NCBI GenBank assembly: GCA_964016885.1
Contig: OZ024742.1
Coordinates: 148,614,001-148,678,000, forward strand
Length of the DNA stretch: 64,000 nucleotides
Source of the DNA: Eledone cirrhosa
Lineage: Eukaryota
Reading direction: 5' to 3'
The notes beneath the pieces were generated by a model. It worked only from the letters and a program-made list of their open reading frames with translations. It had not been told where the DNA came from and did not search any database. The number at the start of each line of letters is the position of its first letter. The first letter of the stretch is position 1. Below are positions 1 through 64,000 of this stretch, piece by piece. A program made the translations under genes and the position numbers.

Positions 1-820
1 CTGTCGTTAGCAAGAATAGAGACGCGCTTCTTCAAAACAAATCTCGTTTTATGATTATTCATGTTTTCCCTTAATGGTTCATGTAATTATTCGAATCTAA
101 ATAAATAAAATTAAAGAACAATTTAAAAGAATTATGTTCCTAAACTAACTTCTCTCCAGTTCCAACTTTATCTTGCAAATTATTTAGTGCTTGTTGAGAA
201 AATATTGTAGACCAATTGTCATACACTAATTTGGTTTGGAGAAAATTTAATCTCAACTCATTGGATTAATAGTTATTACTATTTCCTTTCATATTTCCTA
301 TATTGCTTTGTTTATTTTTGAAGGACAATCTGTAGAAATCAAGGAAACTACTTTTTGTTTACTTAGGTAAACATGAGTAAATCTACCATTAAATATGATG
401 ACGATGTGGACAACCTTGATCTCATGATAGCTTCTAATCTTTTTCAGTTCCCACTTTTAATCCTGGTACCGGTTAATTTTCTCCTTCTCCTTTCCTTACA
501 CTCTTGTGTCAAAGGGGAAAGCTATATCTATAATCAAGCAAGATCTATTTTTTCCTTGTCAAAAACCACCAGGCCAGGCCTATTATGTTCTAATTTTTTG
601 TCCGTTTGTATCCTGAAATCCCACAATACCTTCATCTGATCATTTTCTATCAGCGACTCTGTTGCGTGTTGTCATTATATTACAAACTGTAGCCTTGATT
701 TCGTTGAGTGTGTACAGTGATATGACTCTTTATATTGTGGTTGTACTATTTTAATACAGCATGTTTTGCTGTGGTTGTTGGTTGTATATTTTTTGTTTTA
801 ATATTCCCAGGGACATTTAA

Positions 821-919
821 TTACGGCTCTTTACGTTCTGTGTTCAAATCCTGCCGACATCAGCTTTGGCTTTCATCCTCTGGAGGTAAATAAAACAAAC
901 TACCAGTAAAATACTGAGG
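821..919 (+). mobile_element. Degenerate partial copy of the dominant tRNA-derived SINE
   Basis: gttcaaatcctgccgac...ctttcatcc...taccagt matches the body of the full copy at 2067. Confidence 0.7.
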
Positions 920-929
920 TAGATATAAT

Positions 930-1080
930 TGACTTTCACCTCCTCCAAAATGTCTAGGCTTCTGTCTATCCTAGAAACAATAATTTCCCAGGCATCGTTT
1001 ATTGTGTGGATTATTTCTGTTTCACACATTCACGTTATTTCTATACCCAGGTCTTTATATTTGGATAAATTCTCAATGGT
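930..1080 (-). pseudogene. R4/Dong-clade LINE C-terminal fragment
   Basis: Minus strand reads IENLSKYKDLGIEIT*MCETEIIHTINDAWEII, resembling the EKLSKYKDL.IEI..MW...T.IIPV..GALG motif of RLE-type R4/Dong ORFs; compare 63030-63110. Confidence 0.55.
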
Positions 1081-1164
1081 AGGGGGTAAATGCTCGTCGT
1101 ATATATATGTGTGTGTATGTTTGTTAAGCACAATACATGCGTGAGTGTGTGTCCATGACACACA

Positions 1165-1290
1165 TATACACCAGATCCGAACACAAAAGAACCAAACTCC
1201 ACCTGTCACTGCCTCCGCCTCTTCTGCTCTCCCCATTTCTCACTATTCTGAGCAAATGGAGGCCCACGCGCTGGCCATCCCGTGGCCCCG
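1165..1290 (+). repeat. Interspersed repeat homologous to 48285-48390 (probable LINE 5' end)
   Basis: accagatccgaacacaaaagaac...ctcact...gagcaaatgg...cccacgcgctg is present in reverse complement at 48285-48390. Confidence 0.6.
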
Positions 1291-1900
1291 GCGGACAGAA
1301 TAGAAAAGGCGTTTCCTCGGAGGTTGATGAGGGGGGTGCGGGGGGGGGGGGGGGGGGGGACTAGAAGAGCCATTCCAGCTCGCGTTTGTTATGTGTATTA
1401 GCCTGAATAGCCATGTCTGTGTGTATCGGCATGTCCCAGAGTATAGCTGTGTTATCATCTAGTGTATGCCTATGGACTGTACATGTATTTCAAAGGGACA
1501 GATTTCACATAAACTTTATTACGCTGAATCTTCCTGAGAATTAGGTTAAGAGTACACGTCTCTGTGGAATGCTCAGCTACTTGCACGTTAATTTCACAAG
1601 CGGCGAGATGTTCAATTGATTGGACATCTGGAATACTTATCGTCGAAAGTGAGAGAGGGTGTGTATGTGTGTGTGAGAGAGGGGGTGGGAGAAAGAGAGG
1701 GAGGGTGCGTATGTGTATGAGAGAGAGAGAGAGAGAGGGGGGGAGATGGGGGAGATAAGATATTACTTCAGAAAAGTAGAGTCGAAACGGTAATAGCTTT
1801 AAGGTAGGCCTGAGCATCATCTTAATGATATTTATATATATATATTTATATATTTATTAAAATATATATCTGTACGTGTGTATATATATATATATGTACG

Positions 1901-1953
<53 letters not shown>

Positions 1954-1956
1954 ATC

Positions 1957-2048
1957 ATTAAATATTTGCTCTACGGTTCTTATATATTTGATATATATTT
2001 ATCCTTATCGAGCCCTCTTTGGATTTTAGTCTTCAAATTTATTATTAT
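1957..2048 (+). mobile_element. Isolated 3' tail of the hammerhead/PLE-type family at 19651-19878
   Basis: Near-identical to 19783-19878; contains the bulged stem gctc...tc gagc. Confidence 0.75.
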
Positions 2049-2066
2049 TAGTAGTAGTATTATTAA

Positions 2067-2269
2067 GGCGGTGGATTGGCAGTATCGGTAGAGCGTCGGA
2101 CGCCATGCTTTCCAGCATAGTTACGTCCCTTTACGATCTGAGTTCAAATCCCGCCGAGGTTAACTTTGCCTTTCATCCTTATGGGGTCGATAAAATAAAG
2201 TACCAGTAATGCACTGGGTAATTGCTGGCCTTGTGCCAAAAGTAGAAACAATTATTATTATTATTATTA
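2067..2269 (+). mobile_element. tRNA-derived SINE, short subfamily
   Basis: A-box-like tggcagtatcgg, B-box gagttcaaatcc, conserved body ctttgcctttcatcc...gtcgataaaataaagtaccagt and an (att)n tail; many copies in the window. Confidence 0.9.
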
Positions 2270-2629
2270 CTATATATATATATATATATATACACATTTA
2301 TTTATATATATATATATATATATACTTATTTATATATATATATGTGTGTATGTATGTAAGTATGTATGTATATGTGTGTGTGTATGTGTTTGTGTGTAAG
2401 TGTATTCACATGATAAAACGCATAATCAAGTACAGTAGACAAGTTTTCATCTTTTAAATTTCTTGCGTGTCTAGCTAGTGCACTTATTTTCCCATCCAGT
2501 CAAACCAGAACATACTAATGTGTTGCTGGGAGAAGAAAAAACAAGCATTGAGCTGACGGTACACTAGAGGCAAAAAGACAAGCACACGCATATATATACT
2601 CGCCTTCATATTTACGTATATAAAGGTAT

Positions 2630-2658
2630 GCTTATATATATATATATATATATATTAC

Positions 2659-2748
<90 letters not shown>

Positions 2749-2801
2749 TGTAATATATATATATATATATGTAATATATATATATATATATATTACATAT
2801 A

Positions 2802-2876
<75 letters not shown>

Positions 2877-2990
2877 AATATATATATATATATTACATAT
2901 ATATATATATATAGATATATATAAAAATAGAAACTTATATATATATAGTATATATATATATATATATACGTGTGTATATATATATGTACG

Positions 2991-3023
<33 letters not shown>

Positions 3024-3025
3024 AT
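2630..3025. repeat. (TA)n/(TG)n compound microsatellite
   Basis: Seen directly. Confidence 0.95.
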
Positions 3026-3489
3026 ACATATAGGGAATAGCTTTGGAGCTTTGCAGATGAGAGTGTCTTTGGATTGATAGAATGTACGTTTTTTTTTTTT
3101 GTTCCCTTCTTGAGCTGTTTGTTCCATCAAAAGAAGTTTTGTCATTGTTTCTAGGAACACGTGCCATTCCTTCTGAAAACAATTGACGGCGACAACATTA
3201 ATAACAAAGACAATAAAAAAAATAATAACACCATCTACAACAATATTAAAAGCATTCTGAATGCATTCACATCCATAAACAATAGACAGTAAAAACTACA
3301 TCCTTTCCAAAGAGAACATCTTATTCTACTGAATAAATATAAATAACATCAACAAAACCATTGCTTCCAGTGCGGTGTATCTTTAAGGAAACTATTGAAT
3401 GACTGGAACCAGTTCAACAATACTATAAAAAAAATTTTTTATAGCACAAAGAAATGAATCAAATATTTGTAGAAGAAAGCAACAATGTG

Positions 3490-3567
3490 AACTACTACTA
3501 CTACTGCAACTACTGCTGCTGTTGCTGCTGTTGCTACTACTACTCTACTACTACTACTACTACTGCA

Positions 3568-3602
<35 letters not shown>

Positions 3603-3618
3603 TACTCTACTACTACTA

Positions 3619-3653
<35 letters not shown>

Positions 3654-3806
3654 ACTGCTACTACTAATATCACCACCACAACTACTACTATTATTACCTA
3701 CTAGTACTATCACCACCACCGCCACCACTACTACCACCACAACTACAACAACTACTACTACTACTACTACCACCACCAACACTACTACCAGCACCACCAC
3801 CCCACC

Positions 3807-3843
<37 letters not shown>

Positions 3844-3950
3844 ATACTACTACTACCACTATCACCACCACCACCACTACCAACACCAACACCACCACCA
3901 CCACCACCACTACTACTACTACTACTGCTACTGCTGTTGCTGCTGCTGTG
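3490..3950. repeat. Compound trinucleotide repeat (CTA/CTG/CCA)
   Basis: Seen directly; the ORFs here are homopolymeric. Confidence 0.9.
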
Positions 3951-4203
3951 TTTGCTAATACAGTCAACAGTCACTAATCTGGCATCATTGGAACTTGTGG
4001 TAGGCTGGGCTTGTAAGTATCTCGGCCGGTTAAATTATCACATACAGTTTACCCAACAACTAACCACCTCATCCTACTACATTTGAAATACTATGTAAAT
4101 CAAATGTCGTTTCTGTGTCTCTGTCATACACTGTCGAAGAGTCGTTATATAATTCACACAAGTTTCTCTCAGACACACGATGGACGGGGTTTTGTTGTTA
4201 TTG

Positions 4204-4235
<32 letters not shown>

Positions 4236-4650
4236 TTTGATGCCCAATTATATCTAAGGGATAATGTATATCGTTTGAGGCGGCGAATTGGCAAAGTCAT
4301 TCCGACACTCTGTGCCCTGAGTTCAAAACCAGCCTAGGTCAACTTTGTCTTTCATCCTTTTAAGATTGATAAAAGAAGTAACCAGTTCAGTATTTGGGAT
4401 TGATTCTTCCTCTATGTCTCTTTCTCACTTGTTATCTCAAAGTCTCTTTCATTTTCTGGAAGATATCAAACCTGGGGAGGGGAGGGCTCTACTAGGTTTA
4501 AAATGTCCACGACACGCAATATGTCACAATGATGCCATCAAGAGTTGCGGATCCACACATATATACATATCATATCTTCTGTATAGAGGAAACTCTTCCT
4601 TTACGCATTCAATCTATAACTGGGACTAAATGTGATCAGGTTGTAATAAT

Positions 4651-4834
4651 TGTTTCTACTTTAGGCACAAGGCCAGCAATTACCCAGTGCATTACTGGTA
4701 CTTTATTTTATCGACCGCGTAAGGATGAAAGGCAAAGTCAACCTCGGCGGGATTTGAACTCAGATCATAAAGGGACGTAACTATGCTGGAAAGCATGGCG
4801 TCCGACCCTCTACCGATACTGCCAATCCACCGCC
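4651..4834 (-). mobile_element. tRNA-derived SINE with ~20-bp target-site duplication
   Basis: Reverse complement of the 2067 copy; tgtgatcaggttgtaataat is repeated at 4631-4650 and 4835-4854. Confidence 0.92.
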
Positions 4835-5116
4835 TGTGATCAGGTTGTAATAATGAATTTATTCTATAGACACAAGGCCGAAAATGTTAGTGGGGTGGGA
4901 GTAGTTGATTAAATCTAACTCAGTACTTCATTGATACGTATTTCATTAGCACGCATGTTACCAGCGTTGTTTACGAGTTCGCACCATATGTTGATGCTAC
5001 AGCCAAAGCCACCTAACAACTATATTCACTCATCAATACATCACCACCGATACGCTGTTAATAAACTGCACTTCTACCAATACTTCACCAGTGTCAGCTT
5101 AACTGAAATGGCTACT

Positions 5117-6405
5117 TACGAGTATCGGCTGAAAAGTTCATAATCTGACCACGATACACTCATGGAATGTAACCAAATTAGGTTTATTTTTCAACATAGT
5201 CCCCCTTGTAGGTCACACACTTCTTCCGTTGGTCTTGCATTGCTTGGAAACCATTGGTGAAGAAGCTTTCATCATATTGATAAAAAAAAAATGACATCAA
5301 CTGTAGACATGACGTCACCATCACTGCAATACTGGGTCCCAACCAAGTATTTGTTCATGTTGGAGAACAGATGATAGTCAGATGAGACCAAATCAGGAGA
5401 ATAGGGAGGGGGGGTGTGATCAAAGCAACAGTCATGCACAGCAACCATTGGAACCAAGGACTTGTGTGCTAGAGCATTGTCCTGATGAAACAAGATACCT
5501 TTCGTCAGTTTTCTTGGGCGTTTTATCTTGATAGCCTTTCATAGCTGCCTCAGCAAGTTGCCATAGTACTCTCCATTGATGACATGGTCCCTTTGAAGAT
5601 AAACACAATGCCTTTTCCATCCCCAAAAATCTGAGGCCATCACTTTCTCTTCAGATGATACGACCTTGATCTTCTTTGGAGCAGGTGAGGATAAATGTTT
5701 CCACTTCATGGATAGTCGCTTTCTCCTTGGCGCAAATTGATAAAACTCAACACTCATCCTGGGTTAAGAAATGTTCAAGGAAACCAGCTGGATATGCCTC
5801 AAACAATGTCGGATGATCGTGATGTGTTCAGCCTGGTGAATTTTTGATCAGTTGTCAGAAGAAGTGGCAACCATCGAGCATAAACCTTTGTTATACCAAG
5901 TATTGTGCAGAATATTCTCAAATGTCCCCACCCCCATCCCGAGATATGTTATTAGCATTGGCTATTTGATTTATAGTCAACCGTCTGTGATCCATCACCG
6001 TGTGGTGAACACGATCAATGTTTTCTTCGGTGGTGGCAGTTGCAGGACGTCCAGACCTTCAAGACTTTCTCTTTCCCTCCTAATTTCAGCTTCCCCCTTT
6101 TGTACTGTTGATAAAGCTGGAGCGTCATCCCTTAACGCAGCAACCCTGTCAGCATGAATGTCTTTAGGGGCAAAACCCTTTTTTTAGCGGGTACTTAATA
6201 ACACCACAATACCAAATGATGTCCATTTCCAAGCCATTACTAGTTACATTTGAAGACTTCTTTGAACAGTCAGATGTTAGTTTACTTGGAAAGAAACAAT
6301 ACAGTTATTAATAAGAAGAGTTGAAATTAATGCGTGCAAGATTTCACAGCTCTAGAATCATCATTCCTTCATAGTCAGCCTTGAACTTTTCAGCTCAGCT
6401 TCGTA
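5117..6405 (-). mobile_element. Full-length mariner (Tc1/mariner) DNA transposon, decayed
   Basis: Imperfect ~32-bp TIRs (tacgagtatcggctgaaaagttcataatctgac / gtcagccttgaacttttcagctcagcttcgta), TA termini, ~1.29 kb. Confidence 0.92.
5184..6226 (-). pseudogene. Mariner transposase pseudogene (frameshifts and stops)
   Basis: Fragments MDIIWYCGVIKY, SMKWKHLSSPAPKK...KVMASDFW, FHQDNALAHKS, PPYSPDLVSSDYHLF and GDYVEK* lie in different frames. Confidence 0.9.
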
Positions 6406-7339
6406 TGTGCCCATTCCATCCAGGATCACCTGGATCATTCTTGTCTCCTTTAATTAATCCTCACTAAAACTGTGTCCCACCCCAACAATTCCGTACCAAA
6501 TACTCTCTACTCAATCATTTATCATCCCCATTCCAGAACAGCAATTCTCTGAAACCACCACTCGGCTTTCATTTTCTCAACGAGCCAACGCAGCAGGCCT
6601 TTACGTGGAGATAGTCTTCCTTGAACAACACTCTATCGTCTGAAAAAAGGTGTACATTGCACAATGTGATCCTGGGTTGCTGGCACATAGGAAAAGGACG
6701 GGATGTTTAAGTTTGTAATGTCCTTGATTGAAGATATATTCAACAGCATAGTGACATACACCATTTTGGTGGGCTTTTAAAACTTGGCGATGCCCATCCC
6801 ACTCCGGGGTCAACAGTAACAATATTGTCCCTGTAACACTCCGATTTATAGCTGTTTATACTGATTTATTAACCGCACTTAGCCATTGACCCTGGAGAGG
6901 GTGTATGTCACTATGGTTCTCCTATAACTCCACCAGGAGTTACGGGACCATATATACACACATACAATTGTTATTGACACAGTGACTCTTCTCCTTATTT
7001 TCTCTCCATTCATCTTCTTCTGCCTTCTTTTCTGATTAACTCATAAAATACTGTATTACACTTTTATGTTGCTACTGTTTGTACTCTGCGTTGCATACAC
7101 ACTTCTTGCAAAGCACTATATAGTCTCGAGGATATCATCATGCCTCGGTATTTCATCTCTGTTTCATAAAGCTGTTTACATACTAAATATTGAAAAAATA
7201 TATAATCACACAGTCGATCATATTGAGAATTCTATTTCATTTTTTTTTTATAGTCATAAACCTTGCTTATTTACATTTCAGTAATATTTTCTTTGATAGC
7301 ATATTGATTAGGTTACTTGCTTTTTATTTCTTTTAGTTA

Positions 7340-7358
7340 TTCATCATCATCATCATCA

Positions 7359-7411
<53 letters not shown>

Positions 7412-7495
7412 TATCATCATCATCATCATCATCGCTATCAGCATCATTATCATCATCATCATCATCATCACCTCCACCTCCACCATCACTACCAT
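7340..7495. repeat. (CAT)n microsatellite
   Basis: Seen directly. Confidence 0.95.
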
Positions 7496-7514
7496 CGAAG
7501 TTAATTAAAGCAAC

Positions 7515-8000
7515 ACCAGTACTTGACTGACATTCTATTTTATCGACCCCAGAAGAATGAAAGGTAAAGTTGAACTTGTCGGAATTTTAATTCAGAAGGT
7601 AAAGAGCAAGATCAAAATACCATAACGACATTTTTCTGACGCTCTACCAATTCTACCAATCTACCAACTTTGTGTGTATATATTGATTTCAATTTTAGGC
7701 CCAATACCAACAAGTTGAGGGGGAAATGAAAATTGGTTGTATAGACCCTAGTGCATGACTAGTACTTTATTTTACTAGTGCATGATTAGTACTTTATTTT
7801 ATTGACTCCGGAAAGATGAAAGGCAAATATGGCCTCGGCGGGATTTGAACTCCGAACGTAAAAGGCCGTACCTAAATGTAAAGAACTTTGTATGCATACA
7901 GTAAAATTATTAAATACTCATAAAAACTTCGTCTTTCTACGTTCTGAGTTCAAATCCAGTCGAAGTTAACATTACTTTTCATCTCTAAACTATCACTAAA
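7515..8000. mobile_element. Cluster of three old, degenerate SINE copies (two minus, one plus)
   Basis: Diverged matches: ttttatcgacccc...atgaaagg...gaatttt; ctcggcgggatttgaactc; ctgagttcaaatcc. Confidence 0.65.
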
Positions 8001-8366
8001 ATAAGCTCTAATAAAGAGCCTCTACGTATTTACTCGACTTACTCTCCATCATTTCACTCATAAACCAGCATTAAAAAAAAGGGAACATATTCAATAATGC
8101 AATCCTTGATACCCTATGTTTGAAAATATGATTGGATGGTCACGGCTGAAATGTATTTTTAGTGTATGATCGGCCCTAACAGCCACCAACAACAACGACA
8201 TCGAGCTGAGGTGTCACAAACAAATCACTACTTCTGCTAGAAATAGAAGCCAAATTCTATAAACATTACTACCTGGTGTCTTTAAAAGGGAATGATACAT
8301 TAGATAATGTGGTTCTAGATAATCCTGTAAAATAGTGACTGGAATGCATTTATTGTAGATAAGCTG

Positions 8367-8586
8367 AGGGCGGTGGATTGGCAGAATTGGTAGAGCGTCG
8401 AACACCATGCTTCGCGTCATAGTTATGTCCCTTTACGTTCTGAGTTCAAATCCTGCCGAGGTTAGCTTTGCCTTTCATCTTTACGGGGGTCGACAAAATA
8501 AAATACCATTAATGCACTGGGGTCGATTTAATCGACTTTCCCTTCCCCAAAATTGCTGGCCTTGTGCCTAAATCAGAAACCATTAT
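8367..8586 (+). mobile_element. tRNA-derived SINE, long subfamily (contains the gtcgatttaatcgac hairpin)
   Basis: Full head and body plus an extra ~27-bp segment before aattgctggcc. Confidence 0.9.
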
Positions 8587-8661
8587 AGATACGCTGGATA
8601 ATGAACATGTTTAAAGCATTAGGGCTCGATCCCAACTCGTACAAGACAGAAACAAATGAAA

Positions 8662-8843
8662 ATTGGCAGTATCGGTTAAGGGTCGGATGCCATGCTTTCC
8701 AGCATAGTTACGTCCCTTTACAATCTGAGTTCAAATCCCGCCGAGGTTAACTTTGCCTTTCATCCTTACGGGGTCGATAAAATAAAGTACCAGTAATGTA
8801 CTGGGTAATTGCTGGCCTTGTGCCAAAAGTAGAAACAATTATT
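8662..8843 (+). mobile_element. tRNA-derived SINE, short subfamily
   Basis: Near-identical to the 2067 copy. Confidence 0.9.
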
Positions 8844-8898
8844 AATTGAATCAGAGGAAGAAAAAGTAATCACCATCATCATCATTACGAACATCAAT

Positions 8899-9031
8899 AA
8901 TTGTTTCTACTTTAGGCACAAGGCCAGCAATTACCCAGTGCATTACTGGTACTTTATTTTATCGACCCCGTAAGGATGAAAGGCAAAGTCAACCTCGGCG
9001 GGATTTGAACTCAGATCGTAAAGGGACGTAA
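8899..9031 (-). mobile_element. 5'-truncated SINE with TSD
   Basis: Flanked by ttacgaacatcaataat on both sides. Confidence 0.85.
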
Positions 9032-9109
9032 TTTTACGAACATCAATAATACCAACATGACTGTCAACTTCTCTTTTATCGTCATCATCATTACCAAAAC
9101 ACAAGCAGG

Positions 9110-9173
<64 letters not shown>

Positions 9174-9205
9174 GTATATGTATATGTATATATACATATA
9201 CATAC

Positions 9206-9241
<36 letters not shown>

Positions 9242-9245
9242 TTAC

Positions 9246-9319
<74 letters not shown>

Positions 9320-9347
9320 GTGTGTGTGTGTGTGTTTATATATATAC

Positions 9348-9407
<60 letters not shown>

Positions 9408-9412
9408 TATAT

Positions 9413-9898
9413 AAATAAAGTTAAATAAAAATCAAATGATTAAAATTTAGCTTCGTTTATTACTGCTATATATATTTCAGTGACAGCCATCTTTGGCTGT
9501 GACCTCTTCAGGCAGTTTGAATTAGTATGGTATAGACAAGTACATATGTTGTTTAGGTGTATAATATTGTCAATACTCTGATATGCCCAGTTCCTTGTTG
9601 GGTTGTTAATTCACTGAGGAACTGGAGTCATATCAGAGTATTGACAATATTATACACCTAAACAACATATGTACTTGTCTATACCATACTAATTCAAACT
9701 GCCTGAAGAGGTCACAGCCAAAGATGGCTGTCACTGAAATATATATAGCAGTAATAAACGAAGCTAAATTTTAATCATTTGATTTTTATTTAACTTTATT
9801 TTACACTACTCCGGAGTAACCAAACCAACCTGCGCACTTCGTCGAGTGCTCCAGCCTGCATACTGAGGTGTTGGTATACAACCAACATAAACTCAAAA

Positions 9899-9900
<2 letters not shown>
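9413..9900 (+). mobile_element. Fold-back hammerhead/PLE pLTR-type cassette, family B
   Basis: Inverted arms ~9413-9595/9617-9801 with a hammerhead in each arm, 3' tail 9802-9900, (TA)n on both sides; homologous to 29301-29690. Confidence 0.85.
9698..9752 (+). ncRNA. Type I minimal hammerhead ribozyme (mirror copy at 9462-9516, minus strand)
   Basis: actgc CTGAAGA ggtcacagcca aaga tggctgtcact GAAA tatata TA gcagt: stem I actgc/gcagt, intact core, ~10-bp stem II, palindromic helix III. Confidence 0.85.
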
Positions 9901-9936
<36 letters not shown>

Positions 9937-9965
9937 TGAAGTTGAAATTGCTCAGAAATATGTTT

Positions 9966-10580
9966 AAAGAATATTTTTCTTTAATCCGGCAGAATGAATA
10001 TTATAATTATTGCATTAAATATAACCGTTTTCGATTGCTATAACAATCTTATCAAATATTAAATATTAAATGTTTAAAAAATGGATTTTCATGTATTCTG
10101 TGAGCAGTTTAAATGTATGTAACTTTTCTGTCGAAATTTCTTATATATGTTCTTAATGAAGGTGTGGTTATGAAGGTGAAAGTTGGGTTCAACGGGTCAA
10201 AATTCAATTGAATTCACTTTGTCAAAAATAGAAAATGCTCTTACCGTTTAAGGGTGGATATAGAATTGTTTTGTTGTGTGTGTGTGTGTGTAAATAAAAA
10301 CATAATGAAAATAAGAATAAATATAAAAAAGCAAAACGAAGATAGGGAGAAGAGAAAGAGAGAAAGAAAAAGGTGTCCTTGGAGAGTAGTTTGTATTTGT
10401 TAATGAATTGTTTTTATTTAGTCATATATTCAAACTGTTCAGAGAATATATAAAAAAAAAATTTTCACATATTTAATATTTAATATTTGATAAGATTGTT
10501 ATATCAATCGAAACCAGTTATATTTAATGCAACAATTATAAAATTATACATTCTGCCGTATTAAAGACAAAATAATCTTT
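9966..10580. mobile_element. Diverged inverted repeat with decayed hammerhead motifs
   Basis: Arms ~9966-10073 / ~10467-10580; aatat TTGATAA gattg ttatat caatc GAAA ccag TT atatt at 10482-10525 (core C3 and G8 mutated). Confidence 0.55.
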
Positions 10581-10648
10581 AGATATAGATATAAAGGCAT
10601 TTTAGCCCCTTTTCAAATACATGTATATATGTGTGTATATATGTTTGA

Positions 10649-10700
<52 letters not shown>

Positions 10701-10707
10701 ATGTGTG

Positions 10708-10788
<81 letters not shown>

Positions 10789-10790
<2 letters not shown>

Positions 10791-10988
10791 GGAAAATGTT
10801 TGACCCCGACGGCAGAGCTCAAGCCGTTTCGACGGCTATTTCTGTACTAGTCCAGAAATAGCCGTCAAAACGGCTTGAGCTCTGCCGTCGGGGTCAAACA
10901 TTTTCCTATTACCCACTCTACTACCCTAAGTATTGAGTACTCTGGTGCGTTATGGTCCATCTGGTTCCTTACCACACCTCCTTTATTA
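10789..10988 (+). mobile_element. Fold-back half-hammerhead cassette, family A (copy 1)
   Basis: Hairpin 10791-10906 centred on tactagtc; (G)AAA CGGC ttgagctct GCCG TC ggggtc; 80-bp tail; embedded in (TA)n. Confidence 0.85.
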
Positions 10989-11040
10989 TATATATATATA
11001 TATATGTGTGTGTATATATATATATGTGTATATATATATA

Positions 11041-11149
<109 letters not shown>

Positions 11150-11537
11150 GTGTGTGCGCGTGAATGTGCTTGTAGACACCTGAAATGTTAGCTTAAGAGA
11201 AACCTGAAAAATATGGAGTGGCACTCCAATCTGAACTTGTTTATAGAATTCTTTCTGCCTTTGCCACTCTAAATATAAATTATAGTTTTAAAGAATTAGC
11301 TTTTAAAGAATTCCCTTTACTTTAAACCCATCAACCAGTGACCTCCACCCATCCCAATCCCCACCCTCTCCTACCACCAGAAAAGATATAAATACCACCA
11401 TATTTATTTGGACAGCCAGCTTCGTGATGATTTCTCACGAATGAAACAGTTCTAGTCCTGTAGAAGCTTTTCCATATTAAACATTTATACTCTGCTATGT
11501 ATGTATTGAGTACCTTACTTACTGTGGTTACCCCCGA

Positions 11538-11818
11538 TTGAACCCAAAAGTCAGCACAAAAGTGACACAGAGGAGACTGAGGTTAGCTGGACATGCTCAC
11601 CGACATCCAGAGTTGACACTGCACTCAGTGCTCCTGTGGGAGCCCCTACATGGACACACTGGAAGAGGAAGACCAAGGTTAACGTATGTTGATGCCCTAA
11701 GGACAGACACTGATCTATTGGAGACGCAGGACATGGCAGCGATAATGAGGGACAGAGACCGCTGGAGAGAACTCGTCCATGGATCTCGGGAATTTTACCC
11801 GCCCTAGATAGATAGATA
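11538..11818 (+). mobile_element. RTE-type LINE 3' fragment (ORF2 C-terminus plus (TAGA)n tail)
   Basis: RRLRLAGHAHRHPE...VLLWEP.HG..GRGRPRLTYVD.L...MRDRDRWR, then a stop and tagatagataga. Confidence 0.85.
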
Positions 11819-11821
11819 TTC

Positions 11822-12008
11822 ATTTAATTTAAATCTTGTTACTTTGGAGTTTCGCCTGTTTATCACAAGCTCATCATATGACCCCGTGATAAACAAGCGA
11901 AATTCCAGAGTCACAAGACTCACATTTTAGCCTTAATATAAATTAATATTAAAACTCTACTGCGGTATCGAGTACACCTATCTATCAGCCGTCAATCACA
12001 CACGGATA
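11822..12008 (+). mobile_element. Fold-back hammerhead cassette, family C
   Basis: Minus arm reads (a)TGATGA gcttgt gataa acaggc GAAA ctccaaag TA acaaga; plus arm reads ...acaagc GAAA ttccagag TC acaaga; tail has the bulged stem at 11954-11973; homologous to 41601-41720. Confidence 0.75.
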
Positions 12009-12020
12009 CATATATATATA

Positions 12021-12133
<113 letters not shown>

Positions 12134-13230
12134 CCCAGGTGCAGTACAAGATACAGTAAAAGTGCACCATATTTTAGTCATGTTGTTTATCATTTGAATT
12201 GTTTTCTCGCTTGTTTATTTGATTTATGTGGCTTCTTTTCACTTTTCCAACTCAAACTTCTCATCTTGTTCATCTTTGCCACTTTATCGTAATTTTACTT
12301 TTTTCTTTTATTCCTCATCACTTCATTCTTACTGTTTGTTTCACTTGCATTGTTTACTTTCACTTTTAACTTTATTTTTTGTCTTTCCTCGTTTCTGTCT
12401 TACGACATACTTTCGTTTTATTTTACACTTTTCCTTCATTCATCACATAAGTAGTTTGTATTTTATTTTTTCATTCTTTTACTCTCTAGACTTCTGTTTC
12501 ATTCTTGTCTTTTTTTCTGTTTTCCATTTTATTCCTTTTTAAAATTTATATCTAGTTCTTCTCCATTCTTTCCTTCGGCTTTCATTCTTTATCATTGGTT
12601 CATTTTTTTACTCAGTTCGATTGTTATTTTGTCAAACATTCACTCAATAGAGACAAAGACAATTTTTCGACATATATTAGATGGCCTGGTGTTTACCATA
12701 GACTTATCGACGCTAGCACCTGTGATAAATGGTGAAGCAGCATCTACAAAGTTTTCAAAATGAAACAATAAAGGAGTAAGTTTTCATTTGCCTTCTCTAA
12801 AGAAATGTAGGCGTTTAAAAACAGCTAACAGTCATACAATACTCCCACTACTTGCTTTGATAACAGTATACATTCCATATAATATCACTAGCATCTTACT
12901 AAACTGGACAAGCGAGGTTTTGAATGCCTTTGATGTGAGTGTTGCACCTATATGATAGGAGCTATTAACCCGTCGCCGACTGGCATACTGTTAACGATTC
13001 TCGAACAAGACACAAACGAATATATATATAGAGAGAGAGAGAGATGGAGGGGGTAAAGAGTATAGTGCACCATGTACAACGTTTTGTCTTTTTAATACTT
13101 AATTGTTTGCTTTACGTTCAGTGTTTGATATGAAATCTTTTCGTATTACTCTTTCCATAGAAATTAAAGAGTGGATTTAAGTTGTTAAACTTGATCTTTT
13201 GTCATTATATATATATATATATATATATAT

Positions 13231-13395
13231 AGGGAAAACTATGACCACGACGGCAGAGCTCAAGCCGTTTCGTCGAAACGGCTTGAGCTCTGCCGTCGGA
13301 GTCATACTTTTTCCTATTTCCCACTCTACTACCCTAAGTATTGAGTACTCTGGTGCGTTATGGTCCATCTGGTCCTTACCACAATTCCTTTGTTA
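13231..13395 (+). mobile_element. Family A fold-back cassette (copy 2)
   Basis: Homologous to 10789; folds at tttcgtcgaaa with stem II almost absent. Confidence 0.85.
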
Positions 13396-13406
13396 TATAT
13401 ATATAT

Positions 13407-13442
<36 letters not shown>

Positions 13443-13461
13443 GGAGAGAGAGAGAGAGAGG

Positions 13462-13565
<104 letters not shown>

Positions 13566-13568
13566 CAA

Positions 13569-13653
13569 CTGAAGAAGACCGTGCACAAATAAAGCCAGAT
13601 GATGTAGACCCTGAAGAAGACCGTGCACAAATAAAGCCAGATGATGTAGACCC
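13569..13653. repeat. 42-bp tandem duplication
   Basis: ctgaagaagaccgtgcacaaataaagccagatgatgtagacc x2. Confidence 0.9.
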
Positions 13654-14456
13654 CTGCAACGCAGAAAGGTGGCTTATTATGAAAAGCTCGCTTGAGTTAG
13701 ACGCTTTATTAAACATCACAAGTCAAACTTTCAAAAGTTTTTCTCCAGAGCTGCAAATTCATTTACGTTTTTGGGGCGCCTAAATACACAATTGCCCAGT
13801 TAAGTAAATTAAAGTTTAAAATTAAAACCAAACCCATTATACTGGTGCTAAAAGGATGAACTTCATTGGGCCACATCAATATCTGGTTTCTATCGAGTTC
13901 TGTCTACCAGATAAATCTGTACCATATACTCTGTGGTGCACTGAATATATAATCATATTAATAGAAAGAGACCCTTCTTACCAGAAACCTTTCAACGGGG
14001 ATCTTTCAACGGGCATCAGAAACATGATACAATATGTCATTTTTCCTTACTCGGCTCTACCCAAAACAAATACAAGAAGCGTCAACTCGACAAAAACGCA
14101 CTACACAAAACACAATTACCAAGAACTAATTTAAGCATAACTAACTATATTTTGATATTTCGGATTACACCTTCAGCTGAACTCCCACAATAGACTAAAA
14201 CACTACATGAACTAAACTATATTCAACAGAAAGTATGGGATTATATCCCATTCTTCTTTTTCTATAGAATTGGTAATTATCTGCTTTATGGTTATATCTA
14301 AACATTAAATATAGTTTGTTTAGTTTTTATTAATGTGAAAAACATTCTTTTCGCGTTTATTCTGTTTCTAGTCTTTGTTTCTTTGGGGAGATTTTCTTAA
14401 TCCAAGTTTTATTACAATCCGTTGATGGAAATCCGATAATAAATATTTTCTATACC

Positions 14457-14547
<91 letters not shown>

Positions 14548-15130
14548 ATCTTTTGTTTATACCAGGACAGTTTCTTACAGTTCTTCAGTAAGTTTCATCA
14601 ATTGGAATCTAGTGCTTAATATAAATTTGTGAAACACTGTTTTGAGTCCAGGTTGAATCCATCTATTGAATAATTATAGTTATGGTTGAGACCATTTTAT
14701 TTCTCTTACGTTGAAATGTTATTGGAAAAGACGTGAATGTTACAATGTTCGATTTTCCATATATATATATATATGTGTGTGTGTTTGTGTGTGTGTGTGT
14801 GTGCATATGAGTGTGAAGGTGTGTGTGTGCATGTGTGTGAGTGTGTGTAATATATACATATGTGTGTGTGTGTTTTAACAAATACAATGGAGTTTACAAA
14901 CAGAAGTGTGTTAGGATCCTTTACTATTGTTTTTGTGTATAATATCCAATGTATTTTCCCATTCCAAAAACTTCCTTGGACACCCTATGTATTGCCCTAA
15001 TTTTGAATCGGAAGGCAAATAACCACCATCAATTATCATCACCTTCGTCACATTATTGGTTTTGATAGTAATCCCGAAGATGTTACCCGTCATACGAGGG
15101 TTGTAATAACAATCAAATTATTACTTATCT

Positions 15131-15320
15131 AGGGCGGTGGATTGGCAGTATTGGTAGAGGGTCGGACGCCATGCTTTGACGCACAGAGTTACGGCCCTTG
15201 CCATTCTGAGTTCAAATCCCGCCGAGGTAACTTTGCCTTTCATCCTTACGGGGGTCGATAAAATAAAGTACCAGTAATGTACTGGGTAATTGCTGGCCTT
15301 GTACCAATAGTAGAAATAAT
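15131..15320 (+). mobile_element. tRNA-derived SINE with TSD
   Basis: Full copy; aattattacttatct flanks both ends. Confidence 0.9.
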
Positions 15321-15810
15321 TATTACTTATCTCTTTCATAGCAGCAATAGTCTTGTTAGTATTTTCATAAATATTGTTATAATATAATAGTAGGGTTGCA
15401 ATACTAATCATGTTGTAATAGTAACAATACGGGTAGTAATAGTAATCATATAATGGTACATGCGCACGCACACTCACAAGACAGCAGAACGGCTCGGAAA
15501 TCAAACCAGAATCGACAAGATTACATAGGACTACAGCTACATACAGATTGATGAATTGTAGATAACTATCAAAATCACCATGATACATCTTTTTAATACA
15601 TTTGTGACCTTGAATACTGGTGCAGTTGATGTTTCGATTCAGATTCTTGCAACAGAGCAAATCTTGCTACGGGCACGAACAGACGAGGTGGTGTTATTGG
15701 TATGTTGTTTTTGCTGTTCTATAGTCTCAATCATAATTTAGTTACCTATGATTGAAGGCGATTCATCTTAGATCATTTTGACATTTTAGATGTATGGGGA
15801 ACTGCCTTAG

Positions 15811-15935
15811 ACGGCGAATTAGCAGAGTCGTTAGAATGTCACATAGAAGGATTTGCGCTCTGAGTTCAAATCCCGCTGAGATCAACTTTACCTTTCATCC
15901 TGTCGAGGTTGATAAAAAGTAATGTCCATTACTGG
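15811..15935 (+). mobile_element. Degenerate SINE copy
   Basis: ggcgaattagcagagtcgttaga...ctgagttcaaatcccgc...cctttcatcc. Confidence 0.7.
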
Positions 15936-16150
15936 GAACAATTCTTCCCCCTATATCTCTTTCCTCTTGAAGAAGACGGTTCTGTTCATGTCTGTAATGG
16001 GATCCACCGGGTTTACAAAATGTCCAAGAAACGCCATATGTTACTGTTGGTTTGTGGTGATGGTGTTAGTGTTAAAGCGAGTGGTGTGTTATGGTCTATC
16101 AACCTTTGAAGCATTTTATAACATCGGCTCAACAATCAGTCTGTAGACAG

Positions 16151-16322
16151 CTGACCTGCCAACCTCTAAAAACCCAAACAGCGAGTACCATGAAAACAAG
16201 GGCTTCAAAACGGGGAGAAATGAGGCAAAATGGGGACATTTTACATAACGAGAGCTATACTTATTTTCACCCCAAAGTGGATGGGAGATCTCCCCGTCGG
16301 ACGAGGAGAGTTGACAGGTCTG
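16151..16322 (+). mobile_element. ~170-bp MITE with short TIRs and 6-bp TSD
   Basis: ctgacctgccaac...gttgacaggtctg flanked by agacag on both sides; homologues at 17953 and 38556. Confidence 0.8.
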
Positions 16323-16616
16323 AGACAGCGACTACCCTCTCATTAATTAGGATTCAGCGAGTTTATGAAGCGAGATATTAAGAAATCTTAGATATATTAT
16401 AGCAGATGAGATCTTGATATATAGAAAAACTGATCTGCTACAATAGTTGGGCTTCTATTTTTTCATTACCTTTTAAAACCACACAAAATATTGACTATTT
16501 GAGTGATATTTAACTCATCCAATACCTTATTGTCTCAATTCGGTCAGCTTTTCACCCGGGAGAAGATACAATAAATTCTGTAAAACTAATATAGTTCTGC
16601 TTTCTTCCTTTTAAAC

Positions 16617-16665
16617 TAACTGCGACGTTATTGCTTTATCACAGTAATAATACCGAAACGTTGTT
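16617..16665 (+). ncRNA. Decayed hammerhead motif
   Basis: aac/gtt flank, ctg-cga core with a deletion, ttattgct/agtaataa stem, GAAA cg TT. Confidence 0.45.
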
Positions 16666-16793
16666 CTAATAGTTTGATTATTATGTCCAGTCTTCAGAGA
16701 ATTGTTTCATAACATTTTCAACAGTTAACTACAGATTGTGTCAGAACATACAAAATATAATTATCTCGTTTGGTTCTAGACAGCGAGATTATT

Positions 16794-16885
<92 letters not shown>

Positions 16886-16953
16886 GCTCTCGCTCCCACT
16901 CCATACACACACATATATTCATGTATATATATATATATATTTATATGTAGGCT

Positions 16954-17014
<61 letters not shown>

Positions 17015-17952
17015 GTACACAGTATATTTATTGAATATTTGCATAGTTTCGTGACAAAGCCGCAGTGTGTGTGTTTCGATCTTACATTATCAAAAGAATG
17101 CAAAATGTTATGATTTGAGGAAATATATAGTTAAATATATATCTCTAGACAAGAATTTATTATCGTTGGATGTCGGGGAAGAGCGTGGGGAAGAGGATAT
17201 TAGAGGAAAAGAAGCGAGGAAATGAATATTATATTTGTTGAAGGATAACAAGGTTGGCAAAGTATAAAATGTTGAACATAAGGAGGGAAAGGTGTGGATG
17301 AAATGGAGAGCAGAAGTAAATGATGAAAAGAGTTAAATAGAAAACCAGGAAGAGTTAAATAGAAGACCAGGAAAGAGGAGTTAAAGAAGCTTATCAAATA
17401 AACAGAATAAAAGTAAGGGAAACCGAAAATATAAACAAAGGTAAAATATCCAATAGATTGGGCTGAATATGGATAGATCTGTTAAAAATAAAAATACAAA
17501 TACAGGGCTTAATGATCAAAGTAAGAAACTAAGACAGGCAGGCTAGTGTTCAGAATAAATTTGAAGAACAAATGAAGAGTAAGGTTATATAAATAAGGTT
17601 ATAAAAATGTATCTTATTAATATATGAAAAGTAATTAGATAAATAAATAGATGTATAATTTTTTATTAAATACAGAAAAAAGAAATGTGGAAATATGTAT
17701 CTAAGGCCAAATGAAACGTTAGGAAGCGTTATATGATTGAGTATAGTAAGTAGAGTCATTAAGCTTGTTGCCTATTTGATAAGATTCGTGGCCTGTAGCA
17801 ATGGTACATTTTCGAGGACTTACATTTACAAACTGTGTTTATTGAGGATATTACTTATAGTAAATAGGGTAGCGAAATTATGCAAATATTCAACAACTAT
17901 TATTTCTCTATGCTTTTAATGTTTTAATCTTAAGTTTGATTATTTCATAGTG

Positions 17953-18123
17953 CTGACCTCTAAAAAAAAACCAAAACATACCCCAAAACGGGAAGAAATG
18001 AGGGAAAATGGGAAGATTTTACATAATGAAAGCTATACCCATTTTCACAAGTGAAGACATCTCTCACCCACCCGAAAGTAGGTGGGTGATCTCCCCGTCG
18101 GACGGGGACAGTTGACAGGTCTG
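17953..18123 (+). mobile_element. MITE, same family as 16151
   Basis: Shared body gatctccccgtcggacgggga and terminus gttgacaggtctg. Confidence 0.75.
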
Positions 18124-18514
18124 GCAGTGGCTGCTTTTGTTCATTCGCCCCACATGTTACGTTTCTTTTCGTGTGCAACTTTACTATTTGCAGTCGTAAG
18201 AAGTTTATTATTATTTGTTTTCGTACTCGCTTTGCTGTCCTAGTCCAAATAAATTTATTTATTCTCCCCGGTCTCTCTGACGTTATGTTGTCTCATATGT
18301 ATCTTTTCGGTGGCTTGTTCTAAGCTGTCGTTCAATTTGAGCTAAATATTATATAATACTACCCTTACGCACGAAATTGCATTGGCTGGCCAGGGGGTAG
18401 CTGATAAGGAAGTTAGATGTATTTGTTCATTTGCCCCACATAGTTCGATTTTTTCGGGTGCAAGTTTACTACACACACACATACATATATATATATGTGT
18501 GTGTGTGTGTGTGC

Positions 18515-18715
18515 ATCAGGATGGATTCAGTTTGAAACTGGTTAGACCATTACTCACCAGAGTACTCGATACTTAGGATAGTAGAATATAGTTATATTAT
18601 AAAAAGTCGGGACACCGATGGCTGAGCCCTCGCCGCTTCAACAGCCAGTTCCTGCCTGGAACTGGCTGTTGAAGCGGCCAGGACTCAGCCGTCGGTGTCC
18701 CGACTCTTTATAATA
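18515..18715 (-). mobile_element. Family A-related fold-back half-hammerhead cassette
   Basis: Hairpin centred on acagccagttcc tgcct ggaactggctgt, then GAAG CGGC..GCCG TC; tail ctactatcctaagtatcgagtactctggtg matches family A. Confidence 0.75.
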
Positions 18716-18791
18716 TATATATATATATATATATATACATATCAAACAAAACAAGAGTAGTAAAGACAGGTTTATTTCACCATGATTGTTT

Positions 18792-18853
18792 ATTGCGTGA
18801 TATACATTTCTATTACGTGGTTTTGCATGTGACTTCATCAGATACCTACGCAA
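18792..18853 (-). ncRNA. Hammerhead-like motif (intact core, weak stems)
   Basis: Minus strand: gcgtaggtat CTGATGA agtcacatgcaaaaccacgtaata GAAA tgtata TC acgcaat, then a short tail into (TA)n. Confidence 0.5.
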
Positions 18854-19269
18854 TCATTGGTGCAGTTGTCGGTGGTCGGCTCCGACTCGAAGACGGTATG
18901 AATCGTGTTGACCATCTCGTAGACAAGAGAGAGTGAGAGAGAGACACGAGCAACCGGAAGTGAGAGGGAGAAGGGAAAGGGGGATAATCCAGAAGGTTTT
19001 ATTTTACGACGGTGGTAAAAACGTGTCGCAAAAGATTGCCAACAGAGAAGTTTTTATGACACGTGTAAACATGTCAACAATCAAAACCGAACGGATGGAT
19101 AGAGAGAGAGAGGGAGGGAGAGAGAGAAAAAACGAGAGTGGGGAGGAGAAGGGAAGAGAGAAGGGGAGGGTTGATGCGAAACCACCATCCTAAACCTTGT
19201 TTTTAGTAACCACACAGCTCCTTTCGTTTCGTATCATTTTATATATATATATATATATATACGCTAGCT

Positions 19270-19325
<56 letters not shown>

Positions 19326-19333
19326 CGCTAGCT

Positions 19334-19438
<105 letters not shown>

Positions 19439-19593
19439 GGAAAAAATGAAATTTCATTTCTCACTCTTAGTACGGTTGTTACTTAAATATAAGTATGTAT
19501 ACGTACATACATATATGTATACAGACGTACAGTAGTATGTACATTATGTATGTACGTATACATACTTATATTTATTTATATATATATATATAC

Positions 19594-20005
<412 letters not shown>

Positions 20006-20149
20006 CTGTTGAGCGAAGGCTGGGAAGACAACGAAACAGAGTAATACTCATTACAAGAGGCTTATAAACCAAAACAAAACCATCAGATTTTAATTATAAG
20101 CACATTGTAATTATTTATTAGTTCTTCTTGATCCTATCTTAGCATTGAA

Positions 20150-20830
20150 TAAAATTTGCTCTCATACATATTATCTACACCGCTACGTCTGTATCCTTGG
20201 TAGAATCCGATTTAGTGCATAGAAGAGATGATTAGATTGATATTGATCTGGGCATATAATGCTTATGGAAGATGACAGTTGAGTGAAGAAACGCCAGGAG
20301 TTCAAGGTGGAAGGAAGCCATGGAAGAGGACGATGAAAGAAATCATTTTACTTTTATGGACATCATCTTCAAAAATTGCTAGCTGGAAATTATTCAGCTA
20401 TTCTTAATAGAATTTTAGTCTAATGGCTATTTTTATAGTATACATGTTTTTTTTTTGTTTTTGTTTTTGTTTTTGTTTTTGTTTTTTCATAGCAAGAAAT
20501 TGTTCTTCTCGCTCTACATAATGACGTAATTATCCTTGCATATTTTTCGGTCATCACTAGAGAATGTCTTCACGAACCATGTTATGTCTTCCTATTTTAT
20601 TATGGTTGTAACGTTTTTTTAATTATTTACCTCTGCGTCTACAGATTGATTGTACATGCCTCAAAATAAACCTTATTTAAGTGTTTCTCCGTGCACTGAA
20701 AAAGATAAACAGATTAGCTCAAGCTTCCATCTTTATCAAGACCTTCTTTGAAATCTTTCACAATCTCCAAAGGAACACGCAGCCAAAGATATTATGTAGC
20801 CATCAAATATGGATTTATATTAGTCCACAA
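20150..20830 (+). pseudogene. Possible highly decayed piggyBac-like transposase remnant
   Basis: Scattered codon-level resemblance only (e.g. ccatcaaatatggattt ~ KP.KYGF); no ORF. Confidence 0.25.
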
Positions 20831-20929
20831 TCTAATATTCAATTGAATTATCCACCGTAAGCACTAAAATTGTGCAAATTATAGGTCTAGTTCTCTAATT
20901 CTGCCATATCTGATAGATAGATAGATATA

Positions 20930-21778
20930 TTTCTTTATTAGCCACAAGGGCGCACAAGAAAAGGGGACAATACAAAGACATGCCGGGGATTTTACATACA
21001 GTCGTGTAAAAATATAAAAACAAACAATTACAACAATCGAAATCCCCAATAGGGGGGAGGCGCCACAAATGGGTTGTTTAATACCCCGTCGATAGAACAA
21101 CCCTCAACTCCAGGAGCGTGTTGTGCAAGTGCTCCTTTCTTCCTTTTGCTCTCTTCTTCAACCTACAGGCTTATAAACAGAGAAGGCCCAATCACTCGGG
21201 CTATTTTTGCTACATTCACCCACCTTTCAGTAAATTTACTGGGGTGCAGTGCCTCTCTCTCTACTCTGATTCTCTTTCTAAAGTGGTACCTAAAGAAGGG
21301 AATGAGTTGTTGTCCGGAGAGAAAGGCATCTGTCCTCAGTCCTCTCAACCTCGTCCACCATATAACTTCTTTCACCATAGCCACTATACAGAGGAAAACA
21401 GCCTCTCTTTCGTTTTTGAAAGAGGTTGGCGGTTTGATCCTTACTATGGACTCGGCAGTCAACTGGATTTGTCCCATACGCGACAGCAGTTGTTCCGCGT
21501 AGTTCCACAGGTAGGTTCCACGGCAGTGTACAGCGTGCAAGACGGTTTCAATGTCCTGCTCGCATCTTGGACACGTCCTCTTGGAAGGATCCCTGCCGGG
21601 CGTCCGTGCCTGTAGATCTTGTCACGAACCGATAGAGCTCCTCGGTAGCACTGCCAGGCCAGGAACCACTGGAAGTTGTCCATAGGTCTTAGGCGGAATG
21701 TCCTACCAAACAGACTGGTGAGTTCGTCGTCTTCGACGTCCAGAGTCTCTCAGAACATGTCGTCGCCCTTGTGACGTA
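20930..21778 (-). mobile_element. L1/Tx1-clade LINE 3' fragment
   Basis: FLAWQCYRGALSVRDK, a frameshifted CCHC-type region (ETVLHA), AMVKEVIWWTR...RKRIRVERE...F.ERWV; 3' end cttgtggctaataaagaaa followed by (TATC)n; homologous to 63428-64000. Confidence 0.85.
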
Positions 21779-21964
21779 CTAACCCTCTATAGAATGTCGA
21801 AGTGGAGTCTCCACTGATTGCTGTGCCCGCTTGACAGAGACTGTGAGCATAGATGGATAGATAGATAGATAGATAGCATGTGATGGAAGGTCAGGGATAT
21901 ATAAACGTCGTTCACAATATTTTGCATTATAAATATAGCAACGAATGTGTAATATAATGCATAC

Positions 21965-21995
<31 letters not shown>

Positions 21996-22061
21996 TGTAT
22001 GTATGTATGTATGTATGTATGTATGTATGTATGTATGTACGTACGTACACACATACATACA

Positions 22062-22096
22062 TGATGGCTGCCCCCTCGTTATCGAGTATGGCCATT
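22062..22096 (-). mobile_element. 35-bp LINE 3' terminus with (TATG)n tail (also at 22987-23020 and 24834-24868)
   Basis: aatggccatactcgataacgagggggcagcca occurs three times; it contains the ctcg-ataa-cgag hairpin and resembles RTE 3' UTR ends. Confidence 0.6.
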
Positions 22097-22120
22097 AATA
22101 ATTATTAATTAATTCTATCT

Positions 22121-22312
22121 AGGGTGGTAGATTGGCAGTATCGGTAGAGGGTCGGACTCCATGCTTTGACGCATAGAGTTACGGCTCTTGCCATTCTGAG
22201 TTCAAATTCCGCCGAGGTTAACTTTGCTTTTCATCCTTACGTGGTCGATAAAATAAAGTACCAGTAATGCATTGGGGTAATTACTGGCCTTGTTCCAAAA
22301 GTAGAAACAATT
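22121..22312 (+). mobile_element. tRNA-derived SINE
   Basis: Full copy; aattaattctatc flanks both ends. Confidence 0.88.
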
Positions 22313-23085
22313 AATTAATTCTATCGTGCAATGCCTGTGCGTGATGATATTTTTTAAAGTGAGGAAAGACTGTGCACTGAGCCAATCCCACTCACTGAGC
22401 GACAGTAGCTCTAGCCCGAAAAGAAGAAAAGATCAACATCATCGGTAACTACTGAGCCGCAGGTTTTATATCGGAGTTATCCCAGTTTCCTGAGTCGCCT
22501 TCTCCTAGAAGAATGTCCTGACAAAGGCTAGGGGTCCTTCACTCCCAGTGGTTTAACCACGCGATCGGGTGTCCAGCCCGACTATTTCTATGTCCCCGTG
22601 TATATACATACACATGCACCCATGTATATACACATATACATACATATGTACATGTGTATATACATATTTACACACTTTTGGATAGCCGTTGACTCTTATG
22701 AGTTCTTCCGCCCTTTGTCAGATTTTGTTTTTGTCCTGCTGGGTGTCCAAAATCACCCTCCGCACCAAGTAAACTTGGTGGCGTTGCCGGTTTAGTCGCC
22801 GACGACCCGACCATGCGACAGGTTGTACTGGGTTACATGTTACCAGTAGCACTCAAGAGTGACCCGACACACACACACACATACATACATACATACATAC
22901 ATACATACATACATGCATACATACATACATACATACATACATACATACATACATACATACATACATACATACATACATACATGATGATGGCTGCCCCCTC
23001 GTTATCGAGTATGGCCATTGCATGAGGAGAAAAAATAAATATATATATATTAATAGATAAATAAAAAATAAAATAAAATAAAAAA

Positions 23086-23114
<29 letters not shown>

Positions 23115-23116
<2 letters not shown>

Positions 23117-23311
23117 GGAACAAGTAAGACCCCGACGGCTGAGCTCAAGCCGTTTCGACGGCTAATTCTGAGAATTCACAGAATTAGCCATCGAAACGGC
23201 TTGAGCTCAGCCGTCGGGGTCTTACTTGTTCCTATTACCCACTCTACTACCCTAAGTATTGAGTACTTTGGTGCGTTATGGTCCACCTGATTCCTTACCA
23301 CATTTCCTTCG

Positions 23312-23313
<2 letters not shown>
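23115..23313 (+). mobile_element. Family A fold-back cassette (copy 3)
   Basis: Centre ggctaattctg agaattca cagaattagcc; GAAA CGGCT tgagctc AGCCG TC ggggtc. Confidence 0.85.
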
Positions 23314-23367
<54 letters not shown>

Positions 23368-23526
23368 ATATACATATATACACACATATATATATGCATA
23401 CACACATATACATTAATAACAACAACAACAACAACAACAATAATAATATACAATACATATATATATACACACACACGCGCACACATAAACATATCTATAC
23501 ACACACACACACACACACGATAGCAA

Positions 23527-24136
23527 CTAACAGTGCTGCGATCGAATGTGGCTTTTTAGCCCAGCCAATGATCTAAAATGTCTTGCACAGAGTCGGCAAC
23601 CAAAACATTCACTGGGAATAGCCGGCTGTGGTTGGAGTTCATGTACTTTTGCATGTCGCTTGAGCCCTCCTGTTGATTTACATTCTCTACCACATGTTTG
23701 GCAAGCATGATGAGTAGCATCTCCAACAGCAGCCTGGTAGTCAACCACTGGTCTTACTTTATGACTGCGAAGATGACTTTCGAGTCCAGCTTTGCTTAGG
23801 CAGAGTTTCGCACAGACGCTGCATGTCAGCACCATAGGAGGACCCTCGCCGTCTGGAAGTGCAACAGCAATGGCCTTCCTCACATCCCGCTTTACTTTCT
23901 CGTATGCGATTCGAGATGCCTCAAAGGCAACTTTTCCCTCATATACAGTCTTTCCTCATTTATTACGATCAGCAACAATATTTTCCCATGTATCAGCAGT
24001 GATGTTAGCGTCTTTCAAAGAGGATTTCAAGAGGATTTCAAGAGGATTTCAAGAGGATTTCAAGAGGATTTCAAGAGGATTACACCTCTTTTTTGGTTTA
24101 TGTGGCGGTCGTTTTCCTTTAACCAACTCTCCATAA
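23527..24136 (-). pseudogene. RTE-clade LINE ORF2 C-terminus with three C2H2 zinc fingers
   Basis: [17 protein letters not shown]...WENIVADRNK...FEASR...KRDVRK, then CSVC..HLRSH, CQTC..HAKVH, CRLC..HIRSQH; interrupted by an 11-bp tandem repeat. Confidence 0.8.
24014..24081. repeat. 11-bp tandem repeat (gaggatttcaa) about x6
   Basis: Seen directly. Confidence 0.9.
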
Positions 24137-24752
24137 AACATACATACATACATACATACATACATACATACATACATACATACATACATACATACATACA
24201 TACATACATACATACATAAGGTTACACACATATAGATACATAATTTCTGTAAATATGAAAATGTATAGTCATCTACATACATCGATATATATATATATTT
24301 ATACGCACAGCCATATAGATTCTTATATATTTAATTTAAAAAAAATGATTGCATTGCTATCTACATACGTACATACATACATACATACATACATACATAC
24401 ATACATACATACATACATACATACATACATACATACATACCACAAACACAGGTACACACAGATATATACATACATACACACCCGCACATGCACATATATA
24501 CATACATACACCAACGTACACAGATGCTCACTCACATGTATACGTGTAGATCAATGTTTTCTCTATGGTTATAACAATGACACTGGTGTTTATGCACTTT
24601 AGAAAATGTTGTTAGTGCTGTAATAAATGTCTTGTCCTGTCTAATACAAACAAATAGACGAACGGTGGAATGGTTGGGTGTAAATCATCAATCTATTTAG
24701 AACTAACTACTTATTCTCAGTTCGCTGAGGATTTATTGCTTTGCAATTATAG

Positions 24753-24801
<49 letters not shown>

Positions 24802-24940
24802 GTACATATATATTTACATATATATATATATGTTGGCTGCCCCCCTCGTTATCGAGTATGGCCATTGCACGAGATGAAAAAAAATGTATATATCTATACA
24901 TACATATATATATATATATATATATGTGTGTGTACATATA

Positions 24941-25020
<80 letters not shown>

Positions 25021-25023
<3 letters not shown>

Positions 25024-25192
25024 CGAAGGAAATGTGGTAAGGAACCAGGTGGACCATAACGCACCAAAGTACTCAATACTTAGAGTAGTAGAGTGGGTAA
25101 TAGGAACAAGTAAGACCCCGACGGGTGAGCTCAAGCCGTTTCGACGGCTAATTCGAAACGGCTTGAGCTCAGCCGTCGGGGTCTTACTTGTT

Positions 25193-25196
<4 letters not shown>
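25021..25196 (-). mobile_element. Family A fold-back cassette (copy 4)
   Basis: Reverse-complement match to 23115; stem II partly deleted. Confidence 0.85.
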
Positions 25197-25237
<41 letters not shown>

Positions 25238-25654
25238 GTGAGGTTTTTTTACAAAAGAAAAAATAACCGAGGTGTCCTACACGAGTGAAAGTATTAAGAA
25301 AAAAAGATGAAATCGAAAATGCAACTGGAGTCTTATTTTTAAAAAAATATATATATTTATTTGGTTCCTTTATCAGTTTCGCAGTTCTTCTGCTTTTCAA
25401 AAGTAGAGTTGAGATGGAGGGTCTGTGGTTTTTATTCACATCTCATTGGTCTTTGAATGTTACTTGTTTTATATGGAAAAAAGTCGCTCGAAACACCAGG
25501 TTTTTAAAGAAGTAATTTGATTGGTTGGTCAATAAGTATAATAAATTTCGCGCCAGTTCGCCTTACAAAGTTCTTCAAACGGGATGGGGGGGGGGGCACA
25601 GGTTGTTTTTTTCTTATATGAGTGTTTGAATTTCTTTTTACTTAAAAAGGGGTG

Positions 25655-26095
25655 TTCACGAAGGCTTTTTTTTTTTTAAATATAATTTGGTTGGTTATAA
25701 ATGAAATTATGGCTGTCACGTGAACAAGTTCATTAAATTTCGCGCCCGTATTTGTGAATTTATTTTGTAGCCTTTTAGAGAATATTATGACAATAAAAAA
25801 AATGGCTCACGAAGGCTTTTTTTTATGTAATTTGATTGGTTATAAATGAAATTATGCTGTCACGTGAACAAGTTCATTAAATTTCGCGCCCGTATCTGTG
25901 AATTTATTTTGTAGCCTTTTAGAGAATATTATGACAATAAAAAAAGTGGTTCACGAAGGCTTTTTTTTTTTTTTTAATGCAATTTGATTGGTTATAAATG
26001 AAATTATGACTGTCACGTGAACAAGTTCCGCGCCCGTATTTGGGGAATTTATTTTGTAACCTTTTAGAGAATTTTTTGACAAGCAAAAGAATGGT
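25655..26095. repeat. Three ~145-150-bp tandem units inside the PLE pLTR
   Basis: Units begin tcacgaaggcttttt at ~25656, ~25807 and ~25951. Confidence 0.85.
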
Positions 26096-26208
26096 CAAGA
26101 GAAATAGGATGGGAGAATTGTTCTGGTTCAGTGGATATGGCTAGGTTGCTGGGGTGTCAGAGTTCAGATTTTCTATTGAAATAAAGAAAGTAGACATATG
26201 TATGTTTA

Positions 26209-26290
<82 letters not shown>

Positions 26291-26765
26291 GGAAGATGAT
26301 TATATTGGTAGAAATAGGGGAGGGAGTTGTGTGTGTGTGTATATGGGTGTTATATGTGTGTGTGAGTATGTTAAGATTGAGAGAATATATATATTTTGTG
26401 TGTGTGAGTGTAGGAAAGTGATTCTATTAGTAGAAATTGGGGAGGGAGTTGTGTGTGTATGGGGGGTCTTAAGTGTGTGTGTATGGGTGTTATGTGTGTG
26501 TGGGAGTATGGGAGTATGGTTAGCATGCTAAGATGAAGAGAATATATATATATTGTGTGTGTGTAGGAGAATGATTCCGTTAGTAGGAATATTTTTGAAT
26601 GAACATATTTTCCTTACTTATTCGTATTTGTTCGGTTGTATTGTCAGCGCAAACGTATGTTAAGGTTTATTTAGTTCGCGTTATTTTCTAAAGTAGCAGG
26701 TGTTATGTGTGTGTGTATGTTTCTGTTTGGATGGTTAGCATGTTATGGTGTTGACATAATGTATA

Positions 26766-27478
26766 TTAAACCATATTTAATGCTGGTCTATATTTTTGAA
26801 TAAACATATTTTCCTTATTTATTCGTATTTGTTCTGTTGTATTGTTAGCGCAAAGGTAAAATGGGAAAACTTGGAATTTTGGTGTCTTATTACTTTCGCA
26901 AATGTCTAGATATGCGCTTAGTGGTATCTGTCTCGTGGTTGGATCTCGTAATTGTTGGCGATGAACTGTCATTCTATTTCTGAGTGTGAGTTTAGTTTGT
27001 CCTATATAATGCTCATTGCATCCTTTACATTTAATGGCATAAATTAGATCTTTTGATGATCAAGTGAAGTGATTTTTTACAGCAAAATTTTGTCCTGATT
27101 TAAATGTATACGTGTTGCCTTCAATGAGGTGAGTGCAGGTTCCACAATTAGAGCGATCACATTTTTGGACAGTTTATTGTGGGTTTGTGGTAGGTAATTT
27201 GGCATTGGTGAGTAATGTTTTCAGTGATTTCGGTTGTCTTTTGCTTTTGATTATGTTGTGTGTTTCAAGGGCTTTTTTCATTCTTGGGTTTTGTTTCAGT
27301 AGTTGGTCGAGTATGTGAGACCAAAGAATAAGACAATCATCCAAGTAGCGTTTCCAATTCTCTGATAAATATTTGTGGAAGTTCAATCCGCATTTTGATT
27401 TGGACTGTTCATAAATCTGGACTTCTAAGTATGCCATGATTAAGTTAGCATAAGTCGGAGCGGCTTTTGTACCATATA
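26766..27478 (-). pseudogene. PLE RT-GIY-YIG polyprotein remnant
   Basis: GTKAAPTYANLIMAYLE...WKRYLDDCLILW (RT), KCDRSNCGTC (linker Cys), LIYAIKCKGCNEHYIGQT..LRNRMTVH...R..KE..FIQKY.P.LN (GIY-YIG). Confidence 0.9.
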
Positions 27479-27659
27479 AAACAAGTAACATTCAAAGACC
27501 AACCAGATGTGAGAAAAACCACAGACCCTCCATCACAACTCTACTTTTGAAAAGCAGAAGAACTGCGAAACCGGTAAAGGAACCAAATAAATATATATAT
27601 ATTTTTTTTAATAAGACTCCAGTTGCATTTTCGATTTCATCTTTTTTTCTATATATATA

Positions 27660-27783
<124 letters not shown>

Positions 27784-27969
27784 CACATATATATATATGC
27801 AGAGGAATTTTCTCAAAGTTGACATCTACAGCAAAATTTCAATTTAACAGGAGAGACAAATTTTTCACAAATGAAAATAGTTTTATTTTTTGTACTCTTC
27901 AAAATTTATTTTTTTATATTTGTTTGCTTTCTTTTTTTATTTTTTCCCACACCTCTCTCTCTCTCATAA

Positions 27970-28471
<502 letters not shown>

Positions 28472-29145
28472 AAACGTTTGTAGTTGCAAGCCCAAGACAA
28501 TGCAGGTATGGATATAGAATATAAATGCAAATGCAAAAGATATTGTTGACAATTAGTCCTTTACCTTAACTTTATTTAAATATCCTTAATTTTCGAGATA
28601 ATATCTCTTCTTCGGAGGGAAGTAAAGTGGTTAATCCAGTGTTCTAATTAGCTTGCCAAGTCATGCTGACAGGAAATGGTATAGAGATTCCATTCTATCT
28701 CTTAATGTCAAAGAGTGAAGGTTAGGTGGATAAAGAGTAGTCTCCCTTTAAAATGGGTTTTTACATGTATGTTTAAGTGTGTGGGAGAATACGTGAAGGC
28801 GTAAGTATGTGTGTGAGTGTGAGAAGATATGTCTATACGAAAATGTCGGAGCCAGATGCTCTATCATGTTAAAACTGGTCTTTGTGTGTGTATGTGTGTG
28901 AGAGAGAATAAGTGGAGGTGTAATCGTGTGTGTGTGTGTGTGCGTGTGCGTGTGTGTGTGTGCGTGTGTGTGAGAGGGTGGTGTAAGCGTGGGGCTAGGT
29001 GCTCTATCATGTTATAAATTGAGTGTTGAGTTCTAGTCTGTTATTGATTGGTGGTTGTGTTTTGCGGAAATCAGTGCTTCCTTAATTCTAAGATTGCCGA
29101 GGTTTCTTTCCTTAGTCTCTATCCTAACTGTTATGTTTTTGTCAA
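28472..29145 (-). mobile_element. 3' end of a second PLE with a decayed hammerhead
   Basis: Minus strand DKNITVRIETKERNLGNLRIKEALI (GIY-YIG C-terminus-like, ~29013-29143); ccct CCGAAGA agaga tatta tctc GAAA at TA agga at 28583-28620; tail runs into (TA)n. Confidence 0.6.
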
Positions 29146-29300
29146 ATATATATATGTATAGGAGGAAGTTGTAGTTCACTTGAAGCATTGTGTAATGAGG
29201 TATAAACAAATTTTTCGCAGATGAAAATAGTTTTATTTTTTGTACTCTTTCAAAATTTATTTTATATATTTATTTTATATATATATGTATATATATATAT

Positions 29301-29689
29301 ATTGAGTATATGTTGGTTGTTTACCGACACCTCAGTATGCATATTGGAGTACTCGACGAAGTACGCAGGTTGGTTGGTTTACTCCGGAGTAATGTAAAAT
29401 AATTAAGTCAAATATGTAAAATTTGGCTTCGTTTATTATAAATTATAGATATACTACTATATATATTTCGGTGACAGCCATCATTGGCTGTGACCTCTTC
29501 AGGCAGTCCGAATTGGTGTGGGGAAAGACAGGTACACATGTTGTTGAAGTGTGTTTTACTCCGTCAATACATCGATATGTCCAGCTCCTGGTTGTGTTGT
29601 TATTCTTCTGAGGAACTGGAATCATAATTTATAACTTATTCATAATTTATAATAAACGAAGCCAAATTTTATATATTTCACTTAATTAT

Positions 29690-29690
<1 letters not shown>
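29301..29690 (-). mobile_element. Family B hammerhead cassette (copy 2)
   Basis: Homologous to 9413-9900, with a short inverted arm at ~29645-29690. Confidence 0.85.
29453..29507 (-). ncRNA. Type I hammerhead ribozyme
   Basis: actgc CTGAAGA ggtcacagcca atga tggctgtcacc GAAA tatata TA gtagt. Confidence 0.85.
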
Positions 29691-29745
<55 letters not shown>

Positions 29746-29789
29746 ATATGTATTTATATTTATATATATATACATTCTAAAAAAAAGTC

Positions 29790-30068
29790 TAAAGTCTGTC
29801 TTAAGCCAGAAGGCTCATTAGGCCGGTGCTTATCCCGGTTTAATGGCATGAAGCGGTTGAGAGTATAAGACTCGCCCCTGGACAAGACGCCAGTCCATTG
29901 CAGGGTTAAATCCCCAGCTATTGCTGGTACTCAATTTCAGCGGAGTATACTGGACCAACGAATAATGGAGTGTTTTGCTCAAGAACATAAATTGCAACCC
30001 AGGAATCGAACCCACGACATTATGATCGTAGAATGAACATCTTTACCACTAGGTCACGTGCCTCCACA
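29790..30068 (-). mobile_element. Second tRNA-derived SINE family (Meta-domain-like body)
   Basis: gtggaggcacgtgacctagtggta...ggttcgattcc...gttcttgagcaaaacact...cctgcaatggactggcgtcttgtccagggg; partial copies at 30203-30272 (+) and 52911-53050 (+). Confidence 0.8.
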
Positions 30069-30097
30069 TATATAAACATTACATATATATATATATA

Positions 30098-30169
<72 letters not shown>

Positions 30170-30289
30170 CACACACACATATATATATATATGTAATGTT
30201 TATGTGGTAAAGATGTTCATCCTACGATCATAATGTCGTGGGTTGCAATTTATGTTCTTGAGCAAAACACTCATATACATATATGTATC

Positions 30290-30920
30290 ATATATTGAGT
30301 TATAAACTCGAAATAGTCTTTTACAATTAAATAGCTCAAAGAAGGGAATATTTCCGAGCCGTGTAATACAAATGAATATATGAGAGGGATGAACACATAC
30401 AAGTATACATGTGTTCGAATTGCAAATAACCAAGTTAGTTAGGTTGAAAAATACTAATTTAAAATAATATATAACTCAAGTTTATAACTCAATATATGAT
30501 ATTCTCGGCTCCATACGTAGAGCTAATTTTAGTCCCATAAAACCGGCTGCTTTTTTTAGCGGCACGAGTATGAGACGTGTTAGGCGCTGTGACATGTGCG
30601 TTCAACAACACATATTTCTCAGTCTTCTTAAGTATTTTGAATTGAAAGGTACGAATTTCCTGGATACCCGCAGAAGAGCACAGGGATAGTGACTTTCACT
30701 TAATAATTGTTGTGAAACAAATTTAGAATTTGTCCGGGTATCACGGCCATTGCCAATATAGGTTTGTTATTTTTATTGATTTATTACTTTAAATCGAGAC
30801 AGGCAAACCATATTATTTTAAATTAGTATTTTCCAACCTAACTAACTTGGTCATTTGCAATTCGAACACACGTATAATTGTATCAGTGTTCATCCCTCTC
30901 ATATATATTCATTTGTATTA
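30290..30920. repeat. Diverged inverted-repeat cassette between microsatellites
   Basis: ~30364-30469 is the inverted copy of ~30811-30920; a shorter IR pairs 30286-30308 with 30478-30501. Confidence 0.65.
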
Positions 30921-30945
30921 CATATATGTATATACATATATACAT

Positions 30946-31015
<70 letters not shown>

Positions 31016-31018
31016 CAT

Positions 31019-31068
<50 letters not shown>

Positions 31069-31071
31069 CAT

Positions 31072-31141
<70 letters not shown>

Positions 31142-31149
31142 CGTGCGTG

Positions 31150-31202
<53 letters not shown>

Positions 31203-33079
31203 TTATTTATATTCAACAATTTTTCTTTCGTTAAACAAGTGTCGGATATTGTGTGTTTCTATGGAAACAGTAGGTTTTAGTGTGTTTTTTATGGCGTACT
31301 TTTACGCTGAAGCTTTACTTACATAACACACTGTTGTTATTTATTGTTTAGTTGTATTTTTTACATGTAAACGTTGAGTGTAGCCGATTATCACTGTATA
31401 AACTGCATAAGGATTTTATTGCTCCTATTCTCAACACCACTACTGACATCTAGTAGTGTTTTGTAACGATCTCACATTTATTGGCGGGCTCTGTTGGCAG
31501 ATAGTAGGTTCCAGTGAAAATGCAAAGTGATTAAATATACACATAAATATACGTAAACTTAACTTGTTTCATTAACTCGGTGTTTCATTGTTCTTATGTT
31601 TTATGATCTATGGAGATAAACGAAAATCGGAGCGGCGAATCTCTTAAAAGCCTAGAATCTAAGTTTTCAAAAAAAAAGAAGAAAATAAAGATGGCGTATG
31701 GCAGCTTCGTATTGATTTTATTTTATTTTTTCCTTTGACCTGCAGTTAGCGATAAAATGAAAAAGTAACAGATGTAATTTGAGGTTTACTTAATGTTCAA
31801 TATATATCTCGTACTTATGTCTCCCTTTTAATTTTATAGTTTTTTTAGATTTTTCTTTCTGTCTCCTTTTTCCTTCAATGCTCGCTTTCCTCTTTCTCGC
31901 TTTCTTTTTCTCTCGTTTTAGCCTATTGATCTCTCTGTCTTTCTCCCTTTCTATCTCTTTTTTCCATATTTTCTCCCCATCAATTCATTACAGTGATAGT
32001 AGGTCCTGTAAAAAAATCATTAGAAATGATAATGTTATGGCTTAAGATCTCAAGTTTATAGGAGAGTGGGTGGGAAATAAGATGTTGTGTCGTAAGTAAA
32101 GTGAAGTGAGTTATAGTTTCTGAAGTGAACGTAACTGCCGAATCGTTACAACTTATTCTGCAAGTACTCATAATATTATCTGACTTTATCCTTCCGATAT
32201 TGTTATTCACGAGACGTTTTGTTTATTGATTTGTATCTTTCCTGAAATATGTGCGGACCAAGAGAAACACATTATGTTGAAGCCAACATTTTTTTTAATC
32301 CATGGCAGACGATAATTTTAACCAAGTTAATAATTCAGTAACTATACATTTAGCTCGTTTTACTGACTCTCATCGCCATTTAAAAAAATGTAAATATAAA
32401 TATTCAGTACATCATATTTCTCTACTTTTTCACTTCTTTTCCTTTTTTCATACTTTTTATTTTTTTTTTATTCTTAAAACTAGGCAATACAGTTTCAATT
32501 ACTCCAGTAATTTAGGTTTTGGACTTCCTTTTTACGATAAAATTATACATTTTAAGAACTTTTTATGATAATTTAATAGAAGCTTTATCTAAACAATGTT
32601 AGATTTCCCCACACACGCACTTTCCTTCCGTTATTCTGCTATTGCGCTATTCTCACTCATGTCTTTTAGAGGAAAATGAAACGAGAGACATCAGTATTAT
32701 TGTTTTATCATGAATTATTCATTTATTTAAGAATTCACGCACGTACACGAAGGCACATATACACACGGACAAGCTGCAAATATCCGATATGACGGAAAAA
32801 GAAATAATAGTAAAACAATTTACATGTTTATGTGAAGAAAGTGAATTAATCAAACGCTTTAAAACAGCCTAATACACGTTAAAAGTCGATAGGGTAGCGA
32901 ACTACCAACCGGAACGATAACGTTTCGTATTCTGTCACCGACACTATTGTGTTTCCATAAGACATTTAACGCTGAATGGACCCAAACCAGCTAGCTTTAA
33001 GTGACCAAAATTACCTGGCTGTGTACACATCACCCAGCTGTAAACATGTGCCGTCGTAAATACACGTAGTAATGTAAAA

Positions 33080-34330
33080 CTGATGAGAGATTCGTTACCT
33101 TTTCGTGTAGCTTGAAAATCTTGATATCAAAGTGTTCCTTGAAGTTATTTTTTTCTAGTGATGCCGTCGAATGAAAAAAATGTTTTTCAGGCTTATTGAT
33201 TTATGATCATATCTTGCTCAAAGATATGAACACATTGGTTGGTATATGAGAGAGCTTCTCCCAGGCTTTTTGTGGTGTATGGGTAATAGTTTCTGATATC
33301 AAATTCTGAAAGTATGTAGTTTTCATGTTAAATAAACTTAGCTCATTTTATTACTGCATCTATATTTTTTCGAACTAGGTGTGTGTTATATTGATTTTCG
33401 GGATAATTTTGTTTAGAATTGCTTTGCTGCTTTTACCGGTGGGATGTTGTTGAGTTTATTAATCTAAAGGATATGTTTCTTTGTGATTTTTGAAAATTTT
33501 GGCTGTTTTTTTATGGTCAGTATTTTGACTCTATCTTTGGTATCTATCTTTTTTAAGGACGTGGGGGGGGGCTATTTGTGTAGTTTTTATGCTAATGTCA
33601 ATATATCTATTTAAAGAATGTTTGTAGGTAACTGTTATGGAGTTGGATAATACTCTTTTGGGGCTGGAGTTTATTTTTGTACATGTACTTTATTTTCTCG
33701 GAATGTTGATGGCTTTGAGAGTGATATATTTGTCTTGGGATCATTCTGGAATCTATTCATGCAGTTTGTACACGTTATATTCCTTATTAACTGGGAGCGG
33801 TCTTGTTTGAAGTTAGTGAGCAGCTTATTGAAAATGGGAAATTTAATTGATTTTAAGACTAATCTAGGTTTAGGTGCGGTGTTTTGAGTATCCTCATCAA
33901 ATTCTAAGACCTTCTATCTAAGTCTTTCAATGAAGCTCTTCGGCAGATCTGTCTTCAGATTTTCCCCTGTCTTTCTTGATTTGCTTTTGAGGTATGTAAT
34001 AGTGCTCAGTATTAAGAAGCCATTTAGAAGAGCAATTAGGGTTTACTACGTAGGACTACCTCTAAGAGAGAACTCAATAAGTTTGCAGAATAAAGATTTA
34101 TTTTGAGAATTATCTGGTTGAATTCTTTACAGTGATCATTGGCTACATCTCTGGGTTGAAAACATCGGACTACTGAAGAATTGAGAAATTAAGTTGTATA
34201 TATCGGTGGTTGGTTTGGCTTGGAGGATTGTTTTTATCTGTTAATACAGGTGGTGTTTGAGTGTGAAGTGTATTATATATTAGGTTAGATAAGACAGATT
34301 TAGGGTCATAAAGGAATAAATGAATTTAGA
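33080..34330 (-). pseudogene. Heavily decayed PLE-like ORF remnant
   Basis: Minus strand DLPKSFIERLR*KVLEFDE resembles the PLE N-terminal FI.R.RWK..FF motif; otherwise riddled with stops. Confidence 0.35.
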
Positions 34331-34797
34331 TGAATTGCCATACCATAAAAACTGACCTAAAATCCAAATTCATCTTAGTCTTGTATGACCAAACATTTCT
34401 ATTGTCCAAACAAGTATACACCTCACCAACACACACACACATACACAATCACTAATCGAATTAACAGATAAAACAAGTGAAAATAGAGACAACATCACCA
34501 GAACTCACTCATTTGATACAGCACACAACCGAAACGCCCGCAAGACAAACTGAACATCTAGGAATATAACGTAATTTTCTTATTTTGTTTTCATTAGTCT
34601 TAATATCTCCAGCGCCGGTTTAGATCGGTGACCTGTGTGAATAAGTGAACCTTCAATAAATCAATGAATCTCATTAAATCTTTACTCTGCAAACTTATTA
34701 AGCTACATATTCAAAAAGATAGTAGTACATAATATGAGCTTATTCCTTTCACACACACACACACACATACACACACATATATATATATATATATATA

Positions 34798-34875
34798 CAG
34801 GGTGTCCCCAAAAATGTATACACACTTTGATTAGACAGCTGTTGAAGTGTGTATACATTTATGGGGGATATCCTG
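34798..34875. mobile_element. 78-bp Tc1/mariner-type mini-MITE
   Basis: cagggtgtccccaaaaatgtatacacactt ... aagtgtgtatacatttatgggggatatcctg, with TA on both flanks. Confidence 0.8.
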
Positions 34876-34879
34876 TATA

Positions 34880-36736
<1,857 letters not shown>

Positions 36737-37194
36737 TAAAGTTATATTTACAATTGTTGGGTTACAACTAGTAAATATTTATAACTGATATAAAAGCACT
36801 CGACAAATATTTGGAGTATATTTACAATATTAAATAAATGGAAAACTATATTTATAAAACCATATTTATTTCATTATATATATTTCGGGGATATCATATT
36901 AACAATATGCTATGCCTTCATCAGACAAAATACAATATAAACAGTTTTATAGATAAATATATTCGACATACCGTAATAAACATCAACTTCATTTGAAGAG
37001 GTTTACGCTAGCGTAAACCTCTTCAAATGAAGTTGATGTTTATTACGGTATGTCGAATATATTTATCTATAAAACTGTTTATATTGTATTTTGTCTGATG
37101 AAGGCATAGCATATTGTTAATATGATATCCCCGAAATATATATAATGAAATAAATATGGTTTTATAAATATAGTTTTCCATTTATTTAATATTG

Positions 37195-37196
<2 letters not shown>
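36737..37196 (-). mobile_element. Fold-back hammerhead cassette, family E: 374-bp spacer-less palindrome plus tail
   Basis: 187-bp arms 36823-37009/37010-37196 centred on gctagc; tail 36737-36822 carries the bulged stem. Confidence 0.88.
37088..37151 (+). ncRNA. Type I hammerhead ribozyme (mirror copy at 36868-36931, minus strand)
   Basis: attttgt CTGATGA aggcatagcatatt gtt aatatgatatcccc GAAA tatata TA atgaaat. Confidence 0.85.
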
Positions 37197-37293
<97 letters not shown>

Positions 37294-37301
37294 ATATATA
37301 T

Positions 37302-37567
37302 GGGGAGGGTCATATTTGTGTGATATTGCCAGAATTAATAACAGAACACACCCACTGTTTGGTTGGTTTTCGCTTTTCGCTTCTGTATCTTTTATATCGG
37401 CAATCTAATTTATTCGGTCCTCAATGTTGTCAGTCAATGGCAACATTGAGGACCGAATAAATTAGATTGCCGATATAAAAGACACAGAAGCGAAAACCAA
37501 CCAAACAGTGAGTGTGTTCTGTTATTAATTCTGGCAATATTACACAAATATGACCCTCCCCAAGTAT

Positions 37568-37572
<5 letters not shown>
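37302..37572 (+). mobile_element. Fold-back cassette, family F (~125-bp arms)
   Basis: Palindrome centred on ggtcctcaatgttg tcagtcaatgg caacattgaggacc gaat; (TA)n flanks. Confidence 0.75.
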
Positions 37573-37627
<55 letters not shown>

Positions 37628-38555
37628 GCGATTCTTTTAACATCACCCTTCCTCTTAAAATCTGTAAGAAATAGTTTTAAAACTTTCTATGAACCAGAAG
37701 TTATAGAACAAATAATAAACACGATGAACGGTTTTCTTTTTTTTCCAACTTAAGCCATTTCATTACACTTACACTGTAAATTTTCTTGGCAATTCTATAC
37801 TTCTCGTAAAATATAAAGCATGTTTTTTCGTGTTTTTCATTGTTTTTTTTGTTGTTTTTTTTTTTTTGTTTTTTTTTTGTTTTGCTTAATTTCAAAAACA
37901 AAATCAATGAATTTACAAATTTAATGTTATTGCCGATAGTATCCCAGCTAGATACTATTTCTCAACTGTCAAATAATGTTTAAACCTTAACTGATGTTAT
38001 CACTGCCATGTTTCACTTACCCTATTGTTATTAGTAGTAATAGTAGTATTATCATCATCATCATCATCGTCGTCGTCGCCGTAGTTGTTGTTGTTACCAC
38101 AAACGCCAACGCCATTTACTCATTTATTTTAAAGTCTAATTTCCGACTTTAACTTGATGGAAACACTTAAGGGAGAATGAAGTAGTTTCTATAAAACTAT
38201 AACACCAATTACATTTTACTGAAGACATGCTGGCAGAATACATCAATAATAAATCATAATTAGAGATCATTTTTCCTGCCGCTTAATTTATACTTAAACA
38301 TTACTGAATAATTTATACATCTAATCAACTCTACTCTGTTTCACTACCATATATTTTTTTGTATTTATTTATTTAATGTTACACACACAGGTGATGGGGA
38401 AAAAATATTTGTGTTTAGACAAAAGGTTAATATTCGTGATTGAAATGAGTCTTAGTAATCGTTTGAAACGGTCCGAATAGCTGAGTATATTTCTGGTACT
38501 TTTTTTCATAGGATGTGTTTGGATAATGTTACTCGATATGGTGTTCGAAGATCAG

Positions 38556-38749
38556 CAGACTTATCAACTCTCCCCGTCCGACGGGGAGATCTTCCATCCA
38601 CTTTGGGGTGGGGAGAGATGTCTTCTCTTGTGAAAATGGTTATAGCTTTCATTTTGTAAAATCTTCCCATTTTGCCTCATTTCTCCCCGTATAGGGGTAC
38701 TCTTTTTCATGGTACTCCCCGTTTAAATTTTTAGAGGTTGGTAGGTCTC
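38556..38749 (-). mobile_element. MITE, same family as 16151, with 6-bp TSD
   Basis: gatcag flanks both ends (38550-38555, 38750-38755). Confidence 0.8.
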
Positions 38750-39043
38750 GATCAGGGAGTCACTTCAGGTAGAGACATTTTAGGCAGGGGAAAGTCGATT
38801 ATATCGACCCAAGTACTTGGCTAATCTTTATCTTATCGACCTAGGAAGGGTGAAATGTAAAGTTGACGCGGTAGGATTTGAACTCAGAACATAAAGAGCC
38901 TCACTAAATACAAATATTTCTACTGTCATTGCCACAACCATATTATTCTAATTGTTTTTTTCATTTTTTCAATTCCTCAATTTTGTTCATGTTTCAATTT
39001 ATTTCATTCTAGTCTACATTAACTTACTTTAATATTTCATCAA

Positions 39044-39252
39044 CATCATGTATTATCACCATTACTATTATCATTGTCTTTATTATTACTACATCATGTA
39101 TTATCATTGTCTTTATTATTACTACATCATGTATTATCATTGTCTTTATTATTACTACATCATGTATTATCACCATTACTATTATCATTGTCTTTATTAT
39201 TACTACATCATGTATTATCACCATTACTATTATCATTGTCTTTATTATTACT
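39044..39252. repeat. Minisatellite built from catcatgtattatca(ccattactattatca)ttgtctttattattacta units
   Basis: About five units in long and short forms. Confidence 0.85.
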
Positions 39253-39259
39253 ACTAGAC

Positions 39260-39480
39260 AGGGCGGTGGATTGGCAGTATCGGTAGAGAGTCGGACACCA
39301 TGCTTTACAGCATAGAGTTACGGTCCTTTACGACCTGAGTTCAAATCCCACCGAGGTTAACTTTGCTTTCATCCTTACAGGGTCGATAAAATAAAGCACC
39401 AGTAACGTACTGGGATCGATTTAATCGACTTTTCCCTCCCCAAAATTACTGGCCTTGTGCCTATACGAGAAATTATTATT
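39260..39480 (+). mobile_element. tRNA-derived SINE, long subfamily
   Basis: Full copy with the tcgatttaatcga segment. Confidence 0.9.
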
Positions 39481-40429
39481 ACTACTAGATGAAAGCGACG
39501 TCGTCTTCTCTCTCTTTCTGTCTCACACACACACTCTTTCACTCTCTCTCTATCTCTCCTTTTTTCTCTAAACAGATGACGTTCCTTTTCTCTCTCTATC
39601 TATGTACATCTCTTTCGCATCGCGCTCCCCCTCTCTCTATATATATAGATGAAGGGGGAGTGATAACTTTCTGTCTATCTACCTCTTTCTGTCACCTCGG
39701 AAACACACGGCGTTGCCTTTTTCTCTCTCTATTTATGTACATATCTCTCGCTTGATGCTCCCCCTCTATATATAAAGTGAGTGTGACGGACGGACAGATA
39801 TTTTTCGTTTGAAATATTTCCTAGATTTTAAATAAATACGCCCAAAGATAACGCTCTTAATATAATACTAGATGTTTTTCAACACGCTGACGCGTATGTG
39901 TATCTGTGTGTGTGTGTGTGTGTACATATGCATACATTTATATGTATGAGTATATAAATATAAACGCGGAAACACAGATACACTTGCAAAAATATACATT
40001 CACACAAATATACATACATTCACACAAACACACACAAATATTCACACAAACACACGTACATTTACCAAAACACACATACACATACACATACACTCCCATA
40101 CAGTGTAGCAAATGGAACGCCAGCCACTGTTTTTTTGCTATAGTTTTTTTCGCCATCCCCTTTCTTCCTTTTACATACACATACATTCACACAAACACAC
40201 ACACACATTGTGTGACGGACGGACGGAAGCCGCTCAAATTTATATATAGATAGATTATCTTCATTCTCCCTAGCAGTAAGGGTTTGGGTAGTGTTGCAGA
40301 ATACAAGTTACTGTAGTTTTATTATTACTAATGTCATACACCACTGTTTCTTATTACCATCACCATAAACACAACCAATTTACTAGAAACACCCTTAGTT
40401 GAGCACCAGCACTAAATTCATACTTATTC

Positions 40430-40625
40430 TTACTGTTCAACCGCTCGCTGTCGAGACCTCAGGCGTACTTGGATCCCATACTGCCGAGCTCCTCCGCAAG
40501 ATCGAGACGTCAACAACCTGTCTGAGGGTGGCTGCTGCAGCTGTTGCAGCTGGTGTCGCTGGCCATTGTCCGTGGAATTGCTTTTGCGGTCCTGTCCATG
40601 GGGCGCATCCACAACACCGCCGCGC
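40430..40625 (+). pseudogene. CRE-like/RLE LINE C-terminal fragment
   Basis: QPLAVETSGVLGSHTAELLRKI, then (frameshift) WLLQ...SLAIVRGIAFAVL, matching the P.AVET.G..G...QR.S.A..RGNA motif. Confidence 0.65.
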
Positions 40626-41600
40626 CCTAGGCCTAGAGCCCATCACCCTGTCCTCACCCTGTCCTCACCCTCCCATTCTTCCGTGACCTCAGAGCCCTTT
40701 CCTTTCCCTTTATTTTCTATTTTTAAATATCTTTAGTGTTATTATTTTTTTTTAATAGATTTGTTTATGATATTTAGTTGTTAAATTGATTTATTAACTG
40801 ATATCCACTTGTTTCATTTATTATCATCATCAGCTTATTCACCATCTCTACTGATGTTTATCCTCATCATAAGAATTACCACCACTAGTCATCAATTCAT
40901 TAGAAGTGTCTTTAGTTGACCACCAATCTCCACATTCTTATATATTCTTTATTAATTCATATCCTCTTACCCATTAATATATTTTATTTATCATCATTTT
41001 CTATTTAGTATCAGCATAATTTTATGCCCCATCACTATCTATTGTTTCTTATCATCCTCATAAGCATCATCAATTCACTAACAGATTATTTAGCTCATCA
41101 CATTCTTATTTATTTATTGTCTATTAATTGATATTCACTCAGCCATTTATTTCATTTATTTATCATCATCTTCTATAGTATCATCATTATCAATTCACTA
41201 AACGTTTCCTAAACTGACTATATTTCTTTATTTGTTATATTAATTAATTTACACATTATCCCTAGTGGTGTTTCTTTGCCATTCATCAGCACCCCATCTC
41301 AACCCTTTGTTCAAGATTCTTTCAATTTATCTACACCTCTTTTCTCTCCCTTTTCTCTTCTTCACATCTTCCCCCTTTTCTCCCTTTTTTTTTTACTTTG
41401 CCCTCTTTCGTTTTCTTTATTTCCCTCATTTTTTTTTTTTTTTTGCTTTTTTCGTACTTTCTTTTTTTTTCTCCGCCCCCATGACTTTTTCTATCCTTGT
41501 TTTCTCTTCCTCATATTCTCTCTATTACTTTCTACATTTCCCGTAAAAATTCCTTCCATCCGCTCCCTATTTATACTGTCTCTCTGTCACTGAAAATTCA

Positions 41601-41720
41601 GTCTTGGCTGATGATCCCATGAGTTATCAGGTGAAACACCAGAGTAATAATTCTCATTACTTAGCCATAATATAAAATATGATTAAATTCTACTTGTGTA
41701 TTGAATACTCATTCTTGCAT
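41601..41720 (+). ncRNA. Family C hammerhead with 3' tail (older copy)
   Basis: CTGATGA tcccatgagttatcaggt GAAA caccagag TA; tail ttagccataatataaaatatgattaaattctacttgtgtattgaatac is homologous to 11927-11975. Confidence 0.6.
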
Positions 41721-43288
41721 CTTCTCACCTTATCCCACACTTCTCTCAGATCTCTGTCACTCCCGACAACATCCACATGTCCAAAAATACATGAAAGAAG
41801 CCACCTTATTTCCAATTTCCAATCCTTTTTCAATTATTCTTCCTCTCACGCTACACACACCAAATCCTTTAATATGTTATCACAATTCTTCTGGTTCTGT
41901 TTAACGCGTTGAGAAAAGTGTTTACTGAAAGTTCACCCCTATCACCATTATCTTTTTCACATGCCAAAACATTATATATAATAAACAAACGTTAACAGAG
42001 TAAACTTAGTAGTTGAAATTTATTATCAAGAAAAACTATGGTGTATTTTATTTAATTATTGAAAGGGAATATATTTCCAGCATTCCTCTCCTTACAAAAA
42101 CAGTATACAACCGTTGAAAAGACGAGTTTACAGTGCAACAGAAATCTCAACAAAACATCTATAAAATTCCTTACAGCATGCACAGAACTCTAGTTGGGAA
42201 ACACGAGCCTAGAAGTGGCCTCTCATTTTTTTTTTTTTTGTGGATGGGGCACACAAGGAGAAAAGAGATGGAGAGAATGGCTGGAATGAAAATCTTCCTG
42301 AATCTTACTGATCTAAAATGAACTAAAAACCATATTAATTATTTATCGAATATTTCTGTCTGTCTCTACTAATTTCTATTTTCATGGTTAATTATTTTCA
42401 AATGTAACATAATTAATATGCCTCTAATTAGTTTGTATCGATGAAATAGTTGTATCGATGAAATAGTTCCGATGAAATAGTAAGAAAGTAAATATTGTAA
42501 TTGAAACGAAATCCCCACAAGTCACACCTTACTGTTATAAATAAGAAAAGAAAACATTAGAGAATTGAGTTCTACATAACTTTAATATGGCCGACTGATT
42601 GTGTTTGGAATACCTTAACTATACCTTGGATCGAACGGGGGTAATAATATGAGGTTAAACAATAAAAAAAAAACAAGTTAAAACTAGACTAGCTATGAAT
42701 CTTTAAAATGGGAAGGGCGCGTTACATGATGTAATCTTAGATATGTTATGCCTGAACAAAATACTTGATGGTTACGGCTAGAACGCTTTTAATAGGTTTG
42801 ATCAGGGCTGATCACAGGCTAAACAACAATAACAATAGCAACAATATCAACAAGAATAACAATAGTGGCAGCAATACCAAAAACAATAACAGCAGCCGTT
42901 GCAACAACAAAAACAACAGCAGCAGCAATACCAACTTTGAGCTCGAGGGGCATGGATGCCGTGAATTATATATATATATATATATATAAAATTATATATA
43001 TATGCAAGGAAATTCCTTCCTTGCTCACATTTCAACCAGGTTTGATGGTCTTTATTCTCTCGTTCACGATTCCACCGAATTTATATTCATAGAAATCTGG
43101 GACTTGTTTCTTTCTTCTTCATCACTTTATGTTGCTTAAACCATTTTGTTTGTTTACCCTAGCGTCCCCTTTATTTACGTGTCCCAACGACTTTTTTTAA
43201 CCGTTGCTCGCACCAACCTGAGGTATATGGCCTTTAAAGCGACGAAATGCCTACGACGGTTGGAAGGCCACTGATGAAGGACAAACTT

Positions 43289-43324
<36 letters not shown>

Positions 43325-43328
<4 letters not shown>

Positions 43329-43740
43329 TAACGAGGAATCAGTAATGCATCAAACCACAATTTATTAACATATTACATATTACATATGTTTTTCCGTAGA
43401 TCAGCTCAAGGCAGGATCTGTTACAGATCGAACCCGACTCTGCATTCGAAGGTTCCTCAGATATGCTTTGTGGATTCTAAGTATACCATCTCACAAAGCA
43501 TATCTGAGGAACCTTCGAATGCAGAGTGGGGTTCGATCTGTAACAGATCCTGCCTTGAGCTGATCTACGGAGAAACATATGTAATATGTTAATAAATTGT
43601 GGTTTGATGTATTACTGATTCCTCGTTATCTATCTATAATATATATACTCTGTTCTTCGCGAGCATCGAGTGCTCAACCGGCATACCGCCTACGGACGCA
43701 TTTAATTGCAGACCTACAACAACTATATTTCTATATACGA
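43325..43740 (+). mobile_element. Fold-back hammerhead cassette, family G
   Basis: Arms 43325-43472/43492-43632; tail with bulged stem at 43646-43672; (TA)n flanks. Confidence 0.85.
43498..43589 (+). ncRNA. Type I hammerhead with an expanded stem II region
   Basis: gcatat CTGAGGA [61 nt including gatctgtaacagatc] GAAA catatg TA atatgt. Confidence 0.75.
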
Positions 43741-43743
43741 GTA

Positions 43744-43777
<34 letters not shown>

Positions 43778-43826
43778 AAATAAACTAAAATAAATATATA
43801 TATATATATATATATACATATACACA

Positions 43827-43919
<93 letters not shown>

Positions 43920-44614
43920 CAGCAAGTTAATAACACCAACAATGTAGCGAGTTCAGACATAAATACAACATCAAGTTTGTTTATCGTCTTTCAATGTTCC
44001 ATTTAGTTACTATTTATAATTTACATTATCTGGATTACTATTAACAATATATTTGGGTTTTGTAATCTTCCATTGCCATTTCAAATTGCTAAGGTGAATT
44101 CGATAGAAAATTGTTTACAGCTTAAAATTAGGTTTAGCAAAGAAAAAATATAACACGGATTTTCTTTTCCTTTAATTTTTTGTCATTTTTTTTATTTATT
44201 GAGTGTGTATTGTTTTTTTAATGATACGCGATATTGTGCATGTGTATATATTTATATATTAGTTTCTTTAACTTGTTCATATGCTTGCCTACTTGAACAC
44301 ACATACATATGCTTACACACACACACACACACACACACAAATACACATACTTTCACACTTGATTTCGCTAATTGCCGGATAACATCAAAACAAAACACAC
44401 AGACACACACATGCACAAACACACATACACAAACACACATACACATACAGAAACACACGCACACATCTATACTTTATATGTATGTATGTATGCATGTATG
44501 TATGTAAGATCATTCCCCCTCTCTATAATTTAACTGCTTTACTCTCTCTGTCGCTCTTCACTCTCTATTTGACAGCACTGTTTTAGTTTCTGTATCTCCC
44601 TTCAATATATACAC

Positions 44615-44681
<67 letters not shown>

Positions 44682-44684
44682 GTC

Positions 44685-44785
44685 GGAAGCACAATGTGAC
44701 ACGGGACGGTGTGTGGTATCTTTGCAGTGGAGTGGTGGGGGATAGGTATACCTATCCGGGCGCCAGCCGGGCGGGGCAGTTAGTA
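44685..44785 (+). mobile_element. Possible Helitron-type 3' end
   Basis: GC hairpin ccgggcgccagccgg about 10 nt upstream of ttag|t (canonical end is CTAG|T). Confidence 0.4.
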
Positions 44786-45887
44786 TATATATAAAATTGA
44801 AAAAGTGAAGAATAACATGGTCAGCAGTCCAAAAATGGGATTTATTTACAGTCTAACAATTGTTTCACTGATTAAGTTGTCTAAAAATTGCTGAACAGTA
44901 GAAGCAGTGCCACTCAATTTTAAAAACGATGTTAGCTTAATCAGATCATCAGAGACAATTAGGATATCCGTTGGATTTATAAATTCAAATAACAGCATCA
45001 TTAATAATATTAATAATAAAGATAGAGAGAAATAGAGATAGATAAACGAAAGAAAGAAAAAGGGAAAAAGAAAAAGAAAAAAGAGAAAGGAAAACAGAGA
45101 TATATAGATAGAAAAAGACATAGAGAAAAAGACAGAGAGAAAGGAGGAGAGAAAGGGGAGAGAAAAAGGATAAAGGACAAATAAAGGTAGAGAGAAAGAA
45201 AAATAGAGGGAAAATTATGATAACAACAATAAATGAATTAATGTTAATACATGAATAAATGTAAATAAATAAACATGTTACATCGAGGATGATAGAAAAT
45301 AATATAAAATAAGTAAAAATGTGAGAAGAAATTTAAACATATTAAGATTATTGAAAGTGGTTATTAAGAGTGGTTAAAATATAGAGAGATACGAAGGTAT
45401 AAACATGAGAATGTTAAATATATTTATGTGTGTACTGGTTATTTTAATAAATTAATTATATAATTAATTAATTATTTTATTAATTAGTTGCAAGTTATAT
45501 TAGAAGTGAAAATGATATGATAAGATAGAATAAGATAAAATAAGATAAAATGCTAGAGATTAAATAAATTTAGGGAGAGAAACAGAAAGATAGAAAGTGA
45601 AAGATAGAGATATATAAAAAATGAATGTAAAATATAAGAGGTTATGATGTTGGTTCATTGATAGATGATGGCAATTATAATAACAATAGTGATAATAGGA
45701 TATTATAAGATATTATAATAGATCTAAGTGGTACAATTTGGGTTATGGAATAGATCATAAACTCGCCATCTACGTAAACCTCTTGTTGAGCCAAACAACG
45801 CCGTACGTGAAAAAACAAAAAACAAAAACAATAACAAAGAGTGCAGTACGAACAGTGTTGGTATTAGGTTCACGCTTGAGAGTGGGC

Positions 45888-45938
<51 letters not shown>

Positions 45939-46782
45939 GTGTTACGTAATTCCAAAGGAAAAGCAAAGGAAAAAAGAGTGCTCTATGTATAAGTCCTTCT
46001 TCAGGAAATTTCGGATAAGGAGAGACCAGATACACATATGAGTAGTGAGATATGGTTAGGGAAGGAAATTAAAAGAAAAAAAAACGGGAAACAATGGCTG
46101 CCAAAAAAATCATCTTCAAACAACACTCCACTCTCTTAGGGTAATATAGTTTGGAGTATCATGTTCGCGGTAACAGGATGGGATGGGAGAGTGGTGACAG
46201 ACACAACACCACAGTCTAAGTGATATAACTCAGCTACGACTCCACAGACAAAATGACAATGGCATTGCCAGGGAAAACAGCCAGCGACACCTGCTGCCTC
46301 AGTCACTTCAGTACTCATGGCTTCTTCCTCAGGCGGAATACACTCCTCATAGTTTTGTGGAGGGAAACGGCAGTATGGGGACTGTGTGCACCAGAGGTTT
46401 CAGCCACCGACATGGTAAGAAAGGGATCGTAATGACAGAAGATGGTATTTATTATAACTTAAATATTAGGTGTATGAGCATGTATATATGTGAATGTGTA
46501 CTTATGGAATTGTGTGTTCAATTTTGTGCCTGGGTATTTGTGTATGGCTATGGCTGTGTTTTTATATGAATGTTTGTACATATATGTTAATATATAAACC
46601 CAAAGACATATTTGATTGGTTTCCTGTCGAAGTCAAGCTGGAGGGACAAAGCAGTTACTGTGTTAAGAGAGGTGATGAGAGTGGAGACTATCATTATATA
46701 AAGAGATGGATTTGATGAGAGGAGATAGAGAAACATATGCCAGGGAGATTGATATAATGCGAGAGAGAGGGGGAGAAGAGAA

Positions 46783-46822
<40 letters not shown>

Positions 46823-47099
46823 GGGGGGGAGGGAGAGAGAGAGAGAAAGAGAGAGAGAGGGGGGGATACCAACAATCAGGAGTGTGTGTGATAGCAACCA
46901 AACACAGAAATAAATGAAGAAATGGGCAGGAAGAGTGACAGGGGAAGGAGATAAAGTGGGTTATAGAGGAGGGGGAAATGAAGAAACAGAGCTCAACGAC
47001 AGAGAGACAGAATAGGAGAAGCGATGTGATAAAGTAACCGGAGTGTAGAAAGTGGGCAAGTGATAAAGAATATAATCAATGTAGTGGTAAAGAGAGAGG

Positions 47100-47175
<76 letters not shown>

Positions 47176-47228
47176 CTGACAAAGAGAGAGAATGAAAGTG
47201 AGAAATTCGTGTGTGATACCAAAGTTGT

Positions 47229-47310
<82 letters not shown>

Positions 47311-47313
<3 letters not shown>

Positions 47314-47489
47314 CGAAGGAAATGTGGTAAGGAACCAGGTGGACCATAACGCACCAAAGTACTCAATACTTAGGGTAGTAGAGTGGGTAATAGGAACTAG
47401 TAGGACCCCGACGGCTGAGCTGTGTGTGTGTTTAGTCCAGAATTAGCCGTCGAAACGGCTTGAGCTCAGCCGTCGGGGTCCTACTCATT

Positions 47490-47492
<3 letters not shown>
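47311..47492 (-). mobile_element. Family A fold-back cassette (copy 5), with one arm disrupted by (TG)n
   Basis: Tail nearly identical to 25021; ...gctgagc tgtgtgtgtgtttagtccagaattagccgtcGAAAcggc. Confidence 0.85.
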
Positions 47493-47548
<56 letters not shown>

Positions 47549-47819
47549 TTATATATGGAGAGAGAGGGGGAGAGGGAGACCTGAAGATGAGTAGGCCCCA
47601 CCAGGTTTAAAATGCTTACGAAACACCGTATGTCCATACGACATACGTTGTTTCTTAGGCATTTTAAACCTACGACTCCACAAGCTGTTACAAGTCCAGA
47701 GAGAGAGACAGACAGACAGACAGACAAAGAAGAAGAAAGAGAGAGAAATAGAGTATAGATTTCTAGCATAGCCATGATGCTTCCGATTTAGGGTAAGGTG
47801 TAGTCAATTCAATAAAGCC

Positions 47820-48390
47820 AGTACATAATAGTACGCGAGGGTAGGCCCCTCATCTCGGATGCCACATGCTGTGACACCTACTCATGTGGCAAACTGGTGC
47901 GTTTGGATACCAGCCCAGGCTCTTCTGCCCACCAGGCCGAAGAGGGCAAACTGTCCAAGTATCGGTCGCTCTAGGGTAGATTTGTGGTAGAGACTGTACA
48001 GTGTGGACTTTTGGTGTTCTTGGCCCCCGGACCACATCCCTACTCACTGCTATCAGAGCGGAGTTGGCCGCCTGCATGTGCGAGCCTCGTGGGGTGGGGT
48101 GGGGTGGCTGTTTCAGCGCGTCTCCCTCTCCGTCCTCTGAGGCAATGTATTCTCCATCCTGTCGGCCGTGATCCAAGGCGGAGGGGAGGGTAAGTTAGTT
48201 GGTAGTGGAGGATACTCGTTCGGTCGTTACTTTCACACATGTGTTCAATGCCATTTTGAATCTATTCATTTCATATGGCTCAGTGGCTGTGAGGTGGTCA
48301 GCGCGTGGGAACCCATTTGCTCACAAAAGTGAGAGATGCGGAGAGCGGGAGAGACGAAGACAGTTCTTTTGTGTTCGGATCTGGTGTATA
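47820..48390 (-). mobile_element. Probable LINE 5' end with an ORF1-like remnant
   Basis: GC-richer island; terminus shared with 1165-1290; Cys/His-rich remnant near 47830-47890. Confidence 0.4.
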
Positions 48391-48704
48391 TATATGTGTA
48401 TATAAAAGAGAATGAGTCTTTCCCGCTACCTGTTAAATAACCAGTTATTTTATCGAACCCAGAAGAATGGAAAGAAATAATAGTTTCAAGTCAGAATGTA
48501 AAATAAGAAACTAAATACCACAAGATATTTTCTAGTTTCTATCAATACACCATCCATTTCTGTACAATATTGATACATAGAAATTCTGGGCATAACTATG
48601 TTCCTGTTTCTGTAGTATACATTTACGCGTATTAATGAGATTATGAATGAGATTATGAATGAGATTGCGAGAGAAAGTTTGGTTGAGTGTATTCATATGT
48701 GTTG

Positions 48705-48798
<94 letters not shown>

Positions 48799-48886
48799 AT
48801 CGAAGTAGGACGTATTATGCATGTGTGTAGGTAGTTAAAGTCAAACAATAAAAAGGCGAACGTGTAAATACACTCCAGAGCATATA

Positions 48887-48920
<34 letters not shown>

Positions 48921-48923
48921 TGT

Positions 48924-49018
<95 letters not shown>

Positions 49019-49022
49019 CATG

Positions 49023-49110
<88 letters not shown>

Positions 49111-49117
49111 CATGTAT

Positions 49118-49215
<98 letters not shown>

Positions 49216-49365
49216 GTGTATGTGTGTCTATGTGCATCGATGTATTTGCATTCATGTCAGTCCGAGCCAAGTTTTAATGAATATTGGTCCAACTATGTGA
49301 ACTGATCTAAATCTAAAATTTTAATTAAACTTTTTTCAATAATTGATCATTAAAGAAACAGAGAC

Positions 49366-49890
49366 ATGACTGAAGCATTATCAATATCTACAACACCAAC
49401 AAGAACACCACCACCACCAACAACAACAACAACAACGACGACGACGACTACAGGAACAGCACAAACATCAACAACAACAACAATACTACCAACAACACCA
49501 CCAACACCACTAACAACAACAACAACAACACCCCCTCCAACAACAACACCACCACCACCAACAACAACACCAATAACAATGACAACACCAACAACAACAT
49601 AACAACACCACCAACAACAACAATACCACCAACAACACCACCAACAACAACACCACCACCACCACCAACACTACCACCAACAAGACCACCAACACCAAGA
49701 ACACCTCATCATCATCATCATTCGTCGACTACTGTCGAGATGATGGATCTCACTCTCATGCCCCAGAATTCCCTGCAACACCTACAACACCAACATCACC
49801 ACCAACACCAACAACAACACCAACAACAACAACAACAACACCAACAACACCAACTCCACCACCACCAACAACAACACCAACCCCACCACC

Positions 49891-49922
<32 letters not shown>

Positions 49923-51043
49923 CACCAACAACATCACCAGCAACAACAACAACAACACCAACACCACCACCAACAACAACAACAACACCCACCCCACCAC
50001 CAACAACACCAACAACAACAACACCAACACCACCACCAACAACATCAACAACACCACCACCAACAACAACAACACCAACCCCACCACCAACAACAATAAC
50101 ACCAACACCACCAACAACACCAACAACACCACCACCAACAACAACAACAACAACACCAACACCATCACCAACAACAATACCAACAACAACACCAACACCA
50201 AAAACACCAACACCAACAACAACAACACCAACACCATCACCAACAACAGCAACAACACCACCAACAACAACAACACCAACAACACCACCACCAACACCAA
50301 CAACACCAACAACACCACCACCAACAACAACAACACCACCAACAACAACAACAACACTAACCCCACCACCAACAACAACAACACCAACACCACAACCAAC
50401 AACAACAACAACGCCAACCCCACCACCACCAACAACAACAACACCAACAACAACAACAACAACACCAACAACACCAACAACACCACCACCACCAACAACA
50501 ACACCAACCCCACCACCAACACCACCACCACTAACAACAACAACACCACCAACAACAACAACAACACCAACAACACCAACCCCACCACCACCAACAACAA
50601 CAACACCAACACCACCAACAACACCAACCCCACCACCACCACCAACAACAACACCAACACCACCAACAACACCAACAACACCAACAACAACAACAACACC
50701 ATCACCAACAACAACAACACCACCAACAACACCACCAACAACACCAACAACACCACCACCAACACCAACAACAACACCACCACCAACACCACCAACAACA
50801 CCAACCCCACCACCACCACCAACAACAACACCAACACCACCAACAACACCAACAACACCACCAACAACACCAACAACACCATCACCAACAACAACAACAC
50901 CACCAACAACACCACCAACAACACCAACAACACCACCACCAACACCAACAACAACACCACCACCAACACCACCAACAACACCAACCCCACCACCAACAAC
51001 GATTACTACAGCAAGAACAACAATAACTATAGTAGTGATATAA
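49366..51043 (+). repeat. ACA/CCA triplet array (Thr/Pro-rich if coding) with a unique island at 49715-49780
   Basis: Seen directly; internal 180-bp duplication (50701 vs 50881). Confidence 0.85.
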
Positions 51044-51199
51044 CTGAACCCAAATAAATAACTACATATTTCGTGCACTGACAAGTATTGGTGACCTAAA
51101 TTACATGAGAATTAATTAGATTTATAGATGGGCTGTTGTTGCCTGTCTTTATATTACTTTAAAGTCTGATGTGATTTTCTTATGAGCTACCTATACCTC

Positions 51200-52290
51200 T
51201 TCCACACATTCTCACTCACACACACACACATTCTCACTCACACACACACACACATTCTCACTCACACACATACACATTCTCACACACACACATTCTCACT
51301 CACACACACACACATTCTCACTCACTCACACACACACATTCTCACTCACACACACACACATTCTCACACACACACACATTCTCACTCACACACACACACA
51401 TTCACACACACACACACACATTCTCACTCACATACACACACATTCTCACTCACACACACATTCTCACTCACACACACAGACATTCTCACTCACTCACACA
51501 CACATTCTCACTGACACCCACACACATTCTCACTCACACACACACACATTCTCACTCACACACACACACATTCTCACACACACACACATTCTCACTCACA
51601 CACACACACATTCTCACTCACACACACACATTCTCACTCACACACACATTCTCACTCACACACACACACATTCTCACTCACACACACACACATTCTCACT
51701 CACACACACATTCTCACTCACACACACACACATTCTCACTCACACACACACACATTCTCACTCACACACACATTCTCACTCACACACACACACACATTCT
51801 CACTCACACACACACACACACATTCTCACTCACACACACATTCTCACTCACACACACACACGTTCTCACTCACACACACACACATTCTCACTCACACACA
51901 CACATGCACCCCACACACACATGCACCCCACACACACATGCACGCCACACACACACATGCACCCCAGACACACATGCACCCCACACACACACATGCACCC
52001 CAGACACACATGCACGCCACACACACACATGTACGCCACACACACATGCACCCCACACACACATGCACGCCACACACACACACATGCACCCCACACACAC
52101 ACAGATTCACGCCACACACACATGCACGCCACACACAGATGGACGCCACACACACATGCACCCCACACACACATGCACACCACACACACATGCACGCCAC
52201 ACACACACACATGCACCCCACACACACACAGATTCACGCCACACACACATGCACGCCACACACAGATGGACGCCACACACACATACACAC
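51200..52290. repeat. (CA)n-derived minisatellites: ttctcact(ca)n, then catgcacccca/catgcacgcca units
   Basis: Seen directly. Confidence 0.9.
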
Positions 52291-52411
52291 ATACACACTC
52301 TCTCTCTCATTATTCTCTCCTAATGCTTAGCTAACTCACGCCTTTCTCCCTGTATATATAATGTATATATATATATATATGTATATATATGTATATGTAT
52401 GTATATATAAT

Positions 52412-52603
52412 TGTTTCTACTTTAGGCACAAGGCCAGCAATTACCCAGTGTATTACTGGTACTTTATTTTATCGACCCCGTAAGGATGAAAGGCAAAGTT
52501 AACCTTGGCGGGATTTGAACTCAGATGGTAAAGGGACGTAACTATGCTGGAAAGCATGGCGTCCGACCCTCTACCGATACTGCCAATCTACTGCCAATCC
52601 ACC
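52412..52603 (-). mobile_element. tRNA-derived SINE with 21-bp TSD
   Basis: gtatatgtatgtatatataat at 52391-52411 and 52604-52624. Confidence 0.9.
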
Positions 52604-52863
52604 GTATATGTATGTATATATAATGTATATATATATGTATATATATGTATACTCTTCCCTTCTTTCTTCTACACATTTACACATCTTTACACACCACGCA
52701 TCTCAACGTACACCCACTTACATCTCTCTATCCACCACCGGATCTTGTTACCCGGAGATTTACCCATTTGCATTGTCGAGGCTTCCAAGCGACTTAAAAA
52801 TATTTATTTATTATTCCACAATGCTTCAAGCAAACTTCAATACTCTCTTATATATGTATATGT

Positions 52864-52908
<45 letters not shown>

Positions 52909-53150
52909 GTGTGAAGGCGCGTGGCTGAGTGGTTAGAGAATTGGATTCACAATTGTGATGTTGTGAGTTCGATTATTGGACCGGGCGATGCGTTATGTCC
53001 TTGAGCAAGACACTTTATTTCACGTTGCTCCTTCTACCTGGAGTTGCAACCGATAGATAGTACTAGCAACTGGAAAGGCCAACGGAAACATTGTTTCCTC
53101 GGTCCGATTCGACGAAAGTCGATCGACTATCATATATGTATGTATATATC

Positions 53151-53181
<31 letters not shown>

Positions 53182-53182
53182 G

Positions 53183-53213
<31 letters not shown>

Positions 53214-54224
53214 GTGTGTGTGTATATACATGCATACATACGTACGTACAAACGTACATACACACATACATACATATAATGCTGATGCCCAGACTGGAAC
53301 AAGTGTAAAAGTACACACACACACACACACCCGCCTCTCTCTCTCTATTTATATATACATATGAGTGTGTGTAATATTTTTTCTGATTTTATTCATGTGT
53401 ATATGATGAGGCAACGCCTTCAAATGTTCAGTCAATCTTATCGACCTTAGTACTTATTTCAATCTGGTACCTATCTGGTACCTATTTCATTGATTCCTAT
53501 ATGCTGAATAGCTAAGTTACGCGACATAAAAAGTACACAAACAAGTATGGAACATGCACTAAACCGTACGCAGTCCCGCGCTCCTTACTTTATTATAATT
53601 TAGATATATAACCTTCAAAATTTATATATATATTGTATATATATAAATTTTGAAGGTTATATATCTAAACTTTATAATTTTTTATCTATATAATTTTATA
53701 TATCTAAACTTTATAATTTTTTATCCCCTTAGTAAAATAAGTTGGATTACTTTGAATAAATAATGAATGAATATTACATAATTTATCTACTAAATTTCGT
53801 GGCTGTTCATTAAATATATTTTATTATTTAAGCGACCGCTTAAATAAACATATTAATTTTCTGTCACTAATTTTCTCCTAATGCACTTTATATATAATAT
53901 CGACCTTTTTAATGAATCATGGATTACGTTACTGATTAAATAAGACAGTGTAACGCAGTCTTCGTTCAATTTCTGTGTATATTGTCAATTACAATTTTAT
54001 TTGATGTATCATATCTACATGTATATATACCTGCGTATAATATCAATATACACACTACACATGCTAGCAGAAAACCACCCGAAGAGTGGTTTTTTTCTGC
54101 TAGTATATATAACGAGCTTCTGCACGGCTTTAACAAATTCCAACCACATAATTGTCAAGCCGTTGTTAAGGTTGACACTACAGTACCTCGTCACTCTCTC
54201 TCATTCACTCACTCCTTGTCGTTC

Positions 54225-54283
<59 letters not shown>

Positions 54284-54640
54284 CTCTCGGATGTAGGTTG
54301 AGCCCTGAAACGTTAGATTCCTCTTTTCCCTATGTCATACGAACTTGTTCAAACTCTCGAATTTCACTGTATAAATGTTGCTGTTGCTAAAAACAACCAT
54401 TTTTTTACTTGCGCAACTTTAACTCAGATTCTAGTTCAAAACTCTCCTGGATATCCCCAGCTAATTCAAACATCGGACAAATGGTTTCAATCAGTGAAAA
54501 TTCTTTGAAATACAGTTTGTGTTTTATATAGGTTTCGGCGGGAGGGTTGGGTGATTGTTTGGGGTTCTTTTACTTTTACGTTTTCTTGAAACAGAAGAGT
54601 GAGATTGATAGATAGAAAAAGGAAGAGATAGGAAAAGAGA

Positions 54641-54733
<93 letters not shown>

Positions 54734-55200
54734 AAAGCTAAATAAATGCCCCCAAAAGAACACTTTAATAATTTATTGTAATGGATAAATGCCAAAGATT
54801 TACTTCGAAGAAAAATAAGATAGGATCCCAAAATATCCGTTAAAAGGATTGAATAAAAATGTTATTGGCAAGTAGCTATATATACAAAAGGATGCCTGTC
54901 TCTTTGCTGGAACTTTCTACTCAGCACTCCATCTTGGTAAATAGAAAAAAATATATAATAGAACAAAATTTTGTTCTTGACAAAAATAATGAAACGTTTT
55001 ATGTATAAAGATTTAGAAATAGAAGTGTCTAGAATTGCATTTGGATGTAATATAAAATATAAAAAAGAAAATGATATATTTGGATGTAATATAAAATATA
55101 AAAAAGGAAGTGATATAATCCTCATAGATAGTTGGAAAAATTGAACTAATGACAAAAACGTAGGAATACACAAATTGATGAAGATAGCGTGACTGCACAA

Positions 55201-55371
55201 GAAGAAGAAGAAGAAGAAGAAGAAGAAGAAGAAGAAGAAGAAGAAGAAGAAGAAGAAGAAGAAGAAGAAGAAGAAGAAGAAGAAGAAGAAGAAGAAGAAG
55301 AAGAAGAAGAAGAAGAAGAAGAAGAAGAAGAAGAAGAAGAAGAAGAAGAAGCTGCTGCTGCTGCTGCTGCT
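55201..55371. repeat. (GAA)n followed by (GCT)n
   Basis: Seen directly. Confidence 0.95.
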
Positions 55372-55744
55372 ATGGTATTAAATATTGTAATTCTATAAAG
55401 TATCAAAATATTTCATCATGCATCTACGATCTGGTCACTAACATTACTTCACTTGTATTTCAGTCGTTCGAGGTGGTAGAAACTGCCTCTTTTATTAAAC
55501 TTGACTTAGATTTCATTTGATATATAATTATACAGATATAATTTATTTAACGAAAACCTGAGTGTAATTTGACTAGATGTTATAAGACATAATGTAGTTT
55601 AAATGACAGTGAATATAGCCAGTACGTATTAATATCGTTCCGAGTAAATTAAATCGGTACAAGTAATTTAAATTTCGATTCAATTAAACATGAGACGACA
55701 AATCTTGCTAGCTGCAGCAATATTTCCTGTCATTATTTTGGATT

Positions 55745-56328
55745 GGCGGTGGATTGGCAGTATCGGTAGAGGGTCGGACGTCATGCTTCGCAGCATAGAG
55801 TTACGCCCCTTTACGGTCTGAGTTCAAATCCCGCCGAGGTTAACTTTGCCTTTCATCCTTACGGGGTCGATAAAATAAAGTACCAGACACGCACTGGCGT
55901 CGATTTAATCGACTTCCTCCTCCCCAAAATTGCTGGCCTTGTGCCTATATAAGAAACCATTATTTTGGATTGCGGTGGATTGGTAGCATCGGTAGAGCAT
56001 CAGACGCCATGCTTTGCAGCATAGAGTTATGCGGGGTTGATAAAATAAAGCAATTACCCAGTAATGCACTGGGTAATTGCTGGCCTTGCGCCAAAAGTAG
56101 AAACAATTATTATGGATTGGCAGAATCGTTGGGGCTCCGTACAACATGCTGTGTAGCATAGAGTTACAGCCTTTTACGTTCTGAGTTCAAATCCCGCCGA
56201 GGTTAGCTTTTCATTTCGTCCTTACGGGGTCGATAAAATAAGGTACCAGTAACGAACTGGGGTCGATTTAATCGGCTATCACCTCCGCCAAAATTGCTGG
56301 CCTTGTGCCTAAAGTAGAAATCATTATT
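55745..56328 (+). mobile_element. Three head-to-tail SINE copies (long, internally deleted, long)
   Basis: Starts at ~55745, ~55972 and ~56113. Confidence 0.88.
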
Positions 56329-56349
56329 GTCTCCCTTTGAACAACATTT

Positions 56350-56530
56350 TATTAAGGTTGGACAAAAAATTCTCGTTGTTTTTCAAATTTCTGTTGACTT
56401 TGGTGTTTTTTTAATATTAGGAAAGTTTTACAAGTCAAAATATGCCCATCATTTGCGATTACCATCTGCCGTGGTTTAGGAAAGCACATGATTCAATACA
56501 TGAACAATTCTGTGGCTTCGATGCAAAGAG
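56350..56530 (-). mobile_element. Mariner 3' remnant
   Basis: TIR-like tattaaggttggacaaaaa; minus strand resembles SKPQN...P.RQMVIANDGH (transposase C-terminus). Confidence 0.45.
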
Positions 56531-56708
56531 TAAGTAATCGGTTATGTCACCGTTTCTGACTTATTTCCCTGCCGAAGCTAGGTATGTAACATTAAAATGT
56601 CACATTCAAATTCATAATGAAAGGCCTTCTTCAAAATGTTTTACATATTATTAAATATACAATACGTACATTCATATGTATATCGCTATGTCTGAGCACC
56701 AATACAAA

Positions 56709-56789
<81 letters not shown>

Positions 56790-58349
56790 TATATGAAAAC
56801 AGGAAGAAAAAATTTTTTTTTTCCTTTTTATTTATTTTTTTTCTTTTTTCTGGGTTATATATATATATATATATATATAATACTGCACGTTGTTACCCAT
56901 TGAATTAGAAAATGATCTTATTTTCCTTCAATGGTGAATTTTTGGGAGACTACACATCACAATTCTTAGTATGCAGTTTCAGCCGACTGTAGACGGGCCA
57001 CGTGAATATTTGGTTGGAAATGCTAGGTATTATTCTCCGTGCATGCCTCCATTATCGCTTCTCTTGATAGTGTTGAGTGTGTTTCTTCTCCATGTCCTCA
57101 ATCTCCTTCTAAAAGTCAGTACGCCAAAGTGAACAACACTCTTGAAGGGTTGATGTTATTCCTCATCAAAATGTTCTTAACCTTGTCTTTCAAACTACTT
57201 CTTTGATCCTCAAGCCAGTCGATGGCCATAGAGTATCCTACGAGGGAAATACGAGCCAGATATGCGCACTATGTGTCAGAACTATTTCAGTTCATGCTTG
57301 TATGGTTATGATTCGATATCGGTGGTGTTGGTTCGACGTAGGATTTCTGTGTGTGGAATCCTATTGCGCTAGGTGACTGAAAGTATCTTCTTAATAGACT
57401 GAATATTAAAGGCTTCGAGAGCCACAAGGTGTCGGTCGTATGAGGAAACAAAATGCCCGATATACGACAACTTTGTCATGAAGCTTAAGCTAGAGGTGGT
57501 TATTTAGAAAGGCCCTCTTTCTGAACCTTCCAAAAGCTACTGAAACCTGTCTAAGACGATTTAGATCTCCTTGTCCAGTATGCAGTTATTGAAAACTATA
57601 CTATATGGTCAGTTTTTGCTGTTCTACAGAGAAAGTGGGGAGGAGAGAAGGCAGTGTAATGTGTCGTTTACAGAAAACCCCAGTTTTCTCGAATTTAACA
57701 ATCATGTCCATCATTTTATATGCTGTAACTGCTGCTGAGATGGTGCTTTGTAGGTCTTCTGGAGTATGAGCTACCGCATGCTTAGGGTTATGGGTTATCT
57801 AGTGCTGCTTTGTGGGTCTTGTGCATATGACGCGGACAATGGCCAGCGACACCCGTTGCAACAGCTACCCCACCTTGCGGGGCTTCTTCCTCAGACGGGC
57901 TGCTGAACTCAGCAGTATGGGGTCCAAGTACATTTGAGTGTATCAGTTTGTTTCATTGTCGTTTTTTCTGTTAATCTTTTTTTCTGAATTCTTTTTCGTG
58001 TATTCCAAAATTATCTCGACGTATCTGTGCTACTTTCTTTCTCATTAAAACCTTTTACTGTCTCTCTAATAGAAGAAGCTATGTCGAAATATATAAACAC
58101 AAGAAAAGTTTGTCAGAAAAATTAAATAATCTCAAAAAGACAGACATTTTTCTATCCCAGATATTAAAATAAACTTTCACATGCTTTGAAGAATTTTGTT
58201 TCATCCAGCAAAACATGATAATAATCCAATTTTGCCGGAGCTGTCCTCGAGAGACGTCACTATACTTCAAAATACACGCACAAGACATTTTCTCCTCTGT
58301 TTTTACTTCAAAGTCTATCATAATTTTGCTTTTTTCTATTTTCTAATTT

Positions 58350-60340
58350 TGCCTTTTTTCTTATTTTATTGGCCACAAGGGCCGAGTGAGAATTTACAAA
58401 GAAAAATGAAAAAAAAATAAAACATAACAAATAATAAATTAATAACAATAAAAATTCCCAATGAGAAGAGCACAACGCAGGTGTGACTTTGCTCCCGTGA
58501 ACGTTTCATATTCCTCTAAGAAGTTGCCGACCACCACGATTTCCGAGATGTTCGACATCATCACGGTGGTGACGTCATTCGCATATGTCAATGTAGCCCT
58601 TCAAAGTCCCGGCTCGAGCGAGATTCTATTCAATAGCTACCGCTTTCGCAGTAGTGGCTCATTACGTGCAGAAGGGAGGAGAGAGGGCATCTTTGACGGA
58701 CCGAACGCGTGATCTGGAATGCTTCCGATAGGTTGGCCATTTACTTTTATCAGTCAGCAGATGCCCCCGTGCATTGCAGCGATCCAGCCTCTGAAGACAA
58801 AACTGAAGCCAGCTGCCTTGAGGACAGCTTCTAGGTATCGATGGTCGACCCGATCGAAAGCTCTAGATTGATGTAAATTGATCAGAGTCTCACTGAAGCT
58901 AGATTAAATCCCTACCCACTCCATGACGTATCGCATGAGGTGCAGGATGTCGTATTTAGATCTGGTTATGTTCGCACCTCCAACAGGTTCTTGAAACCGG
59001 GTAGGGGAAGTGCAAAGCGCGTGGGTTAGACCATCAAAGCCGGGCGATTTATGCCTCATACGGCCAGCCAGCGCTTCCCATATCTCGACTGCCGTTATCG
59101 GCTTCTCGCAGCACTTCGTATCAGCCACCGACAGTTGCGGCAGACCGTAGAGGAAGGAACTGTAATCCACTACCGTCAACGGTCCCCGCTCACACCGAAA
59201 AGTCATGCAAAGTGTCGCTGAAAAGCCGCAGTCGACTGCCTGGAATCGAGCAGCACGTACCCGCCACGGTTCGTCATTGACTTTATTGTGGATTTGTTTC
59301 CACCCTGCGTCTCTGCCACTCGGGGCCATCGAATAGCTTTCGTTTCCTCGTTTCTTAGGACACATGCCTTACCTCTGGCAATGCAACCTTGGTGCTCTAG
59401 TGCCATTCTTGCAGATAGCACGTCGGTTGCAATGCCACTCCAAATCACCTCATCTTGTTTAGCTACTAGCTCCCCTCCGTTAAATGTTCTCCTATCTCTG
59501 CTTCTTTACTAAAAGCTATTGATTATACTCTAATTGCTTTCTTGGGTGCGCCCCACCATATGTTGTTGACGACTGCCTCTATCAACTAGTGCTTAAGTAA
59601 TGTGCTAATCCGCTCACTGTAGGCTTTACGTGCCGGGAACAACGCATCCCATTCTACGAGTTCTATCTAGGTCAACCATGTAGATTACGAATTTGTTGAA
59701 TGAATAGGCGGCCGTTTGAAATTGTGGACACCTTATGCAATCCCTATCTGCTAACCCAATAAAAAAAACTATCTAAATATGATCTAAATATGATCTAGAT
59801 ATGATCTAGATAAACGTATGTAATTAGTCCAGGTCCATATTGGCACATTCAGGAATTCTTGTCGATACCTGTCACACAGTTGGAACTGCCTGATCAGGTT
59901 CTTGAGGCTTTTGCACACACACCCCTCTGCTATCGGCTACTCCCACTGAGTCACAGTGTGCGTCTGAGATGCCATTCCAGTCCCCTGTTAACAGTAAAGA
60001 GCGAGACGTTGGGTGGAGCACTTACCATAGTCTAATGGTAGAACAAGTAATTTGGGGTCCTCTCTTCGAGATGTGGCTTCTTGAAAACTGCTCCAAAGGT
60101 TTTTTTTTTGTTTGCTGTTTTCTTGACATCTTGCATGTGATTTTGGAAATTGTCCTTCATTGTGGTGTAAAGATTTACAGGCATTCTGATCAGCCATGTG
60201 TTTGATGGGGATGGGTATGAAAAGGAATCCCTCAAAGTCGTTTTTATGAACTATGAACACCCTCAGCTTCGTTTTCCTTTTTCTCACTAGAGTGGAATCT
60301 GTTAGACACGAGGTGACTAACAACAGAATGTTTTAAGTCT
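58350..60340 (-). mobile_element. Decayed, internally deleted L1/Tx1-clade LINE
   Basis: KPITAVEIWEAL...KSPGFDGL, LHLMRYVME, QSRAFDRVDHRYLEAVLKAAGF (RT); 3' end cttgtggccaataaaa like that at 20930. Confidence 0.75.
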
Positions 60341-60434
60341 GCGTGTCTGACATATATGCGTAGCTTGTGAATAAAAATTCAAGGTGTCGATGGCCGTGGT
60401 GATCCCTGCCAAAATGTTTGGCTAATTTCATCGT

Positions 60435-60579
60435 CTTATTGGCTAATCAACCAACGAGAGTAATTGTTGCTCAAAAGCATCCGCCATTTTGTTTGCACGT
60501 TTATTAATCGTTTCGCTTTCGAATCTTCCTCCTGTATTTCGTCGTTTATCATCAAAATATTTTTCTCGTTTTGGTAAGT
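60435..60579 (+). promoter_or_regulatory. Candidate promoter / first exon
   Basis: attgg (CCAAT) at 60438, YY1-type ccgccatttt at 60481, CpG-richer pyrimidine tract, donor-like tg|gtaagt at 60574. Confidence 0.3.
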
Positions 60580-60902
60580 TATATTGTTAATTTATATATG
60601 ATTTTTTAAATTTATATTAACTATTTTTTTTTCAGTTCGTTATAACATGCTTATAATATTGGTTGTATCATATTTACTTGTATGTTTGTCCATATTATTG
60701 TTCGTTTTATGTTAGATTATTTTATTATTATTATGTTAGATTATTTTTTTTTTATTATGTTAGACTATTTGTATTTAATATTTAATTTTTATTAATTCAA
60801 CTATAACAATTATTATGAAAATATATTTATTTAATATTGATTGTTTTTTGTAGTTGTTTATATTAAAAGTCTGAAAATATTTTTATACATCTTACAATAA
60901 TT

Positions 60903-61082
60903 GGATTGGCAGTATCGGTAGAGGGTCGGACGCCATGCTGTCCAGCATAGTTATGTCCCTTTACGATCTGAGTTCAAATCCCGCCGAGGTTGACTTTGCC
61001 TTTCATCCTTACGGGGTCGATAAAATAAAGTACCAGTAATGCACTGGGTAATTGCTGGCCTTGTGCCTAAAGTAGAAACAAA
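60903..61082 (+). mobile_element. tRNA-derived SINE, short subfamily
   Basis: Near-identical to the 2067 and 4651 copies. Confidence 0.9.
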
Positions 61083-61210
61083 TATTTATAAGATCATTTA
61101 TAAAATAACAATTATTTAATCTAATTACATTACAACGATAATTTATTATTAATATATATATATATCATGTTTAACTAGAGTTATTACAAGCGTTGCCTTA
61201 AAAATATTAA

Positions 61211-61660
61211 ACTAGACCTGAAAAATGCGCAAGCTCAAACGAGCCACAGAATGTTATAATAAACCTTCAAAAGTGTGGGACTAGAGTTGTTGCTCAAAAA
61301 TATTGTAATCATTATCTATCGTACACTCTGTGGCATCCTTTTATAAAAAAAAAAGAGATTCATAACGAACTCCAGACGACACGATAATTATTTAAGTGAA
61401 TTTATAAAATAGAATTCGGTTTAAGTGCATTTCGTATTAATCATTACTAAACATCTAATATGAGATATTGAACATTAGCTTAAATAATTATCGTGTCGTC
61501 TTGAGTTCGTTATGAGTCTCTTTTTTATAAAAGGATGCCACAGAGTGTACGATAGATAATGATTACAATATTTTTGAGCAACAACTCTAGTCCCACACTT
61601 TTGAAGGTTTATTATAACATTCTGTGGCTCTTTTGAGCTTGCGCATTTTTCAGGTCTAGT
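61211..61660. repeat. Long inverted repeat (~185-bp arms, ~82-bp spacer)
   Basis: 61211-61396 pairs with 61479-61660. Confidence 0.9.
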
Positions 61661-62329
61661 ACAGTATCTGTTGGTTTGCCTGTTGTTTCTTTTTCGGCAG
61701 TTGTTTTTTTTTTATTATTTGCTGTTGCCGGTTAGTTGCAGGTTGGGTTGCTGTTGTTGTTGGGTTTGTGTGTTTTCCTGTTGTTGGGGATAATGTGACT
61801 GCGTGTTCAGCTGCTGTTGACGTCTGTGTGTGTTTTGTTGTATTTTTACTTTGTTGTTTTTTGTTTCTCTGGTTTTTTTCTGTTCTTGATGCTGTTGTGG
61901 TGTATTTGTTTGAAACTGATCAAGTTGCGGACTTTTCGGTGTTTCAATTACTTGTATCTTTATTTTATTATTTTTTTTGTGATGATGGTAGTGTTAATAG
62001 TGGGGTGCTTCCTGGTTTTGCGACGGTCTGCCCGCACCTAACTGAGTTGTTGTTATTAGTGGTGGTGGTGATAGTATTGCTACTATGTGATAATGGAACG
62101 TAGGAGGTGCCATTACTGGCTGTTTATGAGGAGGAACTAGTACTAGGGAAGAAAGGGCTTCAAATGATAATCACTTCCCATTAACTGGTACGTAAAGACA
62201 ACGCCGACTTGAATTTTATTTTAACAAAAATTCATTAAATTATTTTCGAATTTCAGCCCCGAACGGTGAGAAACAAAAGGAAACAGAAAACTCAACAATA
62301 TTAATCCCCTAAAAGGATAATTATTTTAA

Positions 62330-63367
62330 CAACAAAAGATCATACTCCATTACAAAAGATGCACAATGATACAGTAATGGACTACAAATTTCAGAAGTCC
62401 CATTTACTGCTGAAATGGAAAACACAGAAAAAGCAAAGCAGGTAAAAGTAACTGCAAGAAAGAACTGACACAGAAACTGGCTAAGAAATGGCAAGAAAAG
62501 CCTCTGTATGGAAAATACCCAGAACGAGCTAACAATCCTGATGTTGACAAAACTTTAACCCATCAGTGGTTGGCATCCTCTGGACTGAAATCGGAGACTG
62601 ATGGACTGATTATATCAGCACAAGATCAGTGTCTGCCAACAAAAAATTACCAAGCCAACATAATAAAAAATGGATGCAGCCCATTATACCGTGTATGTAA
62701 AAAACAACCAGAGACCATTGACCATATAATTTCAATGTGCAGTCCTATAGCTCCAACCGAATACCTAAACAGGCATGACAGAGCTGCACAATACATACAT
62801 TGGATAATGTGTAAGCATTTTGACCTGCCCATCAAAAGAATTGGTGGGAGCATCAACCACCTCCCATACTTGAAAAAGATCACATCTCAATCTTGTGGAA
62901 CTTTAGCATCCAAACAGACCGAAAAATAGATGCAAATAGACCTGATATAATACTGAAGGACTTTAAAAAGAGGGTATGCCTGCTGATTGATATTTCCGTT
63001 CCAATAGACAAGAATGTATCTATAAAAACATTTGAAAAATTGAGCAAGTAATTGGAAATTGAGAACTAAAACAATACCAGTGGTTGTAGGCGCTCTAGGA
63101 ATGATACCTAAGGGGTCTAATGATTACTTATCGCAAATCCCAGGAAACCCGCGTATAGGAGAAATACAAAAGATAGTACTAATGGGAACTGCCCATATAC
63201 TAAGGAAGATTCTGTCAATATAAGTACATCACAAGTCTAAACACCTAAAGATGCATGTGTGAGTATGTATGTTCTTTCTTGAACATGGCGGACCTTGTTG
63301 TCTCTTGAGGTCACTGGTTGTGACTTGGTGATAACTCGTATGAACATAAAGCAAGATAAATGCAGCT

Positions 63368-63426
<59 letters not shown>
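62330..63426 (+). mobile_element. R4/Dong-clade LINE 3' part (CCHC + restriction-like endonuclease) with (TAA)n tail
   Basis: LKSETDGLIISAQDQ...RVC...ETIDHIISMC...YLNRHD; ILWNFSIQTD...NRPDII...LIDISVP; IPVVVGALG...ILRKILSI*; frameshifted; (TAA)n at 63369-63426. Confidence 0.9.
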
Positions 63427-63427
<1 letters not shown>

Positions 63428-63428
<1 letters not shown>

Positions 63429-64000
63429 TTTCTTTATTAACCACAAGGGTTTACATAAAGTAGACATTAAGGACAGTGCAGGACAATACAGGACGGTACA
63501 AATGGGCATTTCTGCGTGTAAAAAACAAAAACAGAGGATGTAACAAAAAATAACAATGAAAAATTCCCCAATAGGGGGGAGACTTCGGAGGGACATTTGT
63601 GGAGAAAGCCCAGTAAAAGGCCACAATGACCCTGACCACCAAGGCAAGTGCCCTCTCCCAGTTTTCCACCTTTAATTTACAGATATATACTCAGAGTAGG
63701 ACCATTCACTCGGGCCATTCTTGCTTCTCTCACCCATCTTTCAACAAAATGCTGGGAAGAGAGCACTTCCCTCTCTACTCTGATTTTCCTTTTCAAATGA
63801 AATTTGAAAAAGTCAATCAGAGCATCACCGAAGAGGTAAGTGCTCGTCTTCAGCCCTTTCAAACGTGTCCACCATACTATCTCTTTCGCCATGGCCACCA
63901 GACAAATAAAAACTGCCTGCCCTTCCCGGCTAAAGGAGGAGGGCGGGGCAATCCACACGATGGACTCAGATGATAGCCGGATCCGTCCTAAACGCGACAG
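63428..64000 (-). mobile_element. L1/Tx1-clade LINE 3' end (continues beyond the window)
   Basis: AVFICLVAMAKEIVWWTRLKGL...KRKIRVEREVL...FVERWV is homologous to 21163-21540; 3' end cttgtggttaataaagaaa. Confidence 0.85.

Follow-up and report, generated by a model that had tools for sequence, protein, structure and literature searches.

Head-to-head stubs of a Hydra-like Penelope retroelement in Eledone cirrhosa carry junctions that point to priming from both ends of the target

The window analysed here is a stretch of 64,000 nucleotides from the 3.0-Gb genome of Eledone cirrhosa (contig OZ024742.1, positions 148,614,001 to 148,678,000), and it contains six genuine hairpin-shaped insertions. 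In five of them a Hydra-like Penelope retroelement is represented by its 3' end, lying within (TA)n; the sixth, at 18515, is a diverged relative. Each copy consists of an inverted arm followed by the GAAA, stem III, GUC and GGGGTC of a hammerhead, with about 80 extra nucleotides (the tail) on one arm only. Positions within the element are numbered from +1, the A of TTAGT or TCAGT in hammerhead loop II; on this scale GAAA begins at +19, the cut would follow +41, and the 5' strand of stem II lies at about -35 to -28. The features are as follows.

10789..10849, minus strand: copy 1, tailless arm, running from -1/+1 to the inner 3' end (site B) and adjoining (TA)n
10848..10849, no strand: copy 1, inversion centre, a 2-nt TA overlap with both arms extending to -1 of the initiator-like TTAGT
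10848..10908, plus strand: copy 1, tail arm, the 3' half of a type I hammerhead
10859-10864, plus strand: copy 1, tail arm, 3' strand of stem II
10867, plus strand: copy 1, tail arm, the GAAA position, mutated to AAAA here
10887-10889, plus strand: copy 1, tail arm, GUC; the 3' strand of stem I starts at 10890
10909..10988, plus strand: copy 1, tail of about 80 nt, on one arm only, to the outer 3' end (site A)
13231..13397, plus strand: copy 2, centre adjoining GAAA; tail arm to about +15, tailless arm to +18
18515..18724, minus strand: the diverged relative, likewise with two arms and one tail (69% over 160 nt)
23115..23316, plus strand: copy 4, both arms stopping at +5, with an 8-nt filler that resembles the arm itself
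25021..25196, minus strand: copy 5, tail arm reaching +7, tailless arm about +18
47311..47493, minus strand: copy 6, tail arm to about +31, (TG)n filler, tailless arm to -3

A preliminary description made from the letters alone had placed inverted copies at 10789, 13231, 23115, 25021 (minus), 47311 (minus) and, as a relative, 18515; all are present, and their centres do vary from copy to copy. Its account of their content is borne out for GAAA, CGGC/GCCG, GUC and GGGGTC and for the missing 5' core, with the corrections that the copy at 10789 has AAAA and that the copy at 47311, whose tail arm ends inside stem III, lacks the inverted GAAA. In copy 1 the +1 A of the tail arm is 10849 and stem III carries a palindromic loop; a TG repeat borders the relative at 18515 on the left. 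What had been taken for a full stem II with the loop tactagtc or agaattca is the two arms pairing together; the 5' strand and the loop of the parent's stem II are both absent from the window copies, and the centre of copy 1 (10848..10849) differs from the stem II of the parent copies with which it was compared. A 28-mer spanning stem III and stem I has 37,659 exact matches in the genome (reversed control, 0), far more than chance would give, and the window stubs belong to some 17,000 miniature head-to-head insertions of the Penelope-like element.

Other inverted elements share the window. A second inverted family is found at 9413-9801 and 29398-29690; the first of these carries a complete CUGAAGA...GAAA hammerhead-like motif in both arms, which meet about 95 nt upstream of the core, and the same motif occurs at 29502 (minus). 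A third inverted element, at 36664-37301, has CTGATGA...GAAA in both arms (36924 minus, 37095 plus). More hairpin-shaped insertions, the majority bordered by (TA)n, lie at 19612-19829, 37231-37624, 43308-43647, 61211-61660 and 34767-34906, and these are possibly stubs of other Penelope-like families. At 13561-13640 two tandem copies of about 50 nt, starting CTGAAGAAGACC, stand beside an (AG)n run and may represent a junction duplication of another element, and just beyond copy 6 a CTGAAGATGAG...GAAAC motif at 47581 is followed by a small palindrome at 47603-47671.

The coding capacity of the full element lies upstream of the repeat, where one copy (L081) has a 710-aa frame containing, by eye, YRDD and a C-terminal VIYQ...YIG region, with its start codon in a different frame; a single ORF combining reverse transcriptase with a C-terminal GIY-YIG is the organisation of endonuclease-bearing Penelope-like elements (PLEs). 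The predicted protein, P0001, gave no Pfam match at E 0.1. It contains RWR (for RWK), DKT, CNCPDRSIC (CxCx5C), CNLC (CxxC) and CKH (CxH), and this motif set, together with insertion into (TA)n, fits the description of the Hydra clade, whose hallmarks are given as RWK, DKT, a CxCx5C linker, and CxxC and CxH in the endonuclease (Craig et al. 2021, PMC8557442). The layout is likewise that of PLEs, with a pseudo-LTR (pLTR), a partial tandem, an inverted truncated copy and a tail at one end; TA terminates 187 of 196 tails. In the tandems L163 and L308 the tail leads into the next unit, taking in its 5' UTR and ATG, so that the repeat is a pseudo-LTR and the tail is the start of that next unit. L163 is itself a short hairpin insertion whose tail arm enters the first ORF codons and then joins the +1 region of another copy, and we read it as a tandem formed at the same +1 boundary. 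The longest arm measures about 3.5 kb, with a 3' UTR of about 1.4 kb. Two Hydra traits are missing, namely a canonical hammerhead and a length generally under 3 kb, and because of the non-canonical core and the 3.5-kb arm we call the element Hydra-like, an assignment made from motifs and layout.

An intact parent bearing CUGANGA had been predicted from the window copies. Our first search for it, genome-wide for CTGANGA 8-38 nt from GAAAC, returned 51 matches, and the 30 of these that were listed were all rejected as parents, being junction by-products or their neighbours; some matches extended further upstream and led to intact parent copies. These have the order ACCCC, UUGANAA or CUGANAA, G, two unpaired bases, CGGCTA, a loop of 37-39 nt, TAGCCG, TC, GAAA, stem III, GUC and GGGGT, stem II being CGGCTA/TAGCCG enclosing the 37-39-nt loop. 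The prediction of an intact parent was thus right (3,357 arms genome-wide with A8), and its core was not, since the core is UUGANAA or CUGANAA; only 28 arms have G8, with the literal CUGANGA in 6 of them. In a non-random set of 73 parent strings, the features of a type I hammerhead are found (core boxes, three stems, G10.1-C11.1, NUH), with stem III CGGC/GCCG, GUC and stem I ACCCC/GGGGT, and with any of the four bases at position 7. The U3-A8 core is a variant described among PLE hammerheads (PMC4209133), and an unpaired C3/A8 core is present in 15 of the 73 strings of that non-random set. Copies such as L250, L251, L262 and L263, among others, show that an entire subfamily with this unpaired core has been amplified, which suggests that self-cleavage may be dispensable for spread. 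The minimum-energy fold of the parent differs from the hammerhead (z -1.13). Among 150 Rfam matches listed of 253 there were only microsatellite-driven miRNA matches and none to a hammerhead. Arms beginning at the putative cut (+42; 468 matches genome-wide) are the commonest class, although they number only 12 of 86 once 14 internal-deletion rows are left out of 100, beside 4-9 at positions of similar microhomology (by eye), and 5 of 100 tail-anchored copies (listed of 27,123; by eye) have arm ends at +41..+43; these counts hint weakly that some inner ends may also mark the ribozyme cut. Short direct repeats on either side of GAAA and stem III bound recurrent internal deletions (14 of 100 rows listed; also L356 and L357), which could be template slips across hairpins.

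The junctions themselves were surveyed genome-wide. Tail-oriented short inversions number 17,262, with 1,893, 14,485 and 884 at spacers of 0-25, 26-56 and 57-87 nt, and we parsed 160 junctions, 100 listed from the middle class and 30 listed from each of the others; the samples are taken from the top of each listing and come almost wholly from one contig, and the exact patterns favour young copies. Endpoints were taken from strict scoring, a mismatch-tolerant scoring having inflated the -4 class. The outer ends are two and fixed: the tailless arm meets (TA)n at a single offset in 124 of the 160 listed loci and the tail ends at a single offset in 127, other subfamily lengths giving neighbouring offsets. 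The inner boundary is hard, for among the 100 listed middle-class inversions (of 14,485) 193 of 200 arm ends fall at -4..+8 and the furthest arm ends at -4..+2 in 74, and across all 160 listed junctions no more than 10 of 320 arms pass -5. In a tail-anchored sample (100 listed of 27,123), about 10 arms extend at least 97 nt upstream, 71 copies are short and paired with a tailless arm in inverted orientation, and 20 are partnerless by score, some with a visible damaged partner. The centres are strongly non-random, in line with the preliminary description, yet the boundary sits in loop II and not at the foot of stem II, where 3 of 200 arm ends (+11..+18; same 100 inversions) are found. At the centres of the same listed inversions, 55 of 100 have 0-4 nt of microhomology and 45 have fillers, many of them arm-derived or A/T runs.

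We consider it very probable, whatever causes the inner boundary, that the two-armed stubs arise when both ends of a cut target prime, and the fuller account, in which the cDNAs run off a capped 5' end in loop II before being joined, is probable. Both ends of the cut (TA)n target would each prime one cDNA, one starting at the outer site, with the tail, and the other at the inner site, without it; both would likely run off the capped RNA 5' end within loop II, and the free cDNA ends would then be joined head to head, presumably by host end-joining, which would make the centre. Fillers and microhomology are what is expected on joining two free 3' ends. A PLE protein studied in purified form cuts both strands of its target and extends them, with two internal start sites bounding the tail (PMC11167929). 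Of 105 typed pairs, 103 have both arms from one subfamily where 28 would be expected (55 of the 160 junctions were left out as not exactly typed), so that one RNA, or RNAs of one source, would serve both arms, although the same agreement is predicted by snap-back of a single cDNA. Long copies would form when a read-through RNA is primed at its 3' repeat, or when synthesis jumps at the cap.

The base before +1 bears on where the RNA begins. The parent has T or C at -1, and a purine stands there in 6,293 arms, the non-parental base being G in 87 and A in 13 of the first 100 listed. Part of the G excess is due to partner arms that end in C (8/24). After removal of bases that derive from the partner, 16 G and 4 A remain (p 0.012), and 4 of the 160 listed insertions have G on both arms. 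T-runs exceeding the parent's three occur in 20 of 100 arms that reach +1. The TTAGT/TCAGT of loop II resembles the initiator consensus. At full-length L1 5' junctions an extra G has been explained as a reverse-transcribed cap (PMC11702581), and the Penelope of D. virilis has an internal promoter inside its pLTR (PMC2377424). From the non-parental G, the likeness to an initiator and the internal pLTR promoter of D. virilis Penelope we infer an RNA start at +1, and there is a good likelihood, as far as junction sequences can indicate, that the inner boundary is that capped start in loop II. Against a capped start, the arm ends are spread across -4..+8 and not confined to a single base.

That spread, over about 12 nt, would suit a different cause of the boundary, in which both target ends prime and the inner end reflects a stall of the reverse transcriptase, or a cut in the RNA, at the apical hairpin of loop II; this hairpin is conserved, the +1 region forms its 3' strand, and its pairing covaries across subfamilies, with a compensatory change. 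We regard a stall or cut as unlikely, though worth weighing, because the enzyme would already have passed two GC-rich helices, arms that pass the site continue for hundreds to thousands of bases, and G at -1 is not predicted, nor is G enriched beside ends at +2 (5/52).

The preliminary description had proposed that a single cDNA stalls in stem II, folds back on it and primes its own second strand, so that ribozyme structure shapes the insertion. In favour of this, the centres fall between the 5' and 3' strands of stem II, and snap-back junctions are known with R2 proteins, also after full-length cDNA synthesis (PMC11371274). A product of fold-back on stem II would have to retain both the 5' strand from the parent and loop II, and these are at the centre of none of the 160 listed junctions; genome-wide, the pattern for such a product, whose motif detects 23 of 30 parents, has one match, a foreign filler, against the 17,262 short inversions. 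One tailless arm among the 160 listed junctions extends to -34. A self-primed copy cannot exceed its first strand, so snap-back requires the tail arm always to reach further. Among 100 short inversions listed of 14,485, the arm that reaches further is the tail arm in 53 and the tailless arm in 28, with no difference in 19; by at least 3 nt, the figures are 31 for the tail arm and 16 for the tailless. In 24 long head-to-head pairs scored by eye, with centres scattered across 3 kb, the tail arm is longer in 13 and the tailless in 7, in the latter by as much as about 2.3 kb; one pair has equal arms, one has two tails and two are without an assigned longer arm. Each arm often carries sequence missing from the other, and in L055 and L056 an inverted tail piece alone is joined to the tailless arm with no duplication or overlap. 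Since either arm can reach further, a single self-primed cDNA cannot give this pattern; in the window, the longer tailless arm of copy 6 (47311) makes snap-back of its tail arm impossible. Snap-back would also have the copied arm stop at the same inner site nearly every time; 10 of 100 listed centres are palindromic with equal ends and no filler, which also speaks against it, and the same layout occurs with centres kilobases upstream and in the window family at 9413-9801, where a whole hammerhead stands in both arms. As the general mechanism, snap-back on stem II is refuted. Snap-back remains viable for a minority of copies, about 4 of 100 tail-anchored copies (L328, L376, L344 and L370; by eye; 100 listed of 27,123) fitting a fold-back on other small hairpins, namely the apical or the GAAA hairpin, or as short stubs; as the explanation of the family, self-priming is very improbable. 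That the stubs have lost the ribozyme was correctly observed, only the 3' half of the hammerhead being left. We attribute its halving to an RNA that would start inside the hammerhead, and not to folding of the cDNA by the ribozyme.

High copy number and uniform size might suggest that the hairpin of about 200 nt moves on its own, in the manner of a MITE or retrozyme, and that its copies descend from a few masters. In 100 listed copies there are about 61 different centre strings among the 89 parsed (11 unparsed), with the commonest shared across subfamily types, and the outer ends are identical to those of long ORF-bearing copies; since the centres do not follow subfamily descent, we rejected a mobile hairpin, which has scarcely any likelihood left. 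The recurrence of the same centre in several subfamilies upholds the earlier view that the insertions are independent events, and the many centre strings, the common ones crossing subfamilies, indicate that hairpins arise anew each time. A later inversion, in which DNA repair or replication acts on a copy inserted with a single arm, has in its favour the repair-like fillers and microhomology at the centre, and is just as hard to credit, since it leaves unexplained the fixed sites of the tail and tailless ends, the (TA)n on both sides and the G at -1 on either arm.

Priming from both target ends has evidence against it as well: the tail arm is the longer beyond chance (53 vs 28; p 0.007 by the first, mismatch-tolerant scoring), an excess that leaves room for some snap-back or unequal trimming. 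A bolder reading, which we offer tentatively and judge somewhat improbable as a whole, is that the RNA starts inside its own hammerhead and that reverse transcription begins only about 60 and about 140 nt from the cap, at both target ends at once; on this view the roughly 17,000 stubs would be "strong-stop" cDNAs that became captured, and the pseudo-LTR would be restored, in the retroviral manner, by a jump that leads from the cap to the 3' repeat. If the start does lie inside the hammerhead, the 5' copy of the ribozyme would be disarmed. An earlier account of Penelope saw no obvious mechanism for regeneration of the pseudo-LTR (PMC2377424).

Much of what we describe has known counterparts: the element class, the inverted copy, the one-sided tail, R2 snap-back and L1 twin priming. 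In L1 twin priming the second primer is placed at variable internal sites and the arms are not known to overlap, whereas the stubs here have two fixed starts and in most of them some 60 nt are present in both arms. On our reading the two have in common that both target ends prime, and L1 shows its extra G at the full-length 5' junction (PMC11702581). R2 snap-back similarly places an antisense copy at the 5' junction, but the R2 antisense piece, in the junctions described, copies the first cDNA (PMC11371274), whereas the arms here often hold unshared sequence.

Among PLEs, the Hydra clade has the same motifs and inserts into (TA)n, and P0001 resembles, by eye, the Hydra-1_Obim rows of the supplement to PMC8557442, in which two 11-nt motifs of the Eledone family were not found; the element here is longer, with its 3.5-kb arm, and has a non-canonical hammerhead core and a long loop II. 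The typical PLE insertion as outlined in that paper (a pLTR, an adjacent inverted 5'-truncated copy and a tail at one end) has exactly the layout seen here, although its tail is 30-40 nt rather than about 80, and here the insertions are mostly stubs of about 200 nt whose arms share one inner boundary. PLE hammerheads, as characterised by Cervera and de la Pena (2014, PMC4209133), are type I, lie in the pLTR, have a palindromic loop III and include the U3-A8 variant; in the present element stem III has 4-7 bp, loop II has 37-39 nt and one subfamily has unpaired C3/A8. The pairs of PLE hammerheads on opposite strands, 100-700 bp apart, noted in PMC4209133 bear a likeness to our stubs. The closest biochemical parallel is in vitro work on Poseidon PAc of the green anole (Frangieh et al. 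2024, PMC11167929), in which both strands are cut and extended, two starts bound the tail, targets are AT-rich and hammerhead cleavage is not required; inverted copies and run-off at a capped end are not derived in the main text of that study. In the open-access literature we found no proposal for PLEs that combines priming from both ends with run-off at a cap inside the ribozyme, and the formation of inverted and tandem PLE structures is listed in PMC8557442 as unexplained. Set beside these systems, the gain is mechanistic evidence and no new kind of element: the natural record formed by about 17,000 junctions of one family gives coordinates for two priming sites and for a likely RNA start within the ribozyme.
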